From Pelagibacteraceae bacterium AG-337-G04 (GTDB lineage Bacteria; Pseudomonadota; Alphaproteobacteria; Pelagibacterales; Pelagibacteraceae), in NCBI GenBank assembly GCA_003282205.1, contig QBZW01000001.1, forward strand, positions 93,205-157,204: 64,000 nt of DNA, given 5' to 3'. Made by a program: the position numbers and the translations under genes. Shown here piece after piece: positions 1 through 64,000 of the stretch. Below the pieces are notes generated by a model that did not search any database, was not told the origin of the DNA, and saw nothing but the letters and a program-made list of their open reading frames with translations. Positions within the stretch are counted from its first letter, which is position 1, and the number at the start of each line of letters is the position of its first letter.

Positions 1-67
1 AAGACTTATATCAATATTTCGATTTTTAAGTTTTTCCTTAAAGTTTTCGAAGTCATTTCTGATATCT

Positions 68-841
68 TTAATATTGTGCATTTTTTTCTGCTACTTTCTT
101 TTCAATTATTCCTACTGATATTATTGATAATTCATATAAAATTAATAAAGGTATACCTAAACCAATTTGTGTGATCGGATCTGGCGGCGTTAAAATAGCT
201 GCTGCAGCAAATATTATTACAACAACATATTTTCTTCTCTCTTTAAGAAATGTAGAATTCACAACTCCAATTCTAGCTAATAAACTTAATACTACTGGTA
301 ATTGAAAACTTAACCCAAATGCAAAAATAAGCTTCATTACCAATGATAAATACTCATTTACTTTAGCTTCTAATTGAATTGGTAAATTGGTGGCTGCACC
401 TAAGCTCTCAAAGGATAAAAAAAACTTTATAGCTAAAGGCATTATTAGATAATAAACCAACATTCCTCCAAGCAAGAATAGAATTGGAGTTACCACTAAG
501 TAAGGCATTATAGCTTTCTTTTCATGATTATACAGTCCAGGTGCTATAAATTTCCAAATTTGGATTAGTATAAATGGGCTTGTGATAAAAAAAGCAGCAA
601 AAAAAGAAACCTTTAAGTATGTTAGAAATGTTTCTTGAAGAGCAGTAAATATTAATCTTCTACTTGTATCGTCATTCTTTACTGCATTCGCATATGGTTC
701 AACTAAAAATCCATAAATGTACTCAGAAAAATAATAACAAATTACAAATAAAATAGCTAAAAATATAAATGAATTTATTAATCTTTTTCTTAATTCAGTT
801 AAATGACTTATGAAACTACCCTCTTTATTTTTACTCATCAT
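68..841 (-). CDS. tatC: Twin-arginine translocase subunit TatC
   Basis: SFISHLTELRKRL N-terminus, multiple TM helices, TPPDPITQ motif; follows tatA/tatB. Start may be the second ATG (838). Confidence 0.97.
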   Translation of the reverse strand: MMSKNKEGSFISHLTELRKRLINSFIFLAILFVICYYFSEYIYGFLVEPYANAVKNDDTSRRLIFTALQETFLTYLKVSFFAAFFITSPFILIQIWKFIAPGLYNHEKKAIMPYLVVTPILFLLGGMLVYYLIMPLAIKFFLSFESLGAATNLPIQLEAKVNEYLSLVMKLIFAFGLSFQLPVVLSLLARIGVVNSTFLKERRKYVVVIIFAAAAILTPPDPITQIGLGIPLLILYELSIISVGIIEKKVAEKNAQY

Positions 842-1064
842 TTTTTTTCTCTTGATTTTCTGACTTAGGTTTTTCGTCTAAATCAGTATTTAAAGTTTCA
901 TTTGTTAAATCACTAACTTGTCCTTGCACATCTCGAACATATCTCTTTGCTGTACCGATCCATGAACCGATTTTTTTTAACATGTAAGGAAAATCTTTAG
1001 GACCTACTACTATAATTGCTATTGAGACTATGATTAGTATTTCTAGCCAGCCAATTGACGGCAT
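831..1064 (-). CDS. tatB: Twin-arginine translocase subunit TatB
   Basis: MPSIGWLEILII...VVGPKDFP motif; between tatA and tatC. Confidence 0.93.
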   Translation of the reverse strand: MPSIGWLEILIIVSIAIIVVGPKDFPYMLKKIGSWIGTAKRYVRDVQGQVSDLTNETLNTDLDEKPKSENQEKKNDE

Positions 1065-1067
1065 TTG

Positions 1068-1265
1068 TTATTCTTTTTTATTAGAGTCTTGATTTTCTGA
1101 AATATTTTTCGTTTGGTCTTCATCATTAACATCTGTAGCCATTCCTTTTTTGAAACTTTTGATCCCTTTAGCTACATCACCCATTAGGCTAGAGATTTTT
1201 CCTCTACCAAAAAGTAATACTACTAAAATTACTACAATTGCTATTTGCCAAAATCCTATACTCAT
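1068..1265 (-). CDS. tatA: Twin-arginine translocase subunit TatA
   Basis: [24 protein letters not shown]...GIKSFKKG motif. Confidence 0.96.
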
Positions 1266-1308
1266 AAATTATTTATAACCTTATTATTGATTTATTAAAA
1301 GTGATTTT

Positions 1309-1998
1309 TTAAGTTTCGTCAGATTTAATGGTACTACTTAACATTTCATCAATATCAGAATAAATATTTTCCTTTTTATCAACTTGTTTTTCTTTAAAAA
1401 ATTTGCCTGTTCCAAATATTGAAGAGTCTACACTTGATGTATCAATTAGGCCTGCTGAACCTAATTCATTAACAGTTGGCAAATCAGATAATTTTTGTAG
1501 ATTAAAATGACTCAAAAATTCATCTGTAGTTCCATATTGTATTGGTTTGCCTGGAACATTTTTTCTACCTTCATGTTTAACCCAATTTAACTCCATTAGA
1601 ATTTCCAAGGTATTAGTTCCAAAAGCTACACCTCTTATCTCCTCAATTTCAGACCTTGTAACAGGTTGATGATAGACAATAATAGCAAGAGTTTCGATTG
1701 CAGCTCTAGATAATTTTTTTTCAACAGTTTTTTGTTCTGACATTAAAGAGGATAAATTAACTGCAGTTCTAAATGACCATTTATTAGATATGCAAATCAA
1801 ATTAATACCTCTATTTGAGTAAAAATCTCTTAACTTTTCCAGTGATTGCTGAATATCTGTTTGTTTAGATAATTTTGACTCTATTGTTTCAACTGAAAGA
1901 GGTTCAGCAGCAGCGAATACAATAGCCTCAATCTCTCTTTCTACATCGGTGAGTTTAGTTGGAAAACTTACAATATTATTTTTTTTAATTTTGTTCAT
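1309..1998 (-). CDS. scpB: SMC-Scp complex subunit ScpB
   Basis: IEAIVFAAAEPLS, LSRAAIETLAIIVYHQPVTRSEIEEIRGV and YGTTDEFL motifs. Confidence 0.96.
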   Translation of the reverse strand: MNKIKKNNIVSFPTKLTDVEREIEAIVFAAAEPLSVETIESKLSKQTDIQQSLEKLRDFYSNRGINLICISNKWSFRTAVNLSSLMSEQKTVEKKLSRAAIETLAIIVYHQPVTRSEIEEIRGVAFGTNTLEILMELNWVKHEGRKNVPGKPIQYGTTDEFLSHFNLQKLSDLPTVNELGSAGLIDTSSVDSSIFGTGKFFKEKQVDKKENIYSDIDEMLSSTIKSDET

Positions 1999-2732
1999 TA
2001 ATTTTCCTTAACATAGATATCATCGAATAATTCTTTTTGTTTTAAAGATATATTTCCTTCTTTTACCAATTCTAAAGAGCCAGCAAAAATTCCTGCTCTA
2101 CCTGTTCTTTTTAAATTAGGAGACTTGTTAAATCCAGAAGGAACCAACTCAGACAAATTTTTCCAATCATTGAGCGTGCCAAAGAACTCTTTTATTCTTT
2201 TAATAGCATCTTCAGTAGTAAAAACAGGAAGTTTAGGTATGTTCATAGTATGAAAATCTTTAGTCATGACTATCTCTGAGTATGCTTTTAATAATTCAAA
2301 TAATGTTAAAGAAACTTTTTTGTCGTATATCGACTTTACACCACTTTTAGAGCCACGCATAAAAACATCTCTACCTAATCTTTTTCTATCTAGCATTTGA
2401 GACGATAATAATCTAATTAATTCTAATTTTTTTAATTGTAATTTAAGTTTCTCAGCAACTTCAAAAGCTTTGAACTCCTCCTCATCGGTTTCAGGAAGTA
2501 ATAATTTTGATTTCAAATAAGTAAGCCAAGTTGCCAATAACAAATAATCAGAAGCTATTTCTAAATTTATATTTTCTTTTTCTGTTAGATATTGATGAAA
2601 TTGATCAGCAAGTTTTGTAATAGAAATTTCTTCTAAATCAACTTTTTGCGATTTAGCAAGATCGAGCAATATTTCAAGGGAACCACTGAAATTATTTAAA
2701 TTTACATTAAAATCTAAAGAATCATCGGACAT
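1998..2732 (-). CDS. scpA: Segregation and condensation protein ScpA (kleisin)
   Basis: FSGSLEILLDLAKSQKVDL and TWLTYLKSKLLLP motifs; coupled to scpB. Confidence 0.95.
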   Translation of the reverse strand: MSDDSLDFNVNLNNFSGSLEILLDLAKSQKVDLEEISITKLADQFHQYLTEKENINLEIASDYLLLATWLTYLKSKLLLPETDEEEFKAFEVAEKLKLQLKKLELIRLLSSQMLDRKRLGRDVFMRGSKSGVKSIYDKKVSLTLFELLKAYSEIVMTKDFHTMNIPKLPVFTTEDAIKRIKEFFGTLNDWKNLSELVPSGFNKSPNLKRTGRAGIFAGSLELVKEGNISLKQKELFDDIYVKEN

Positions 2733-2743
2733 TTTAAATTACT

Positions 2744-3697
2744 CTAACCTATAATTTTTATTAATTGTGATGTTTTTTTTGTTACGAATTTGTCTAATTT
2801 TGGTGAATTTTGTGCAACTGTAACCATTTCACTTAAATTTCCATTGCAATGTAAGGCTAAATTGCATCCGGCTAAAAAAGATTTTTTTACTCTAACATCA
2901 AGTTTATCTTTTAAAGCTTTCATTGAAAGATCGTCTGTTAAAATTAGATTTTTAAATTTTATTTTATTTCTTATTAAATTAATAATTTTTTTTGAATGGG
3001 TAACATTATTTTGTGGATCAATTTTATGAAATAGTAAATGGCCTGTCATTGCGATCAATGCTTTCTTATTTTTAAAAGTATAAAAATCATTTTTTACTAA
3101 ATAATCCTCATTTGTGGTTATTTTAGGAAGATTTTTATGACTGTCGACTTTAGCTAAACCATGCCCTGGTATGTGTTTCATCACTGTTGCAATACCGTTT
3201 TTATGAAAATGATTGATACAAATATTTCCCATTGTTGATACTATTTTTTTGTTACTTGAAAATGATCTGTCATCAACAATCTTATGAAAATTTTTTCTTT
3301 TAAGGTCTAGAACAGGAACAGTATTAATATTTATACCTAATAATTTTAATAGGTATGAAATTTGTTTAACATAGACATTATAAAATATATTAAATTTTTT
3401 TTTATCTTTATTAAATAATTTACCAAAATATTCTGCTGAAAAAATAGAATTATCAATAAATTTTCTTAATCTACTAACTCTACCACCCTCCTCATCTATC
3501 ATAATAGGATAATTTTTATTTTTAAAAATTTTTTTAATAGAATTTGTTAATTCTTGAGTTTGATTTATAGAATTTATATTTCTAGAAAATAAAATGATTC
3601 CCCATGGTTTATATTTTTTTAAAAAAATTATTTCCTTTTGGGAAAGATATTTACCTTTTATTCCACATATAAAAGATCTATGGGATTTATTTGTCAT
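2744..3697 (-). CDS. nagZ: Beta-N-acetylhexosaminidase (GH3)
   Basis: GIILFSRN, IDEEGGRV, KHIPGHG, DSH and TDDLSM motifs; conserved argS-nagZ-scpAB order. Confidence 0.93.
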   Translation of the reverse strand: MTNKSHRSFICGIKGKYLSQKEIIFLKKYKPWGIILFSRNINSINQTQELTNSIKKIFKNKNYPIMIDEEGGRVSRLRKFIDNSIFSAEYFGKLFNKDKKKFNIFYNVYVKQISYLLKLLGININTVPVLDLKRKNFHKIVDDRSFSSNKKIVSTMGNICINHFHKNGIATVMKHIPGHGLAKVDSHKNLPKITTNEDYLVKNDFYTFKNKKALIAMTGHLLFHKIDPQNNVTHSKKIINLIRNKIKFKNLILTDDLSMKALKDKLDVRVKKSFLAGCNLALHCNGNLSEMVTVAQNSPKLDKFVTKKTSQLIKIIG

Positions 3698-3950
3698 TAT
3701 AAAGAAGTTCCCAAAAAGAATATTTATTTTTTTTCTTATTATTTTTAAATTCTACATATTCAATAATATTTTCTGTATCATTTTCTAATAATATAAGATC
3801 TTTTTCTATATTATTAATTTTTTCATCAATTGAAGAAAGTGATCTGTAAGATTTCTTAATATTTTCGTCAGAAAAATAATATCTGGCAGTAAAAAAAATA
3901 AAGAAGAAAATTATAATAAGAAAAAAAAGATACTTTAGTTCTTTAATCAT
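3687..3950 (-). CDS. Small bitopic membrane protein (N-terminal TM plus predicted helical region) in the position usually held by the SPOR/FtsN gene
   Basis: 87 aa; hydrophobic residues 7-25; start overlaps the argS stop and stop overlaps the nagZ start, suggesting translational coupling. Confidence 0.75.
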   Translation of the reverse strand: MIKELKYLFFLIIIFFFIFFTARYYFSDENIKKSYRSLSSIDEKINNIEKDLILLENDTENIIEYVEFKNNKKKNKYSFWELLYNDK

Positions 3951-5680
3951 TACATTTTTTCAGGGGTGTCTACTCCCAAAATATTCATACCTGTTTTCAA
4001 AGTATTGGCTATAGATTTTAGGAAAACTAATTTTTCTATTTGAATTGTATTATCTTGATCTATAAATCTTTTAGAAACATCTTCCTTGCCCATATTCCAA
4101 TAAGAATGGAACTCAGAAGCTAAATCATATAGATAAACTGAAATTCTATGTGGTTCTAATTTTTCTGAAGAAACTTCAACACATTTAGGCCATTCACTAA
4201 TTTTTTTAAATAGCTTTATTTCTTCATTGCCAAAGTTAAAATCTGAATTCTTTATCTCAAGATTATTATTTATATCATTTTGGGTATTTCTAAACACAGA
4301 CGAAATTCTAGCATATGCATACTGAACATAATAAATTGGGTTTTCTTTCGATTTTTCTTTTACTTTGTCAAAATCAAAATCAATCTCTGCATCACTACTT
4401 CTGCTTAACATAATAAACCTTGTTGCATCCTTACCAACTTCATTAATAAGATCCTCTATAGTGATATAATCACCTTTTCTTTTAGACATTTTAAAAGGTT
4501 TTTTATCCTTAATGAGTTTTACTAACTGACTTACTTTACAAATTAATTTATTTTTTTCACCTGATAATGCCTCAACCACTGAAGTAATTCTTTTAATATA
4601 ACCAGCGTGATCAGCTCCAAGAATATTTATAAGAATATTAAAATTTCTTTTTAATTTTGTATTATGATAAGCAACATCACTTGCAAAGTATGTCCACGAT
4701 TTATCTTCTTTTTGTAGAGCCCTATCTTTATCATCACCAAAGTCTGTAGATTTAAACAATAATTGCTCTCTTTCTACCCAGTTTTCATTACTTTCTCCCT
4801 CAGGTGGTTTAATTTTTCCTTCATAAATATATTTTTTTTCTTTTAAATTTTTTATTACTTCATCAACTTCATTATTATTTATTACATCAGTTTCACTTGC
4901 AAAATTATCATGCTTTATACCGAGATTTTCTAAATTTATTTTTATTAATTTTAATGATTCTTGTATTGAAAGTTTTTTAAGTTTTTCTGAAACTGATTCA
5001 AAGTTTTTGAAATCTAAATCTTTATTTTTTGAAATTATTCTTTTTGCTATATCTATAAGATAGTCTCCAGGATATAATTCCTTATCTTCTATCGGAAAAG
5101 TTTCATCATAAAGAATTTCTTTTATTCTTAAATAAACTGATTTCGTAAAATGAGAGATTTGATTTCCATAATCATTAACATAATATTCTTTGGTAACTTT
5201 ATGACCGTTAAAGGATAAAAGATTAGATATTGCATCTCCAAGTATGGCACCTCTTGAATGGCCTACGTGTAAAGGTCCAGTCGGATTTGCAGATACAAAT
5301 TCTACTAAATAACTATTTTTTTTTCCACTAGTGCTACTTCCATATGATGAATTATTTATGACATCTAGTATAAAGCCATTCCAAAATTCATTTTTAAATT
5401 TTAGATTAATAAAACCTGGTTTTTCAATGCTAATTTCATCAATATTGTTTTCACTATCTTTTATTAGGTCAACTATCTGCTTAGCAAGTTCTAGCGGAGT
5501 TTTTTTATTAATTTTGGATAAAACCATTGCAACATTTGTGGAAATATCTCCAGTAAATTTTGCAGGTGGTATATCAACATTGATACCTGATAAGTTATCT
5601 GGCAACTCTAACAAATTATCTTTGTGGGCAGATTTAATAATTTTTTCTATCTTTAATAAATAATTTTCAAATATATTCAT
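3950..5680 (-). CDS. argS: Arginyl-tRNA synthetase
   Basis: VEFVSANPTGPLHVGHSRGA (HIGH-like), GADHAGY, KMSKRKG and YYVQYAYARI motifs. Confidence 0.98.
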   Translation of the reverse strand: MNIFENYLLKIEKIIKSAHKDNLLELPDNLSGINVDIPPAKFTGDISTNVAMVLSKINKKTPLELAKQIVDLIKDSENNIDEISIEKPGFINLKFKNEFWNGFILDVINNSSYGSSTSGKKNSYLVEFVSANPTGPLHVGHSRGAILGDAISNLLSFNGHKVTKEYYVNDYGNQISHFTKSVYLRIKEILYDETFPIEDKELYPGDYLIDIAKRIISKNKDLDFKNFESVSEKLKKLSIQESLKLIKINLENLGIKHDNFASETDVINNNEVDEVIKNLKEKKYIYEGKIKPPEGESNENWVEREQLLFKSTDFGDDKDRALQKEDKSWTYFASDVAYHNTKLKRNFNILINILGADHAGYIKRITSVVEALSGEKNKLICKVSQLVKLIKDKKPFKMSKRKGDYITIEDLINEVGKDATRFIMLSRSSDAEIDFDFDKVKEKSKENPIYYVQYAYARISSVFRNTQNDINNNLEIKNSDFNFGNEEIKLFKKISEWPKCVEVSSEKLEPHRISVYLYDLASEFHSYWNMGKEDVSKRFIDQDNTIQIEKLVFLKSIANTLKTGMNILGVDTPEKM

Positions 5681-6795
5681 TTGTATGACTTATATAGTTG
5701 TATTGCGTATCTGTCAGTCATTCCTGATATATAATCAGAAATTGCTCTGTATTTATTTTTATCTATAAATTTATTAACTATAAACTTTTTCGGTTTTTTT
5801 TCTATTATTTTAAATAAATTTTTTACTATTTTTTTTCCACGATTATTTTTTAATTGTACAGTCTTATTATTATACATATTTATTTTTAAAAAATTTTTAA
5901 TCTCTTTTTCTATTGATAAAAATTTACTAGAGAAATTAATTATTTTATCTTTATACATTTGAACGTCTCTTTTAGTATTGATCTTATTTTTCTTTAAATT
6001 TTTAATACTATTTTTAATTACATCTTGCACCATTAAATTTATCGAGTCTCTTATAATTTGATAAACTATTATATCTTTATTTGAACGATTAATTTTTGTT
6101 TTATAGGATTTATAAATTTGTTCAAAAAAATTAATTTCACATAATTGATTTAGAGAAAGCAATTTAGCCTTAATTCCATCTTGTATATCATGATTATTAT
6201 ATGCTATGTCATCAGATATAGCTGCAATCTGTGCCTCAAGAGAAGAATTGTTTTTAAAATTAATTTTTTGTTTAAATTTTTTGGCTCCAATTATTCTATT
6301 TATTTTATCAATATTACTTATTGGTCCGTTATGTTTTAAAAGGCCATCCAGTGTTTCAATTGTTAAATTTAAACCATTAAATTTTAAATATTTATTTTCT
6401 ATGAACATGACTATTCTTAAGGTTTGAAGATTATGATCAAAACCACCATGCATGGTCATTGATTCATTCAAGGCTTCTTCACCAGCATGCCCAAATGGAG
6501 TATGTCCCATATCATGGGCTAGACTTAGTGTTTCAACTAAATCATCATTTAAATTCAAATATCTAGATATTGATCTTGCAATTTGAGCAACTTCTAATGA
6601 ATGAGTTATTCTCGTTCTATAATGGTCACCTTCTGTATTAACAAAAACTTGGGTTTTGTGCTTTAATCTTCTAAATGATGCGGAATGAATAATTCTATCC
6701 CTATCTCTTTGAAATGGCGTTCTAAAGATGCTTTTTGGCTCAAAAACTAAACGACCTTGTGATTTAAAAAAACCTAATTTTGAGTAATTATTCAT
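5677..6795 (-). CDS. dgt: Deoxyguanosinetriphosphate triphosphohydrolase (HD family)
   Basis: FQRDRDRIIHSASFRRLKHKTQVF, RTRITHSLEVAQIAR, HDMGHTPFGHAGE and DYISGMTDRYA motifs. Confidence 0.95.
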   Translation of the reverse strand: MNNYSKLGFFKSQGRLVFEPKSIFRTPFQRDRDRIIHSASFRRLKHKTQVFVNTEGDHYRTRITHSLEVAQIARSISRYLNLNDDLVETLSLAHDMGHTPFGHAGEEALNESMTMHGGFDHNLQTLRIVMFIENKYLKFNGLNLTIETLDGLLKHNGPISNIDKINRIIGAKKFKQKINFKNNSSLEAQIAAISDDIAYNNHDIQDGIKAKLLSLNQLCEINFFEQIYKSYKTKINRSNKDIIVYQIIRDSINLMVQDVIKNSIKNLKKNKINTKRDVQMYKDKIINFSSKFLSIEKEIKNFLKINMYNNKTVQLKNNRGKKIVKNLFKIIEKKPKKFIVNKFIDKNKYRAISDYISGMTDRYAIQLYKSYK

Positions 6796-6845
6796 TCTTT
6801 AAAAATGACAAATATTAATTATATTAGTAATAACAGCGATAAATA

Positions 6846-7163
6846 ATGATTAAAGAAATTAAATTTACAGATAATGCGTTAAAACAAATCAATAACCTTT
6901 TATCAACGAAGGATGAAGGTTCTTTTTTTAGAATCGCTATCAAAGGTGGTGGATGCTCTGGATTTCAGTACGATTTCTCCTTTGATAAAACACCTCAAGA
7001 CGACGATTTAAGACAAGATAATATTTTAATCGATAAAACTTCAGCAGATCTATTGAAAGGATCAGAAGTTGATTTCGTAAAAGAATTAATCGGAGACCAA
7101 TTTAAAATAAATAACCCACAAAGCAAATCATCTTGTGGTTGTGGTGTTTCATTTTCTCTTTAA
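6846..7163 (+). CDS. erpA: A-type Fe-S carrier (HesB/IscA/ErpA family)
   Basis: GGGCSGFQY and CGCGVSF motifs; divergent from dgt and upstream of xth, as is typical in alphaproteobacteria. Confidence 0.9.
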   Translation: MIKEIKFTDNALKQINNLLSTKDEGSFFRIAIKGGGCSGFQYDFSFDKTPQDDDLRQDNILIDKTSADLLKGSEVDFVKELIGDQFKINNPQSKSSCGCGVSFSL

Positions 7164-7939
7164 TGATCATTAGCTCATGGAATGTAAATTCTATTAGAGC
7201 AAGAATACTTAATGTTCAGGAATACTTAAAAAAGTTCAATCCTGACATTGTATTAACTCAAGAGATAAAAACTAAAGAGGAAACTTATCCATTTGATGAT
7301 ATTAAAAAATTAAAATATGAAAGTTATGTATTTGGACAAAAAAGTTACAACGGTGTTGCTATACTTTCCAAAAAAAAATTAGATAAAATCGAAAAAGATA
7401 TATTTAAAGATAAAAACAAACAATCGAGAATAATTACAGCAGATGCAAAATATAAATCTAAAATTATTAAAATTATAAATATCTATACACCAAATGGTAA
7501 CCCGGTTGATACTGAAAAATATGATTACAAATTATATTGGCTAACCAGTTTAATAAAAAAACTTAAAACACTTTTAAAAAGTTATGATAATATAATTATC
7601 GCAGGTGACTTTAACATAATACCTTCTGCTGAAGATGTTCACGACCCCAAAGGATATGAAAATGACGCTCTTTTTAGAATTGAGATTAGGAAAAAATTAA
7701 GAGAAATATTTAATTTAGGATTTCACGATGCATTTAGATATATTTATCCAGATAAAGAGGAATATACTTTTTGGGATTACACAAGTGGCGCTTGGCAAAA
7801 AAATAATGGTATGAGGATTGATCACTTTTTAGTGACCAATAGTTTACTGAATAATATTAAGGATGTGAAAGTTAATAAATATCCAAGAGGTAGAGAAAAA
7901 CCATCTGATCATACACCGATTGAATTAGAATTAACTTAA
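7163..7939 (+). CDS. xth: Exodeoxyribonuclease III
   Basis: SWNVNSIR, QEIK, YNGVAI, GDFN, RIDH and SDH motifs. Likely start is the ATG at 7163 overlapping the erpA TAA, not 7133. Confidence 0.96.
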   Translation: MIISSWNVNSIRARILNVQEYLKKFNPDIVLTQEIKTKEETYPFDDIKKLKYESYVFGQKSYNGVAILSKKKLDKIEKDIFKDKNKQSRIITADAKYKSKIIKIINIYTPNGNPVDTEKYDYKLYWLTSLIKKLKTLLKSYDNIIIAGDFNIIPSAEDVHDPKGYENDALFRIEIRKKLREIFNLGFHDAFRYIYPDKEEYTFWDYTSGAWQKNNGMRIDHFLVTNSLLNNIKDVKVNKYPRGREKPSDHTPIELELT

Positions 7940-8929
7940 AGATTTAATTTTATTAACTAGATCCTCATTAATGTGTCTAGGTCCTTTATCTAATCTATTC
8001 TTATGTCTTCTTTCACCAGGAAGTCTGACATCACCCATTGCTTTCATTTTTTCAAAAAATTTTGAAGAATGATCATCCCAATTACTTTGTGATAATTTGT
8101 CTGGAGATATAGCTAAAATGAACTCTCCACCACTTGGAGGACCTCCGTCATTATTATCTTTCTCAGCTGTCTCATAACTAAAATTATCTCCTACTAAGGC
8201 TCCTGCAAGCAATTCGACCATCATTGCAATCCCTGAGCCTTTATAACCGCCGAAAGGCAATAAAACACCCCCATCTACAATTTCAGCAGGATCAGTTGTA
8301 TCTCTTCCCTCTTTTGTTAGTCCTGTTCCTAATGGAACTTTATGACCTTCTCTTTTGGCAACTTGAACTTCACCCATAGCCATTGATGCTGTTGCCATAT
8401 CATAAACGACTGGAGGTTTATTTTTTCTTGGCCAAGCAAATGATATTGGATTTGTTCCAAACAAAGGCTTAATTGCTCCAGCAGGCGCAACAGCCGGTTT
8501 ATATGATGTACATGCAAAAGCGACCAAACCCTGTTCTGCAATCATTTCAGTTTCAGGCCACATAGCTGCCATATGATGCGAATTTGTAATTGCTAAAATC
8601 GCAACACCACTTTCTTTAGCAAGTTTGATTAGTTCTGGAATACTTTTTTTTAAAACCACAGGAGCTAAGCAATTATTTCCGTTTGCTTTAATAACTGATG
8701 CTGATATTTTTTTTATATCAGGCTTGCCTTTACCATTAATTTTTCCACTTTTTAATCCTGCTACGTAAGCTGGAACTCTGAATAAACCATGCGATAAGGA
8801 TCCATCTTTCTCAGCTTTAGTAACTAAGTCTGCCATTATAGTTGCAGTTTCATCATCACAACCACTATTTAAAAAAGTATTTTTTGCTAGATTATAAATT
8901 TCATCTAACTCTAAAGATATATTGCTCAC
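7931..8929 (-). CDS. Ldh_2 (malate/L-lactate dehydrogenase-like) oxidoreductase, DpkA/ComC-like subgroup
   Basis: SHGLFR, SHHMAAMWPE, FGTNPISFAWP, DMATAS and GGYKGSG motifs; GTG start. Substrate cannot be assigned. Confidence 0.88.
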   Translation of the reverse strand: MSNISLELDEIYNLAKNTFLNSGCDDETATIMADLVTKAEKDGSLSHGLFRVPAYVAGLKSGKINGKGKPDIKKISASVIKANGNNCLAPVVLKKSIPELIKLAKESGVAILAITNSHHMAAMWPETEMIAEQGLVAFACTSYKPAVAPAGAIKPLFGTNPISFAWPRKNKPPVVYDMATASMAMGEVQVAKREGHKVPLGTGLTKEGRDTTDPAEIVDGGVLLPFGGYKGSGIAMMVELLAGALVGDNFSYETAEKDNNDGGPPSGGEFILAISPDKLSQSNWDDHSSKFFEKMKAMGDVRLPGERRHKNRLDKGPRHINEDLVNKIKSLS

Positions 8930-8972
8930 ACATCTATTAGATATTATTTAAGATTTATTTCAAATAGAATAT

Positions 8973-9707
8973 TTATTTATTTTTATCTTCCCACTCAAAA
9001 CGTGGAAACGAGTCAAAGATTTTAAAAATACCATTTGACCATTGATTACATACTTTTGAATACTCATCGTCAGTAAGATTTAAGCACTTTTGTGATGCAA
9101 TTTTATATTGGTCTTTTCTATAAACCGTAAAATCAATTGGTGGACCAACTGTTAAATCACTTTTTAATGTTGAGTCCATTGATATTAAAGCACATCTTGA
9201 TGCATCACCAACAGTGACTTCGGGTTTAATAACTCTATCTAAAATTGGTTTCCCGTATTTAACTTCGCCAATAACTAGATATGGCTTGCTATCGGCGGGT
9301 CTTATATAATTTCCTTGAGGGTAAACTAAATATAATTCCATTGGTTGCCCCTTAATCTGACCACCAATAACAAAAGTAGAACCCAGTAATACTGTGTCAG
9401 TGTTTATACCTTTAGGTGATGAATGTTCAATATTTAATGAGCCAATATATGAAGCAATCTGATCAAAATTTTCACAAGTATTTAAATTCATTATTCCAGA
9501 GGAATTCTTCAAATCATTTTGAATTGATTTATAAACTGCTTGAGAAGTTCCTAAATTACCTGAAGTAACAATAATAATTGTTCTATCCCCCACATCATAC
9601 GTGAACATTTTTGAATAAATATTTACGTTATCTAAACCAGCATTCGTTCTTGAGTCTGACGCAAAAACCAATCCGTCTTCTGCTTTGATGCCAATACAAT
9701 AAGTCAT
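8973..9707 (-). CDS. anbu: Proteasome-type Ntn hydrolase (Anbu family)
   Basis: M-TYCIG N-terminus exposes Thr1; Asp17 (ASDSRTNAG) and Lys32 positioned as in Anbu; YPQGN, IGEVKYGKPILDR and STLKSDLTVGPP motifs. Confidence 0.92.
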   Translation of the reverse strand: MTYCIGIKAEDGLVFASDSRTNAGLDNVNIYSKMFTYDVGDRTIIIVTSGNLGTSQAVYKSIQNDLKNSSGIMNLNTCENFDQIASYIGSLNIEHSSPKGINTDTVLLGSTFVIGGQIKGQPMELYLVYPQGNYIRPADSKPYLVIGEVKYGKPILDRVIKPEVTVGDASRCALISMDSTLKSDLTVGPPIDFTVYRKDQYKIASQKCLNLTDDEYSKVCNQWSNGIFKIFDSFPRFEWEDKNK

Positions 9708-9819
9708 TTGAATAATTTACTATTGAATTATAACATTAATTAATAATCTATTAAAAGCATAACTGCTATATCTATTATGCATTTGCTTATTCTATTCAAT
9801 TATTAAACATTATCTCGTT

Positions 9820-11265
9820 ATGGTCTCTAAACTATGGAAAAACTATAATGCTAAAAATGCTTATGATGGTTATTTCACAAAAGATAATAAGCTAAGAAAA
9901 CATGCAACTATAATTTCAGGTATCCTAGAAAGATACGGTAAGAAAAAACTTCAGGAAATAGAAAAGAACTGCCAAAGTACAATTAGTGCAAGAGGAATAA
10001 ATTTTAGAGTTTATGCTGCTAACAATCGTGCGGAAGAAAAAAAATGGCCATTGGATATAATTCCTAGAATAATACCAAAAAAACAATGGAACAAAGTTTC
10101 AAAAGGTTTGCAACAAAGAGTGAAGGCCTTAAATTTATTTATTGATGATGTTTATAATCAAAAGAAAATTTTTAAGGATAATGTAGTACCAAAAGAAATA
10201 ATTTTTAAATCTCCATTCTATGTAAAGGAATGTGATGGATTTTCACCAAAGCATAAAGCCTGGTCAAATATTTCAGGAGTTGATTTAATAAGAAATTCCA
10301 ATGGTGATTATTTAGTTTTAGAGGACAATTTAAGAGTTCCATCAGGAGTTTCCTACATGCTTGAGAATAGAATGGTAATGAGGGATGTTTTTCCAGAATT
10401 ATTTACAAGATATAAAGTTGCTTCTATCCATCAATACACAAACAAATTATTTAATTGCATGGTTGAATGTATTCCAAAAAAAACATCAAATCCTCATATG
10501 GTTGTTCTAACACCAGGTATTTATAATTCGGCCTACTTTGAACATTCATTTTTAGCTGAGCAAATGGGTATAGCTTTAGTGGAAGGAAAAGATTTGTTTG
10601 TTGAAAATGATATTGTCTATATGAAGACAGTCAAGGGACCCCTTAAGGTTGATTGTATTTATAGGCGATTAGATGACAATTTTTTAGATCCAAAAGTTTT
10701 TTTTAAAGGATCATTAATTGGTGTTCCTGGACTTTTTAAAAGTTGGAGAAAAGGAAATGTCGGTGTTATAAATGCGATAGGAACAGGTGTGGCTGATGAC
10801 AAAGTTGTTTATTCTTACGTAAATAAAATGATAGTTTATTATTTAGGAGAACAACCTATTTTGAATCAAGTAGAAACATACCTTTGCCACAACAAATCTG
10901 AGAGAGATTATGTAATTGAAAATATTGGTAAATTAGTTGTAAAGCCTGCAAATGCATCTGGGGGTTATGGAATTATGATTGGTCCAAAAGCTCCAAAAAA
11001 AGAACGAGAGGAAGTAATTGCCAAAATTAAGAAAAATCCAAGAGAGTATATTGCTCAACCATTAGAAACTCTTTCAACAGCTCCAACAATAACTGAAGAT
11101 GATATAGAACCTAGGCACCTTGATTTAAGACCTTTTGTTTTAAGTGGAAAAACTACATACGTAAGCACTGGTGGACTAACTAGAGTAGCTCTAAGAAAAG
11201 GTAGTACAATTGTAAATAGTTCTCAAGGTGGTGGTTCTAAGGATACACTTATTGTTGAAACATAA
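9820..11265 (+). CDS. Circularly permuted type 2 ATP-grasp ligase
   Basis: PLDIIPRII, GLQQRVKALNLFIDDVY, VLEDNLRVPSGVSYMLENR, LTPGIYNSAYFEHSFLA, YRRLDD, SGGYG, HLDLRPF and VNSSQGGGSKDT motifs; 481 aa, no fused alpha-E domain. Confidence 0.93.
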   Translation: MVSKLWKNYNAKNAYDGYFTKDNKLRKHATIISGILERYGKKKLQEIEKNCQSTISARGINFRVYAANNRAEEKKWPLDIIPRIIPKKQWNKVSKGLQQRVKALNLFIDDVYNQKKIFKDNVVPKEIIFKSPFYVKECDGFSPKHKAWSNISGVDLIRNSNGDYLVLEDNLRVPSGVSYMLENRMVMRDVFPELFTRYKVASIHQYTNKLFNCMVECIPKKTSNPHMVVLTPGIYNSAYFEHSFLAEQMGIALVEGKDLFVENDIVYMKTVKGPLKVDCIYRRLDDNFLDPKVFFKGSLIGVPGLFKSWRKGNVGVINAIGTGVADDKVVYSYVNKMIVYYLGEQPILNQVETYLCHNKSERDYVIENIGKLVVKPANASGGYGIMIGPKAPKKEREEVIAKIKKNPREYIAQPLETLSTAPTITEDDIEPRHLDLRPFVLSGKTTYVSTGGLTRVALRKGSTIVNSSQGGGSKDTLIVET

Positions 11266-11307
11266 TAATATTCATTTTATTTAAGAATTAATCAGCCTAA
11301 ATTCATT

Positions 11308-12099
11308 TTGATGAAAAATAACATAATAATTTTTACTGATCTAGACGGATCTTTGTTAAATACTCAAAATTTTAAATTCGAAAAAGCTAAATCACTGGTT
11401 AAAAAAATTATTAAAGATAGTAATTTTATAATTCCTAATTCAAGTAAAACAGAGTTAGAGATAAAAAATTTTATTAAGAAGTTAAAAATTAAACTTCCTT
11501 TTATAAGCGAAAATGGTTCTGAAATTCATAATCTAAATACTATCGAAAAAAAACTTCCTAAAAAGATTACAATTGCTCGTGATAGAAATACAATTTTGAA
11601 AATTTTTTTAAAAAATATGAGTGAAGAGATTTTAATAAAATGTGATTTTTTATATAAAATGGACAACAAAAAAAAAACTAAAATTTTAGGTTTAAAAGGA
11701 AAAGATTTAATTGCTAGTTCAAAACGAAAATTTACTTATCCTTTTATTTTTAAAGGAGATAATAAACTAAAAAAATTATTATTAAAAAAAACTTACAAGG
11801 CAGGTTTAGGTATTCAACAAGGAGGTAGAGTGATGAATTTAGGCGATAATGTAACTAAAGGGATGGCAATTAAAAAAACATTAAATTTTATTAAATCAGT
11901 TAATAAAAATAAGATTACAACTATTGCTGTTGGCGATAATCAGAATGATTTAAGTATGTTAAAAGTTGTAAAATATCCCTGTATTGTTTCAAATAGATTT
12001 ATCAAAATTAATAACAAAAATAAAATTTATACTAATAAAAAGGCTCCAGAGGGATGGATTGTGGTGGTCAAAAAGGCAATGGATAAAATAAATAAATAA
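11308..12099 (+). CDS. gpgP: HAD-IIB glucosyl/mannosyl-3-phosphoglycerate phosphatase
   Basis: FTDLDGSLL (DxD), NSSKT, ENGS and GDNQNDLSML motifs; adjacent to the synthase. Could equally be called mpgP. Confidence 0.82.
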   Translation: MMKNNIIIFTDLDGSLLNTQNFKFEKAKSLVKKIIKDSNFIIPNSSKTELEIKNFIKKLKIKLPFISENGSEIHNLNTIEKKLPKKITIARDRNTILKIFLKNMSEEILIKCDFLYKMDNKKKTKILGLKGKDLIASSKRKFTYPFIFKGDNKLKKLLLKKTYKAGLGIQQGGRVMNLGDNVTKGMAIKKTLNFIKSVNKNKITTIAVGDNQNDLSMLKVVKYPCIVSNRFIKINNKNKIYTNKKAPEGWIVVVKKAMDKINK

Positions 12100-12113
12100 A
12101 TTAATTTATAAAT

Positions 12114-13334
12114 ATGGGTGATTTTTCTCAAAACGGAATAGTAGCAAATCTTCATGATTTTTCGATACGAAGTACTGAGCAAATCGAAAAAGACTTATTA
12201 AAATTTTCTAAAGAGAGAAAATTAGAATTAATTTTACCTTGTCTTTATTCAGAACTTGAAGGAGATGCATTACCAAACATTGTTAATGAAATAAGCAAAA
12301 CTAAATATCTTAATCATGTCATAATTGGCTTAGATCAAGCTAATAAAGCACAAGCTAAAAAGGCATGGAAATTTTTTAAAAAGTTAAAAACATCTTTTTC
12401 TATTTTATGGAATGATGGTCCTAAATTAAAAAAATTAGATAAAGAACTAAAGAGTATTGATCTTGCCCCAAAACAAATGGGTAAAGGAAGAAATGTTTGG
12501 TATTGCATTGGTATGGCAATAGCTAGGGATGAAGCTAGATCTGTTGCTTTACATGACTGTGATATAAAAACTTATGATAGAAGGTTGTTAGCAAAACTTT
12601 TTTATCCTGTAGAAAACCCATTATTTAATTATGAATTTTGCAAAGGTTATTATCCAAGAATTGCTGATAATAAAATGCATGGAAGAGTAGCTAGATTGCT
12701 TGTTAACCCACTACTCACAGCAATGGAAAAAACAATAGGAAAAAGTGATTACATTGACTTTATGAAGTCATTTAAATACCCATTAGCTGGAGAATTTTCA
12801 TTTAGGAGAAACATTTTACCCGAACTTAGAATTTCATCAGATTGGGGAATTGAAATTGCTATTTTATCTGAAATGCAGAGAAATTATTCATCTAACAACA
12901 TATGCCAAGTAGAGTTAGCTGATAACTACGATCATAAACATCAGATATTATCTATCAAGGATAGTTCAAAGGGGTTATCTAAAATGTCTATTGATATAAT
13001 TAAAACATTAGTAAGAAAACTTGCAACACAAGGCTATTCTTTTAGCAAAGAAACTTTTAGATCAATTAAAGCAACGTATTATAGATCTGCTTTAGATTTA
13101 ATTGATATTTATAGAAGTGATGCTCAAATGAACGGATTAAAGTTTGATTCTCACAATGAAGAAAAAACAGTTGAGTTATTTGCTTTAAATATAATGAAAG
13201 CTGGTGAATCATTTTTTGAAAATCCGATGGATACACCTTTTATCCCAACATGGCATAGAGTAAAAAGTGCAATCCCTGATTTCTTAGACAGATTTAAGGA
13301 AAGCGTTAAAGCAGATAATAAAGAATTTAAATAA
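12114..13334 (+). CDS. gpgS: Glycosyl-3-phosphoglycerate synthase (glucosyl- or mannosyl-PG)
   Basis: MGDFSQNG..LHDF start; LPCLYSELEG, GKGRNVW, LHDCD (DxD), KGYY.R..GRV.RL, YPLAGEF and DWGIE motifs. Sugar specificity not provable from sequence. Confidence 0.82.
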   Translation: MGDFSQNGIVANLHDFSIRSTEQIEKDLLKFSKERKLELILPCLYSELEGDALPNIVNEISKTKYLNHVIIGLDQANKAQAKKAWKFFKKLKTSFSILWNDGPKLKKLDKELKSIDLAPKQMGKGRNVWYCIGMAIARDEARSVALHDCDIKTYDRRLLAKLFYPVENPLFNYEFCKGYYPRIADNKMHGRVARLLVNPLLTAMEKTIGKSDYIDFMKSFKYPLAGEFSFRRNILPELRISSDWGIEIAILSEMQRNYSSNNICQVELADNYDHKHQILSIKDSSKGLSKMSIDIIKTLVRKLATQGYSFSKETFRSIKATYYRSALDLIDIYRSDAQMNGLKFDSHNEEKTVELFALNIMKAGESFFENPMDTPFIPTWHRVKSAIPDFLDRFKESVKADNKEFK

Positions 13335-13343
13335 TCCCAATCT

Positions 13344-14378
13344 TTAACAACCTTTAAAAGATTTAGACATATTTCTTATTAAATCAAAGTATAAATCTTT
13401 TCCTGGGGTTAGAGTTGCACCAAGTGGATCTAAAACACCTGTTTTAATATCCATATCTTTAGCAACAGCATTAATTATATCAGGATTAAATTGTGGCTCT
13501 GAAAATACACATGCAACTTTATCATGTTCTATCACTTCTCTTATTTCTGCTAATTGTTCTGCACCAGGCATTACATCAGTATTAACTGTAAATGCACCAA
13601 GAACATTAACATTAAATCTTTTTTCAAAGTATTGATAAGCGTCATGGAAAACTATTGAAGATGTGCTTTGATTTAAATCAGTCATAACTTCAATAGTAAG
13701 TTTATCGATATCTTTAAGAGCTTTTTTTAAATTACTTTTATAAGTTGAAGCATTTTTTGCATCATTTTCAATTAAATGTTCAACCATTTCATTTAAAATT
13801 ACTTTAGCATTAATAGGGTCTAACCAAATGTGTGGATCATGTTCACCGTGGTGATGTCCTTCATGACCGTCGTGATCATCATGATCATCTTTTTTCTTGT
13901 GGTCGTGATCATCATGGTCATCTTCTTTTTTAGCATGATCATCGTGGTCATCATGATCGTCTTTTTTCTTGTGGCCATGATCGTCGTGTCCATGATCATC
14001 ATGGTCGTCAAAAATATTTCTCTCTCTGAATTTTAATTTGTTTAATCCTTTAATTTCTAATAACTCGATTTTTTCTGCTTTTTTAGCAATTGAGTCTAAA
14101 GGCTTTTCTAGAAAATTTTCTAAATCCTCACCTACCCAAAAAACAATATCTGCATTTTGTAACATTTTTGCATGTGAGGGTTTTAAAGCAAAACCGTGTG
14201 GCGATGCATAACCATCAACTATAAGATCTGGCTTAGCTACTCCATCCATTAAATAACTAGCTAATGAATGAATAGGTTTTATTGATGCTACAACTTTAAT
14301 ATCAGCATTTGCTGATGTAAAAAAAGTTAAAAATGATAAGAATGATAAGATTATTGTGGATTTTGTTAGATTTTTCAT
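13344..14378 (-). CDS. znuA: Zinc ABC transporter substrate-binding protein
   Basis: Signal peptide; VVASIKPIHSL, SPHGFALKPS, His/Asp-rich loop, DPHIWLDP and FHDAYQYF motifs. Confidence 0.96.
   Translation of the reverse strand: MKNLTKSTIILSFLSFLTFFTSANADIKVVASIKPIHSLASYLMDGVAKPDLIVDGYASPHGFALKPSHAKMLQNADIVFWVGEDLENFLEKPLDSIAKKAEKIELLEIKGLNKLKFRERNIFDDHDDHGHDDHGHKKKDDHDDHDDHAKKEDDHDDHDHKKKDDHDDHDGHEGHHHGEHDPHIWLDPINAKVILNEMVEHLIENDAKNASTYKSNLKKALKDIDKLTIEVMTDLNQSTSSIVFHDAYQYFEKRFNVNVLGAFTVNTDVMPGAEQLAEIREVIEHDKVACVFSEPQFNPDIINAVAKDMDIKTGVLDPLGATLTPGKDLYFDLIRNMSKSFKGC
13866..13973 (-). repeat. Three imperfect 36-nt tandem units within the ZnuA His/Asp loop (HKKKDDHDDHDD / HAKKEDDHDDHD / HKKKDDHDDHDG)
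   Basis: Read directly: units at 13938-13973, 13902-13937 and 13866-13901. Confidence 0.9.
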
Positions 14379-14397
14379 AATATTGTTTTTTAATTTT

Positions 14398-14430
14398 TGT
14401 TATAATATAACATAATGTAATAATATAACA
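14398..14430. promoter_or_regulatory. Two tandem Zur boxes between divergent znuA and znuC
   Basis: Perfect 7-1-7 palindrome TGTTATAATATAACA (14398-14412) and a one-mismatch copy TGTAATAATATAACA (14416-14430); both match the proteobacterial Zur consensus TGTTATAnTATAACA. Confidence 0.88.
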
Positions 14431-14450
14431 TCTTGAAGTCAAGTGGATAT

Positions 14451-15197
14451 ATGAGTTTAGAAAAAAATATATTAGTAAAGTTAAATAATGTTGGGATTCA
14501 ACAAAATGATAAGTGGCTCGTAAAAGGAGTTTCGCTGGAGGTTGAAAAAGGAAAAATAGTAACTTTAATTGGACCCAATGGTTCTGGGAAAAGTACAACA
14601 GCTAAAATTGCTTTAGGTATATACAAAAATATAGAGGGAAATGTTGAAAAATTTACAAATAATGTTGGATATGTCCCTCAAAAAATATCGATAGATTGGA
14701 CTCTCCCTTTAAGAGTCAAAGATTTCATGGTTTTGACAGATAATATTAAAGATGAATTGATAGATGTTGCTTTGTCATTAACCGGTGTTACACATCTTAA
14801 AGAAAAAAATTTAGGAAATTTATCAGGGGGTGAATTTCAAAGAGTTTTGCTTGCAAGAGCCATATCAAAAAAACCAGAATTATTAGTTCTGGATGAGCCA
14901 GTTCAAGGAGTAGATTTTACTGGAGAAATTGCACTGTATGAATTAATTAAAAAAATCTCCGAAAAACTTAATTGTGGAATATTATTAATATCTCATGATT
15001 TACACACTGTCATGACTGCAACAGACCATGTTGTTTGTTTGAATGGACATGTCTGTTGTTCAGGTTCACCAAAAGATGTAGCACGCAATAATGAATATAA
15101 AGCTTTATTTGGGGAACAAGCTTCTCAAACATTATCTGTTTATGAGCACAAACACGACCATGAACATTCAAATGACGGAGAAATAAAAAAAAATTAA
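14451..15197 (+). CDS. znuC: Zinc ABC transporter ATP-binding protein
   Basis: GPNGSGKS, LSGGEFQR, LDEP and C-terminal HKHDHEH motifs. ATG at 14451 preferred over the TTG at 14433. Confidence 0.95.
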   Translation: MSLEKNILVKLNNVGIQQNDKWLVKGVSLEVEKGKIVTLIGPNGSGKSTTAKIALGIYKNIEGNVEKFTNNVGYVPQKISIDWTLPLRVKDFMVLTDNIKDELIDVALSLTGVTHLKEKNLGNLSGGEFQRVLLARAISKKPELLVLDEPVQGVDFTGEIALYELIKKISEKLNCGILLISHDLHTVMTATDHVVCLNGHVCCSGSPKDVARNNEYKALFGEQASQTLSVYEHKHDHEHSNDGEIKKN

Positions 15198-15198
15198 T

Positions 15199-16002
15199 AT
15201 GTTTGATGACTTTTTTATAAGAGCTTTGGTTGCTGGTATTGGGATAGCGTTTGTTACTGGACCACTTGGATGTTTTGTTGTTTGGAGAAGATTATCTTAT
15301 TTTGGAGACACATTAGCTCACTCTGCTTTACTTGGAGTAACAATTGCTTATACACTTGAATTCAATATTGCAGTTTCAATATTTATTACCTCATCAATAA
15401 TTGCACTTATTTTAGTTAAACTTGAAAAAAAAACTAATTTACCAGGTGACGCCTTATTAGGACTTTTAGCTCATTCATCTCTTGCGGTTGGATTAGTTGC
15501 TATTGGATTTTTAACATTTATTAGATTTGATATAATGGGATTGTTATTTGGTGATATTTTAGCAGTAACTACTGATGATTTACTTACAATCTGGATCGGG
15601 GGTGCTTTAATTTTATTGGTTTTAAGATTTATATGGAAACCATTATTTGCATCAACTGTAAATTATGAATTGGCTGAGGCAGAAGGTTTAAATCCAGATA
15701 GAGCTAAAGCTATATTTACAATTTTAATAGCAGCAATAATTGCAATATCTATTAAAATGGTTGGCTTATTGCTTATTACAGGAATGTTAATCATACCAAC
15801 TGCTATGGCTAGAAACTTATCAGATAACCCACAAAAGATGGTTATATTTTCAATAATTGGCGGGTTACTGTCAGTATTTATTGGGCTATTCTCCTCATTA
15901 GAATTCAATACTCCATCTGGTCCTTCTATCGTAGCAGCTGCGCTAGTATTATTTATTTTTTCATTATTTAAAATTAAACAAACGATTCAATTGAAAAATT
16001 AA
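15199..16002 (+). CDS. znuB: Zinc ABC transporter permease
   Basis: GPLGCFVVWRRLSYFGDTLAHSALLG, LFGDILAV and PSGPSIV motifs. Confidence 0.96.
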   Translation: MFDDFFIRALVAGIGIAFVTGPLGCFVVWRRLSYFGDTLAHSALLGVTIAYTLEFNIAVSIFITSSIIALILVKLEKKTNLPGDALLGLLAHSSLAVGLVAIGFLTFIRFDIMGLLFGDILAVTTDDLLTIWIGGALILLVLRFIWKPLFASTVNYELAEAEGLNPDRAKAIFTILIAAIIAISIKMVGLLLITGMLIIPTAMARNLSDNPQKMVIFSIIGGLLSVFIGLFSSLEFNTPSGPSIVAAALVLFIFSLFKIKQTIQLKN

Positions 16003-16026
16003 TGAAGTATTATAAAAAATAATAAT

Positions 16027-16419
16027 ATGCAAAAACAAGAAACATTATCTAGAAACCAAAAAATAATATTAGATTTAATAGAAAAATCTGATCAACCATT
16101 AAAAGCATATTCAATTTTATTTGATGTTAAAAAAAAGGGTATTAATGCACCTTTGCAAGTATATAGAGCTCTGGATAAATTAGTGGAGATTGGAAAGATA
16201 CATAAAATAGAAAGTAGAAATGCTTTCATTGCTTGTAAAAATTCAAAATGTCAAATTGCAAAAGCTACTGTTTTTTCAATTTGTGAAAGTTGTGAAGATG
16301 TAACTGAAATTCATGATCATAAACTATCAGAACACTTAAGAAATTTTAAAGATAACAAAGGAATGAAATACAATAAATACAATTTGGAATTTTTTGGCCT
16401 GTGCAAGAAATGTATATAA
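16027..16419 (+). CDS. zur: Fur-family zinc uptake regulator
   Basis: KAYSIL..PLQVYRALDKL..IHKIES wHTH, CESC and C-terminal CKKC; within the znu locus. Confidence 0.88.
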   Translation: MQKQETLSRNQKIILDLIEKSDQPLKAYSILFDVKKKGINAPLQVYRALDKLVEIGKIHKIESRNAFIACKNSKCQIAKATVFSICESCEDVTEIHDHKLSEHLRNFKDNKGMKYNKYNLEFFGLCKKCI

Positions 16420-16423
16420 ATAA

Positions 16424-16963
16424 ATGAAAATAAGCAAAGGCGACACATTAGAAGAAATCTCATTACCAAAACCTGATGGTTCAATTTTTAATTTATCTGA
16501 AACAAAAGGTAAAAAAGTACTACTTACTTTCTACCGTATAGCTGGATGTAGCTTTTGCAATTTAAGATTGAATGAATTGAGTAAAAGATTTAGTGAATTT
16601 GGAAATAATTTTACACATGTTGGAATTTTTCATTCCCCAGTAGATAATTTAAAATCTTATATGGATAAACATGGCGAACTACCTTTTACAGTTTTAGCTG
16701 ATGAAAATTTTGAATATTTTAAAAAATATGAAATTGAAAGATCTATGTCAAAAACATTGAATGCAATGTTATTTAAACCTCACAAAATCATTCCAGCAAT
16801 GATGAAAGGATATATTCCAACAAAGATTAAAGGTCATTTTGATATTGCTGTAACTGATGTTCTGATAAACGAACTAGGAGTTGTTGAAGAAGTATATTAT
16901 GCTCAAAAAGATATAGCAGATCATTTTGAGTTTGAAAAAATTAAGCAGTTTGCACTCAATTAA
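16424..16963 (+). CDS. AhpC/TSA-like redoxin (thioredoxin fold, CxxC)
   Basis: LLTFYRIAGCSFCNLRL and LPFTVLADE motifs. Confidence 0.8.
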   Translation: MKISKGDTLEEISLPKPDGSIFNLSETKGKKVLLTFYRIAGCSFCNLRLNELSKRFSEFGNNFTHVGIFHSPVDNLKSYMDKHGELPFTVLADENFEYFKKYEIERSMSKTLNAMLFKPHKIIPAMMKGYIPTKIKGHFDIAVTDVLINELGVVEEVYYAQKDIADHFEFEKIKQFALN

Positions 16964-16970
16964 ATAAATA

Positions 16971-17564
16971 ATGAAAGTTGAATATTATTTTAGTGTCCTA
17001 TCTCCCTTTAGTTATCTAGGAGCTGATAGATTTACAAAAATAGTAAGTAAATATAATTTAGAGGTTATAGAAAAACCGCTTGATTTAGTTGGCGAAATAT
17101 TTCCAAATACTGGAGGATTGCCAGTTCCTAAAAGACATCCTGCTAGACAAAAATATAGACTTGTAGAACTGGAGAGAATCTCAAATAAACTAGGTTTGCC
17201 AATTATTAAAAAGCCAAAGTTTTTTCCACCTAAAGACCCACACTTACCAGCAAAATTTGTAATAGCTTCAAATAAAATGGGCAATAAACTTCATTTTGGA
17301 AATGAATGTTTAAAATATTTATGGTCTATGGATAAAGATCTTTCTGATCACAATACACTTCAGGAAATTTGTGAAAAATTAAATTTAAACTTTGAAGAAA
17401 TGAAGAAATTAGCTTTATCTGAAGATGTAAACTTGGAGTATCAAAAAAATTCAAAAGATGCGGTTGATAATGATGTATTTGGCGCTCCTTCGTATGTTTT
17501 AAATAATGAGATTTTTTGGGGTCAAGATAGATTAGATTATCTTGAAGATGCATTTCTTAAATAA
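16971..17564 (+). CDS. DsbA-like / 2-hydroxychromene-2-carboxylate isomerase (GST-kappa family) protein
   Basis: YYFSVLSPFSYLG, VFGAPSY and IFWGQDRL motifs. Confidence 0.87.
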   Translation: MKVEYYFSVLSPFSYLGADRFTKIVSKYNLEVIEKPLDLVGEIFPNTGGLPVPKRHPARQKYRLVELERISNKLGLPIIKKPKFFPPKDPHLPAKFVIASNKMGNKLHFGNECLKYLWSMDKDLSDHNTLQEICEKLNLNFEEMKKLALSEDVNLEYQKNSKDAVDNDVFGAPSYVLNNEIFWGQDRLDYLEDAFLK

Positions 17565-18237
17565 GTGAATATCCAGAGGATCTTACTGTTCTAATTAGTT
17601 CTTTTGTATTATCAATATTAATCGACTTTCTTAATCTTCTTATATGAACATCAATAGTTCTGCTTTCCACGTTTATGTTGTTTGGCCAAACGTTTTCTAA
17701 AATTTGATCTCTTGAATATACTCTTTTAGGGTTGCTTAAAAAGAATTCTAGTAGTCTAAATTCTGTTGGCCCAAGTTGTATTTCAATGTTTTTTCTAAAC
17801 ACTCTCTTCTCAAATCTATTTAATTTTAAATCTTCAAATTCCAAACTATTTGAAACAACTTTAGGATCATATCTTCTTAATACAGCTTTTATTCTTGCTA
17901 AAAGTTCGTTGAAACTAAATGGTTTGGTTAAATAATCATCAACACCACTATCTAATCCTTTTATTTTATCTTCCTCTTCTCCTTTTGCTGTGAGCATTAT
18001 TATGGGTAGGTTTTTATGACTTGAGTTATTTCTAATATTTTTGCAAATATCAATTCCAGATAAATCTGGAAGCATCCAATCAAGTAAAAGCAAATTTGGT
18101 TCAAACTTTTTTAAATCTTTTAAACCATCATTACCATTGGTAGATGAAGCTACTAAAAAACCCTCTTTTTCTAAATTATGTTGAACTAATTGTATTATTG
18201 AAGGTTCATCTTCAATAATAAATATTTTACCATTCAT
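17557..18237 (-). CDS. phoB: Phosphate regulon response regulator PhoB
   Basis: IIEDE, LLDWMLP, MLTAKGEEEDKIKGL..GVDDYLTKPF and RTIDVHIRRLRK motifs. Likely start ATG at 18237 (MNGKIF), right after the phoU stop. Confidence 0.96.
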   Translation of the reverse strand: MNGKIFIIEDEPSIIQLVQHNLEKEGFLVASSTNGNDGLKDLKKFEPNLLLLDWMLPDLSGIDICKNIRNNSSHKNLPIIMLTAKGEEEDKIKGLDSGVDDYLTKPFSFNELLARIKAVLRRYDPKVVSNSLEFEDLKLNRFEKRVFRKNIEIQLGPTEFRLLEFFLSNPKRVYSRDQILENVWPNNINVESRTIDVHIRRLRKSINIDNTKELIRTVRSSGYSLI

Positions 18238-18238
18238 T

Positions 18239-18931
18239 TTATTCTTGGATAACTTTTCCTTTTGGTCTGCTACCTTTAAGATATTCACCTTTAATTAAGT
18301 AACAAATAGACTCTGCAATATTAGTAATATGATCACCTGCTCTCTCTAAGTTTTTTGTTGCGAATATAAGATGTGTAGAAAAATCTAAATTTTTTTTATC
18401 TTTAGATAAAAAATCAATAACACTTTCCATTGCAATATATGTAAGGTCATCAACTTGCTCATCCTTTTCCCAAACTTCTTTGGCTTTATCGTAATTTTTG
18501 TTAACATAACTATCTAATACATCATTTAGTTGTTTAATAACCAACTCACCTAATCTTTTTAAATTTGAAAGTAATTCCTCTGGTAAATCTAGTGGAAGAG
18601 GTTTAACTTTTTTAGCATTACTTTTAGATAGGTCTCCAATTCTTTCTAAGTCTTGTGAGATTTTTAAAGAACTAATTGTTTCCCTTAAATCAATCGCCAT
18701 AGGAGCTCTTTTGACTAGTAATGTCATAATTTGAGTATCTATTTTTGATCTAAATTTATTAATTTCGTCATCACTTTTAATAATTTTATCAATAGAATCT
18801 TTATCAACTTTAATGATAGCGTCCATTGAGTCTACCATTTGAGACTCTGTTAAACTTCCCATTTTAATTACAGAATCAACAAGAAATTGTAATTCTTCTT
18901 CATATGACTTTACTGTATGTTCGTTACTCAT
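18239..18931 (-). CDS. phoU: Phosphate signalling protein PhoU
   Basis: EHTVKSYEEEL, APMAIDLR, DLERIGD and NLERAGDHITNIAE motifs. Confidence 0.96.
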   Translation of the reverse strand: MSNEHTVKSYEEELQFLVDSVIKMGSLTESQMVDSMDAIIKVDKDSIDKIIKSDDEINKFRSKIDTQIMTLLVKRAPMAIDLRETISSLKISQDLERIGDLSKSNAKKVKPLPLDLPEELLSNLKRLGELVIKQLNDVLDSYVNKNYDKAKEVWEKDEQVDDLTYIAMESVIDFLSKDKKNLDFSTHLIFATKNLERAGDHITNIAESICYLIKGEYLKGSRPKGKVIQE

Positions 18932-18934
18932 AGT

Positions 18935-19696
18935 TTATCCAAATCTACCTGTAATATAATCTTGTGTCATTTTATTGTCAGGGTTCTTAAAAATTTTTTC
19001 TGTTTTTCCTACTTCAATTAATTTTCCAAGATGAAAAAAGCCAGTTTTCTGTGAAACTCTAACTGCTTGAGCCATCGAATGGGTAACAATTACTATTGTA
19101 TAGGTTTTCTTAAGTTCATCAATCAATTCCTCAATTTTGGCTGTTGCAATTGGATCTAAGGCTGAACATGGTTCATCCATTAGAATTACTTCTGGATTTA
19201 CTGATATTGCTCTGGCTATACAGAGTCGTTGTTGTTGACCTCCAGATAATCCAGTGCCTGGTTCGTCTAACCTATCTTTTACCTCTTCCCACAAAGCAGC
19301 TTTTTTTAAACTTCTTTCAACTATTTCATCTAGCTCACTTTTTGTCTCTCCCTTACCATGTATCTTTGGACCATATGAAATATTATCGTATATGCTTTTA
19401 GGAAATGGATTTGGTTTTTGAAACACCATCCCAACTCTTTCTCTTAAGGAAACGACGTCTAAATTTTCATCATTAATTTCTACACCGTCAATCTCAATAT
19501 TTCCTGTAACTTTGCAAATATCAATTACGTCATTCATTCTGTTTATACATCTTATGAAGGTTGATTTACCACACCCAGATGGACCAATTAATGCAGTTAC
19601 TTCTTTTTCATTCAAATCTAAGTTTACATCAAATAAAGCTTGTTTATCTCCGTAGAACACATTTAAATTATTAGATTTGATTTTTACTTCATTCAT
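18935..19696 (-). CDS. pstB: Phosphate ABC transporter ATPase
   Basis: [42 protein letters not shown] and YITGRFG motifs. Confidence 0.98.
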
Positions 19697-20959
19697 TTAA
19701 TTCCATCTTTTTTCAAATTTTTGTCTTAAATATACTGCTATAAAATTCATAAAAATTAAAAAACTCAATAGCATCATAATAGTTGCTGATGTTTTTTCAA
19801 CAAAACCTCTTTCAGCTGACTCTGACCATAAATATACCTGCACAGGTAGCGAGGATGATGGATCAATTGGAGTTGATGGAATGTCTACAACAAAAGCAAC
19901 CATACCAATCAGAATTAATGGTGCAGTCTCTCCTAATGCTTGTGCTAAACCAATAATTGTTCCTGATAAAGTTCCTGGTAGCGATAACGGAACTACATGA
20001 TGAAATACAGATTGAAACTTTGATGCGCCTACTGCCAATGCACCTTCTCTTATCGAAGGTGGAACTGCTTTTAAAGATGCTCTGCAAGGAATAATTATTC
20101 TTGGTAATGTCATCAAGGCTAATGTAATACCAGCTACTAATGGAGTAGATCTAGGTAACTGAATAGTAGCTAACAATATTTGAAGAGCAAGTAATCCATA
20201 AACAATTGAAGGAACTGCAGCTAAATTATTAATGTTTATTTCGATAAAATCTGTAATTTTATTTTTTGGAGCAAACTCTTCTAAATAAATTGAAGCAAGA
20301 ACAGCAACTGGAAAAGCTAACAATAGACATATGATTATGCTATAGAACGATCCAACTAAAGCCCCTCCAATTCCAGCTAGCTCTGGATCTCTGGAGTCCC
20401 CATTATTAAAAAAATAATTATTAAAATTTTTGTTTATTTTATTATTTTGTAAAAGATTGTCATAAATTTTTAGCTGAAAATTTGAAATTCTTCTTCTATC
20501 CTCTGGTAAATTCCTAGGGTAATTTCCTTTATGCAATTGATCTATATCGTCTGATGCCGTTATTTCTAAGTTAATTTTTTTTCCTATTAAGTTGTTATTT
20601 TCTAAAAAAGCTTTTTTAATTTCAATTTCAGCATCGGTTGTAAATAAATCAATTAATTCATTTTCTTCATCTAAATTTTTAGCAGGATATGCTTTAAGAA
20701 GAGTTTCAATTGTAATATCATAAAAATCTGCTTCCCTTATATTCTCCTCTGGTGCTCCATTTTCAATATCAATTAATTCTGAGTCAAAGAAAACCTCTAC
20801 ATTAATGACTGTTTTCATGAATGCAGAACTTCCTTTTGAAAAAATATTATTTACTAATATAAGTACAAAAACCAAAGCAACCAAAATTGATGTAAGACCA
20901 TACAATCTAAACCTTTTTTCAGCAGCATGTCGTTTTTTTAATCTTTGTTCTTTAGTCAT
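19697..20959 (-). CDS. pstA: Phosphate ABC transporter permease PstA
   Basis: INNLAAVPSIVYGLL, SIREGALAVGAS and QALGETAPL motifs; long N-terminal extension. Confidence 0.96.
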   Translation of the reverse strand: MTKEQRLKKRHAAEKRFRLYGLTSILVALVFVLILVNNIFSKGSSAFMKTVINVEVFFDSELIDIENGAPEENIREADFYDITIETLLKAYPAKNLDEENELIDLFTTDAEIEIKKAFLENNNLIGKKINLEITASDDIDQLHKGNYPRNLPEDRRRISNFQLKIYDNLLQNNKINKNFNNYFFNNGDSRDPELAGIGGALVGSFYSIIICLLLAFPVAVLASIYLEEFAPKNKITDFIEININNLAAVPSIVYGLLALQILLATIQLPRSTPLVAGITLALMTLPRIIIPCRASLKAVPPSIREGALAVGASKFQSVFHHVVPLSLPGTLSGTIIGLAQALGETAPLILIGMVAFVVDIPSTPIDPSSSLPVQVYLWSESAERGFVEKTSATIMMLLSFLIFMNFIAVYLRQKFEKRWN

Positions 20960-22355
20960 ATTTCTCTCTATATTTTTTCACAGCTCTCTGAGCTATGTAA
21001 TTTAAAATCAATGTTGCAACAAATAGTGTCAATCCCAATGCAAAAGCTGACTGCGTTTTTGGGCTATCAAATTCTTGGTCACCAACGAGTATCATTACAA
21101 TTTGGGTTGTGATTGTTGTTGTTGATTCTAGCGGGTTAATAGTGAGATTAGCTGCTAATCCTGCTGCCATAACTACAATCATGGTTTCACCAATAGCTCT
21201 CGATACTGCTAGCAATACTGATCCAATTATTCCAGGTAATGCTGCAGGAATTACAACTTGTTTTATCGTTTCTGATTTGGTTGCTCCAACAGCATAAGAA
21301 CCATCTCTAAGTGATTGCGGTACTGAATTAATTACATCATCAGATAAAGAGGAAATATAGGGTATAATCATTATTCCCATAATTAGACCTGCAGCTAAAG
21401 CACTCTCTGAGGAAACTGTTAAACCAATACTCTCACCTATTTGTCTAAAGAATGGTCCTACGGTTAAAGCTGCAAAAAAACCATAAACAACAGTAGGTAT
21501 TCCAGCAAGTATCTCAATGATTGGTTTTGAAATTCTTCTTATTTTAAAGGAAGCATATTCGGCCATGTATATTCCTGAAAATAATCCAATAGGTACAGCA
21601 ACAAACATAGCAATGAATGCAATAAATGAAGTTCCAGCTATCAATGGAACAAAACCAAATGCATCTTTTAATTCCTCGTATTCAGCAGTTGTTATTGCTG
21701 ATGCATCACTTACAAATGCTCTTTGAGGGCTCCAATTAGTACCAAATAAATAGTCAAAAATATTTATTACTGAAAAAAATTTTATACTTTCAAATAATAA
21801 TGAGAATATTATTCCTAAAGTCGTAAGAATAGCAATTAAGGATGAAACAAAAAGCAAACCTTTTAAAATTTTCTCGACATCTTCTCTTGCTTTATTATTA
21901 TTTTTAATTTTTTTTAATGAAAAAATAACTGAAGCAATAATTGTTACAAAAATTAAAACTATTTTAGAATTAGTAAAAATATTTAAAAATTTTGAATATG
22001 ATATCGCGCTTTCTTTTAAGATAGTGTCAATATCACCAAAATAAGTACCTAAATGAATTGCTTTAATTTTTTCGTAAATTAAGTTAGCTTCATTTTTATC
22101 ATTAAAAATTGCTCCTTGATTTGCGGCTGTCTCAATAATAATTGATTTTATAATTATGGGTTCAAATAAAGACCAAACTAATAAAAAAACTAATGCAGGT
22201 ATTGAACTCCATAGAACTAAATAATAACCATAAAATTTTGGAAGTGCATTTAATTTAATATTTCTCTCAATAGATATACTTTTTGTCTTTGACTTACCGT
22301 AAAAAAACAAAGATGATGAAAATATTACTATTAAAAAAATAAGAACGAAATTCAT
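20952..22355 (-). CDS. pstC: Phosphate ABC transporter permease PstC
   Basis: EILAGIPTVVYG, SLRDGSYAVGATKSET and SRAIGETMIV motifs. Confidence 0.96.
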   Translation of the reverse strand: MNFVLIFLIVIFSSSLFFYGKSKTKSISIERNIKLNALPKFYGYYLVLWSSIPALVFLLVWSLFEPIIIKSIIIETAANQGAIFNDKNEANLIYEKIKAIHLGTYFGDIDTILKESAISYSKFLNIFTNSKIVLIFVTIIASVIFSLKKIKNNNKAREDVEKILKGLLFVSSLIAILTTLGIIFSLLFESIKFFSVINIFDYLFGTNWSPQRAFVSDASAITTAEYEELKDAFGFVPLIAGTSFIAFIAMFVAVPIGLFSGIYMAEYASFKIRRISKPIIEILAGIPTVVYGFFAALTVGPFFRQIGESIGLTVSSESALAAGLIMGIMIIPYISSLSDDVINSVPQSLRDGSYAVGATKSETIKQVVIPAALPGIIGSVLLAVSRAIGETMIVVMAAGLAANLTINPLESTTTITTQIVMILVGDQEFDSPKTQSAFALGLTLFVATLILNYIAQRAVKKYREKYD

Positions 22356-22380
22356 TCGAACAACTTGATATATTTAATTT

Positions 22381-22398
22381 GTTACAGATTTATTACAA
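22381..22398 (-). promoter_or_regulatory. Putative PHO box upstream of pstC
   Basis: Minus strand reads TTGTAAT-AAAT-CTGTAAC, a 7-4-7 direct repeat resembling CTGTCAT-N4-CTGTCAT. Confidence 0.7.
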
Positions 22399-22417
22399 AT
22401 TAAATTAGTAATTGAAT

Positions 22418-22448
22418 AAAAAGGCCAATGAATTTGGCCTTTTTTTTT
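22418..22448 (-). terminator. Intrinsic terminator-like hairpin downstream of pstS
   Basis: AAAAAGGCCAA-TGAAT-TTGGCCTTTTT inverted repeat with T tracts on both strands. Confidence 0.8.
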
Positions 22449-22464
22449 AATTTTGAGTATTAGT

Positions 22465-23493
22465 CTAGTTAATGCTTATAGTAACAAGATCTAGAGCTGC
22501 TGTTCGTGTTGCTTTATACTTGTCAGATGCTAAAGGAACTAATCCAATTTTAGCTAAATAACCTCTGTTACTCATGGCTTTTTTTGAAGTGAATTCTTTA
22601 AGAAATTCCTTAATCCCAGGTATAACACCAACATGAGCCTTTTTAACATAAAAGAATAATGGCCTAGCAATTGGGTATGAATAATCCTGAATTCCTTCTA
22701 ATGATGGTTGCACACCATCTACTGATGAAGCTTTAATTTTATCTTTGTTTGCAACCAAATAACTATAACCAAAAAAACCGAAAGCATCAGGATTTGATGA
22801 GAGTTTTTGTATTATCAGCGTATCATTTTCGCCAGCTTCAACGGCATATCCATCTTCACGTATTTTAGCACATTCTTTTTTAGCTTTTTTACCTGCTGAC
22901 TCATAAAGAGATTTTGCAGTTTTTGTACATCCTTTAGTCATTACTAAAGAATTCCAAGCATCTCTAGTTCCTGATGTTGGAGGAGCTATTAAAATTTCAA
23001 TTTTTTTGTTTGGAAGATTTGCATCTATATCACTCCATTTTTTATAAGGATTTACTAAAAGTTTACCATCGATGTCCACTTTAGCGGCTAGGGCTCTCCA
23101 TAATTGCTCTTTAGTAAAATCAGCATCTGGAGCGCTCACTGAATGAGCAAAAGAAATTCCGTCATTACCAACAATTATTTCTATAATTTCAGTAACACCA
23201 TTTTTTTTACATAATTTTATTTCTTTTGGTTTAATTGCTCTGGAGGCATTTGTAACATCTGGATGATTTGCACCAACACCTGCACAGAATAATTTCATTC
23301 CACCACCAGTTCCTGTGCTTTCTATAACCGGAGTTTTGAACTTACCACTTTTACCAAATTTTTCAGCAACTACAGTTGCATAAGGATAAACAGTGGACGA
23401 TCCTACTATTTTAATTTGATCTCTTGAATAACTAGTTGTTGTAAAACTTAAAACTATAAGAAATCCTAAAAATATATTTATTATTTTTTTCAT
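22465..23493 (-). CDS. pstS: Phosphate ABC transporter substrate-binding protein
   Basis: Signal peptide; IVGSSTVYPY, ESTGTGGG, PPTSGTRD and YPIARPLFFYVK motifs; AGGAG Shine-Dalgarno upstream. Confidence 0.96.
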   Translation of the reverse strand: MKKIINIFLGFLIVLSFTTTSYSRDQIKIVGSSTVYPYATVVAEKFGKSGKFKTPVIESTGTGGGMKLFCAGVGANHPDVTNASRAIKPKEIKLCKKNGVTEIIEIIVGNDGISFAHSVSAPDADFTKEQLWRALAAKVDIDGKLLVNPYKKWSDIDANLPNKKIEILIAPPTSGTRDAWNSLVMTKGCTKTAKSLYESAGKKAKKECAKIREDGYAVEAGENDTLIIQKLSSNPDAFGFFGYSYLVANKDKIKASSVDGVQPSLEGIQDYSYPIARPLFFYVKKAHVGVIPGIKEFLKEFTSKKAMSNRGYLAKIGLVPLASDKYKATRTAALDLVTISIN

Positions 23494-23550
23494 TTATCTC
23501 CTTAAGAATTTATTATGCTTAAATAAATAAATCTGATTCTTAAATATTTT

Positions 23551-23579
23551 ATTAAAGGAACGTTAAACTTTTATTACAA
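23551..23579 (-). promoter_or_regulatory. Putative PHO box array upstream of pstS (three half-sites, 11-bp period)
   Basis: Minus strand reads TTGTAAT-AAAA-GTTTAAC-GTTC-CTTTAAT. Confidence 0.6.
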
Positions 23580-23599
23580 GGACTAACTTTTTAGTTGTA

Positions 23600-24757
23600 T
23601 TATAGAGAATTGAATTTGATATCTATTGTTGTTCCTTGATTTTCAATACTGTTGATGTTCATTTCTGCTCTATGTTGAGAAACCAAATGTTTCACAATTG
23701 CCAAACCTAATCCTGTTCCTCCAACGCTTCGACTTTTGCTAGGGTCTACCGTGAAAAATCTTTCAGTGATTCTGTGTATTGATTCTTTTGGAATTCCAAT
23801 TCCTTGATCTGCTACGGAAATAATAATTAAATCCCCATCTTTTTTTGCTGTAATTATTATTTCCTTATTTTTATCACTATATTTAATCGAATTATCAATA
23901 AGATTTGTGAATATTTCAATAAGCTTATCTCTGTCACCTATTATTTTACAATTATCGATTTTATTAAATATAAGTTTAATTTTATTTTTAATTAATATTT
24001 TTTCATATGTTTTAATTACATAATCAATCAGCTCTACCAAATCTATCTCGTGAGTTGGTCTTATGTGTTCTTGTAATTCAATTTTTGATAAAGAAAGTAA
24101 ATCTCGAATTAGATTTTCCATTCTCTCTGACTGGGAAATCATAACAGGTAATAGATTATTTGCCTCTGAATTTTGTTTTATATCTGTGTTATTTTCAAAG
24201 GTTTCAAGACCCATTTTTATTGATTGTAAAGGAGTTCTTAGCTCGTGAGAAACATTAGCAACAAAATCTGATTTGAGTTGTTGGAATTTATAAAATTCAG
24301 TTAAGTCTCTAATAAATAAAAAGCATGAATTTTCATCGAAAAATAAGTTATTTTGGTCAAGATAAATAGTAATATTTAATCTCAAAACAGCTTGATTTCT
24401 GATTTCTATTTCAAAATCTGTAACTTTTTTACCTTCAAATGCCTTATCAATTGAAATTAATAAATCCGGGTTTCTTAAATAGCCGCTAATATTTTCATTT
24501 AATTTTATTTGAAACCAATTATTTGCAGAATTATTACTAAATATAATTTTCTTTGATTTATCTAATATTATTATTCCCTCTGGTATATAATTTAATAAAT
24601 CATAGATATTTTTTCTATAATCTTTACTTTCAATTACTTTTACTTGTTCTTCAGTTTTGTTTTTATCCGTTTTGATACCTAGGACTCTTTCTTTTTTAAG
24701 CAACAAGAAAGCCAAAATCCCTATGATAATTAATAAGATTATTGTTAAAAGTTCCAT
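23600..24757 (-). CDS. phoR: Phosphate regulon sensor kinase PhoR
   Basis: One N-terminal TM, PAS-like segment, DFVANVSHELRTPL H-box, NLIDNSIKYS, DQGIGIP and GGTGLGLAIVKH; adjacent to the pst operon. Confidence 0.92.
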   Translation of the reverse strand: MELLTIILLIIIGILAFLLLKKERVLGIKTDKNKTEEQVKVIESKDYRKNIYDLLNYIPEGIIILDKSKKIIFSNNSANNWFQIKLNENISGYLRNPDLLISIDKAFEGKKVTDFEIEIRNQAVLRLNITIYLDQNNLFFDENSCFLFIRDLTEFYKFQQLKSDFVANVSHELRTPLQSIKMGLETFENNTDIKQNSEANNLLPVMISQSERMENLIRDLLSLSKIELQEHIRPTHEIDLVELIDYVIKTYEKILIKNKIKLIFNKIDNCKIIGDRDKLIEIFTNLIDNSIKYSDKNKEIIITAKKDGDLIIISVADQGIGIPKESIHRITERFFTVDPSKSRSVGGTGLGLAIVKHLVSQHRAEMNINSIENQGTTIDIKFNSL

Positions 24758-24767
24758 TTAATTACAA

Positions 24768-25607
24768 TTAAAATACTTTAATTCCTATTACACCAATAAC
24801 AATTAATAAAATAGATATAATTTTTTTTGAAGTTATTTGTTCTTTTAAAAAGAAATATCCAATTAAAATAGAAAATAAAATACTCGTTTCTCTTAATGCA
24901 CCAACAATTGGTATTGGTGCTTTAGTAAACGCCCATACTACTGTTATATAAGTGAAGTAATCAAGTGAACCGCCGAATATAAATATCTTTTTTCCATATT
25001 TTGCTAATCTTTGAATGATATTTTTCTCATCTTTTAAACGCATTACAAATGTGTGCAGTAATGCATTTATAACAAATACCCAGCTAATAAATGAAATAGC
25101 TGATAAACTTATCCTTGCGCCATATCCATCTATCACAGAATACAATCCGATCCATAAACCAGTTAATAGTGAATATTGGATTATTTTTGAGTTTTTTTTG
25201 GATTTATCAAATAAGCTTAAAAAAATTATTCCTAAACAAATAATTAAAATTGAAAGGATTATAAAATTATCAAGCACCAAACCTAAAAATAAAATTGAAA
25301 TTATAGTTGCAACCAAAGGTCCTGTTCCACGTGCAATCGGATAAACCTTTGTTAAATCTCCTAGTTCATATGCACTTAAAAGATACCATTGATATGCTTG
25401 GTGGATAATAATGCTTACAATTAAATAAGGAATGCTTTCAAATGTAGGCAAAGGTAAGATTATTATTGCTGTTAAAGCTAATGGTAGACGACCTAAAATT
25501 ACTCCAGATAAAGCTATAACTTTATCAGAATGTTTCTTAACCATTCCATTCCATGTGGCATGTGTAATAGCTGCGATAAGAACTAATATGAAAACAGTAT
25601 TATCCAT
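24768..25607 (-). CDS. EamA/DMT family transporter
   Basis: About 10 TM helices; HATWN, YPIARG.GP and ALRETSILF motifs. Confidence 0.88.
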   Translation of the reverse strand: MDNTVFILVLIAAITHATWNGMVKKHSDKVIALSGVILGRLPLALTAIIILPLPTFESIPYLIVSIIIHQAYQWYLLSAYELGDLTKVYPIARGTGPLVATIISILFLGLVLDNFIILSILIICLGIIFLSLFDKSKKNSKIIQYSLLTGLWIGLYSVIDGYGARISLSAISFISWVFVINALLHTFVMRLKDEKNIIQRLAKYGKKIFIFGGSLDYFTYITVVWAFTKAPIPIVGALRETSILFSILIGYFFLKEQITSKKIISILLIVIGVIGIKVF

Positions 25608-25617
25608 TAAGAGTTAA

Positions 25618-26820
25618 TTATTTAACTCTTCCATAAATGTCTTGATATCTAACAATATCAGTTTCTTTAAGTATAGAACCTACTTGGGCTTCCATAATTT
25701 TTACAGGTTTTTTTCCAGGATTTTGTATTCTATGAATTGCTCCTAATGGAATGAAAATATGTTCATTGGGTTTTTTATTAATGATATCATTGTTTAAAGT
25801 TATTCGTGGATTACCTTTGGTAACCAACCAATGTTCTGCTCTGTGATGATGTTTTTGAAGACTTAATATACCTTTAGGTTTTACTGATAATTCTTTAATT
25901 AAAAACTCTTTTCCCTCAAATAAATTTAAATAACTCCCCCATGGTCTATAAAAAACATTCTTTTTCTTAAAGTGTTTTCTTTTATTTTTATCATATATCT
26001 TAAGTATTTCTTTCCAACTACCAAGATCAGACCAAGGTAAATCTAGTTTAATAGCATTAATTTTATTTGTTTTCTCAAGTATTGCATAATCAAAAGATTT
26101 CTCAATTGATTTTTCAAAAGCTATTTTATTTAAGTAGTAAGTATTATTTTTATATTTGCCTTTTTTAATAGCCTCAACACAACTTTTGTAAGTTTTATTT
26201 TGATATTTTTTAAAGTTATTGATTATTGAGTCTTTTCTTAAATAAAACATGCCAGAGTTCCAGTAACCTTTTTTCTTAATTACTTCTTTTGCTTTTGATA
26301 ATTTTGGTTTTTCAATAAATTTTGTAACTTTATTTATAGATTTAATTTTTTTAGTTAAAAAATATCCATATTCACTTGATGGGTTTGTAGGTTTTATTCC
26401 AAAAATAAATAAATTTTGATTATCTAAGTTTGGTTTATTTTTTAAAAGGGATTTATTTAAAATATTAGACCTTTCAATTAAATGGTCTGCTGCAAAAAAC
26501 ATTAATGGTTGCTCTAATGGAATATCCTTTATCAAAGCTGAAGCAAGGATCGCTGGTGCGGTATTTTTTTTAGCTGGTTCTAAAACTATTTTAAACTTTT
26601 TAATTTTACTTTTTTTTAAAGCTAATTTGACTTGTTTTAAGTATTTTAAATTTGTACTGATTACAGGAAAATCAAAAATTGGTTTATTTACTCTTTCTAA
26701 AGTTTTTTGAATTAAACTCCATCCGCCAAAATCAATAAATTGTTTTGCTTGATGATTTTTTTTATCTGGCCAAAGTCTTGTTCCTGCGCCACCACAAAGT
26801 ATTACAGGTCTAATTTTCAT
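25618..26820 (-). CDS. manC: Mannose-1-phosphate guanylyltransferase / mannose-6-phosphate isomerase (type II PMI), internally shortened
   Basis: PVILCGGAGTRLWP..KQF, EP..KNTAPA, FIEKP, WNSGMF, SFDYAILEK, WSDLGSW, YRPWG and LSLQKHHHRAEHW motifs. Confidence 0.92.
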   Translation of the reverse strand: MKIRPVILCGGAGTRLWPDKKNHQAKQFIDFGGWSLIQKTLERVNKPIFDFPVISTNLKYLKQVKLALKKSKIKKFKIVLEPAKKNTAPAILASALIKDIPLEQPLMFFAADHLIERSNILNKSLLKNKPNLDNQNLFIFGIKPTNPSSEYGYFLTKKIKSINKVTKFIEKPKLSKAKEVIKKKGYWNSGMFYLRKDSIINNFKKYQNKTYKSCVEAIKKGKYKNNTYYLNKIAFEKSIEKSFDYAILEKTNKINAIKLDLPWSDLGSWKEILKIYDKNKRKHFKKKNVFYRPWGSYLNLFEGKEFLIKELSVKPKGILSLQKHHHRAEHWLVTKGNPRITLNNDIINKKPNEHIFIPLGAIHRIQNPGKKPVKIMEAQVGSILKETDIVRYQDIYGRVK

Positions 26821-28538
26821 TAAATATCAGCGTACGTTCTAACCTCGTTTTTACCACCCGGATGAGTTGGTGCACCTTTATAAGCTGGTCCGACAGTTTG
26901 TGCGTATTTCCATAATGTACCATTACCAAAATTCACTTTTCTTGGTTTCCATTTTTTACGTCTTGCACTTAATTCCTTCTTTGTAAGTCTTACGTTAATT
27001 GTGCCCATTTTAGCGTCTATATCAATGATATCCCCGTTCCTTAAAAGGGCTATAGGACCGCCTACAGAAGCCTCAGGGCCTACATGACCTATACAAAAGC
27101 CTCTAGTAGCCCCAGAGAACCTACCATCTGTAATAAGGGCTACTTTCTCCCCTTTTCCTTGACCATAGATTGCTGCAGTTGTTTGAAGCATTTCTCGCAT
27201 TCCTGGACCTCCTATTGGTCCCTCATATCTAATTATAATGATGTCTCCATCTTTGTATTTTCTGTTTATTACTGCTTTGTAAGCAGACTCTTCATTATCA
27301 AAACATCTAGCTTTTCCCGTAAATTGTAATTTTTTCAAACCTGCTATTTTCACAATTCCACCTTCTGGAGCTAAATTTCCTTTTAATCCAACAACTCCTC
27401 CTGTTGGTGAAATTGGATTTTTGTAAGATCTCATTACTTTTTGATTAGTTCTAAATTTGACATTTTTTAAATTTTCTCTCATTGTTTTACCTGTAACTGT
27501 CATACAGTCTCCATGAATGTAACCACCATCCATTAGAGTTTTTAATAACATTGGAACTCCTCCTGCTTCCCACATATCTTTTGCAACATATTTCCCACCA
27601 GGTTTTAAATCAGCAAGATAAGGAGTTTTCTTAAATATTTTTGCAACATCCATTAAATCAAATTTAATTCCAATTTCATTTGCGATAGCTGGTAAATGTA
27701 AACCTGCATTTGTTGATCCACCTGTTGCTGCAACAATAGTAGCAGCGTTTTCTAAAGCTTTTCTTGTAACTATATCTCTAGGTCTAATATTTTTTGCTAA
27801 TAAATTCATTACAGCTTTACCGCTGTCTATTGCATATTTATTTCTTTCTAAATATGGTGCTGGCGTTCCTGCTGAGAATGGTAAAGCTAATCCTATTGCT
27901 TCAGAAACACATGCCATTGTGTTTGCAGTAAATTGTCCGCCACAAGCACCTGCACTTGGACATGCTTTTAATTCTAATTTTCTTAATGCATGAGCTGTCA
28001 TTTTTTTTGATGTATATTTTCCAACACCTTCAAATACATCTACAACGGTTACATCTTTTCCATTAAATCTCCCAGGTAGAATTGATCCACCATATATAAA
28101 TACACTTGGAATATTTAAACGTACCATCGACATCATTAAACCAGGTAACGATTTATCACAGCCTGCTAATCCAACTAATGCATCATAACAATGTCCTCTA
28201 ACCGTAAGTTCAGTTGAGTCTGCTATTACATCTCTTGATATTAATGACGATTTCATTCCTTCATGACCCATCGCAATACCATCAGTTACTGTAATAGTAC
28301 AAAATTCTCTTGGAGTTCCACCTGAAGCTTTAACTCCTTTTTTAACTGATTGAGCTTGCTTCATTAAATTTATGTTACATGGGGCAGCTTCATTCCATGT
28401 TGAAACAACACCAACAAATGGTTTTGCTACATCTTTTTCTGTTAGATCCATTGCATAATAAAAAGATCTTTGAGGGGCTTTATCTGCACCTATTGTTGTA
28501 TGTCTACTTGGTAATTTTTTCTTATTAAATTTTTTCAT
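26820..28538 (-). CDS. ilvD: Dihydroxy-acid dehydratase
   Basis: [36 protein letters not shown] and LITDGRFSG motifs. Confidence 0.98.
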
Positions 28539-31165
28539 TATAAACCTTTAAGAGTTAATTCTATTTTTTTAACATCTTTTTCAAGATTAGCAAAGTTGCT
28601 TTTCTCCTGCTCTACTATATTTTGTGGCGCACGATCCACAAAGGATTTATTTGATAATCTAATATCAATTTTTTTCATCTCTTCACTAATCTTTGTAATT
28701 TTCTTTTCTAGTGTTGATTTGATCATATTTAAATCAACATCTTCATCAAAATATAATTTAAATAACTCACCATTTATGACTATACTTGCAGCTCGTTTGT
28801 CTAAATCTTTTTCATGGAAATTTTTAATTCTTCCATTTTTTTTCATTATATTTTCATTAGAAGATAAAAAGTTTTTAAATTCTTTGTTTGTATTTGCTGT
28901 TGAAATTTCAATAAATGATCCAGGACTTATATTTAATTCATTTTTAAAAGATCTAATTGATGTAATAAAATTGATGATATTATTTATCTCATCAAACGAT
29001 TTTTTTTCATGATAATCATCGTCTAGCCAATTGGCATGCATCAAGTAATCTTTTCCATCTTTATCTAGCTTATTATTTAACCATATCTCTTCAGTAACAA
29101 ATGGAATAAATGGATGAAGTATTATTAAAATTTCCCTAAAAACATATGATGATGTGTGCCTTAATTCTTTTATCTCATCATCATTATCAGAGTTTAAAAC
29201 GGTTTTAGCTAACTCTAAATACCAATCACAAAATGAATGCCATACAAATTGATAAATATTCTTTGCTGCTTCATCAAATCTATAGTTTTTTAAACTATTT
29301 TCCGTGTCGTTTTTGACTTTTACAAGTTCAGATAATATCCACTTATTTATTGTTAATTTGAGAATTTCAGGTTTTTTAATGTCACTAAAATCACACTCAT
29401 TTTGTCTTAAAAAATTGTTAGCATTCCAAATTTTATTTAAAAAATTTCTATAACCTTTAACCCTATCTTCTGACAATTTTACATCACGACCAGGTGATGC
29501 CATTGATAAAAGAGTAAATCTTAATGCATCAGCACTATACTTTTCTATAAGTTCTAAAGGATCAATTACATTTCCCTTTGATTTAGACATTTTTTGACCC
29601 TTTTCATCTCTAACTAAAGCATGAACATATATATTTTTAAAAGGTTCCTTATCTAAAAACTGGGTTCCCATCATAATCATTCTAGCAACCCAGAAAAAAA
29701 TAATATCAAAACCAGTAACAAGAACACTTGTTGGATAAAATTTTTCAACTTCTTGAGTTTTTTCTGGCCAACCTAAAGTCGCAAATGGCCAAAGTCCTGA
29801 GGAAAACCAGGTATCCAAAACATCTTCATCTCTTTTTAATTCCACATCATTTGAATAGAATTCTTTTGCCTGTTTTTTACATTCATCTTCATTTTCAGCT
29901 ACAAATATTTTTCCATCAGGTCCATACCAAGCTGGAATTTGATGTCCCCACCATAATTGACGAGAAATACACCATGGTTCAATATTATTCATCCATTGAA
30001 AATATGTTTTTGACCAGTTCTCAGGAAAGAATTTAGTTTTACCATTATTTACTACCTCTTTTGCTTTTACAGCCAAGGTTTTTGCATCAACAAACCATTG
30101 TTCTGTTAAATAAGGTTCAATAATAGAATTAGATCTATCCCCATAAGGAACTTTGTTTACTAACTTTTCTATTTTTTCTAAAAATTTACCTTGCTCTAGA
30201 TGTTCTAAAATTAATTTTCTTGCTGCAAATCTATCTAACCCTTTGTATGGGTCAGGTGCATTGTCATTTATTTTTCCATCAGGCGTAAATATATTAATTA
30301 CTTCTAACTTGTTTCTTATACCTACATCATAATCATTAAAATCATGAGCTGGAGTAATTTTTACTGCTCCTGTTCCTTGTTCAGGATCAGCATAGTCATC
30401 TGTTATTACTTTGATTTTTCTATTGGCTAAAGGTATTGTAACCAACTTTCCAACAATATCTTTAAATCGATCGTCTTTTGGATTAACTGCTATAGCAGTA
30501 TCTCCCAACATAGTTTCAGGTCTTGTTGTGGCTATTGTTATAAATTTATCCGATCTTTCTACAGGATAATTTATATAATAAAGTTGAGAATTTACTTCAC
30601 GTTGATCAACTTCTAAATCAGATATTGCAGTTTTTAAAACAACATCCCAATTTACAAGTTTTTTTGCTTTATAGATTAATTTTTTATTATAAAGATCAAC
30701 AAATACTTTTATTACTGACTTGGACAAATTCTCATCCATTGTAAATGCATTACGGGACCAATCACAAGAACATCCAAGTTTTTTAAGTTGATTTATTATT
30801 ATATCACCATACTCATTTTTCCATTCCCATACTTTTTCAATAAATTTTTCCCTTCCTAAATCATTTTTTTTAAAACCATCTTTTACAAGTTTTTTTTCAA
30901 CTAATGCTTGGGTTGCAATACCTGCATGATCTGTTCCTGGTTGCCATAAAGTTTCATAATTATTCATTCTATGAAATCTTGTTAAAACATCTTGAATTGA
31001 GTTATTTAAAGCATGTCCCATGTGTAGGCTTCCAGTTACGTTTGGCGGAGGGATTACAATTGAGAATTTTTTTGAATTTTCTTTTGGTTTAAATAATTTA
31101 TTTTTTTCCCAATAATCGTAGATATTTTTTTCTACATTTTTATGCTCGTATTTATCAAAACTCAT
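28538..31165 (-). CDS. valS: Valyl-tRNA synthetase
   Basis: [36 protein letters not shown] and KMSKS motifs; C-terminal coiled coil. Confidence 0.99.
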
Positions 31166-31285
31166 TGATTTGTTTTATAAATTAATCAAATTAATAAACA
31201 ATAATGAAAATCATTGCTAAATTTATAGATTAATGATCAAAATGAATTATACAAAGATCGATTAACAAATATTTTTGTAATTGAT

Positions 31286-31359
31286 GGCAACGTGGCGGAA
31301 TGGTTACGCAGAGGATTGCAAATCCTTGTATCCCGGTTCGATTCCGGGCGTTGCCTCCA
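31286..31359 (+). tRNA. tRNA-Cys (GCA), CCA encoded
   Basis: GGCAACG acceptor stem paired with CGTTGCC, anticodon arm GAGGA-TTGCAAA-TCCTT, TTCGA T-loop. Confidence 0.97.
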
Positions 31360-31408
31360 AAAAAAGTATTGAGATAAGTTTTAAAAAAAGTAAGTTGTGA
31401 GAAAATAT

Positions 31409-31484
31409 TCCTCGGTAGCTCAGTTGGTAGAGCAGTTGACTGTTAATCAATTGGTCGCAGGTTCGAGTCCTGCCCGAGGAGCCA
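31409..31484 (+). tRNA. tRNA-Asn (GTT), CCA encoded
   Basis: TCCTCGG/CCGAGGA acceptor stem, anticodon arm GTTGA-CTGTTAA-TCAAT, TTCGA T-loop. Confidence 0.97.
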
Positions 31485-31490
31485 AATCAA

Positions 31491-31862
31491 TTAGACAACT
31501 TTAGAAGTATTTATTTGCGCTATTTGTAAATTTTTTCCAAATTTAATTTTTTGATCCTGAGTTAATTCTGAATAAACTTTGACTAAAAAATTATAGTTTA
31601 CATTCATGTGTCCCTCTTTTGATTTATCAAGATTCACTAAATATTCTGAAAAATCTTCAAAAAAATAGTTTATTGGAACTTTTAAATAATTTGAAAGTTG
31701 TAACAATCTTATTGAACTTACACCGTTAGTTCCTTTTTCATACTTTTGGATTTGTTGAAATGTAACGTTTATAGCTTTAGCTACCTTCGTTTGAGTTAAA
31801 CCTAGCGCAAGTCTTCTTAACTTGAGTTTATTCCCTAGATGTTTGTTAAAATTATCTTCCAT
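31491..31862 (-). CDS. XRE-family helix-turn-helix transcriptional regulator
   Basis: LGNKLKLRRLALGLTQTKVA..VTFQQIQKYEKG HTH of a conserved alphaproteobacterial family; GAGG Shine-Dalgarno upstream. Confidence 0.9.
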   Translation of the reverse strand: MEDNFNKHLGNKLKLRRLALGLTQTKVAKAINVTFQQIQKYEKGTNGVSSIRLLQLSNYLKVPINYFFEDFSEYLVNLDKSKEGHMNVNYNFLVKVYSELTQDQKIKFGKNLQIAQINTSKVV

Positions 31863-32007
31863 TTAAGACCCCTCTTTGAATAAAATATAAGCTTGAGTTA
31901 ATATAAATAGAAAACTTAATGCAAGTAAAATAATTTTTAAAAAAATTGTTTTTTTTAACTTATTCATAACCTGTCAAGTAACTTTTTATGAAGTCTTTAG
32001 AATTATT

Positions 32008-32742
32008 TTAAAGAATTTGGCTTAAAAAAAGCTTAGTTCTGTCACTCTTTGGGTTGGCAAAGAATTCTTTAGTTTCTGCCTTCTCAATTATCATGCCTTC
32101 ATCCATAAAAATGACTTCATCAGCAACTTCTTTAGCAAAACCCATTTCATGTGTCACAACAATCATCGTCATACCACCTTTTGCAAGGCTAACCATTGCA
32201 TCAAGCACTTCTTTGATCATTTCTGGGTCTAACGCAGAAGTTGGCTCATCAAACAACATAATTTTTGGCTGCATACATAATGCTCTAGCAATTGCACAAC
32301 GTTGTTGTTGTCCTCCTGAAAGTTGTCCAGGAAATTTGTTTGCTTGATCATCTATCTGAACTTTTTTAAGTTGGTCTAATGCTAGTTCTTGAGCTTCTTT
32401 TTTTGGCATTTTTTTTACCCAAATAGGTGCGAGAGTACAATTATCTAATATTGAGAGATGTGGAAATAAATTAAATTGTTGAAAAACCATTCCAACTTCA
32501 GCTCTAATTTTTTCAATATCTTTTGTTTTTTCTGATAGCTCGTTTCCATCAACGATTATATCACCCTCTTGGTGTTCTTCTAATCTATTGATACATCTAA
32601 TTAGTGTTGATTTGCCTGAACCTGATGGGCCACATACTACAATTTTCTTATTCGCTTCGACTTCTAAATTAATATTTTTTAAAACTTGGAAATCACCAAA
32701 CCATTTATTCATATTTTGAATTTTTATGATTGGATCAGACAT
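32008..32742 (-). CDS. aapP: General L-amino acid ABC transporter ATPase (AapP/BztD/YhdZ)
   Basis: [27 protein letters not shown] and [11 protein letters not shown] motifs. Confidence 0.93.
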
Positions 32743-32745
32743 TTT

Positions 32746-34017
32746 TTATCTTTCAGTTTTATATTTTGCCTCTAAATTATAACTATATTTACTCATTGCA
32801 TAGCATATAATCCAAAATATTATTGATGCAAAAATATATCCTTCCATGGCAAAGCCTAGCCATTTTGGATTTGTTTTTGCTAAGGCAAGCATGCCTGCTA
32901 ATTCAGCTAAACCAACTACAAATATTAAAGGTGTATCTTTTACTAATGCTAAAAATGTATTTGCTATTCCAGGTATTACTAATTTTAGTGCTTGTGGTAA
33001 GATTACAAAAATATGCATTTTCCAATAACCCATTCCTAAAGATTTTGCAGCATCATATTGACCTCTAGGTAACGATTGCAAACCTCCTCTAATTACTTCT
33101 GCACAATAAGCAGCTTCAAATAAAGTAATTGCAATTATAACTCTTACCAATTTATCCATGAAAAAATCTTCAGGTAAGAACATTGGAAACATTACAGATG
33201 ACATAAATAATACTGTAATTAACGGAACGCCTCTCCAAAATTCAATATAACAAATTGAGATATATTTTATTGCTGGTAGATTAGATCTTCTTCCTAATGC
33301 AAAAATCATACCCAAAGGAAAACAGAAAATTAGACAGAAAAACGATACTATAAATGTAAGTGACAATCCTCCCCACGCACCAGTTTCTACCCATTGAAGG
33401 CCAAAAGAGCCACCAGAAATTAAGTAGTAAATAACTAGATATGCAATTACTGGATAAATAATTACATAATATAATGCTAAATATTTTTTCAAATTTTCTT
33501 TCATAAAATATCCAACAAATCCAAGTGCTATGACTAATATAAATGCAGTGTTTATTCTCCAATGAAATTCATTTGGATACATTCCATACATAAATCTTCT
33601 GAACCAAACCTTAATATAGGTCCAACAAGCTCCCGTGCCTGTACACGCATCTTTTGAGTCGCCTGAAATAGTGGCATCGAATATCATCCAACTTAAAGAC
33701 TGAGGAAGAGCTTTTATAATTGAAAATAATATTAATAGAGTTAATAAAGCATTAAAATTATTTGTGTTTATATTTTTATTTAACGAGTCTAATGTTTTAT
33801 TTCCTGAATAATCAATTCTCATCATATTTAATCCGATTAATCCTGTGATTAATGGAAATAAAGTAGTTAAGGAGCCAGGTAGAAAAAATGTTAAATTTAT
33901 TTTAAAAAAAGCATTTGATATTACATCAATTAAACTTACTAAAACTAAAAAAGAACCAATAATAGAATAGTTTTTAATGTTATCTCTGCTAGGTTTTAAA
34001 AAATTTATTGTTTGCAT
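32746..34017 (-). CDS. aapM: General L-amino acid ABC permease (AapM/BztC/YhdY)
   Basis: WGGLSLT, EFWRGVPLITVLF, AEVIRGGLQ and ALVKDT motifs. Confidence 0.93.
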   Translation of the reverse strand: MQTINFLKPSRDNIKNYSIIGSFLVLVSLIDVISNAFFKINLTFFLPGSLTTLFPLITGLIGLNMMRIDYSGNKTLDSLNKNINTNNFNALLTLLILFSIIKALPQSLSWMIFDATISGDSKDACTGTGACWTYIKVWFRRFMYGMYPNEFHWRINTAFILVIALGFVGYFMKENLKKYLALYYVIIYPVIAYLVIYYLISGGSFGLQWVETGAWGGLSLTFIVSFFCLIFCFPLGMIFALGRRSNLPAIKYISICYIEFWRGVPLITVLFMSSVMFPMFLPEDFFMDKLVRVIIAITLFEAAYCAEVIRGGLQSLPRGQYDAAKSLGMGYWKMHIFVILPQALKLVIPGIANTFLALVKDTPLIFVVGLAELAGMLALAKTNPKWLGFAMEGYIFASIIFWIICYAMSKYSYNLEAKYKTER

Positions 34018-35168
34018 TACTTTTCTTTAATTTCAATTTTTTTGTTATACCAATTCATTACTGCTGCAATAGTTAGACTGATAGTTAAATATGTCAGCAT
34101 TGTTATTGAAACAATTTCAATTGCCTTACCTGTTTGCATCAAAGCTGTGCCTGCAAATACAAGTACTAAATCAGGATAAGCAATAGCAGCTGCTAAAGAA
34201 GAATTTTTAGTTAAATTTAAATATTGGTTTGTCGTAGGTGGTATAATAATTCTTAAAGCTTGAGGCATAATAACTAATTTTAAAACTTGATTAGGCGTCA
34301 AACCTACAGATGCTGCAGCCTCTTTTTGGCCTTTGCTAACCCCTTCAATACCAGCTCTCACACATTCTGCCACAAAAGTTGAGGTGTATAAAGAAAGTGC
34401 TAAAACTAATGCTATTAATTCAGGAGGTAAACTTATTCCACCTTCGTAAATATAAGAAATTTTTGATAATTTCTTAAGTTCTGGGAGCTCAAATCCCAAA
34501 GATACTCCACCAAATAAAAAAGATAAAAGAGGTAAAACTATTAATAAACCTATTGAATAAATGAAGACAGGAATTTGTTTACCCTGTGTGTCTCTTAAGT
34601 TATTTGCATAGTTCTTTAATACAATTATTGCAATTATTGCTGCAAGGCCACAATATAGAAACACATTCAAATTTTCCCATACCATAGCTGGGATATAATA
34701 ACCTTTTACAGTCATATAAGTTACACCAAACCATGCATTGGCTTTCTCAGGTAGAGGTAATGCTCTAAGAGCTGCGTAATACCAAAAGAAGATTTGTAAC
34801 AATAATGGAATATTTCTAAAAAACTCCACGTACCATGCAGCTGCGTTTTTTATAAGGTAGTTTGATGATAATCTTGCTACACCAATTATAACACCCAATA
34901 TTGTACAAATTATTATACTTATAAAAGAAACTAGTAAAGTGTTTAAAAGTCCAACTAGAAAAGCACGGGCATAAGAGTCGGACCCACTATATTCGATTAA
35001 AGAAAACTGAACATCAAATGAAGATTCTTGCGATAAAAATCCAAAACCAAAATCTATACCTCTATTATCCATATTAGTCTGGGCATTCATTGTTAAAAAT
35101 CCGAAAATAAGAATAACAAATAGTATTGCTAAAATCTGAGGTATAAATTTTTTAAGAATATTGTTCAT
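34017..35168 (-). CDS. aapQ: General L-amino acid ABC permease (AapQ/BztB/YhdX)
   Basis: VGLLNTLLVS, YVEFFRNIPLLLQ and NQYLNLTKNSSLA motifs. Confidence 0.93.
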   Translation of the reverse strand: MNNILKKFIPQILAILFVILIFGFLTMNAQTNMDNRGIDFGFGFLSQESSFDVQFSLIEYSGSDSYARAFLVGLLNTLLVSFISIIICTILGVIIGVARLSSNYLIKNAAAWYVEFFRNIPLLLQIFFWYYAALRALPLPEKANAWFGVTYMTVKGYYIPAMVWENLNVFLYCGLAAIIAIIVLKNYANNLRDTQGKQIPVFIYSIGLLIVLPLLSFLFGGVSLGFELPELKKLSKISYIYEGGISLPPELIALVLALSLYTSTFVAECVRAGIEGVSKGQKEAAASVGLTPNQVLKLVIMPQALRIIIPPTTNQYLNLTKNSSLAAAIAYPDLVLVFAGTALMQTGKAIEIVSITMLTYLTISLTIAAVMNWYNKKIEIKEK

Positions 35169-35181
35169 CAGAATCTATAAT

Positions 35182-35214
35182 AAAAAAAAGGGCTAGATAT
35201 TTCTAGCCCTTTTT
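35182..35214 (-). terminator. Strong intrinsic terminator-like hairpin between aapJ and aapQ
   Basis: Minus strand AAAAAGGGCTAGA-AATA-TCTAGCCCTTTTTTTT: perfect stem followed by a T8 tract. Confidence 0.88.
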
Positions 35215-35232
35215 AAGTTTTTTGAAAAATAA

Positions 35233-36273
35233 TTATCTTGCAGGTGGTACGTATAATATTCCACCTTTAGTCCATAATTCATTTGGACCTCTGTCAGGTA
35301 GTATTCCAGTGTCTGCTATATTTCTTTTGTAGCTTTCACCATAGTTACCAACTTGTTTGATAATTCTCAAGTTCCAGTCGTTATCCAAACCAAAAGCTGC
35401 ACCTAATTCACCTTCAGCACCAACTAATCTTTTGATTGCTGGATTATTTGAAGTTTTCATCATGTCAGCATTTGATGAATTAACACCATACTCTTCTGCT
35501 TCAATCATAGTATTTAATGACCATCTTACTATATCTTCCCAAACAGAATCACCTTGACGTACAACTGGTCCTAGTGGCTCTTTTGAAATAGTTTCGGGTA
35601 ATACTACATGATCATTTGGTGCAGATAATTTAGTTCTTTGCGCTGCTAGACCAGATTTATCTGTTGTGTATGTATCACATCTGCCTGCATCATAAGCGGC
35701 TACAACTTCGTCAGCTTTTTCAAAAACTACTGGCTCGTATGAAATCCCTCTAGAATCAAAAAAGTCTCTCATGTTAAGCTCTGTTGTAGTTCCTAAGTTT
35801 GTGCAAACTGAAGTTCCATTTTTAAATTCACTAGTAGATGCTATTCCTGAACCTTTTCTTACCATGAAGCCTTGTCCATCATAAAAATTAACACCAACAA
35901 ATGTTAAACCGATGTCAGCATCTCTTGATAGTGTCCAAGTTGTGTTTCTTGATAAAATGTCAATTTCACCTGAAGTAAGTGCAGTAAATCTTTCCTTTGC
36001 ACTTAAAGGAGTAAACTTAACTTTAGTTGCATCTCCCAACGTAGCAGCTGCAACAGCTCTACATACATCAACATCTATTCCTGTCCAATTTCCAGACTCA
36101 TCGGCGTTTGAAAATCCAGGTAGACCCTGAGAAACACCACATCTTACAAATCCTCTTTTTTTTGTGTTCTCCAGAGTTTTTGATTTCTTAGCAGCCATTG
36201 TTTCTGTTGAAAATGCAAACAGCACAGCGAACATAGCTACTAAAGAAGTCAATTGTTTTATTATTTTAAACAT
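35233..36273 (-). CDS. aapJ: General L-amino acid ABC substrate-binding protein (AapJ/BztA/YhdW)
   Basis: CGVSQGLPGFS, GIDVDVCRAVAAA, LSRNTTWT, FYDGQGF, ISKEPLGP and NYGESY motifs; GAGG Shine-Dalgarno upstream. Confidence 0.95.
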   Translation of the reverse strand: MFKIIKQLTSLVAMFAVLFAFSTETMAAKKSKTLENTKKRGFVRCGVSQGLPGFSNADESGNWTGIDVDVCRAVAAATLGDATKVKFTPLSAKERFTALTSGEIDILSRNTTWTLSRDADIGLTFVGVNFYDGQGFMVRKGSGIASTSEFKNGTSVCTNLGTTTELNMRDFFDSRGISYEPVVFEKADEVVAAYDAGRCDTYTTDKSGLAAQRTKLSAPNDHVVLPETISKEPLGPVVRQGDSVWEDIVRWSLNTMIEAEEYGVNSSNADMMKTSNNPAIKRLVGAEGELGAAFGLDNDWNLRIIKQVGNYGESYKRNIADTGILPDRGPNELWTKGGILYVPPAR

Positions 36274-36403
36274 TATTTTCCTCTTTTTATTATTTATTTG
36301 TTAACAAATTATTCAAAAAGTTATTTTTGAATACTGAAGTAAAGCAGAAAGTAATACAACCATCAATGGTAAAATTACCTCATCAATGTTGATCAATTAA
36401 GGA

Positions 36404-36480
36404 TGGCGCGCCCTGGAGGATTCGAACCTCCGACCCTCGGTTTAGAAAACCGATGCTCTATCCAGCTGAGCTAAGGGCGC
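36404..36480 (-). tRNA. tRNA-Arg (TCT), CCA encoded
   Basis: Reverse complement GCGCCCT...TCGGT-TTTCTAA-ACCGA...GGAGG-TTCGAAT-CCTCC-AGGGCGC-G-CCA. Confidence 0.97.
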
Positions 36481-36505
36481 AAAATATTAATCTTATAATA
36501 CTTAA

Positions 36506-37915
36506 TTAATTTTTGAAAAGATATTTTTTAAATAATATAAGTATTGTTAGTAGCTCTACTCTACCTATTATCATGAAAATTATTATGTATATTTTAGTCA
36601 AAATAGAAACACCATTAAAATCAAAGTTTGCAAGTCCATACATACTAGAGTTAACAGTATTCATAATTGTCAAAATTGAGAGTTTAAAAGAATTTTCAAA
36701 TTGGATATCTGAAAGTGTTAAAAGTAGTGTTAATAAAGAAAGAGAAATAATGAAAATAATTATCGAAAAAAAATATTTATTAATATCTGATTTATCTGTA
36801 TTTTCATTTATTAATGTGATTTTATTAGAATAGATTTGATTTGGCTTTGCATGAGATAAAAGATTGTTTAAAGAAAATTTTAACAAGCTTAGGATTTTCA
36901 TCACTCTTATACCTGAGCTAGTTGAAAAAAAAGAACCTCCAATTACAACCATAATAAAAAAAACAAATACTAAATTATTAGGCGTATCATTAAAAGAGAT
37001 GCCAATATTGGAAATACTGCTTGAAATAGCAACTAAAATTAAAGGAAAATTGTTACTTTCATTTAAAAAGACAAAAAAAACAGATATAATAAACAACAAA
37101 TAAATGAGTAAATTAATGTCCTCACTTAAAAAATTTAGTTTTTTTTTATTAAAAAAAATAAGGTTATAAATTAAAAATAAACTAAAAAAAGATAATATCA
37201 TTGTAAATGATAAAACAATTTTACTAACATCTTTTTCAAATAAATAATCAATTCTATTAACAGGCAAAAAACCACCAGAAGATATTGTTGATAATGATAA
37301 ATTAAAAGCATCAAAGGTTCTTAAATTTATTCCCTTAAATAAAATAAATATAATTAAGGTTAATAATGAATAAATTATTATAATTTTAAGTGATTGTTTA
37401 AATATCTCATTATAATTGAAAGATAAATATTCGGTAAATGATTGCTTAAGATTTTTATCAAATATATCAATTAATAATAAAATAGAAAAAAGAAAATAAA
37501 TTCCTCCAATCCATTGAGAAGTTGATCTCCATAAAATTAGGCTTTCATCTAATTGTTTTATATTTTCAAAAATTGTAAAACCAGTAGATGTAAAACCTGA
37601 TATTGCTTCAAAATATGCATTCAATAAAGATATATTTTGTATGCCAAAGTAATAAGGTATTGATATAATTAAGGGAAATAAAAAATAACCAATTAAAACA
37701 ATAAATATCTTTTCGTATAGAGTAATTTTTTTTATATTTTTCTTATTAAAAAATATTAGAAATAAACCTAATAATAGACTTATTAATAAAGTATAAATGT
37801 AATTTTCAATATTAAAAAAAATATCAAAATAATTCGAATATATAATATTAAAAAAAGATAAAATACTTATTAAAAATAAAAAACAACCTATATAGATAGA
37901 ACTAAATTTTGTCAT
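36506..37915 (-). CDS. trkH: Trk potassium uptake membrane subunit (divergent)
   Basis: FEAISGFTSTGF, WIGG, TISSGGF and MIIGRVE motifs; downstream of trkA. Confidence 0.88.
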   Translation of the reverse strand: MTKFSSIYIGCFLFLISILSFFNIIYSNYFDIFFNIENYIYTLLISLLLGLFLIFFNKKNIKKITLYEKIFIVLIGYFLFPLIISIPYYFGIQNISLLNAYFEAISGFTSTGFTIFENIKQLDESLILWRSTSQWIGGIYFLFSILLLIDIFDKNLKQSFTEYLSFNYNEIFKQSLKIIIIYSLLTLIIFILFKGINLRTFDAFNLSLSTISSGGFLPVNRIDYLFEKDVSKIVLSFTMILSFFSLFLIYNLIFFNKKKLNFLSEDINLLIYLLFIISVFFVFLNESNNFPLILVAISSSISNIGISFNDTPNNLVFVFFIMVVIGGSFFSTSSGIRVMKILSLLKFSLNNLLSHAKPNQIYSNKITLINENTDKSDINKYFFSIIIFIISLSLLTLLLTLSDIQFENSFKLSILTIMNTVNSSMYGLANFDFNGVSILTKIYIIIFMIIGRVELLTILILFKKYLFKN

Positions 37916-37922
37916 ACTAAAA

Positions 37923-39296
37923 TTAGATTGAACTAATTCTAAACATGTTTTCTACAACTGGTAATTGATCTCTTTTAGATAAAAGAACAACAGTGTCGTC
38001 CTTCTGAAAAATATAACTTGAGCTTGGTATAATAACATCCCCATCTCTTAATATTGCACCAATTCTTATCTCATCAGGTAAATTTGAGTCCTTAAGTTGT
38101 TTGTTTATCAATTCAGAAGTTTCAATAATATCAGCTTCGATAACCTCATATTCACCATTTAAAATTGTGTATGCATTTTCTATAGTTCCTTTGTGTACAT
38201 GTTTTAAAATACTAGATACCGTATTCATTCTAGGATCAATTAAATCATCAATTTTTAAAGAAGATTGCAATAATGAATAGTTAGGTTTGTTTATCAATGC
38301 CATAGTTCTTTTGTCTTTTGAAAATTTTTCAACAATTACACTTACCATTAAATTGTCCTCATCATCATTAGTTAAAGCTAAAACAGTTTCAACCTCGTCG
38401 ATATTAGCCTCGTTTAAAACCTCCTCATCTAATCCATTGCCATTAATTACAATAGTATCATTAAGCTCATTTGCAATATATTCTGCTCTAGACTTATCTT
38501 TTTCTATGATTTTAACTCTGGCGGAATCAAAAGATTGCTCAATATTTTTCGCAAGATTAAAACCAATATTGCCACCTCCTATAATTAACATTTTATTTGA
38601 AATTTTTTCATTGTGGCCAAACACAGTTAAAGTTTCTTGCATTTGACTACTGTTAACAACGACGTAAGCTTTATCATTAAGTTGTAGCCTGTCTGTTTTT
38701 TTCATAACAACAAATTTACTATTTCTAATAACACCAAGAATATATGCATTCAATTTAGGAAATTTTTTTGTAAGTTCATTTAAATTAATTCCATGTATAG
38801 AACATTTTTCATTAATTAAAATTTCTAATAATCTAATTTTGTTTTCTGCAAAAGGTACGTTATCTAATGTTCCTGGTGCCTCTAATTTTCGCTGTATAGA
38901 TTTTGCAATTTCAATCTCTGGGGAAATAATATTATCAATTGGTAAATTTTCTCTATTAAACAATCCTGAATATTTTGGATCTAAATATTCTTGAAATCTA
39001 ATTCTGGCAATTTTTTTTGGAACTTTATATAAGGAGTAAGCTATTTGGCATATCAACATATTAATTTCATCATTTCTGGTTACAGCGATGATCATGTCCG
39101 CATCCTTTGTATTTGCTTTTTCTAATATTGCTGGTGATGTTGCTTTGCCAACAATTGCTTTGACATCTAAAGTTTCGTTAATTTTTTGAATATCTTCACT
39201 TGATTGATCAATCATAGTAATTGAGTGATTTTGTTCAATTAACATTTTTGCAATTGTTGACCCTACCCTTCCAGCTCCACAAATGATTATGTTCAT
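37923..39296 (-). CDS. trkA: Trk potassium uptake RCK subunit
   Basis: IIICGAGRVG and IIGGGNIG Rossmann motifs, tandem RCK domains. Confidence 0.96.
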   Translation of the reverse strand: MNIIICGAGRVGSTIAKMLIEQNHSITMIDQSSEDIQKINETLDVKAIVGKATSPAILEKANTKDADMIIAVTRNDEINMLICQIAYSLYKVPKKIARIRFQEYLDPKYSGLFNRENLPIDNIISPEIEIAKSIQRKLEAPGTLDNVPFAENKIRLLEILINEKCSIHGINLNELTKKFPKLNAYILGVIRNSKFVVMKKTDRLQLNDKAYVVVNSSQMQETLTVFGHNEKISNKMLIIGGGNIGFNLAKNIEQSFDSARVKIIEKDKSRAEYIANELNDTIVINGNGLDEEVLNEANIDEVETVLALTNDDEDNLMVSVIVEKFSKDKRTMALINKPNYSLLQSSLKIDDLIDPRMNTVSSILKHVHKGTIENAYTILNGEYEVIEADIIETSELINKQLKDSNLPDEIRIGAILRDGDVIIPSSSYIFQKDDTVVLLSKRDQLPVVENMFRISSI

Positions 39297-40651
39297 TAAT
39301 TTAAATCTTTCACTCCAAGTAATTTTAATTTCCTATGTAAAGCTGACCTTTCCATACCTATAAATTTAGCTGTTTTGGAAATATTTCCACTAAATTTCTT
39401 CAATTGAGAAATTAAATATTGTTTTTCAAAACTTTCTCTAGCCTCTTTTAATGGAACTGTTAAGGTTTCAGTGACAGAAAATTCATCTTCAATTGACTTG
39501 GAAAGTGACTCTTTTATAATATTCATTAATCTTTCATTATCATCACCTGGTGATAATATTGCTATTCTTTCTATCAAATTTCTTAACTCTCTTACATTTC
39601 CTGGCCAATCGTAATTGAGAAGATAATTGTTATCAATAATCTTAAATTTTTTAAAATTGTTGGCTTCGCAGATATTTTCAATAAAATAATCTATTAGTAT
39701 TGGAATATCATCAATTCTCTTATTTAATGGGTCTATTTTTATATTAAATACATTTAAACGGTGAAATAAATCTTCTCTAAAATTTCCAAATTTAATTTCC
39801 TGTTGAACATCTTTACTATTTGTACAAATAATTCTTACATCAACCTTTATATCATGATTACTATTTATTCTTTTAAATTTTTGATCTATCACAACTCTTA
39901 AAATCTTTGACTGTATCTCAAGAGGAATTTCTGTAACCTCATCAATCAACAATATACCTCCTGATGCCTTTTCTAAGGCTCCATAAAATATAGAGCCATC
40001 TTTCTTCTCCTCTCCAAACAACTCAAGTTCATATTTTTTTGCATCTAGAAGTGCTCCATTGATAACTATAAATGGACCATCTTTTCTCTTGGAATTTTTA
40101 TGAACTTTTCTTGAAATTAATTCTTTTCCTGATCCTGTGGGACCGCTAATAAATATTCTACTTTCAGATTTTGATAATTTATTTATCTGATCTTTGATTG
40201 ACAGAATATTAGAACTTTTTCCTACTAATTCAAAGGTATGAAAAAGTTTAGTATTTAAGTTTTTATTTTCATTTTTTAAATTAAAATTTTCAACTGCTCT
40301 ATTTACAAAATTTAAAAGTCTTTCTTTATCAAATGGTTTTTGAATAAATTCAAAAGCACCAGATTTTAATGAATTTACAGCCATCTCAATATTAGCATGT
40401 CCTGATATCATTATTACTGGTAAATCAGGATTTTTATTTTTGATGTGGTCTAACAACAGAATACCGTCGTTGTCACCTTTATCTAATTTAACATCAATGA
40501 TTGCGACATCTGGCAGTTTTTTGTCAATTTCGGTTAAAGCTTGATTAAAGTTTGCAGCATGTCTTGTCTTGTATCCTGCATCTTTAATTAATTCATCTAA
40601 AATTAGTCTTATATCTGCGTTATCGTCTATAATTAAAATTTCAACTGACAT
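39296..40651 (-). CDS. ntrX: Response regulator NtrX (REC-AAA+-Fis HTH)
   Basis: Receiver domain, GPTGSGKE Walker A, no GAFTGA loop, WPGNVRELRN and GMERSALHRKLK motifs. Confidence 0.93.
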   Translation of the reverse strand: MSVEILIIDDNADIRLILDELIKDAGYKTRHAANFNQALTEIDKKLPDVAIIDVKLDKGDNDGILLLDHIKNKNPDLPVIMISGHANIEMAVNSLKSGAFEFIQKPFDKERLLNFVNRAVENFNLKNENKNLNTKLFHTFELVGKSSNILSIKDQINKLSKSESRIFISGPTGSGKELISRKVHKNSKRKDGPFIVINGALLDAKKYELELFGEEKKDGSIFYGALEKASGGILLIDEVTEIPLEIQSKILRVVIDQKFKRINSNHDIKVDVRIICTNSKDVQQEIKFGNFREDLFHRLNVFNIKIDPLNKRIDDIPILIDYFIENICEANNFKKFKIIDNNYLLNYDWPGNVRELRNLIERIAILSPGDDNERLMNIIKESLSKSIEDEFSVTETLTVPLKEARESFEKQYLISQLKKFSGNISKTAKFIGMERSALHRKLKLLGVKDLN

Positions 40652-42429
40652 TATTTTTTATATGGAATTATAATTTGAATTTTTGCACCGTTTTTATGAT
40701 TTAAAAATTTAATCGATCCTTCATGATCACTAATAATTTTATCTACAATTGATAATCCTAATCCAGTTCCTTTTTCTTTAGTTGTAAAATAAGGTTTAAT
40801 TATATCTTTGGTTTTTTTATTTTTAAATCCAGTCCCAGTATCAACAATATTAATGTTTATATAATCTCTTCTTTGTCTAATTTCTATATTTATATTTTTC
40901 AGAGTTTTACTGTCTTTTTCGGCTTTTTCTTGAATACTTTCGACAGAATTTTTAATAAGGTTAAAAAATAATCTATTAAATTGTTCATTATCAAAATTTA
41001 ATACTACTTCATCAGGTAAATGGTTAAGTAATCTTATTTTTACAGAATTATCAAATTTATTTACTAAGTTAATATTTTCATTAATGACATTATTTAAATT
41101 GTTTGGTTTAAATAGTGGTTTTGGCATTCTAGCAAAATCTGAAAATTCATTTACCAAATTTTCAATTTGCTTTATTTGTTTAAGAATCGTTTTAAGGTTA
41201 TTTAAATATTTTTCTTGTCTTTCATTTTCAACATTTGGTAAATATTTTGTTTTTAGATTATCAATAGTCAATTGAATTGGTGTTAAAGGATTTTTAATTT
41301 CATGAGCTAATTTTCTTGCAACATTTTCCCAGGCTTCATGTCTTTCATTAGTAAGTAATTTTTCTTGTTGATTCTTTAATCTTTCAATCATTGAATTGAA
41401 ATTTTTATTTAATCGCTCCATTTCAATATCTGATTTTAAATCTGGAACCTTAGTATCAAGATTTCCTCTACCAATACTTTCTGAAGCAGTTATCAAATTA
41501 TTTATTGATATGAAAAAACGGGATGAAAATCTTATTGCAATTGTAATAGATAAAAAGAGTAGTAGTGTAACAAGTGAAACATAAATTATAGCAAATGAAA
41601 TTCTTATACCTAAATTTTGATTTTCTACCGTATAATAAAAATTTACAGCTTCCTCAGACTCTATAAGATAATTAGATATATTCTTGTCTATATATTTTAA
41701 TACGTATAAAAAAGTATTATCATAATTTGATAGTCTTACTACTGCTGCTGACTTGTTTTCAAAAGTATTTATTATCTTTAATGGTCTATCATCATTTTTT
41801 ACCATCTGCATAGCTCTATCTTCAATTTTTTTATAATCTGAATTTGCTGCAGATCTTAATAACTTACCGTCTTGATTTATCAGGTGAAGCTGATCAATAT
41901 CTCTAAGAAATCTCTGAGTATTTAATATAATTTGATACCTCTCAGGGTCAGAATTATACAATTCAGAATATTTATTTAAATCGAATGCTATCAACACTAT
42001 CTCAGACTCTATTTTATTTCTTTTTTCATCAACATAGTTTTTGGCTATTTCATATGAATTATTAACCGCAGTAGTAATTTTTTTGTCAAAATATTTTTCT
42101 AAAGCAAAAGAAAAAATAAATAATGAAAAAATAGCTATTAGTAATGATGGGATTAGAGTAAATAATGCAAAAGAAAGTATATATTTTCTGTTGGCAACTG
42201 AACCTCTTACATTAATATTGTTCTTAATTGAATTTTTAATATCAATAAATATTAATACAAAAAATAAAAGTACCAAACAGATATTTGATATAAGGAGAAT
42301 TTCGAGACTATCTTCATTAAGTTTGATAAAACTTTTATTAATAAATGTTAAAAAAGTGAGAAAACCCAAAGAAATTGTTAATATAAATACAATTATGATA
42401 AACAGATTTCTTTTTAACAAAACAAACAT
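40651..42429 (-). CDS. ntrY: Sensor histidine kinase NtrY (HAMP-HisKA-HATPase, apparently lacking PAS)
   Basis: AWENVARKLAHEIKNPLTPIQL H-box, PYFTTKEKGTGLGL; coupled to ntrX. Confidence 0.92.
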   Translation of the reverse strand: MFVLLKRNLFIIIVFILTISLGFLTFLTFINKSFIKLNEDSLEILLISNICLVLLFFVLIFIDIKNSIKNNINVRGSVANRKYILSFALFTLIPSLLIAIFSLFIFSFALEKYFDKKITTAVNNSYEIAKNYVDEKRNKIESEIVLIAFDLNKYSELYNSDPERYQIILNTQRFLRDIDQLHLINQDGKLLRSAANSDYKKIEDRAMQMVKNDDRPLKIINTFENKSAAVVRLSNYDNTFLYVLKYIDKNISNYLIESEEAVNFYYTVENQNLGIRISFAIIYVSLVTLLLFLSITIAIRFSSRFFISINNLITASESIGRGNLDTKVPDLKSDIEMERLNKNFNSMIERLKNQQEKLLTNERHEAWENVARKLAHEIKNPLTPIQLTIDNLKTKYLPNVENERQEKYLNNLKTILKQIKQIENLVNEFSDFARMPKPLFKPNNLNNVINENINLVNKFDNSVKIRLLNHLPDEVVLNFDNEQFNRLFFNLIKNSVESIQEKAEKDSKTLKNINIEIRQRRDYININIVDTGTGFKNKKTKDIIKPYFTTKEKGTGLGLSIVDKIISDHEGSIKFLNHKNGAKIQIIIPYKK

Positions 42430-42466
42430 AATTTAAAAATATATTAGAAATAATTTTATAAAAATC

Positions 42467-43573
42467 ATGACTAATTGTTTTATACTACTAGCTGCTGGTA
42501 AAGGTAAGAGATTTAAATCTAATAATCCAAAACAATTTACAAATTATATAAATAAACCCCTATTTATGCATTCAGTAGATAAAGCAATAAAGTCAAGGTT
42601 ATTTAAATCAATAATAATTGTATCAAATATTCCAATTAAAAATATAAGAGATAAATCTATTAAAGTAATTAAAGGTGGTAGGGAAAGATATCAATCGTCA
42701 CAAAAAGCATTAAATTTTATAAAAAATAAGAAATTTTCAAATGTTTTTATTCACGATGCAGCGCGACCAAATTTTTCAATTAAATTATTGAAAAGATTAA
42801 ACACAAACCTAAAAAAAAATAAGGCAGTAGTCCCTTATGTTACAACAGATAACTCGACAAAATATAAAATTGAAAATAAAATAAAGAATTTGAAAAGAGA
42901 AAATTTACTATTTACCCAGACGCCGCAATGTTTTAACTTTAAAGCTTTGTTTAATCTTTCCAAATTAAATAATACCAAAATTTCTGATGAGGCAACATTA
43001 TTTTTAGATAATAAAAAAAAAATTAAATTTATAAAAGGTGAAGAAAATAATTTCAAAATTACAACAAAGTCTGATTTAGAAAAAATTAATATTCAAAATT
43101 TTTATGGAATTGGATTTGATATTCATAGATTAATAAAAAATAAAATATTATATCTTGGAGGTATGAAAGTTCCATTTCATTCTGGTCTAAAAGGTCATTC
43201 AGATGGAGATGTAATTATCCATGCGATAATAGATGGACTACTTGGTGCAATGAGAAAAAAAGATATTGGAACTCTTTTTCCAAGCAATAAAAAAATATTT
43301 AAAAATATAAGATCACCGAATATGTTGTCTCCTATTTTGAAAAAAATGGATGAAGAAGGATATTTTATAAATAACCTCGATATAAATTTAATTTGTGAAA
43401 GACCTAAAGTCTCAAAATATAGAAAAAAAATTGTTAATTCATTGTCTAATTTGCTTAATGTAAATAAAGATCAAATTAATCTTAAAGGTAAAACAGTTGA
43501 AAAATTAGGTTTGATAGGGAAGGAAGAAGCCATTGCGTGTGAAGTTATTGTCTCGTTAAAACATTATGTTTAA
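42467..43573 (+). CDS. ispDF: Bifunctional IspD/IspF (MEP pathway)
   Basis: LLAAGKGKRF..PKQF, IHDAARP and QTPQ in the IspD part; GIGFDIHR, GHSDGDV..HA and DIGTLFP in the IspF part. Confidence 0.95.
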   Translation: MTNCFILLAAGKGKRFKSNNPKQFTNYINKPLFMHSVDKAIKSRLFKSIIIVSNIPIKNIRDKSIKVIKGGRERYQSSQKALNFIKNKKFSNVFIHDAARPNFSIKLLKRLNTNLKKNKAVVPYVTTDNSTKYKIENKIKNLKRENLLFTQTPQCFNFKALFNLSKLNNTKISDEATLFLDNKKKIKFIKGEENNFKITTKSDLEKINIQNFYGIGFDIHRLIKNKILYLGGMKVPFHSGLKGHSDGDVIIHAIIDGLLGAMRKKDIGTLFPSNKKIFKNIRSPNMLSPILKKMDEEGYFINNLDINLICERPKVSKYRKKIVNSLSNLLNVNKDQINLKGKTVEKLGLIGKEEAIACEVIVSLKHYV

Positions 43574-44060
43574 AGGAATTAATTCTTTATTTGTTACAAT
43601 GTTTGGAATTGGGAAATTACCAAGAATTCCTGGTAGTTATGCTTCATTGGCTACTGTCATCTTATTATACTTATTATTTCATTTTTTTCATGTGTCTGCA
43701 GATTTATTTTTGTTTTTTTTAGTAGTTATTTTTTTAATTTCACTTTTTGCAATAAATTTATTTATAAAAGATTTAACTAATAAGGATCCAAAAGAAGTTG
43801 TGATTGATGAATTTATCGGTCAATCAATACCCATTTGCCTTTATGAAATAGCCCATTCAGAAAGAGCAGATACAGAAAACGTTCTAACTTTTTATTTTAT
43901 AATGTTTATTCTTTTTAGAATTTTTGATATCACAAAACCCTACCCTATAAGTTATTATGATAAAAACTTTAAGAATAGCTTTGGTGTTATAATGGATGAT
44001 GTTTGTGCTGGTTTGTATGTAGTAGCAATTCTCGTCTTTTATATGATTATTACCTCATGA
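43566..44060 (+). CDS. pgpA: Phosphatidylglycerophosphatase A
   Basis: GIGKLPRIPGSYASL, DPKEVVIDEFIG, FRIFDITKP and GVIMDD motifs. Confidence 0.94.
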   Translation: MFKGINSLFVTMFGIGKLPRIPGSYASLATVILLYLLFHFFHVSADLFLFFLVVIFLISLFAINLFIKDLTNKDPKEVVIDEFIGQSIPICLYEIAHSERADTENVLTFYFIMFILFRIFDITKPYPISYYDKNFKNSFGVIMDDVCAGLYVVAILVFYMIITS

Positions 44061-44527
44061 ATAATTTATCTTATAAAGTTGTAAAGTTACTGACTAAAAA
44101 AAAACTAACATTATCCTTTGCAGAATCATGCACTGGAGGACTTTTAGCAAGTTCTATTACATCTATTAGTGGGTCATCTAAAGTATTTAATATGGGGTTT
44201 GTGACTTATTCCAATAATGCAAAAGTAAAATTGCTTAAAGTTCCAAAAAAAACTATTACAAAGTATGGAGCAGTTAGCTACGAAACCTGTTTATCAATGG
44301 TTAAAAATTTAAGTAAAATTAGTAAATCAAATATATCAATCTCAATCACAGGAGTAGCAGGTCCGAATGGTGGCACAAAAGAAAAACCAGTCGGTCTAGT
44401 TTATATAGGTCTTAAAAAAGAAAGCAAAATAATTATAAAGAAAAACTTGTTTAAAAATAAAAAAAGAATTTTGATTCAAAAAGAAACTGCCAAGCAAGCA
44501 CTTAAAATGATTTTGAATATATTATAA
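44057..44527 (+). CDS. CinA C-terminal domain protein (NMN amidohydrolase PncC-like)
   Basis: AESCTGG, GSSKVF..GFVTYSN..K, GAVS and ITGVAGP.GG motifs. Likely start is the ATG in the ATGA overlap with the pgpA stop. Confidence 0.9.
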   Translation: MNNLSYKVVKLLTKKKLTLSFAESCTGGLLASSITSISGSSKVFNMGFVTYSNNAKVKLLKVPKKTITKYGAVSYETCLSMVKNLSKISKSNISISITGVAGPNGGTKEKPVGLVYIGLKKESKIIIKKNLFKNKKRILIQKETAKQALKMILNIL

Positions 44528-44959
44528 ACTTTCAGCTCTTTTTTGAAATGCATCAGCTATTTTTTCAAGACCAAATTGAAAAGACTTTATCATTAAAATA
44601 TTCAAAAATTTATTTTTAATTTCAAAATCAACATCAAAAGTCACCTCTGTTAAATCTCCTTGCTCCCGAAATTTCCAATTATTTTCTAAATAATTTAAAG
44701 GACCATCTATATTTGTTACAAAAATTGTGTCATCTTTTTTATTATATTTCACATCGCTTTTATAGGTGTCTACAAAAGGCCCTTTTCCAATTGTTAGATC
44801 TGCTACAATAAGTATTAGATCTCCTTTTTGTTTTCTTTCATGTACTTTTGAACCCTTGCAGAATGGAACAAATTCAGGGTATTTTTCAATATCTAAAACG
44901 AACTCTATGAGTTTGTCTTTTTTGTTATCAATTAATCTCTTAACTGATGCTTTTGGCAT
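44522..44959 (-). CDS. RatA/Coq10-like START-domain protein
   Basis: VLDIEKYPEFVPFC and GPLNYLENNWKF motifs; downstream of lipA. Confidence 0.9.
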   Translation of the reverse strand: MPKASVKRLIDNKKDKLIEFVLDIEKYPEFVPFCKGSKVHERKQKGDLILIVADLTIGKGPFVDTYKSDVKYNKKDDTIFVTNIDGPLNYLENNWKFREQGDLTEVTFDVDFEIKNKFLNILMIKSFQFGLEKIADAFQKRAESL

Positions 44960-45897
44960 TAATGAATATTTTTTCTATTATTTTTAAGTTTATTAAAATC
45001 TTCATCAGCATGATAAGAAGATCTTGTTAAAGGTGATGAAGATACTAATAAAAATCCTTTGGATTTTGCTATTTTCCCTAGCTCTTTAAATTCATCTGGG
45101 TGGTAATACCTATTTAATGGAAAGTGCTTGTTTGAAGGTTGAAGATATTGACCTATAGTTAAGAAATCAACTTCTGCAGATCTTAGATCGTCCATAACTT
45201 GAATTATTTCATCTTTTGTTTCTCCAAATCCAACCATAATTCCTGATTTTGTGAAAACATTTTTATTGAATTTTTTTGAATTTTTTAAAAGTTCTAATGA
45301 TCCAAAATATCTTGCCCCTGGTCTAACTTTTAAATAAAGACTTGGAACAGTTTCAATATTGTGATTAAAAACATCTGGGCTTGCTTCCAATACTCTTTTG
45401 TAAGCATCACCTTTTCGTAAAAAATCAGGTGTTAAAACTTCAATTGTTGTATTTGGATTTTTTTTTCTTGTTGCAACAATAACATCATGAAAATGATTTG
45501 ATCCACCATCAGAAAGGTCGTCTCTATCAACAGATGTAATTACAACATGTCTTAAACTTAATTTTTTAACTGCATTTGCTATTTTAATTGGCTCAAATTG
45601 ATCTAATTTTTCAGGTTTTCCTGTTCTAACGTCACAAAATGCACATGCTCTTGTACATGTATCTCCCATTATCATTAGTGTTGCATGCCTTTTACTCCAG
45701 CATTCAGTAATATTAGGGCAGTTTGCTTCTTGGCAAACTGTTACAAGATTATCTTTATTAACAACTGTTTTAGTTAAAAAAAATTCTTTACTATTCAATA
45801 GCTTAGATCTAATCCACTCAGGTTTCTTTTTGATAGGATTAATCGGTTTATTAACTTTTTCAGGATGTCTTGGTCTATTTTTGATTTCCATTATCAT
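44959..45897 (-). CDS. lipA: Lipoyl synthase
   Basis: [34 protein letters not shown] and RSSYHA motifs. True start likely 45897 or 45891. Confidence 0.97.
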
Positions 45898-46183
45898 TGA
45901 GTATATAGGTAGTCTCACCCTCTTTTCCAAATAAAAACTTTTCTCTTATTAATATTTCTATGAAATCAAGATCTATATTTTCTGTTAAAAGTGAATTTTT
46001 GTGCTCTAAATCGTCTATTTTGCTCTTTAGAGTAATTTGATCATATTTTAGTTGCTCATATATATCTTTCTTTTCCATGTAAGAAATTAGACCTCTATCA
46101 CCATCTAATAAATTAAAGAAAAAATAGATAAACAGAAATGTGATTATTAGAATAAAATAGTTCTTTTTAAATTTTTCTAACAT
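45875..46183 (-). CDS. ftsB: Septum formation initiator FtsB/DivIC
   Basis: TM followed by G.RGL, coiled coil, [17 protein letters not shown]; downstream of eno. Confidence 0.88.
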
Positions 46184-47442
46184 TAATCAATTTTATTCAT
46201 TTTAGCCAATCTACCAAGATCTTCTTCAATACGAATTAGTTGGTTATATTTTGCTATTCTTTCTGATCTTGCAAGAGATCCAGTTTTTATTTGATTTGAA
46301 TTGGTGCCTACTGCTAAATCAGCAATAAATGTATCTTCAGTATCACCAGATCTATGAGAAATGATTGTTTTAAAACCAATAAGTTGAGCAAATTTTATTA
46401 CTTCTAACGTTTCGGTTACAGTTCCTATTTGGTTCAATTTTATTAAAATACTATTTGCAGATAAGTTTAGAAAGCCTATTTTTAATCTTTCAAGATTAGT
46501 TACGAAAAGATCATCACCTATTATTTGTATTTTGTTTTTTGTTCCATTTACAAATTTAGACCATGCCTTCCAATCATTTTCACCAAATGGATCCTCAATT
46601 GATTTGATTCGATATTTTTTAATAAGTTGTAGGTATTTATTAATTGATTGATCAACACTTACGTAATTTTTAGAATGAATTGAATATTTGCCTTTTTTAA
46701 TTAATTCATTTGCAGCAACATCTAAACAAATAGATATATCTTTACCATTTTTAAAACCTGATTTTTTGATCGCTCGAACTATAAGCTTTAAAGCACTCTC
46801 ATTATCACTTATCATTGGTGCAAAGCCACCTTCATCACCTACATTAATAGAGTAACCAGCTTTTTTTAATAATACTTTTAAATTATTTATTACCAAAAAA
46901 CACATTCTTACAGCATCATTAAATGATTTTGCTTTATCAGGTCTAATCATAAACTCTTGAATTCTAAGACCATTATCAGCATGCGCGCCCCCATTAATAA
47001 TATTCATTAAAGGAAAGGGCATTTTAAAATTTTTTTTAACAATAAAATTTTTATATAAAGGTATTTTTTTTACTTTAGCTGATAATTTTTTTAGAGCCAT
47101 GGATACAGCTAATATTGTATTTGCACCTAATTTTGTTTTTTGTTTTGTGCCATCTAATTTTATGAGAATACTATCTATTCTTTCTTGGTTATGGATGTTT
47201 TGATTTTTTAATTTTTTTGAAATTAATTTATTAACAGTTGCAACTGGTATTAAAACGCTTTTTCCTAGATATTTTTTATTACTCTTATCTCTTTTTTCAT
47301 AAGCCTCAAAAGTTCCTGTCGAAGCACCTGAAGGACAAATTGCTGACGCACTTAAATTATTTGAAAATACTTCGGCCTCAATGGTGGGATTACCTCTACT
47401 ATCATAAACCTGTCTGGCTACAACTCTTTTGATTTTGCTCAT
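46183..47442 (-). CDS. eno: Enolase
   Basis: DSRGNPT, PSGASTG, GDEGGF, GDDLFVTN, KLNQIG and SHRSG motifs. Confidence 0.98.
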   Translation of the reverse strand: MSKIKRVVARQVYDSRGNPTIEAEVFSNNLSASAICPSGASTGTFEAYEKRDKSNKKYLGKSVLIPVATVNKLISKKLKNQNIHNQERIDSILIKLDGTKQKTKLGANTILAVSMALKKLSAKVKKIPLYKNFIVKKNFKMPFPLMNIINGGAHADNGLRIQEFMIRPDKAKSFNDAVRMCFLVINNLKVLLKKAGYSINVGDEGGFAPMISDNESALKLIVRAIKKSGFKNGKDISICLDVAANELIKKGKYSIHSKNYVSVDQSINKYLQLIKKYRIKSIEDPFGENDWKAWSKFVNGTKNKIQIIGDDLFVTNLERLKIGFLNLSANSILIKLNQIGTVTETLEVIKFAQLIGFKTIISHRSGDTEDTFIADLAVGTNSNQIKTGSLARSERIAKYNQLIRIEEDLGRLAKMNKID

Positions 47443-48269
47443 TAATTACTTTTAATTAAATTATCAATTTCTACAATTTGATTAATAAGTTCGTCTAATT
47501 TGTCTAAAGGGATCATGTTTGGTCCATCTGATGGAGCATTATCAGGGTCCTGATGTGTTTCCAAAAATATAGCTGCAACGCCTACCGCAACTGCTGCTCT
47601 CGACAAATACTCAACAAATTCTCTTTGGCCACCACTTTTTTCGCCTAGACCTCCAGGTTGTTGCACTGAATGAGTTCCATCAAATACTACTGGATAACCA
47701 TTTTTTGCCATGATGGGAATAGATCTCATGTCTGAGACCAATGTATTATAACCAAAGCTAGCTCCTCTTTCAGTCACTAAAATATTTTCATTACCACTGT
47801 CAGAAATTTTTTTGGTTACATTCACCATATCCCATGGTGCTAGGAATTGACCTTTTTTAACATTAATGACTTTATTGGTTTTAGCAGCAGCAATTAATAA
47901 ATCTGTTTGTCTACAAAGAAATGCTGGTATCTGAAGAACGTCTACATGATGAGAAACTAGGAAACATTGTTCCTCATTATGTATATCAGTAAGAACGGGT
48001 ACATTGACATCTTTTTTGATTTTATCAAATACAGGTAGAGAGTTTTCTAAACCAGCTCCTCTTTTGCCTTTCAAACTTGTTCTATTGGCCTTATCGAATG
48101 AAGTTTTATAAATAAATCCAATATTATACTTTGTTGTAATTTCTTTAATTTTACCTGCCATGTCCAAAGCATGTTGCTCAGTTTCAAGTTGACAAGGACC
48201 AGCTATTAAACAAATTTTATTTTTGTTAGAAATTTCTATACCGTTACAATTAACTATTTTATTTTCCAT
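47442..48269 (-). CDS. kdsA: KDO 8-phosphate synthase
   Basis: IAGPC, SFDKANRTS, QIPAFLCRQTDL, KKGQF, DGTHSVQ and SDGP motifs. Confidence 0.98.
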   Translation of the reverse strand: MENKIVNCNGIEISNKNKICLIAGPCQLETEQHALDMAGKIKEITTKYNIGFIYKTSFDKANRTSLKGKRGAGLENSLPVFDKIKKDVNVPVLTDIHNEEQCFLVSHHVDVLQIPAFLCRQTDLLIAAAKTNKVINVKKGQFLAPWDMVNVTKKISDSGNENILVTERGASFGYNTLVSDMRSIPIMAKNGYPVVFDGTHSVQQPGGLGEKSGGQREFVEYLSRAAVAVGVAAIFLETHQDPDNAPSDGPNMIPLDKLDELINQIVEIDNLIKSN

Positions 48270-49881
48270 TAAAAGATTTTGCAGCTTTAATAAATGAAGA
48301 GAATAAAGGATGAGGATTTAAAGGTCTAGATTTAAATTCTGGATGAAACTGTACTCCAATAAACCATGGATGGTTTTTAAGTTCAATAATTTCAGGTAAT
48401 TGATTGTCAGGAGACATTCCTGAAAACATCAAACCTTCTTTTTCAAATTTTTGCATTAAATTCATATTGACCTCATATCTATGTCTGTGTCTCTCTTTAA
48501 TCATATTAGATTTATAGATATTTTTTATGGCAGAATTATTTCTTAGTTTTGCCTTATATAAACCTAATCTCATTGTTCCTCCAAGGTTTTTATCAGTTCC
48601 TTTTATAATTTTTCCATCTTTGTTCCATTCATCAATTAATCCTATTACGGGAAAACAGTTTTTGTCCAATTCACTAGAGCCAGCTTTTTTAATTTTTAAA
48701 ATATTTCTTGCAAATTCAATCATTGCCATTTGCATACCAAAACAAATACCTAGAAAAGGTAATTTTCTTTCTCTGGCATATCTTATTGCTTCAATTTTTC
48801 CCTCTGTTCCTCTTTTACCAAATCCTCCTGGTATCAAAATACCTGATACATTCTTTAATTTTGATTTAATTTCTTTTGATCTGAGTTTATCGGACTCAAT
48901 TCTTACTAAGTTAACTTTAACTTTATTTGAAATTCCCCCATGGGTAAGAGCTTCATCAAGTGATTTATAAGCATCTTTTAAGTTTACATATTTACCTATG
49001 ATAGCAATATTTACTGTTCCTTTTGTTTTTAAAACTATATTTGTGATTTTTTTCCAAGGCAGTAAGTTTGGTCTTTTTCTAGTTTTTATTTTGAAGAATT
49101 TTAAAACTTGCTTATCTAATTTTTGATTAAAAAAACTTATTGGAGCTTCATAAATTGTTTTTACATCAACTGTTTCTATAACATTAGCAATATCCACATT
49201 ACAAAATAAGGATATCTTTTTTCTTTGATCTAAAGAAATAGACTGTTGAGATCTACAGATCACTATATCAGGTTGAATTCCTATACTTCTTAATTCTTTA
49301 ACAGAATGTTGTGTTGGCTTTGTTTTAATTTCATCTGAAGATTTTAAAAAAGGAACAAACGTTAAGTGAATAAATAATGATTTTGATCTTCCATTATCAT
49401 TTGAAAATTGTCTAATAGCTTCTAAAAATGGCAAACTCTCAATATCACCGACAGTTCCACCTATTTCACAAATTACAAAATCTTCATTTGTAATATCTTT
49501 TTTTATAAACTCTTTAATTCTATCTGTAACATGTGGAATTACTTGAACTGTTTTTCCAAGATAACCTCCTCTTCTCTCTTTTTTTATTATATCACTATAA
49601 ATTTTACCTGTAGTAATGTTGTCAGATTTTTTGGCTGAAATATTTGTAAATCTTTCATAATGTCCTAGATCTAAATCTGTTTCAGCTCCATCATCAGTTA
49701 CAAAAACTTCACCATGTTGAAATGGACTCATAGTTCCAGGATCTACATTTAAATATGGATCCATTTTTCTTATTCTTACCTTATAGCCCTGTGATCTAAG
49801 CAAATATCCAAGGGATGCTGAAGATAAACCTTTACCAAGTGATGAAACCACGCCGCCAGTGACAAATATATATCGCGCCAT
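48259..49881 (-). CDS. pyrG: CTP synthase
   Basis: TGGVVSSLGKG, DGAETDLDLGHYERF, GICFGMQ and QFHPEF motifs. Confidence 0.99.
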   Translation of the reverse strand: MARYIFVTGGVVSSLGKGLSSASLGYLLRSQGYKVRIRKMDPYLNVDPGTMSPFQHGEVFVTDDGAETDLDLGHYERFTNISAKKSDNITTGKIYSDIIKKERRGGYLGKTVQVIPHVTDRIKEFIKKDITNEDFVICEIGGTVGDIESLPFLEAIRQFSNDNGRSKSLFIHLTFVPFLKSSDEIKTKPTQHSVKELRSIGIQPDIVICRSQQSISLDQRKKISLFCNVDIANVIETVDVKTIYEAPISFFNQKLDKQVLKFFKIKTRKRPNLLPWKKITNIVLKTKGTVNIAIIGKYVNLKDAYKSLDEALTHGGISNKVKVNLVRIESDKLRSKEIKSKLKNVSGILIPGGFGKRGTEGKIEAIRYARERKLPFLGICFGMQMAMIEFARNILKIKKAGSSELDKNCFPVIGLIDEWNKDGKIIKGTDKNLGGTMRLGLYKAKLRNNSAIKNIYKSNMIKERHRHRYEVNMNLMQKFEKEGLMFSGMSPDNQLPEIIELKNHPWFIGVQFHPEFKSRPLNPHPLFSSFIKAAKSFNGK

Positions 49882-49921
49882 GGAATTATGTTATAGCCAA
49901 TAATTTATAAAAATAAAAGTA

Positions 49922-50224
49922 TTAATTATTATTTTCTGGCAATTTAGGAGCATCATCTGCATTTTCATCTATTTTATCAATTACAGAAGTATTTGAAGGT
50001 AGATCTCCTCTTGAAATAATAGTTAATCCTAGACTACAAATTATGAATAATGTTGCAACTATAGCTGTTGCTTTAGTCATAAAATTTCCAGCCGACCTTG
50101 AAAACATAAAGTTATCTTGAGAAACTCCAATACCTAAGGCTCCACCTTCAGATTTTTGGAACAAAACCAGCAATACTAGAATTGCTGCTAATATTATATT
50201 TATAATTAATAGTATGTTTTCCAC
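49922..50224 (-). CDS. secG: Preprotein translocase subunit SecG
   Basis: VLFQKSEGGALG motif, two TM helices; between tpiA and pyrG. Confidence 0.95.
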   Translation of the reverse strand: MENILLIINIILAAILVLLVLFQKSEGGALGIGVSQDNFMFSRSAGNFMTKATAIVATLFIICSLGLTIISRGDLPSNTSVIDKIDENADDAPKLPENNN

Positions 50225-50229
50225 GACGC

Positions 50230-50976
50230 CTAATTAATTGATTTTTTCATTATATCAATAAATATTTTTTCATTAGTTGATGCTCCACCAATCAAAAAAC
50301 CATCAATATTATCGATTCTCAGTAAATTTTTTATATTTTTTGGGTTCACAGAGCCTCCATATAAAATCTTAGATTTTGTAAATTTTTTTGAAATCTTTAG
50401 GGTGTTTCTTATAAATTTAATATTATTTTTTAAATCATTTTCACCAGGAATAATGCCAGTACCAATCGACCAAACAGGTTCATAAGCAATTATAACCTTA
50501 CTTAAATTCTTTAAATTTTTTAAACCTTGAAGTAATTGTTTCTTTAAAACAGATTTTGTTTTATTTTTTTTTTTATCAATTAGTTTTTCACCAATACACA
50601 AAATAACGTTTAATTTTTCGTTTAATGCAGATTTAATCTTTAAATTAATTTTTTTGTTATCATTTTCTAATCGTGTTTCAGAATGTCCAATTATAACAAA
50701 TTTACCTCCTAAGTCTTTTATCATCTTTGAACTTATAGCTCCTGTAAAAGCTCCATACTTAGGTTGCACATGACAATCTTGAGCACCAATTTTAATATTT
50801 GAGCTTTTAGTTTTATCCACAAACGATTTAATCAATGTATAAGGTGGGCAATAAATAATCTTGGCTTTAAGTTTCTTTATTTTCGAATAACTTATTACTT
50901 TATTTAACGAATTTAAAGACTTGATTGACCCAAACATCTTCCAATTAGCAACGAAATAAATATTATTATTTGTCAT
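50230..50976 (-). CDS. tpiA: Triosephosphate isomerase
   Basis: VANWKM, IGHSETR, AYEPVWSIGTG, YGGSV and LIGGAS motifs. Confidence 0.97.
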   Translation of the reverse strand: MTNNNIYFVANWKMFGSIKSLNSLNKVISYSKIKKLKAKIIYCPPYTLIKSFVDKTKSSNIKIGAQDCHVQPKYGAFTGAISSKMIKDLGGKFVIIGHSETRLENDNKKINLKIKSALNEKLNVILCIGEKLIDKKKNKTKSVLKKQLLQGLKNLKNLSKVIIAYEPVWSIGTGIIPGENDLKNNIKFIRNTLKISKKFTKSKILYGGSVNPKNIKNLLRIDNIDGFLIGGASTNEKIFIDIMKKSIN

Positions 50977-51037
50977 AAAGATTAATATAATTTATATGTT
51001 TATTTTTTTTTAGATCAATAAATAAAGACAATTAGAT

Positions 51038-52459
51038 ATGATCAGTAAATTAAGAAGTTTTTCAAATTCCAAGTTAGCTGGGCTACTTGTGGGCATTATT
51101 ATAATTCCATTTGTATTTTGGGGAATGGGTAGTGTTTTTAGTGGTGGTAATACTAATAACGTCGCTAAAATTAATAATGAAACAATCTCATCAAAAGATT
51201 TTACAAATTTTATAAACGAGTCAGGACTTACAAGTGACGTAATAAAAGCAAACATAGATAAAAATATTATTGAACAAATTTTATCTGACTTAATATCTGA
51301 AAAACTAATTGAAATGGAAATCAAAGAGCTAAATGTGTCAATTTCTGAAGAAACGTTAGCAAATAAAATAAGATCTAATTCTATCTTACTTGATGATAAT
51401 AAAAAATTTTCAAGAATGAAGTATGAAAAATTTCTATTAGAAAATAACTTAAGCGCTACAGCCTTTGAAAGCTCATTAAAAAGACAGGAATTGAAAGAAA
51501 ACTTATTCAATTATATTAGTGGAGGTATAAAGTCACCTTATTTTTTAAAAAATAAAATATATATCAATGAAAATAAAAGAATTGAGATTGAATTTTTAGA
51601 TTTAGATTTAGTTCATGATAAAAGTGCAACAAGTTTAGAGATTGAGGACTTTATTAAAGATAATCAAGAAAATTTAAAAATTGATTTTATTGATGTAACC
51701 TATGCAAAAATAACTCCTAAAGAGCTAGTTGAAATAGATGAATTTAATGATGAGTTTTTTAAGAAAATTGATGAAATGGAGAATAATATTTTAAATGGAT
51801 CAAATTTAAGAGAAATTAATGAAATTTATAATTTAAAAATTAATGAAGTAAATAATTTTGTATTGGATGATAATTCTGATGAAATACTTAAAGAAATTTA
51901 CTTAAGAAGAAATCAAGATAAAATACAGCTAGTTGATAAGAATGATTACTATCTAATCTTTGAGATATCAAATATTATAAAAAAAATTCCAAACAAAACA
52001 AATCTAAAATTTTTAGAAAATGTTAAAAATAATGTCATTCTAAAAAAGAAATTTGAATTTAATAAAGGTCTTTTCGAAAAAATAGATGGAAAATCATTTA
52101 ATGATGAAGAATTTATGAAATTATCAAAGGACATAAATAACATTGAGACTATAACTGTTAAAAGCCTTAATGATAATGAAGTTTTTGATCCAGATTCTTT
52201 AAATCTTTTATACTCATTACCAATTAAAAGTTACTCACTAGTTACAGGACAGAAAAATAAAGTTTTCCTCACAAAAATTAAGAACATTTATTATTCAGAT
52301 ATGAATAAAAACACTGATATTATTAAAGAATATTCTATTAAAGCTAACAACGATATAATTAATGATATTTATACATCATATGATCTATCTTTAAATTCGA
52401 AATATAAAGTAAAAATTTTCAATCAAACTGTTGATAGAGTTAAAAATTATTTTAGATAA
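51038..52459 (+). CDS. ppiD: PpiD-like periplasmic chaperone (SurA N-terminal domain, degenerate rotamase)
   Basis: N-terminal TM with FVFWG, VAKINNETIS; conserved tpiA<>ppiD-trpE order. Confidence 0.8.
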   Translation: MISKLRSFSNSKLAGLLVGIIIIPFVFWGMGSVFSGGNTNNVAKINNETISSKDFTNFINESGLTSDVIKANIDKNIIEQILSDLISEKLIEMEIKELNVSISEETLANKIRSNSILLDDNKKFSRMKYEKFLLENNLSATAFESSLKRQELKENLFNYISGGIKSPYFLKNKIYINENKRIEIEFLDLDLVHDKSATSLEIEDFIKDNQENLKIDFIDVTYAKITPKELVEIDEFNDEFFKKIDEMENNILNGSNLREINEIYNLKINEVNNFVLDDNSDEILKEIYLRRNQDKIQLVDKNDYYLIFEISNIIKKIPNKTNLKFLENVKNNVILKKKFEFNKGLFEKIDGKSFNDEEFMKLSKDINNIETITVKSLNDNEVFDPDSLNLLYSLPIKSYSLVTGQKNKVFLTKIKNIYYSDMNKNTDIIKEYSIKANNDIINDIYTSYDLSLNSKYKVKIFNQTVDRVKNYFR

Positions 52460-53916
52460 TGTTGAATATCAATCTAAAATTATTCAAAAAAAATCACAAA
52501 AAAACTTTAAATCAAGTTCTTTACCATTCGATTAAATCGGATGGAAAAAGTGAAATAGAAAATTTAATTAATAATTTTTTAAACGTAAGAAATAGTTTTG
52601 TATTTGAATCTGTGGAAAAAGGTTTTATAAAAGGTAGATATACAATATTTGGTAAAAATCCTGATAAGATTTGGGAGTTTAATAATAATATTTGTGTTTT
52701 GAATTATGAAAATAAAAGAAAAAAGTTAAAAGGAACTCCAAAAGATAATATTGAGAAAATAATCGAAAATTTTAATTTTAAAATACCAAATGAATTACCA
52801 CCAATTAGCTCAATTTTATCAGGATATTTCTCCTATGATACAATAAGATATATTGAAAAAATTCCTAATAGCACAAAAAATGATCTAAAAATACCTGATG
52901 TAAGAATTTTGAGACCAAAAAATCTTATAGTTTTTGATAATGCTGAAAAAAAATTATTTTTTATAGTTAACTGTTTTTTTGATGAAAAAATAAAAAATTA
53001 TAATGAAAAATATGAACTAATACAAAAAGAAATAGAAGAAATGATTTTTTTAGCAAACTATAGTTGCAAGATAAATCTATCAAAAACTAGTATTTCTAAG
53101 CCAAAAATTAAATCAAATATCTCAAAGAAGAAATTCCTTAGCAATGTTTTAAAAGCAAAAAATTATATTAAAATAGGAGATATTTTTCAGGTTGTTCTAA
53201 GTCAAAGGTTTGAAACTGACCTTAATAAAGAGCCTTTAGATATTTATAAAAAATTGAGAATTACAAATCCTTCTCCTTTCATGTATTTTTTTAACTTTGA
53301 AGATTTTCAAATTATAGGTGCAAGTCCTGAAATACTTGTGAGGTTAAGAGATAACAAGATTACTATTAGACCTATAGCTGGCACAAGACCAAGAGGTAAA
53401 AATAAAAAAGAAGATAAATTTTATGAAAAGGATCTATTACAAGATAAAAAAGAGCTCTCTGAGCACTTAATGCTTCTTGATCTCGGTAGAAATGATACAG
53501 GAAAAGTTTCTAAAATTAACTCTGTCAAAGTTACTGAAAGTTTTAAGATAGAACGATATTCGCATGTAATGCATATAGTCTCTAATGTTGAAGGTGTGTT
53601 TAATAAAAAATTTGGTAAATTTGATACATTATTAGCTGGTTTTCCTGCTGGAACAGTTTCAGGTGCACCTAAAATAAGGGCTATGGAGATTATAGATGAA
53701 TTAGAGACAACAAGAAGAAAGGTTTATGCTGGAGGAATTGGTTATTTTTCTGCAAATGGTGATTTTGATACTTGCATCGCACTTAGAACAGCAATTTCAA
53801 AAAATAGAAGATTTTATGTACAGTCTGGAGCAGGAATTGTTGCAGATAGCAAACCAGTTAACGAATTTAACGAAACTGTAAACAAAGCAAAAGCTTTAAT
53901 AAAGGCTTTAGAATAA
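52459..53916 (+). CDS. trpE: Anthranilate synthase component I
   Basis: FESVE.G..GRY, GDIFQVVLSQ, NPSPFM, RPIAGT, EHLMLLDLGRND and PAGTVSGAPK motifs. Confidence 0.97.
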   Translation: MLNINLKLFKKNHKKTLNQVLYHSIKSDGKSEIENLINNFLNVRNSFVFESVEKGFIKGRYTIFGKNPDKIWEFNNNICVLNYENKRKKLKGTPKDNIEKIIENFNFKIPNELPPISSILSGYFSYDTIRYIEKIPNSTKNDLKIPDVRILRPKNLIVFDNAEKKLFFIVNCFFDEKIKNYNEKYELIQKEIEEMIFLANYSCKINLSKTSISKPKIKSNISKKKFLSNVLKAKNYIKIGDIFQVVLSQRFETDLNKEPLDIYKKLRITNPSPFMYFFNFEDFQIIGASPEILVRLRDNKITIRPIAGTRPRGKNKKEDKFYEKDLLQDKKELSEHLMLLDLGRNDTGKVSKINSVKVTESFKIERYSHVMHIVSNVEGVFNKKFGKFDTLLAGFPAGTVSGAPKIRAMEIIDELETTRRKVYAGGIGYFSANGDFDTCIALRTAISKNRRFYVQSGAGIVADSKPVNEFNETVNKAKALIKALE

Positions 53917-54485
53917 TGAAGATTAAAATAATTTTAATAGATAATTATGATAGTTTTACATTTAATTTATATCACTATCTTTCATCCTTTGCTAAAGTAG
54001 ATGTATTAAGAAACGATAAAGTAGACCATCATCACATTTTAAAAAAAAAATATAATAAGATAGTAATATCTCCTGGACCTGGTAATCCAAATCAATCAGG
54101 AAATTGTTTAAAGATTGTAAAAAATTTGTATAAAAAAATCCCAATTCTTGGTGTTTGCTTAGGTCATCAAATTATTGGTCAAATATTTGGTTCTAAAATT
54201 GTTCAAGCTAAAGAACTTGTGCATGGAAAAACAAGCAGTATAATAAATAAGAAAATTGGTATTTTAAATAATTTACCCAAAAGTTTCTCAGCTACCAGAT
54301 ATCATAGTTTAGTAATTGAAAGAAAATCTTTATCTAAAAATTTAAAAATTACATCTAGTACACCTGATGGGACAATCATGGGAATTATGCATAAGGTATA
54401 TAAGATTCATGGAGTTCAATTTCATCCTGAAAGTATCAAAACAAAATACGGGTTAAAAATTTTGGAGAACTTCGTAAAAGAGTAA
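53916..54485 (+). CDS. trpG: Anthranilate synthase component II (glutamine amidotransferase)
   Basis: IDNYDSFT, SPGPG, GVCLGHQ and QFHPES motifs. Confidence 0.97.
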   Translation: MKIKIILIDNYDSFTFNLYHYLSSFAKVDVLRNDKVDHHHILKKKYNKIVISPGPGNPNQSGNCLKIVKNLYKKIPILGVCLGHQIIGQIFGSKIVQAKELVHGKTSSIINKKIGILNNLPKSFSATRYHSLVIERKSLSKNLKITSSTPDGTIMGIMHKVYKIHGVQFHPESIKTKYGLKILENFVKE

Positions 54486-54487
54486 AT

Positions 54488-55480
54488 ATGGAAGAATTTT
54501 TAAATAAACTGAGAAATAAGACAAATTTAGATTTTAATGAAAGTAAAGAAGCATTTAAAATTCTAATGAGTGGTGAGGCAAATGAAAAACAAATTTACGA
54601 TTTTTTAACTTTGCTATCAGAAAAAGGTGAAGTTTCTGAAGAAATTGCTGGTGGAGTTTTTGTATTAAGAGAAAAATCAAAAAGAGTAAATGTTAGTGAT
54701 TGTATTGATACATGTGGAACAGGTGGTGATGGCATGAATACACTTAATATATCGACGGCTTCAGCTATTCTTTTAGCGAGTATGGGAACAAAAGTAGCTA
54801 AACATGGAAACAAAGCTGTTTCCTCAAAATGTGGGTCTGGTGATGTTTTAGAGGCTCTTAATATTAAAATTGATTTAGAGCCAAAAGATATTGAAAAAGA
54901 AATTAATACCAACAATTTTGGTTTTATGTTTGCACCAAATTATCATAGTGCAATGAGATTTGTAGGTCCTGTAAGAAAGAAAATTGGAAAAAGAACAATA
55001 TTTAATATGATTGGACCATTAAGTAGCCCTGCTTTAGTAAATCGTCAAGTAGTTGGAGTATTTGATGAAAAGCTTTTAAAAATATTTGCAAATGCTTTAA
55101 TGAATTTAGAAATAAAATTTGCATGGATTGTTAATAGTGAAGATGGTTTAGATGAGATTTCTCCTTATGCTAAAACAAAAGTTATTCAATTAAAAGATAA
55201 TAAAATTTCTGAAATTGTTATTGACCCCAAAGAATTAAATATTGGTGCAGATAAATTTGATAATCTTGTTGGTAATGACGCAAAATTTAACGCAGATAAA
55301 ATAATTAATATATTCAAAGGAGAAGATAATGATTTTTCTAAGGCTGTTTGTTTAAATGCTGCGGCAGGGTTAATAGTAAACGAAACTCATCAAAGTTTTG
55401 CTAATGCATATAAAAATGCAAGAGACCATATTTTATCTGGACAATCTTTAAATTATCTAAAGACAATTCAAAATGGCTGA
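54488..55480 (+). CDS. trpD: Anthranilate phosphoribosyltransferase
   Basis: DTCGTGGDG, KHGN..VSSKCGS.D, RTIFN..GPL and DGLDE motifs. Confidence 0.97.
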   Translation: MEEFLNKLRNKTNLDFNESKEAFKILMSGEANEKQIYDFLTLLSEKGEVSEEIAGGVFVLREKSKRVNVSDCIDTCGTGGDGMNTLNISTASAILLASMGTKVAKHGNKAVSSKCGSGDVLEALNIKIDLEPKDIEKEINTNNFGFMFAPNYHSAMRFVGPVRKKIGKRTIFNMIGPLSSPALVNRQVVGVFDEKLLKIFANALMNLEIKFAWIVNSEDGLDEISPYAKTKVIQLKDNKISEIVIDPKELNIGADKFDNLVGNDAKFNADKIINIFKGEDNDFSKAVCLNAAAGLIVNETHQSFANAYKNARDHILSGQSLNYLKTIQNG

Positions 55481-56276
55481 AAATATTCTACAAAAAATTA
55501 TAAATAATAGAATTAAAGAAATTGAAAAACAAAAATATCTTTTATCAAGCGAAATACTTCAAGATCAAATAAGTCAAAATGATATGTATGGAATTAAATA
55601 TTATGATTTTAAAAACAAAATTTCGAATAACATAAAAGATGGAAAAATATCTATCATTGGTGAGATAAAAAAAGCTAGTCCATCAGCTGGTGTTATTATT
55701 GAGAAATATTTTCCACAAGATATAGCTAAAATTTATAAAAGCAAAAATATTACATGTTTATCAGTATTAGCTGAGAAAGAGTATTTTTTAGGTGACATGA
55801 TGGATATTTCTTTTTGTAAACAACAATGTGATCTTCCAATTTTATGTAAAGATTTCTTTATCGATAAATATCAAGTTCTTTATGCTCGAAGCAAAGGAGC
55901 TGATGCAATATTAATTATCTTAGCCGGTGTAAGTGAAAGCCTTGCTAATGAGTTATATGAACAAGCATTGAAATTAAATATGTCAGTAATAGTTGAAGTA
56001 CATACCGTTGAGGAAGCTAAGAAAGCACTAAAATTCAAAGAAGCATTAATTGGTATAAATAATAGAAATTTAAAAACTTTAAAAACCGATATAAATACAA
56101 CTTACGATATTTATGATGTTTTAATTAATCATAAAGGACCGTTAATTTCAGAAAGTGGAATTAAAACAAAAAATGAACTCTTAGAATTGTCAAATAAAAC
56201 ATCTATTAAAACTTTTTTAATTGGTGAATCACTTTTGAAGGATCTAGATAATAATTCTATTTTTTCAGTTCTTTAG
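55473..56276 (+). CDS. trpC: Indole-3-glycerol phosphate synthase
   Basis: EIKKASPS, KDF, GADAIL, VEVH, GINNRNL, SESGI and LIGES motifs. Confidence 0.97.
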   Translation: MAENILQKIINNRIKEIEKQKYLLSSEILQDQISQNDMYGIKYYDFKNKISNNIKDGKISIIGEIKKASPSAGVIIEKYFPQDIAKIYKSKNITCLSVLAEKEYFLGDMMDISFCKQQCDLPILCKDFFIDKYQVLYARSKGADAILIILAGVSESLANELYEQALKLNMSVIVEVHTVEEAKKALKFKEALIGINNRNLKTLKTDINTTYDIYDVLINHKGPLISESGIKTKNELLELSNKTSIKTFLIGESLLKDLDNNSIFSVL

Positions 56277-56326
56277 TCGATTAATAATTGATTTTATTAG
56301 TTTTTTTTACTATTGTGAATTGTAGA

Positions 56327-56341
56327 GAACTTTTGTAGAAC
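56327..56341 (+). promoter_or_regulatory. Alphaproteobacterial SOS (LexA) box upstream of lexA
   Basis: Exact GAAC-N7-GAAC direct repeat (GAAC TTTTGTA GAAC) ending 24 nt before the lexA ATG. Confidence 0.88.
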
Positions 56342-56365
56342 ATATTTTGTACGATATTTGTTCTT

Positions 56366-57043
56366 ATGCTTACAAAAAAACAAAAAAATTTACTTTTATT
56401 TATCAACAAGAAGTTGAGAAGCTCTGGTGTATCTCCTTCTTACGAGGAGATGAAACAATCGCTTAATTTAAAATCTAAATCAGGAATTCACAGATTAATT
56501 AGTGCTTTAGAAGAAAGAGGTTTTATAAAAAGATTAGCACACAAAGCAAGAGCTTTGGAAGTGATCAAATTACCAGAAACAGCCTCAGCAAATGATATCT
56601 ACAATAGTTTTTCACCAAGTGTAATTAAAGGTGGATTAGATGAAGAACAAACTAATTCTAATGAAATCGAAGTGCCGGTTCTTGGAAAAATTGCTGCAGG
56701 AACTCCTGTAGAAGCAATTCAAAATGAAGTTTCAAGAATTCCTTTGCCACATAATTTAGAAAAAAATGGTGACTATTTTGGCTTAAAAGTTCAAGGTGAC
56801 TCAATGATTGAAGCTGGAATACACGAAGGTGATACTGTAATTATAAAAAGAGCTGATACTGCAGATAATGGTAAAATCGTAGTAGCTTTAATTGATGAAC
56901 ATGAAGCGATGCTGAAAAGGTTTCGTAAAAAAGGTAAAGTTGTAGCACTTGAAAGCGCAAATAGAAACTATGAAACTAAAATATTTGGCCCAGATAGAGT
57001 GAAAGTTCAGGGTGTTTTAGTATCTTTATATAGAAACTTTTAA
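56366..57043 (+). CDS. lexA: SOS repressor LexA
   Basis: [27 protein letters not shown] wHTH, IAAG cleavage site, GDSM serine, LKR lysine. Confidence 0.98.
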
Positions 57044-57062
57044 AAAAATAGTCTAAACATCA

Positions 57063-58460
57063 TTGATGTCAAAAGTAGCAACACGTTTTGCACCCTCTCC
57101 TACTGGTGCTCTTCACATTGGTGGAGTACGTACTGCTCTATTTAATTGGCTTTATTCAAAAAATCAAAAAGGGACTTTTCATTTAAGAATTGAAGATACA
57201 GATAAAGAAAGATCTAAAGAAGAACATAAAATTCAAATTATAAACTCTCTAAAATGGATGGGAATAAAGCATGATGGCGAAGAGTATATTCAATCAAAAA
57301 TGATTGGTGAACACGTAAAAATTGCAAAAAAGCTGTTAGCAAATGGTGACGCATATAAATGCTATTGTAGCTCAGAAGAAATTGAAGAACAAAAAAAAAG
57401 AGCTAAACAAAAAAAAATTCCTTATGTGTATAATCGAAAATGGCGTAATATTTCTGATGATCAAGCACCAAAGGATATAAAGCCAGTTATAAGATTTAAA
57501 AGTAAAATAGAAGGTACTTCTATAGTAAAAGACCTAGTTCAAGGAAATGTGGAGATTGAAAATAACACTATTGAGGATTTTGTTATTTTGAGAAATGATG
57601 AAACACCAACATATAATTTATCTGCCTCAGTTGATGATCATAATATGGAAATGACGCATATTATTAGAGGAGATGATCATAAAATTAATACTTTTAAACA
57701 AATACAGATATATGAAGCACTAGGATGGGATATTCCACAATTTGCTCATATACCCCTTATTCATACAATAGATGGTAAAAAACTATCAAAAAGAGACAAT
57801 TCTTCAACTTTAGATGATTACAAAAAAATTGGAATTCTGCCTGAGTCGCTTAGAAATTACCTTCTAAGGTTAGGATGGTCTTATAAAGATAAGGAAATTT
57901 TTAACCTTGATGACAGTATTAAACTTTTTAATCTAGAAGGAATAGGTAAATCACCTTCAAAGCTTGATATGAGTAGAATTCTTTCTATGAATGAATATTA
58001 CATTAAAAATATTGAAGAAAATATTTTGTACAAGAAGTTAAAAGAATATTGTGAGGTGTATAAAGATAAAATTATAGAAGAAAAAGAAAATACAATAAAG
58101 AGCTCATTAATATTTTTAAAAAATAAAGCAAAAACACTTGAAGATATATTTAATAACTCAAAATATATATTAAATGATGAAGTGACCTTTGATGACAATG
58201 ATAAAAAACTTGTAAACGACGAAGCAAAAAAAATAATACATTTATTTAAAGAAAAGATTTCTAAATTAGAAGTTTTTGATAGAGAAAATTTAGAACAAAT
58301 CATAAAAGGCTTAATAGAATTAAATAATACAAATTTTAAGGGCATTGGGCAGCCATTGCGAATAATGCTAACTGGATCTAAATTTGGTCCAGGAATATAT
58401 GATATAATATTATCTCTTGGAAAAAAAGAGGTAATAAGAAGATTAGGAAATATAAGATAA
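57063..58460 (+). CDS. gltX: Glutamyl-tRNA synthetase
   Basis: RFAPSPTG.LHIGG, LRIEDTD, IRGDDH and KLSKR motifs. Confidence 0.98.
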   Translation: MMSKVATRFAPSPTGALHIGGVRTALFNWLYSKNQKGTFHLRIEDTDKERSKEEHKIQIINSLKWMGIKHDGEEYIQSKMIGEHVKIAKKLLANGDAYKCYCSSEEIEEQKKRAKQKKIPYVYNRKWRNISDDQAPKDIKPVIRFKSKIEGTSIVKDLVQGNVEIENNTIEDFVILRNDETPTYNLSASVDDHNMEMTHIIRGDDHKINTFKQIQIYEALGWDIPQFAHIPLIHTIDGKKLSKRDNSSTLDDYKKIGILPESLRNYLLRLGWSYKDKEIFNLDDSIKLFNLEGIGKSPSKLDMSRILSMNEYYIKNIEENILYKKLKEYCEVYKDKIIEEKENTIKSSLIFLKNKAKTLEDIFNNSKYILNDEVTFDDNDKKLVNDEAKKIIHLFKEKISKLEVFDRENLEQIIKGLIELNNTNFKGIGQPLRIMLTGSKFGPGIYDIILSLGKKEVIRRLGNIR

Positions 58461-59573
58461 AATAATGTTTGATGCTTCCCCAGATGAAGAGCTAGGAGAA
58501 GTCAAAGTTTTAAGAGTTTTTTTTATTTCTTGTTTTTGTTTTGCTATTAAATCTGGTTTTTTAAGAAAATAGTAAACACTTTTAAATATTTCATCTGCGT
58601 TACATTCTGATTGTATCAGCTCAGGAATTACTTCTCTATTATTGATAATATTAATCATATTAGCAAATTTTATATTAAGTAAGAATTTTGCTAAATAAAA
58701 ATTCATAAAATTCATCTTATAAATAATTATCGATGGTACATTCATTTTACATACTTCTAACGAAACTGTTCCAGACTTTACTACCGCAAATATTGATTTC
58801 TTTAAAACAGCAGTTTTAATTTTATCATCATAGATAACCTCTAAATTTTGTATAGACTCTTTTAAAATATAACTCAATATAAGATCTTTATTTTTAACAG
58901 TTGCATGAAATATGAAATTATAATTAGGATCCTTAACATTCATTTTTTTTATAAAATTAATTAAAATTGGCATATGATTTTCGATTTCTGAAGTTCTGCT
59001 TCCAGGAAAAATTGATATAATATTTTTTTTATCCAAAAATTGGTCAATTTGGATATTTTCGTCAATTTTTTTATCCAACAAAGGATGACCTACAAATGTA
59101 TTAGTTAGTTTTTCTTTATCAAAGTATTCTTTTTCAAACTTAAAAAGTAATAAAATATGGTCTAAAAATTTCTTCATTTTCTTAACTCTACCTTCTCTCC
59201 AAGCCCAAACTTTAGGAGCAATAAAATGAATTATTTTTATTTTTGGATTTTTTTCCTTTACTTGTTTTGCTACTCTAAGTGTAAAATCAGGACTATCAAC
59301 ACTAAATAAAATATCTGGATCAAATTTCAAAACCTCATTAACAGTATCTTTTATTTTACGTTTTATTTTAAAAAAATTAAATAATACATCGGTAAAAGCA
59401 ATGTACGTTATATCTTTTTGGTCATAGATTGTCTTAATTCCTAATTTTTCTAAGTTTGTTCCACCAACGCTTAAGAATTCTAAATCAGCTCTTTTTATTT
59501 TAATTTGTGAAATTACTTCTGATGCTAATTTATCTCCCGAAGGTTCACCTGTAAGGACAAAAATTTTTTTCAT
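58443..59573 (-). CDS. lpxB: Lipid-A-disaccharide synthase
   Basis: GEPSGD, VDSPDF, PKVWAWR.GR, FVGHP, PGSR.SE and SGTVSLE motifs. Confidence 0.97.
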   Translation of the reverse strand: MKKIFVLTGEPSGDKLASEVISQIKIKRADLEFLSVGGTNLEKLGIKTIYDQKDITYIAFTDVLFNFFKIKRKIKDTVNEVLKFDPDILFSVDSPDFTLRVAKQVKEKNPKIKIIHFIAPKVWAWREGRVKKMKKFLDHILLLFKFEKEYFDKEKLTNTFVGHPLLDKKIDENIQIDQFLDKKNIISIFPGSRTSEIENHMPILINFIKKMNVKDPNYNFIFHATVKNKDLILSYILKESIQNLEVIYDDKIKTAVLKKSIFAVVKSGTVSLEVCKMNVPSIIIYKMNFMNFYLAKFLLNIKFANMINIINNREVIPELIQSECNADEIFKSVYYFLKKPDLIAKQKQEIKKTLKTLTSPSSSSGEASNIILSYIS

Positions 59574-60361
59574 ATAGCTATCAGAAAGAGTTTATTTTGA
59601 TTAGCGTATTTAATAGAGACTTTTTTATTTAATATAATATTTTGATTTGATTTAATCACTATTCCCTTAATTCCAACCTTATTACAATCTTTAAATGTAT
59701 CAATTCCTATTGTTGGTAAGTCAACCCTTAAATCTTGATTAACTTTAGGCAGTTTAATTAAAATTCCATTTTTTGTTTTGAATTTTGAGATAGAATTAAT
59801 CATTTCTTTTGTTCCTTTCCTTGTTTCGCGAGATACGACCTTGTTATCTCTTACAATTAATGCTTGTGTATGATTATATGAATTTATTTTTTTTAAAGTT
59901 TTAATTCCAGTATGTATTTCTTTATAATCCTGTTGAGAAGGTTTAACTTTAGTATAAACACCTTTCTTTAGTGTTAATTCTGGGTTGAAAGTATTTAATT
60001 TAATGACCTTTATATTGTTTTCTGATAAAATTTTAATCAGAGCTTTCAATATTGCTGCATCACCTAATTTTGCTGCTTTAACTATTCTTGGTATATAATA
60101 TAAACCTTTTAAGTCTAATTTTAATTTTGATATTCTGGGCTTAGTTATATTACCAGCAAATATAACCTTCTTACATTTTTTTGATTTTATTAGTTTTAGT
60201 ATCTCACCAAATTTTCCGATATTAATGAAAGAACTATACTTATTCTTTTTAAATTTGTTATTTTTTGTAAGATCTACAATAAAATAATTTATCCTTTTTT
60301 TTTCAACTTTTTTAATTATTTCATTTGGTAAATCCTTTTCTCCTAAAAAAAGTCCTATCAT
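59570..60361 (-). CDS. lpxI: UDP-2,3-diacylglucosamine pyrophosphatase LpxI
   Basis: Position between lpxA and lpxB; GDAAIL and QDLRVDLPTIG..T motifs. Confidence 0.88.
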   Translation of the reverse strand: MIGLFLGEKDLPNEIIKKVEKKRINYFIVDLTKNNKFKKNKYSSFINIGKFGEILKLIKSKKCKKVIFAGNITKPRISKLKLDLKGLYYIPRIVKAAKLGDAAILKALIKILSENNIKVIKLNTFNPELTLKKGVYTKVKPSQQDYKEIHTGIKTLKKINSYNHTQALIVRDNKVVSRETRKGTKEMINSISKFKTKNGILIKLPKVNQDLRVDLPTIGIDTFKDCNKVGIKGIVIKSNQNIILNKKVSIKYANQNKLFLIAI

Positions 60362-61143
60362 TATAAATTCGGTGGCAGAGATATTGGTCTTTTTTTATCA
60401 GAATTTATAAAATTTAATATTTTTTTAACAAATTTGTTATTTTTTAAATCTTGATTTAGATTTTCAATATTTTCCCTAAAACTAGTATTTTTAAATATAT
60501 TTTTATAAGCTAATTGTAATTTTTTAATATTTTCATTTGAAACTTTTGCCCTTCTCAATCCAATAAGATTTATACCTGTTAAGCTATTTCTGTTACCCAT
60601 TGATAATCCAAATGGAATCACATCACTTAAAACACCAGTCATTCCACCAATCATTGCAAACTCTCCAATTCTAGAAAATTGATGTATTGCGCAGCTTCCA
60701 CCAACAATTGCATTATTTTCTATATTAACATGTCCACCTACCTGAACATTATTTGCTAATACAATATTATTTGAGATTAAACAATCATGTGCAATATGAC
60801 AATAAACCATAAATAAATTATTATCACCTACTCTGGTTATCCCTCCACCTTGTTCTGTACCAGGATTTATATTTACATATTCTCTAATCTTGTTGTTATT
60901 ACCAATTACTAACGAATTTTTTTCTCCTTTATATTTTAGATCTTGAGGAGGAGTTCCTATTGAAGAAAATGGATAAATTTGATTATTATTTCCTATTTTT
61001 GTGTTACCAACTATATTTACATGTGAATGTAAAACTGAGCCAGTGCCTATTTCAACACCTGGACCTATAGAACAATAAGGTCCAATTTCAACATTATCTG
61101 AAATTTTTGCTTTTACATCAACTATTGCAGTATTATGGATCAC
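60361..61143 (-). CDS. lpxA: UDP-N-acetylglucosamine acyltransferase
   Basis: Hexapeptide repeats; PQDLKYKGE, IREYV, HIAHDC and HQFSRIG motifs; GTG start. Confidence 0.97.
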   Translation of the reverse strand: MIHNTAIVDVKAKISDNVEIGPYCSIGPGVEIGTGSVLHSHVNIVGNTKIGNNNQIYPFSSIGTPPQDLKYKGEKNSLVIGNNNKIREYVNINPGTEQGGGITRVGDNNLFMVYCHIAHDCLISNNIVLANNVQVGGHVNIENNAIVGGSCAIHQFSRIGEFAMIGGMTGVLSDVIPFGLSMGNRNSLTGINLIGLRRAKVSNENIKKLQLAYKNIFKNTSFRENIENLNQDLKNNKFVKKILNFINSDKKRPISLPPNL

Positions 61144-61198
61144 AAATAATAAATAACAAATTTAACATTTAATACTTATCAACTATTACTACTAATTA

Positions 61199-61645
61199 TT
61201 ACTTTCTATTTACGATCGTTGCAGACCACTGAGCATCTGCCATTTTTTTATCGTCTACAAATGCCGTGCCCTTATATTTCCAAACTCTACCATGCGATCT
61301 TATTGCTTCAATATTAAGTTCTAAAACACAATCAGGTATAACCGGGTTTCTAAATCTAGCTTTCTCAATTGTCATTAAAAATACTAACTTATTATCGTAA
61401 GTGTCTTTATTTAATCCGTTGGCCGTCAAAGCTGCTGCAGCCTGTCCAAATGCCTCTACAATCAAAACACCTGGCATTACTGGTTCTCCAGGGAAATGTC
61501 CATTAACAAAAAAACTATCTTTCTTAACGTTGACTATGGCAGTAGCTGATAATAGTTTTTTAATATTTCTCAATTCATCTATCAATAACATAGGTTCTCT
61601 ATGTGGAAGAAGATTTTTAATTTGTTCTTTATCAAGATTAGTCAT
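61199..61645 (-). CDS. fabZ: 3-hydroxyacyl-ACP dehydratase
   Basis: LPHREPMLLID, GHFPGEPVMPGVLIVEA and FRNPVIP motifs. Confidence 0.97.
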   Translation of the reverse strand: MTNLDKEQIKNLLPHREPMLLIDELRNIKKLLSATAIVNVKKDSFFVNGHFPGEPVMPGVLIVEAFGQAAAALTANGLNKDTYDNKLVFLMTIEKARFRNPVIPDCVLELNIEAIRSHGRVWKYKGTAFVDDKKMADAQWSATIVNRK

Positions 61646-62618
61646 TTAGTTTACTTTCTTTTAAAAATTTTCTAATATTTTTTGCAGGGTATCCCATTAC
61701 TTTTTTATTTGAAGGAATATTTTTAATGACACCACTGCCCCCTCCAATTTGTACATTATCTCCTATAGTTATATGGCCAGAAATTCCAGACTGACCTCCA
61801 ATCATAACTCTGTCACCTATTGTTGAACTACCTGCAAATCCAACTTGTCCAGTTATTATGCAATTTTTTCCAATTTTAACATTATGAGCTATATGAACTT
61901 GACTGTCTAAAAAAGTTCCATCACCAATAATAGTGTTTGTCAGTGAGCCTCTATCAATTGTATTATTGCATCCAATCTCAACATTGCTTCCAACAACAAC
62001 CATTCCTACATGTGGATATCTTATATTTTTTATTTTGTCAGGAAAAAAACCAAATCCCTTTTTTCCTAAAATCGCACCGTCAAGTATATTTGTCTTATTA
62101 CCAATTATAGAATTTTTGATAATTACATTGCTTCCAATATTGCAATTTTTCCCAATACTTACGTTACTTTCAATTATTGTATTATGACCTATAGAACAAT
62201 TTTTGCCAATACTAACATTTTTACCCAAAAGAATATTTTTACCAAATTTTATACCTGGATATTTTTTTTTATTTAGAATACTTAAATCTGGATCAAAATT
62301 GTCATTAAGAGCATTTGGATAAAATAAAGATGTAATCTTGGAAACTGAGAGCAATACATTTTGAACATATATGACATTAATCTTTTTTGAGATAAAAAGA
62401 CCAAATTTTTTATTTGTAATAATTGTTTTACATTTTGTTTTTTTTAGTGAGCCTAGATATTTATTGGAATGAAAAAAAGTAATATCATTTGTGCCGGCTG
62501 TAATTAAATCTTTTATATCTGTAACAAGATAATTTTTTTTTTGTTTTTTTAAATTTAATTTTAAAAGAATGTCATTAATCTGAATATTGTTTTTTTTATC
62601 AAAAAAAGGATTTATCAT
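61638..62618 (-). CDS. lpxD: UDP-3-O-acylglucosamine N-acyltransferase
   Basis: Hexapeptide repeats; GFGF, IDRGS, QVHIAHNV.IG, GQ.GI.GH and GYPA motifs. Confidence 0.96.
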   Translation of the reverse strand: MINPFFDKKNNIQINDILLKLNLKKQKKNYLVTDIKDLITAGTNDITFFHSNKYLGSLKKTKCKTIITNKKFGLFISKKINVIYVQNVLLSVSKITSLFYPNALNDNFDPDLSILNKKKYPGIKFGKNILLGKNVSIGKNCSIGHNTIIESNVSIGKNCNIGSNVIIKNSIIGNKTNILDGAILGKKGFGFFPDKIKNIRYPHVGMVVVGSNVEIGCNNTIDRGSLTNTIIGDGTFLDSQVHIAHNVKIGKNCIITGQVGFAGSSTIGDRVMIGGQSGISGHITIGDNVQIGGGSGVIKNIPSNKKVMGYPAKNIRKFLKESKLND

Positions 62619-62619
62619 T

Positions 62620-63129
62620 TTAGAATTCTAATTTAGTTATACTGTTATTAAGTAATTTAATTATTGGATTTGTTATATCTAGATTTTTTCTACCAACAAC
62701 TATGTTTTTTTTGGGTATTACTATGGAAATAGAATTTGTTTCTACATATTCTGTAATTATTGGATTTAAAGCTGATAATATTTCCTTAGTTTTATTTATT
62801 TTTATATTATTTAATTCATCTACAGAAGTTTTTCTGTCAGACCTATATTTTTGAACTTCACTAGTAAGTATCTTTAATTTATTTTCAAATTCGTTTTTAT
62901 CTAAAATATTTTGTTGTGATATTAATGTTTTTTCTTTTTGAATAAGTTCAGTTTCAATTTTTTTGTATTTTAATGAGTCTTCATTATTAATTTTTTCAAT
63001 ATAGTTATTAAGATATTTTCCCACTTCAGAAGAATTTAAAATAAAATTAATATCAATATATACAATTTCAGCTTTAGAATTAAATGAGATTAAATTTAAT
63101 AAAATAAATATTATAATTTTTTTTTTCAT
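62620..63129 (-). CDS. skp: Periplasmic chaperone Skp/OmpH
   Basis: Signal peptide, IVYIDINFILN, coiled coil, LDIT at the C-terminus; between bamA and lpxD. Confidence 0.88.
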   Translation of the reverse strand: MKKKIIIFILLNLISFNSKAEIVYIDINFILNSSEVGKYLNNYIEKINNEDSLKYKKIETELIQKEKTLISQQNILDKNEFENKLKILTSEVQKYRSDRKTSVDELNNIKINKTKEILSALNPIITEYVETNSISIVIPKKNIVVGRKNLDITNPIIKLLNNSITKLEF

Positions 63130-63131
63130 TT

Positions 63132-64000
63132 TTAAAATGAAGTTCCAATTCTAAATCTAAAAGACTCTTTATTATCGGAAGGTTCGCTAGAAAGAGGAAT
63201 AGCGTAAGAAAAAGATAAAGGACCAATAAGTGTAAACCAATTGACAGACACTCCCGTAGAAGAGCGAATTTTACTCGACTCTAAAGAACTATCATAATCA
63301 ACCTCTCTTAATGTAGCTGCATCAAAAAAAAGACTAACATCAATATTTTCATAACCACTAAAAGCATTTGGCAAAGTAGAATTTAAGTTGAGTGCAGATC
63401 CAAAATTTCCACCTACGTATTCTTCTCCATCTTTTGGTCCAAATTTTCCAGCTTCAAATCCTCTTAATTTGCTACTAGGTATATATACTCTTCTAGATAC
63501 TCTAACATCATCATCTATAGAATTTACTGATTTAAAAAACCACTTCCCTGATAATATTAAATTATCTGATACTGAATGATATTTTGAATAATTTATTGTA
63601 TTATCAATTGAAAGATCGTCTGAATAAATTGGCAGAACTTGTTTAAAATTAATATTATAGCCATCTGTAGGTTGAAAGTTTTGATCAAGTTTATTCAATG
63701 TTAAACCATAAGAAAATAAATTTTCTATATAATCACCTTCCTGCCTCCTTTTATACAAAGACGCTGCAGAGGAAGTTTCTAATTTTTCATAATAAGCAGA
63801 AATATCAAGATTTACAAACAAATCTGAGTATTGTTCAAAACCTGTTCCTATACCAAAACCTGTTCTAGAGGTTTTAAATCCTCCTGTAGAAAGAAAGTCA
63901 GAACTGGTGCTCTCGATAACAGTATTTAAGGATCTATCTGTATTTTTAAAGTTTGGATTTTCAACTTGAAATTTTCCTTTAATTTGATCTTCTGAAAAAA
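63132..64000 (-). CDS. bamA: Outer membrane protein assembly factor BamA, C-terminal beta-barrel (5' part outside the window)
   Basis: Frame stays open to the window edge (..FSEDQIKGKF..SDLFVNL..); SKLRGF (VRGF-like) motif, GPLSFSYA, C-terminal FRFRIGTSF. Confidence 0.95.
   Translation of the reverse strand, partial: FSEDQIKGKFQVENPNFKNTDRSLNTVIESTSSDFLSTGGFKTSRTGFGIGTGFEQYSDLFVNLDISAYYEKLETSSAASLYKRRQEGDYIENLFSYGLTLNKLDQNFQPTDGYNINFKQVLPIYSDDLSIDNTINYSKYHSVSDNLILSGKWFFKSVNSIDDDVRVSRRVYIPSSKLRGFEAGKFGPKDGEEYVGGNFGSALNLNSTLPNAFSGYENIDVSLFFDAATLREVDYDSSLESSKIRSSTGVSVNWFTLIGPLSFSYAIPLSSEPSDNKESFRFRIGTSF

Follow-up and report, generated by a model that had tools for sequence, protein, structure and literature searches.

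A two-gene module of Anbu hydrolase and circularly permuted ATP-grasp ligase in Pelagibacteraceae, probably derived by stepwise reduction of the four-gene Anbu operon

Genes and features at the locus

We report that a stretch of 64,000 nucleotides from Pelagibacteraceae bacterium AG-337-G04 (GenBank assembly GCA_003282205.1, contig QBZW01000001.1, positions 93,205 to 157,204; this whole stretch is referred to as the window) carries the gene for an Anbu (ancestral beta-subunit) Ntn hydrolase head-to-head with the gene for a stand-alone circularly permuted (CP) ATP-grasp ligase, the latter followed on its own strand by two glucosylglycerate genes (Table 1). The head-to-head pair had been described in an earlier note made from the window sequence, and its open reading frame coordinates and the distance between the two genes were recovered exactly as given there.

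Table 1. Features of the Anbu-ligase locus (positions in the window)
Feature	Position	Strand	Size or sequence	Supporting match or source
Anbu (ancestral beta-subunit) Ntn hydrolase	8973..9707	-	244 aa	PDB Anbu chains, PF00227
Shared divergent promoter region (predicted)	9708..9819	.	112 bp	
Palindrome, candidate operator for both genes	9758..9769	.	CATAACTGCTAT	consensus CATRNCWGNTAT
Second conserved box	9779..9785	+	GCATTTG (GCAWTTG)	alignment of 21 loci
Stand-alone circularly permuted ATP-grasp ligase (COG2308 type)	9820..11265	+	481 aa	PF14403, PF04174, 3n6x
Glucosyl/mannosyl-3-phosphoglycerate phosphatase-like HAD (gpgP)	11308-12099	+		TIGR01486, E 7e-44 (NCBIfam; below equivalog cut-off)
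Glucosyl-3-phosphoglycerate synthase (gpgS)	12114-13334	+		GpgS_Meth, E 7e-109 (NCBIfam; below equivalog cut-off)

Comparison with PDB sequences placed residues 1-240 of the hydrolase on the Anbu chains 5loy, 5nyj, 5lox, 5nyf and 5nyw (E-values from 7e-63 to 1e-47), whereas archaeal proteasome beta subunits reached E ~1e-3 only; PF00227 (Pfam) matched with 36.7 bits. The protein is by this test a true Anbu, nearer over its full length to the solved Anbu structures than to 20S beta subunits. Its N-terminus reads MTY..., i.e. the Thr directly follows the initiator Met and there is no propeptide. The catalytic residues Thr2, Asp18 and Lys33 (counting Met; Thr1, Asp17 and Lys32 otherwise), which the earlier note had listed as intact, are indeed present, and in an alignment of 38 homologues Thr2 and Lys33 are invariant while Asp18 is found in 37; Ser176, Asp178 and Ser179 are also invariant. 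A separate HslV gene is present elsewhere in the same genome.

The ligase is covered end to end by PF14403 (profile positions 1-374 of 374, E 1.5e-155) and matches PF04174 with E 5e-131. Its nearest solved relative is PDB 3n6x (ligase residues 15-479, E 1.8e-142), deposited under the title 'putative glutathionylspermidine synthase'. These full-length matches bear out the assignment as a stand-alone CP-ATP-grasp enzyme, and a Pfam search (E<=0.01) returned the CP_ATPgrasp families alone, with no match to GSP_synth. Altogether 110 ligase positions are invariant over 38 homologues. Downstream, gpgP begins 42 bp after the ligase and gpgS 14 bp after gpgP; a terminator-like site was not found between ligase and gpgP, and the genes at 11308..13334 are possibly co-transcribed with the ligase.

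Absence of Alpha-E and transglutaminase

The canonical Anbu operon, reportedly described by Valas and Bourne 2008, Iyer et al. 2009, Fuchs et al. 2017 and Piasecka et al. 2018, has four genes, encoding a CP-ATP-grasp protein (COG2308), Alpha-E (COG2307), a transglutaminase-like protein (COG1305) and Anbu (COG3484), e.g. in P. aeruginosa, Y. bercovieri and Hyphomicrobium. The SAR11 proteins are orthologous to these, being 33-46% (Anbu) and 43-53% (ligase) identical to proteobacterial members, and SAR11 and canonical Anbu have their catalytic residues in common. The earlier note had found neither Alpha-E nor transglutaminase at the locus or in the window, and the HMM search that it had proposed extends this absence to the whole genome (1.33 Mb in 23 contigs, 96.4% complete): there were zero matches at E<=1 to Alpha-E (PF04168) and to the transglutaminase families PF01841 (Transglut_core), PF08379 (Bact_transglu_N) and PF13369 (Transglut_core2). 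The canonical transglutaminase, a protein of ~275 aa composed of Bact_transglu_N and Transglut_core, is thus lacking. Likewise, a tblastn search of the genome was negative (best E-value 0.02); it used 15 Alpha-E proteins and six ORFs that separate Alpha-E from Anbu in canonical operons, five of these ORFs being ~270 aa and so as long as the operon transglutaminase. Together these searches rule out that the partners are merely scattered, and possibly co-regulated, elsewhere in the genome, an outcome that the earlier note had named as speaking against its reading. A relative assembled as a single contig (G126) also has the pair and lacks both Alpha-E and the transglutaminase core, and Alpha-E is missing from the flanks of the 21 and the 80 related two-gene loci studied here. 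Transglutaminase-core proteins do occur in other SAR11 genomes; they are of the TgpA type, 645 aa long and found mostly in genomes without Anbu, and were rejected as the missing partner since they are unrelated to the module.

It was stated in 2008 that no genome with Anbu lacks transglutaminase (PMC3235984); a genome having the SAR11 pair and no operon-type transglutaminase contradicts this statement.

Distribution of the pair and selection

Among 151 genomes of the family the ligase was found in 37 and Anbu in 37, nearly always the same ones, and the pair spans six of the 19 genera of this sample. It constitutes an accessory module in about one quarter of the sampled Pelagibacteraceae, while ~75% are without the module altogether. 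Wherever both genes are assembled whole they are neighbours on opposite strands; species genomes gave at least 552 matches, and at each of the 80 named Pelagibacteraceae loci the pair is divergent and the flank free of Alpha-E. The two genes have been passed on and relocated together as a divergent unit, and the flanking genes vary among loci such that the pair is the sole invariant unit: over 21 loci no third gene is conserved beside it, and no small gene is conserved in the flanks of the pair loci. Since the pair is conserved as a unit across six genera and in many genomic contexts, Alpha-E is not its obligatory substrate or cofactor, as judged from gene content, and by the same token the two-gene variant rules out an obligatory role for the transglutaminase. 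This agrees with the earlier suggestion that the pair acts on something other than Alpha-E.

Median dN/dS in the two-gene form is 0.09 for Anbu and 0.094 for the ligase, i.e. both genes are under strong purifying selection, which is not weaker than in a sister form that keeps Alpha-E (0.07 and 0.077, respectively; see below). Relaxed selection on either gene, which the earlier note had considered as evidence against its reading, is therefore rejected. Alleles of the two genes are reshuffled between strains, with ligases 94-95% identical where the Anbu proteins are 81-83% identical, which speaks against a close co-adaptation of Anbu and ligase at the level of individual alleles.

SAR11 bacteria are among the most abundant organisms on Earth, and the pair represents a previously unrecognised, environmentally patterned accessory trait in their ecology. 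In the literature on Anbu or proteasomes in Pelagibacter, SAR11 or HTCC7211 we found one table entry only, a survey listing '20S proteasome subunit, HTCC7211 only' as enriched at BATS (PMC3686209).

The intergenic region

The distance between Anbu and the ligase is 105-115 bp in all of the 21 and 80 loci that lack Alpha-E. Sigma-70-like hexamers are predicted in both directions, which is weak evidence given that the DNA is AT-rich. The palindrome lies at the midpoint of the region and is present in all 57 distinct intergenic sequences obtained from the 80 named loci, with its centre 51-56 nt from the ATG of Anbu and 53-56 nt from that of the ligase; it is recognisable over the six genera despite diverging flanks. 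It is also the only strong match in its own genome, where a regulon search gave no other credible site, the sole weaker match being located inside a coding region. At 10 loci with unlinked gpgPS the palindrome is absent upstream of these genes, and the three-gene SAR11 form has a different intergenic sequence without it. From conservation and position we infer that the palindrome acts as an operator co-regulating Anbu and ligase; it could instead be mere promoter architecture. The second box, conserved in the 21-locus alignment and present in 41 of the 57 distinct sequences, probably holds the -35 TTG of the ligase promoter, judging from where it is placed.

In some loci a 9-codon ORF begins at the ATGCATTTG box. 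Its start codon is absent in about half and no small gene is conserved, and a hidden small substrate gene or upstream ORF was rejected on these grounds. Rfam searches (E<=1) gave no match in positions 7500-13600 of the window, hence no glutamine riboswitch, and on the SAR11 three-gene loci L014, L044 and L047 and on the non-SAR11 genome G629 they returned TPP riboswitches away from the module only; riboswitch control of the module was consequently rejected.

Relatives with Alpha-E and the route of reduction

The canonical genes are co-directional in the order ligase, Alpha-E, transglutaminase and Anbu last, whereas the SAR11 Anbu gene is divergent at every locus examined. Of nine alphaproteobacterial outgroups seven have the canonical order, and BLAST did not pick up Alpha-E in the other two; in one outgroup there is no gene between Alpha-E and Anbu. 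Outside SAR11, nearly every Anbu-positive genome also has Alpha-E (50 of 51 and 67 of 68). In SAR11 itself we found a three-gene form in which Anbu diverges from a ligase-Alpha-E unit. It shares with the two-gene form the divergent arrangement, a gap of ~100 bp and the lack of transglutaminase, but it differs in that Alpha-E is situated 3-4 bp downstream of the ligase and that a C-terminal Trp of the ligase is kept. The two forms together constitute one clade (100/100) and are sister groups in the ligase tree. The closest relatives outside SAR11 (46% identity for Anbu, 53% for the ligase) are in G629, a genome from another proteobacterial class, which has the same divergent three-gene layout and also lacks transglutaminase.

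Given that another class shares this layout, loss of the transglutaminase probably preceded the arrival of the module in SAR11 or its diversification there, and the reduction probably ran from four to three to two genes. Loss of transglutaminase from the canonical set would have given the divergent three-gene form, and a single loss of Alpha-E would then have occurred in the ancestor of the two-gene clade. The earlier note held that a heavily streamlined genome had kept only ligase and hydrolase. That these two genes were kept stands, but streamlining is insufficient as the cause, because ~75% of the sampled SAR11 genomes are without the module and because equally small genomes of the same genus have the three-gene form with Alpha-E. 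Unlike the canonical operon, the SAR11 pair is an accessory element of a streamlined 1.3-Mb genome.

The C-terminal KDTW motif of the ligase reads KDTL in the window protein. Trp477 is present in 20/20 ligases linked to Alpha-E and in 3n6x, and is replaced by Leu, Met or Ile in 21/21 two-gene ligases. Its loss on the same branch as that of Alpha-E suggests that this Trp is a docking contact for Alpha-E, although both changes map to that single branch and the correlation counts as one event. A type-specific remodelling of the enzymes was rejected: fixed changes in the ligase are T61N and E252A only, with a few other positions changed, W477 included, and in Anbu there are none.

Association with glucosylglycerate genes

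The gpgP-gpgS genes adjoin the pair in five of 21 loci in two orientations (downstream of the ligase in the window locus and three others, and at one locus on the Anbu side, downstream of that gene) and are no more than 2.5 kb away from it in 15 of 80 loci. In the family, 11 of 13 gpgS-positive genomes have the pair; in the genus of the window genome, gpgS is present in 7/9 two-gene, 0/8 three-gene and 5/34 pair-less genomes, counts that derive from related genomes and are not independent samples. Conversely, 26 of 37 pair genomes have no gpgS, and in this genus five of 12 gpgS-positive genomes are without the pair. The association may reflect a shared niche only. Glucosylglycerate is a solute linked to low nitrogen. 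Among SAR11 genera, only the offshore ones synthesise it (PMC12636525).

Possible function of the pair

To our knowledge no substrate, product or activity has been established for any Anbu system, its function having been open since 2008, and the four canonical operon proteins reportedly form no stable complex. We consider it probable that the pair derives from the Anbu system by stepwise reduction and is self-sufficient, its two genes being co-regulated, with ligase and hydrolase as its core and a role in nitrogen economy. The ligase would activate a carboxylate as an acyl-phosphate and join it to an amine, and the N-terminal Thr of Anbu would hydrolyse the amide bond in the ligase product or in molecules marked by that product, a make/break amide cycle that we infer for the pair in line with the earlier note. 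A canonical-operon ligase, the Y. bercovieri homologue, releases phosphate from ATP (PMC6376114). On this model ligase and hydrolase would be the core that carries out catalysis, whereas Alpha-E and transglutaminase would be accessory and dispensable. The earlier note had likewise called the two enzymes the functional core; that they are a conserved unit under purifying selection was confirmed, and they appear to be the working core of the Anbu system.

The most likely setting would be nitrogen economy in nitrogen-poor offshore water, because the pair travels with the glucosylglycerate genes and because nitrogen limitation switches on canonical operons; in P. putida no operon is induced more strongly under this condition than that of Anbu (PMC3235984, PMC5666114). 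A similar link is plausible for the SAR11 pair. The two-gene form is the smallest Anbu system to reconstitute and the simplest natural version for finding its function, and two- and three-gene forms within one genus provide a matched natural comparison. The variant also offers three handles, namely the palindrome at the centre of its intergenic region, the loss of the ligase's C-terminal Trp and the association with glucosylglycerate genes.

A functional analogy is the coupling of ligase and amidase in the E. coli glutathionylspermidine synthetase/amidase (Gss), which resembles the proposed pair in that an ATP-dependent amide ligase is combined with an amidase undoing the bond. The amidase of Gss is a fused CHAP domain, whereas the SAR11 hydrolase is an Ntn hydrolase, and the GSP_synth family does not match the SAR11 ligase.

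Alternatively, the ligase could tag protein carboxylates (C-termini or Glu side chains) with an amino acid or peptide much as RimK or tubulin ligases do, with Anbu, a self-compartmentalising proteasome relative, degrading or de-tagging the products, and protein turnover in nitrogen starvation would be raised as a result; Alpha-E would merely be an adaptor in other bacteria. Hypotheses of this kind have been published (PMC6376114, PMC5666114), Anbu is homologous to proteasome beta subunits and has the complete Thr1 catalytic set, the pair is kept under selection without Alpha-E, and the module is tied to nitrogen limitation (PMC3235984). However, an AAA+ unfoldase partner is not known, peptidase activity was not seen with purified Anbu proteins, which also failed to act on substrates of the proteasome (PMC6376114), the genome retains its separate HslV, and no conserved target or small-protein gene was found beside the pair. 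We regard protein tagging as possible but on the unlikely side.

Rather less likely, in our judgement, is that the amide is made and broken on a small metabolite and not on protein, the module acting in offshore SAR11 as a switch that spares or buffers nitrogen. If true, an Anbu system would for the first time have a defined chemistry, and a proteasome relative would be shown to work as a metabolite amidase. Candidate metabolites include an amidated or amino-acid-conjugated compatible solute (e.g. a glucosylglycerate derivative) and a polyamine or glutamate conjugate.

A specific role in glucosylglycerate chemistry, in which the ligase converts the carboxylate group of glucosylglycerate, or of a related acid, to an amide and Anbu removes the amide, thereby switching a solute between charged and neutral or storing nitrogen, is improbable. 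Mannosylglyceramide of Rhodothermus would be an analogue, and we know of no identified enzyme for its amidation. The gpgP-gpgS genes beside the pair in five loci (four after the ligase, one after Anbu), the pair in 11/13 gpgS-positive genomes and the lack of a terminator-like site before gpgP are what this role would predict, but it is at odds with the 26/37 pair genomes without gpgS, the three-gene sister form without it (0/8), the palindrome-free unlinked gpgPS loci and the wide spread of canonical Anbu operons in bacteria.

Finally, that the genes are unrelated or decaying neighbours by descent, an operon relic with no joint function, would fit the independent recombination of their alleles between strains, but is close to refuted and very improbable given dN/dS ~0.09 in both genes with invariant catalytic residues, presence and absence that coincide over 151 genomes, a pair that is the only invariant unit amid changing flanks, and the conserved palindrome at the centre of the region between them.

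Identity and integrity of the Anbu and ligase genes

The two ORFs lie where the earlier note had placed them, head-to-head with 112 bp between them (see the table). The 244-aa product matches five distinct solved Anbu sequences over essentially its full length (E 7e-63 to 1e-47; archaeal 20S beta subunits reach only ~1e-3), and these matches, together with Thr2 and Lys33 (invariant among 38 aligned homologues; the N-terminus is MTY) and Asp18 (in 37/38), confirm an Anbu-type hydrolase; the Ser176/Asp178/Ser179 cluster is likewise invariant in this alignment. That the 481-aa product is a full ATP-grasp ligase is also borne out, by an end-to-end match to PF14403 (circularly permuted ATP-grasp, E 1.5e-155) and by PDB 3n6x (E 1.8e-142). 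The window genome has a separate HslV gene, so Anbu is no replacement for HslV.

Relaxed selection, with dN/dS near 1, had been named as a sign against a functional pair; it is absent from both genes, the median dN/dS (Nei-Gojobori, over pairs with unsaturated dS) being 0.090 for Anbu and 0.094 for the ligase in the two-gene form, which is without Alpha-E, and 0.070, 0.077 and 0.123 for Anbu, ligase and Alpha-E, respectively, in the three-gene form (divergent Anbu and ligase followed by Alpha-E). The ligase has kept 110 invariant positions; the fixed changes that set the two-gene clade apart are limited to T61N and E252A in the ligase, with none in Anbu. At the C-terminal KDTW motif of the ligase, the Trp is kept in 20/20 Alpha-E-linked ligases examined and in 3n6x, and its position is occupied by Leu, Met or Ile in 21/21 two-gene ligases. 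Since Alpha-E is fused to the ligase C-terminus in many bacteria (800-950-aa ORFs carrying Alpha-E), this Trp is plausible as a docking contact for Alpha-E; its change represents a single evolutionary event and is therefore a lead and no test.

Features in the window and in loci of comparison genomes
Feature	Sequence	Position	Strand	Remark
Ldh_2-family dehydrogenase (malate/L-lactate/sulfolactate/ureidoglycolate type)	window	7931-8929	-	43 bp downstream of Anbu, same strand
Anbu ORF	window	8973-9707	-	244 aa
Palindrome CATRNCWGNTAT	window	9758-9769		conserved intergenic element
GCAWTTG box	window	9779-9785		9-10 nt beyond palindrome
ATP-grasp ligase ORF	window	9820-11265	+	481 aa
gpgP-like HAD phosphatase and GpgS	window	11308-13334	+	directly downstream of ligase gene
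Zinc-uptake cluster	window	13344-16419		ZnuA, ABC ATPase, permease, regulator
ZnuA	window	13344-14378	-	long His/Asp-rich insert
ABC ATPase of zinc cluster	window	14433-15197		
Permease of zinc cluster	window	15199-16002		
Small Fur/Zur-like regulator	window	16027-16419		
Solitary Anbu	L057 (G624:C88)	6035-6775		39% identity
Ligase, Alpha-E, Anbu	L050 (G380:C9)	5608-8848		co-directional
TPP riboswitch	L047	5738-5825	-	
TPP riboswitch	L014	5075-5162	-	
TPP riboswitch	L044	5137-5222	-	
570-590-aa ORF	L061	1601-3328		
570-590-aa ORF	L064	4509-6269		
570-590-aa ORF	L066	4295-6058		
570-590-aa ORF	L067	1343-3064		
570-590-aa ORF	L068	1759-3480		

Absence of Alpha-E and transglutaminase

The absence of both partners, noticed within the window, extends to the whole genome (1.33 Mb, 23 contigs, estimated 96.4% complete). 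Six-frame HMM searches with the profiles for Alpha-E (PF04168), Transglut_core (PF01841), Bact_transglu_N (PF08379) and Transglut_core2 (PF13369) gave no match at E<=1, the same searches giving matches in control genomes, and tblastn with 15 Alpha-E proteins (eight from SAR11) and with six ORFs that canonical operons have between Alpha-E and Anbu gave nothing better than E 0.02. The single-contig genome G126, of the same genus, has the pair and lacks both Alpha-E and the transglutaminase core. With no partner match in either genome, a module that is merely scattered does not account for the pair.

Elsewhere the loss of Alpha-E is rare: among 250 genomes of the class (even sample) it is present in 50/51 genomes with an Anbu-like match, the exception being a weak match (28% identity), and among 240 genomes of the phylum in 67/68 Anbu-positive genomes. 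The phylum exception, the non-SAR11 proteobacterium G624, has a solitary Anbu; ligase and Alpha-E are absent within 6 kb of it and, with some uncertainty, Alpha-E was not found in the searched G624 sequence, which covers all but about 4.8 kb of that genome. Valas and Bourne reported a transglutaminase in every genome with Anbu (PMC3235984).

Distribution of the pair

Relatives are encoded in at least 552 stretches of a species-genome collection, the best 80 of which are all named Pelagibacteraceae or Candidatus Pelagibacter, and in metagenome collections more than 7,900 protein clusters (90% identity) match Anbu at E<=1e-30. In an even sample of 151 family genomes, many of the sampled genomes being incomplete single-cell or metagenome assemblies, ligase and Anbu were each present in 37, almost always in the same genomes (6/19 genera) and as neighbours on opposite strands. 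Hence the module is an accessory trait, which roughly one in four sampled genomes has, and genome streamlining, the earlier note's explanation, does not suffice: the pair is no universal product of it. Both in the 21 loci studied in detail and in the best 80 named loci of at least 552, the two genes point away from each other across 105-115 bp; the flanks vary widely and no third gene is kept beside the pair in the loci compared. Searches of open-access text found a single mention of the SAR11 gene, listed as "20S proteasome A/B subunit, HTCC7211 only" and enriched at BATS (PMC3686209).

Evolutionary history

Alpha-E was found in just 3/151 family genomes and in 8/51 genomes of the window genome's genus. 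It always follows the ligase after 3-4 bp, Anbu keeps its divergent orientation, and no transglutaminase gene is adjacent. The genomic context of these three-gene loci is unlike that of the window and their proteins are just 59-62% identical to the window's. The operon-type transglutaminase is about 276 aa (Bact_transglu_N and core domain); the transglutaminase-core proteins of some SAR11 genomes are TgpA-type (645 aa), unrelated to the module and mostly encoded where there is no Anbu.

Maximum-likelihood trees of both proteins were rooted by outgroup only, using nine alphaproteobacterial operons (seven in the canonical order ligase, Alpha-E, transglutaminase, Anbu). Both trees unite the SAR11 sequences in a single clade (100/100), within which the ligase tree makes the two-gene form sister to the three-gene form. 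Outside SAR11, the nearest relatives found belong to another class of the same phylum, and the best of these, G629 (46% identity for Anbu and 53% for the ligase), has exactly the three-gene divergent layout. In the most economical history, the direction of which we infer, a divergent three-gene form without transglutaminase would have existed beforehand, SAR11 would have inherited or acquired it, and a single loss of Alpha-E would have followed at the base of the two-gene clade. In the alphaproteobacterial locus L050, nothing lies between Alpha-E and Anbu, which looks like another transglutaminase-less layout as judged at the locus only.

Compared with the window, the ligases of two loci (L017 in G126 and L039 in G463) are 94-95% identical and the adjacent Anbu proteins 81-83%; L037 and L038 show the opposite ranking. 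This allele mosaic points to recombination breakpoints inside the intergenic region or close to it, and such shuffling fits enzymes linked via a substrate and not by a tightly co-evolving interface.

The intergenic region

The intergenic region is little conserved except for a palindrome and a GCAWTTG box. The palindrome is present in all 57 distinct intergenic sequences from the best 80 named loci of at least 552, its centre lies at the midpoint, at distances of 51-56 nt to the start codon of Anbu and 53-56 nt to that of the ligase, and it is the sole strong match in the window genome, the next-best site being within a coding region. We read it as a candidate operator shared by two putative divergent promoters. 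The intergenic sequence of the three-gene form differs from that of the two-gene form.

An Rfam search of the window region gave no family, glutamine riboswitches included, and in G629 and three SAR11 loci of the three-gene form nothing but TPP riboswitches away from the module. Those in L047, L014 and L044 are below the Rfam gathering score (E 1e-6 to 3e-3) and precede a sodium:solute symporter gene, probably for a thiamine precursor, about 1 kb from Anbu.

Proposed function

What is directly established is that both enzymes are intact, under selection and inherited together, and that the other two components are missing. ATP-grasp enzymes form first an acyl-phosphate and then an amide. Anbu has the Thr1 Ntn-hydrolase machinery, and to our knowledge no activity of Anbu has so far been detected in vitro. 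For the Y. bercovieri homologue of the ligase, phosphate release from ATP has been reported (PMC6376114). We propose that the SAR11 ligase would act through an acyl-phosphate and an amide on a substrate class not needing Alpha-E, that the hydrolase would act on the same class, that both genes would be co-regulated from the central candidate operator, and that the pair would serve nitrogen economy; a small-molecule make/break version is counted within this proposal. As a whole we hold it to be somewhat probable, and its genomic part with much greater confidence. A protein substrate, handled by tag-and-trim, appears rather unlikely to us. The pair, a two-gene Anbu module that occurs naturally and is widespread in SAR11, is a real variant of a system that is known but unexplained, and it offers useful experimental handles.

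Glucosylglycerate genes and other neighbours

Downstream of the ligase lie a phosphatase gene of the mannosyl/glucosyl-3-phosphoglycerate phosphatase family (gpgP) and a glucosyl-3-phosphoglycerate synthase gene (gpgS), with gaps of 42 bp (ligase-gpgP) and 14 bp (gpgP-gpgS) and no terminator-like site found between the three genes. Both adjoin the pair in 5/21 loci from two genera (four after the ligase, one after Anbu), and a gpgP homologue lies <=2.5 kb from Anbu in 15 of the best 80 named loci of at least 552. Among the family genomes gpgS is present in 13/151, 11 of which have the pair (Fisher p = 3e-6), and within the genus in 7/9 two-gene, 0/8 three-gene and 5/34 module-less genomes (p = 2e-4), p-values that exaggerate the association because related genomes are not independent. 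The genes are unlinked in 6/11 family genomes with both gpgS and the pair, no palindrome was found upstream of unlinked gpgPS, and 26/37 family genomes with the pair lack gpgS. Glucosylglycerate has been described as a solute of nitrogen-poor conditions with synthesis genes specific to offshore SAR11 genera (PMC12636525), and in P. putida under nitrogen limitation the strongest induction is that of the canonical Anbu operon (PMC3235984, PMC5666114). A shared nitrogen-poor niche is the simplest reading of the association; a direct chemical link of the pair to glucosylglycerate is a minority hypothesis, and make/break of this small molecule we regard as very improbable.

Where the pair is not linked to gpgP-gpgS, an ORF of 570-590 aa often overlaps or abuts the end of gpgS; there is none at the window's copy. 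Of the loci examined, only the window has the Ldh_2-family dehydrogenase beside Anbu. In another genus, several genomes have the zinc-uptake cluster next to the ligase, some with gpgPS in between and others not.

Follow-up and report, generated by a model that had tools for sequence, protein, structure and literature searches.

Two neighbouring gene modules, Anbu with an ATP-grasp ligase and gpgP-gpgS, at a variable site of a Pelagibacteraceae genome

Gene content of the locus

The window (the whole stretch of Pelagibacteraceae DNA analysed, 64,000 nucleotides) carries two neighbouring gene modules at a variable site. The left flank of this site is a gene for an Ldh_2-family (malate/L-lactate/sulfolactate-type) dehydrogenase (7931–8929, minus strand; PF02615, E 8e-96), 43 bp downstream of Anbu and co-directional with it. 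The right flank is znuA (13344–14378, minus strand; NF007091, 278 bits, above the cut-off), which is convergent with gpgS, 9 bp from the gpgS stop, and is followed by znuC, znuB and zur.

The first module consists of two divergent genes. Anbu (ancestral proteasome beta-subunit homologue, an Ntn hydrolase; 8973–9707, minus strand) matched the solved Anbu structures (5loy, 5nyj, 5lox) with an E of 7e-63. Its N-terminus reads MTYCIG and the catalytic residues Thr1, Asp17 and Lys32 are all present, confirming that it is a true Anbu, as the preliminary description of this DNA had proposed. The other gene (9820–11265, plus strand) encodes a circularly permuted ATP-grasp type 2 ligase of the COG2308 type, the usual partner of Anbu. 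The ligase has 481 aa and matched PF14403 (CP_ATPgrasp_2) over the full model (E 1.5e-155). The divergent intergenic region between the two (9708–9819) holds a conserved core at 9757–9791 (GCATAACTGCTATATCTATTATGCATTTGCTTATT), with the inverted repeat GCATAA-N12-TTATGC. This core is predicted, and best named, as promoter/operator-like; several −35/−10 spacings fit poorly.

The second module starts after an A+T-rich spacer of 42 bp (11266–11307, plus strand). The gene gpgP (11308–12099, plus strand) encodes a candidate glucosyl-3-phosphoglycerate phosphatase of the HAD-IIB type and MPGP family, with 263 aa and the DxD motif FTDLDGS. It matched TIGR01486 with an E of 7e-44, its 150 bits falling slightly short of the cut-off (164.75); its start is likely the ATG at 11311. 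The gene gpgS (12114–13334, plus strand) encodes a candidate glucosyl-3-phosphoglycerate synthase of the Methanococcoides/Persephonella type (about 400 aa), here with 406 aa. It matched GpgS_Meth (NF040724) over the full length (E 7e-109), with 364 bits versus an equivalog cut-off of 700. The HDCD motif was conserved in the alignment, and none of the mannosyl-specific models scored above NF040724 for the synthase. The gpgP allele is unusually divergent, with 41–47% identity to the gpgP of congeners versus 78–82% for gpgS.

Purifying selection acts on all four genes (dN/dS 0.01–0.11): in comparison with the relative L049, dN/dS was 0.03 for Anbu, and by gene 0.02 for the ligase, 0.11 for gpgP and 0.014 for gpgS.

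Distribution of the two modules

The divergent Anbu/ATP-grasp pair was present in 10/10 congeners and at all further loci examined, in at least eight flank contexts, with carB, CN-hydrolase, zur, znuA, PEP carboxylase, GH13 and other genes as neighbours. The canonical Anbu operon comprises genes for a cpATP-grasp ligase (COG2308), Alpha-E (COG2307), a transglutaminase-like protein (COG1305) and Anbu (PMC5666114, PMC6376114), and these papers credit its description to Valas & Bourne 2008 and Iyer et al. 2009. For Alpha-E (PF04168) there was no match in the window's 96%-complete genome, and none in about 70 Pelagibacteraceae genomes with the window-type ligase and Anbu. The transglutaminase-like domain (PF01841) had no match anywhere in the window's genome, and tblastn with a sister-family transglutaminase gave none in any Anbu locus examined. 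Nine congeners had Alpha-E directly downstream of a 61–63% identical ligase. The two-gene system is under strong purifying selection, so its core function in this SAR11 lineage appears to need neither Alpha-E nor the transglutaminase-like protein. A literature search pairing SAR11 with Anbu found nothing.

The order gpgP before gpgS was found in 80/80 loci. Recurrent neighbours were a 574-aa GH13 sucrose-phosphorylase-like gene, a MalK-type ABC system, or a GH63 GgH-like gene (the latter at gpgPS loci L023, L062, L063 and L067). The GH13_18 phosphorylase-like gene adjoined gpgS in 41/41 SAR116, gammaproteobacterial and other unrelated loci, and also in most SAR11 loci; a GpgS-GH13 fusion protein was found in a metagenome (P0121). 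Glucosylglycerate phosphorylase belongs to GH13_18 (EC 2.4.1.352; Franceus et al. 2017, as reviewed in PMC7178133). The GH13 gene was absent from the window's locus and was not found in the window's genome. This genome (G000) has a GH63 GgH-like gene on contig C4, the product of which is likely its glucosylglycerate sink; with a GH63 of the GgH kind available, Anbu would not be needed as a glucosylglycerate hydrolase. The GpgS homologue search returned only near-identical SAR11 metagenome proteins. Distant loci were searched with a smaller GpgS alignment (A2), the 23-sequence alignment (A1) being too diverse. Pairing Pelagibacter with glucosyl-3-phosphoglycerate in a literature search gave nothing. 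Glucosylglycerate synthesis genes as markers of offshore SAR11 genera have already been reported, as has puuD in SAR11 hyper-variable regions (PMC12636525).

The znuA-side site was found in all four states: with both modules (window and 11 genomes of genus g7), with ligase and Anbu only (L044, L047), with gpgPS only (L052, L088), and with neither (L016). In L044 and L047, which belong to g7 and lack gpgPS, the stop codons of the ATP-grasp gene and of znuA are 5 bp apart. In L052, the GpgS is 99.3% identical to that of the window and the flanks are about 92% identical at the nucleotide level; Anbu is absent, and the Ldh_2 gene directly adjoins the retained divergent intergenic region. The joint absence of the Anbu and ligase coding sequences in such a close relative would fit a mutual dependence of the two. 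Near-identical relatives (L049–L051) carry a COG0523 GTPase block between gpgS and znuA. In the metagenome-assembled genome L039, the ligase gene is interrupted by stops beside an intact gpgPS.

Within Pelagibacteraceae the modules are associated, which speaks against their independence. The ligase was found in 30/39 GpgS-positive versus 51/162 GpgS-negative genomes (kinship not corrected for), and 14 of the 30 genomes with both genes, including all 11 of g7, had the same order ligase>gpgP>gpgS. The genomes are kin, however, and where assemblies are incomplete, physically linked genes tend to be either both recovered or both lost; a functional link specific to the lineage is conceivable though unlikely. 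In another three to five genomes the modules were 2–6 kb apart and in other orders, and in genus g1 the modules were apart or re-ordered in 13/16 genomes with both genes. The block Anbu|ligase-gpgP-gpgS itself occurs with two outer flanks, Ldh_2/znuA in the window and PEP carboxylase/GH13 in L015, L040 and L041. About 50 family genomes had ligase and Anbu without GpgS, and in genus g5 the ligase was present in 10/16 genomes and GpgS in 0/16. Conversely, nine family genomes, six of them 97–99% complete, had GpgS without the ligase. The two modules are thus present, absent and moved independently of each other.

Outside the family, no locus or genome examined shows the adjacency. We found an ATP-grasp or Anbu gene at 0/41 gpgPS loci, within the DNA examined around SAR116, gammaproteobacterial and other unrelated gpgPS loci, so that the recurrence in unrelated genomes, which the preliminary description had proposed to check, did not appear. 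Three genomes had both genes, 222 kb apart, about 306 kb apart and on different contigs, respectively. Among 400 Pseudomonadota genomes, the ligase was found in 23/41 GpgS-positive (56%) and in 181/359 GpgS-negative genomes (50%), and ligase and GpgS were adjacent in 0/19 of those that were assessable. This set of 400 thus shows neither co-occurrence nor adjacency of the two; the ligase-gpgPS adjacency recurs only among kin.

These distributions bear on the more far-reaching option of the preliminary description, a reversible nitrogen-storing osmolyte, in which the ATP-grasp ligase would join an amine to the carboxylate of glucosylglycerate and Anbu would hydrolyse the product. It could draw on the local adjacency and the family-level co-occurrence only, on the carboxylate activation general to ATP-grasp enzymes, and on the loss of Alpha-E in the window-type ligase lineage, which could in principle accompany a change of substrate. 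However, each module occurs alone, even at the window's own site, where ligase and Anbu were cleanly lost in a relative with a 99% identical GpgS. Dedicated glucosylglycerate-degrading enzymes (GH13_18-like, GH63-like) accompany gpgPS instead, and the ligase itself is typical of the family of ligases from Anbu operons (E 1.8e-142 with PDB 3n6x; 48% identity to the ligase of a sister-family ATP-grasp/Alpha-E/transglutaminase operon). We consider this chemistry very improbable. The same holds for a variant in which the Alpha-E-less SAR11 ligase would be re-tasked to a glucosylglycerate-linked small molecule, made in-house or, without gpgPS, imported, with Anbu as the amidase; this is equally far-fetched. 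If true, the ancestral operon, with the order ligase>gpgP>gpgS, would code for a cycle in which nitrogen is conjugated to an osmolyte.

Transcription across the junction

Ligase, phosphatase and synthase genes are co-directional, as described before and in agreement with the list of open reading frames. The gaps are 42 and 14 bp, the first widening to 45 bp should translation begin at the ATG at 11311. No terminator-like site was found in 9820–13334, and neither spacer folds more stably than its shuffles (z +0.61 and +0.47), the first lacking a hairpin. At E ≤ 5, an Rfam scan of 8800–13500 matched no RNA family, riboswitches included. Short gaps say little about operons here, as 97% of the window is coding and its co-directional genes have a median spacing of 1 bp: 45/54 co-directional neighbour pairs have gaps of ≤45 bp, and the 42-bp gap ranks among the longer fifth.

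The core of the divergent region aligned among the Anbu/ATP-grasp intergenic regions of genera g1, g5, g7 and g11. A genome-wide search for copies of its palindrome gave none further, even at 5 mismatches. With the core unique in the genome, we dropped the idea of a shared transcription-factor site (regulon motif) and preferred homology by descent. Both the Anbu and the ATP-grasp coding sequences are missing from L052 and L053, and in these two 33/35 bases of the core were matched 28 nt upstream of gpgP (E 6e-11 for L052), the same distance as to the ligase in the window. L053 has gpgS inverted relative to gpgP and truncated genes, possibly a single-cell amplification chimera, and the weight is placed on L052.

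The gpgPS genes could have a promoter of their own, either within the 42-bp spacer or at the 3′ end of the ligase gene, which would leave the adjacency without regulatory meaning. The length of the gap relative to the median would suit such a promoter, other promoters serve gpgPS in other genomes, and the spacer contains TAAATT, a weak −10-like hexamer 7 nt before the ATG at 11311. The spacer is clade-specific in sequence, with 28–42 bp in all genomes with the ligase-gpgP adjacency, and each clade-specific version has a −10-like hexamer 6–7 nt before the ATG, in g7 with a TG extension (TGTTAAAAT). However, at 29% G+C chance alone should produce A+T-rich hexamers, and the promoter-like count in the region does not exceed that of shuffles. 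The ligase gene also has no terminator after it, and the layout in L052 and L053 suggests that the upstream promoter suffices for gpgPS. Separate transcription is therefore possible, on balance somewhat doubtful.

The other option of the preliminary description was co-regulation without shared chemistry. The evidence is compatible with it, and the position of gpgP directly behind a ligase-type promoter element in two ligase-less relatives lends it indirect support. In a stronger form, selection would have kept the order because both modules serve nitrogen-poor conditions from one promoter. All 11 g7 genomes with both genes have kept the order, as have 3–4 g1 genomes, and the block persists with two different outer flanks. 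Nitrogen limitation up-regulates Anbu in P. putida (PMC5666114, PMC6376114), and marine cyanobacteria of nitrogen-poor waters use glucosylglycerate as their osmolyte (Klahn et al. 2010, cited in PMC12636525), the genes for which mark offshore SAR11 genera. Against this, the order was broken many times in g1, each module persists alone, the spacer has a possible promoter of its own, and there is no nitrogen-responsive element in the form of an Rfam match or a second copy of the core. Selected co-regulation is thus rather unlikely. Read-through co-transcription of ligase and gpgPS as such is plausible from the sequence, and gpgP-gpgS probably receives transcription from the ligase promoter in this way.

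Interpretation and comparison with known systems

The likely explanation is that two accessory modules, each independent of the other, are neighbours at a flexible site flanked by the Ldh_2 gene and znuA, maybe co-expressed and without a common substrate. Of the preliminary description, the gene identifications and the layout stand; the amidated osmolyte does not, the ligase staying with Anbu in every context. Because each module was acquired, lost and relocated without the other, shared transcription, rather than a new amidated-osmolyte pathway, is the most that the layout suggests.

The first module would be a minimal Anbu system, with Anbu and the cpATP-grasp ligase transcribed divergently from one conserved intergenic region, and its chemistry would be that of Anbu systems generally. 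For these, the literature predicts that a peptide or protein is the substrate of an ATP-dependent amide ligation and that Anbu is the corresponding amidase/peptidase. The second module, gpgP-gpgS, would convert NDP-glucose and 3-phosphoglycerate in two steps to glucosylglycerate, which is probably turned over by the glucosylglycerate-hydrolase-like GH63 enzyme from another contig. Both the co-transcription and the enzymatic activities are what we infer from gene identity and arrangement.

Since new osmolyte chemistry fails the comparison, the finding is not worth pursuing on that ground. The function of the Anbu system has been a puzzle since 2008, and in SAR11, among the most abundant bacteria of the ocean, the system is cut down to Anbu and the ATP-grasp ligase under strong purifying selection. 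Natural near-isogenic variants with both modules, either one or neither exist at one site, and the conserved 35-nt promoter/operator-like core offers a concrete handle for expression work in cultured SAR11. The marine GpgS type, in turn, is accompanied by a GH13_18 phosphorylase-like gene throughout SAR116 and in many Gammaproteobacteria.

SAR11 genomes carry flexible genomic islands and hypervariable regions. The site in the window resembles them in that accessory cassettes come and go between conserved flanks. The second module differs from the known GpgS/GpgP plus GH13_18 pathway in the missing GH13 gene and the strongly divergent gpgP allele, but shares with the two-step pathway the fixed pair gpgP-gpgS, which in unrelated marine loci is followed by the GH13 sucrose-phosphorylase-like gene. 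In contrast to the canonical Anbu operon, the first module has two genes only, divergently arranged and without an Alpha-E or transglutaminase-like gene; like that operon, it combines the Anbu triad Thr1/Asp17/Lys32 with a full-length CP_ATPgrasp_2 ligase, and the two are strictly linked.

Gene content and layout of the locus

The window had a G + C content of 29% and a coding share of 97%. Its genome (1.33 Mb, 96%-complete) had single-cell genomes of Pelagibacteraceae as nearest public relatives. At 9820–11265 (+) we annotated a circularly permuted ATP-grasp type 2 protein, hereafter the ligase, which matched the whole PF14403 model (E 1.5e-155) and PDB 3n6x (E 1.8e-142). It was followed by gpgP (11308–12099, +), of the HAD-IIB mannosyl/glucosyl-3-phosphoglycerate phosphatase family (TIGR01486 E 7e-44, bit score 150, cut-off 164.75; motif FTDLDGS), and by gpgS (12114–13334, +), encoding a GpgS type of about 400 aa (NF040724 full-length, E 7e-109, bit score 364, equivalog cut-off 700). 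The divergent gene at 8973–9707 (−) encoded a genuine Anbu, with E 7e-63 to solved Anbu structures and with Thr1, Asp17 and Lys32 present.

Ligase and gpgP were separated by 42 bp, or 45 bp with position 11311 taken as the start ATG, and gpgP and gpgS by 14 bp. Both spacers folded no better than shuffled sequence, and no terminator-like sites were found within the three co-directional genes. The ORF, profile, terminator and folding checks bore out the preliminary description, which had reported the three ORFs as co-directional, with gaps of 42 and 14 bp and no terminator. Co-directional gaps in the window had a median of 1 bp and were ≤45 bp in 45 of 54 pairs. Genes in this genome are in general closely spaced; the 42-bp gap is comparatively long for the window and says little on function. 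All four genes were under purifying selection, with dN/dS values, measured against a relative whose synonymous divergence was not saturated, of 0.03 (Anbu), 0.02 (ligase), 0.11 (gpgP) and 0.014 (gpgS).

The flanking ZnuA (13344–14378, −) had a long, repeat-like His/Asp-rich loop (HDDHGHDDHGHKKKDDHDDHDDH...). Across relatives the loop length was variable, and the whole protein had 319–367 aa.

Distribution of the two modules

The ligase belongs with Anbu. Among the 40 nearest genomes, the ligase was found in 10 of the window's genus, the window's own included, and Anbu was present in exactly those 10, adjoining and divergent every time. In the loci excised for comparison (those 10 plus 20 further ones from the family), the Anbu/ligase pair was intact while its flanks varied, with carB, CN-hydrolase, zur, znuA, PEP carboxylase, a GH13 gene and others as neighbors.

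The gpgP and gpgS genes are a cassette separate from Anbu/ligase. They adjoined each other in 80 of 80 loci (one genome per species), and the operon order gpgP-gpgS-GH13 was found in all 41 loci from unrelated lineages: two from SAR116, 38 gammaproteobacterial (Alteromonas, Paraglaciecola, Pseudoalteromonas, Shewanella, Oceanospirillales, Cellvibrionales and others) and one from a record labelled Flavobacterium. The GH13 partner had 574 aa and was sucrose-phosphorylase-like (TIGR03852 E 4e-49, below cut-off); GH13_18 glucosylglycerate phosphorylases are reportedly often encoded beside gpgS and gpgP (PMC7178133). In P0121, a metagenomic protein of 991 aa, a GH13 alpha-amylase-family domain was naturally fused to a GpgS domain with 55% identity to GpgS of the window, which makes it a Rosetta stone connecting the synthesis of glucosylglycerate with the GH13 partner.

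No match to the GH13 partner gene was found in the window's genome. In SAR11 relatives, gpgPS had as neighbor the same GH13 gene, an ABC transporter of MalK type, or a gene for a GH63 protein similar to glucosylglycerate hydrolase (NF047898 E 1e-91). At the end of another contig (C4:124534–129397), the window's genome encoded a GH63 protein like glucosylglycerate hydrolase together with a binding protein of a sugar ABC transporter, and in three other SAR11 genomes (L062, L063 and L067) the GH63/ABC cluster was directly beside gpgP-gpgS. This cluster suggests that external glucosylglycerate is taken up and hydrolysed, besides being synthesized. With the GH63 gene, a likely glucosylglycerate sink is present for which Anbu is not needed.

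Both modules were counted in 201 genomes of Pelagibacteraceae with a completeness of 80% or more. Of these, 81 had the ligase, 39 GpgS and 30 both; nine genomes had GpgS alone (six of them 97–99% complete) and about 51 the ligase alone. The order ligase>gpgP>gpgS occurred in 14 of the 30 genomes with both, namely 11/11 of another genus, g7, and 3/16 of the window's genus. In three further genomes the modules, arranged differently (gpgPS downstream of Anbu; gpgPS-GH13 convergent on Anbu), lay 2–4 kb from each other, in two they were 330 and 833 kb apart, and in 11 they were on different contigs. The shared order is best read as one inherited arrangement, not as repeated assembly, since the g7 locus (zur-znuB-znuC / znuA / gpgS-gpgP-ligase / Anbu) has the window's layout. 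The co-occurrence of ligase and GpgS in the family (odds ratio about 7) is real. It is confounded by shared ancestry, offshore clade ecology and physical linkage in incomplete assemblies. In the literature, glucosylglycerate synthesis genes are described as a specific trait of offshore SAR11 genera (PMC12636525).

At phylum scale this co-occurrence vanishes. Among 400 genomes of Pseudomonadota that were 90% complete or better, 41 had the GpgS type and 204 the ligase, the latter being found in 23/41 GpgS-positive (56%) versus 181/359 GpgS-negative genomes (50%). The preliminary description had proposed checking whether the adjacency recurs in unrelated genomes. It recurred only among kin: no ATP-grasp or Anbu homologue lay near gpgPS in any of the 41 unrelated loci (flanks of up to 10 kb), and ligase and gpgPS were adjacent in none of the 19 assessable Pseudomonadota genomes. 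Three genomes from outside the family had both genes, at a distance of 222 kb in one and of about 306 kb in another, and on different contigs in the third.

Variants of the site and a conserved intergenic core

The site occurred in four states. Both modules were present in the window and in g7; ligase and Anbu only in L044 and L047, where the ligase stop was 5 bp from the znuA stop; gpgPS only in L052 and L088; and neither in L016, where Ldh_2 was directly beside znuA. In one g7 MAG (L039:5906–7349) the ATP-grasp gene had several stop codons while the adjoining gpgP, gpgS and Anbu were intact, indicating a pseudogene or, alternatively, an error in the MAG assembly. Three near-identical relatives (L049, L050 and L051; 96% nucleotide identity) carried an additional three-gene insert (L049:11237–13518) between gpgS and znuA, encoding a COG0523/ZigA-like GTPase, a 347-aa protein without family match and an 87-aa protein. 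Its position would fall between 13334 and 13344 of the window, which lacks it. The insert is another sign of the site being a hotspot, and probably belongs to the zinc regulon.

L052, a single-cell genome with flanks about 92% identical to the window's at the nucleotide level, had the order Ldh_2 / gpgP-gpgS / znuA, with Anbu and ligase absent. Its Ldh_2/gpgP intergenic region (103 bp) held a 35-nt match to 9757–9791 of the window (33/35 positions, E 6e-11), located 28 nt upstream of the gpgP start codon, the same distance as before the ligase start in the window. This core (GCATAACTGCTATATCTATTATGCATTTGCTTATT), with the inverted repeat GCATAA-N12-TTATGC, was conserved in the Anbu/ligase divergent intergenic regions of four Pelagibacteraceae genera. 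Further copies in the window's genome were not found, even allowing five mismatches. The core may be an operator or promoter. On the simplest reading, both coding sequences would have been lost from a window-like ancestor while their common promoter region was retained, which would now serve the formerly downstream genes on either side. A second single-cell genome (L053, a 5.4 kb contig of AG-430-J18) had the same junction; there, gpgS and the COG0523 block were in inverted orientation with respect to gpgP, which was truncated. Rather than a true rearrangement, this may be a chimera from single-cell amplification.

The window's gpgP was 41–47% identical to that of congeners (e.g., L015:5508–6302) and 62% to that of L052 (9202–10008), whereas GpgS reached 78–82% and 99.3%, respectively, and dS was 0.40 for gpgS versus 1.55 for gpgP. 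This points to a recombination breakpoint between the two genes or to a gpgP allele replacement.

The preliminary description had offered two readings of the locus. In one, the ligase would amidate the glycosylglycerate and Anbu would hydrolyse the product. We consider this highly improbable: Anbu/ligase and gpgPS are separable, gpgPS being kept in L052 without both, and no adjacency was found outside the family. The L052 variant supports the view that ligase and Anbu go together, and that glucosylglycerate synthesis needs neither. The other reading, co-regulation only, is possible in a weak sense, as shared transcription of ligase and gpgPS. L052 suggests that the ligase promoter can drive gpgPS, which favors read-through in the window. 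The clade-specific spacers (28–42 bp) each had a −10-like hexamer 6–7 nt before the ATG, weak evidence for a separate gpgPS promoter given the 29% G + C. That selection maintains the shared transcription seems rather unlikely.

Comparison with known Anbu modules

The literature places Anbu together with an ATP-grasp protein, Alpha-E and a transglutaminase in one operon, reports its up-regulation on nitrogen limitation in Pseudomonas putida, and ascribes to it no demonstrated function so far (PMC5666114, PMC6376114). We found no literature link between SAR11 and Anbu. A sister family of the same order carried the classical trio of ligase, Alpha-E and transglutaminase, without Anbu or GpgS; its ligase was 48% identical to that of the window.

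In the window's genome, neither Alpha-E (PF04168) nor Transglut_core (PF01841) had a match. An Rfam scan across the locus (8800–13500) detected no riboswitch. Alpha-E was present in only 9 of the 201 Pelagibacteraceae genomes, exactly those congeners with a ligase 61–63% identical to the window's, always directly downstream of it, and in none of ~70 genomes with a window-type ligase (74–95% identical, five genera). A second Anbu-module type occurred in the window's genus, in L046:4152–8432 (genome G103) and eight other complete congener genomes, all without GpgS: Anbu divergent to the 61–63% ligase, followed by Alpha-E and a tartrate-dehydrogenase-like gene (TIGR02089, above cut-off).

The locus is two known kinds of module side by side, of which the Anbu module, without Alpha-E and transglutaminase, is a modestly new variant.
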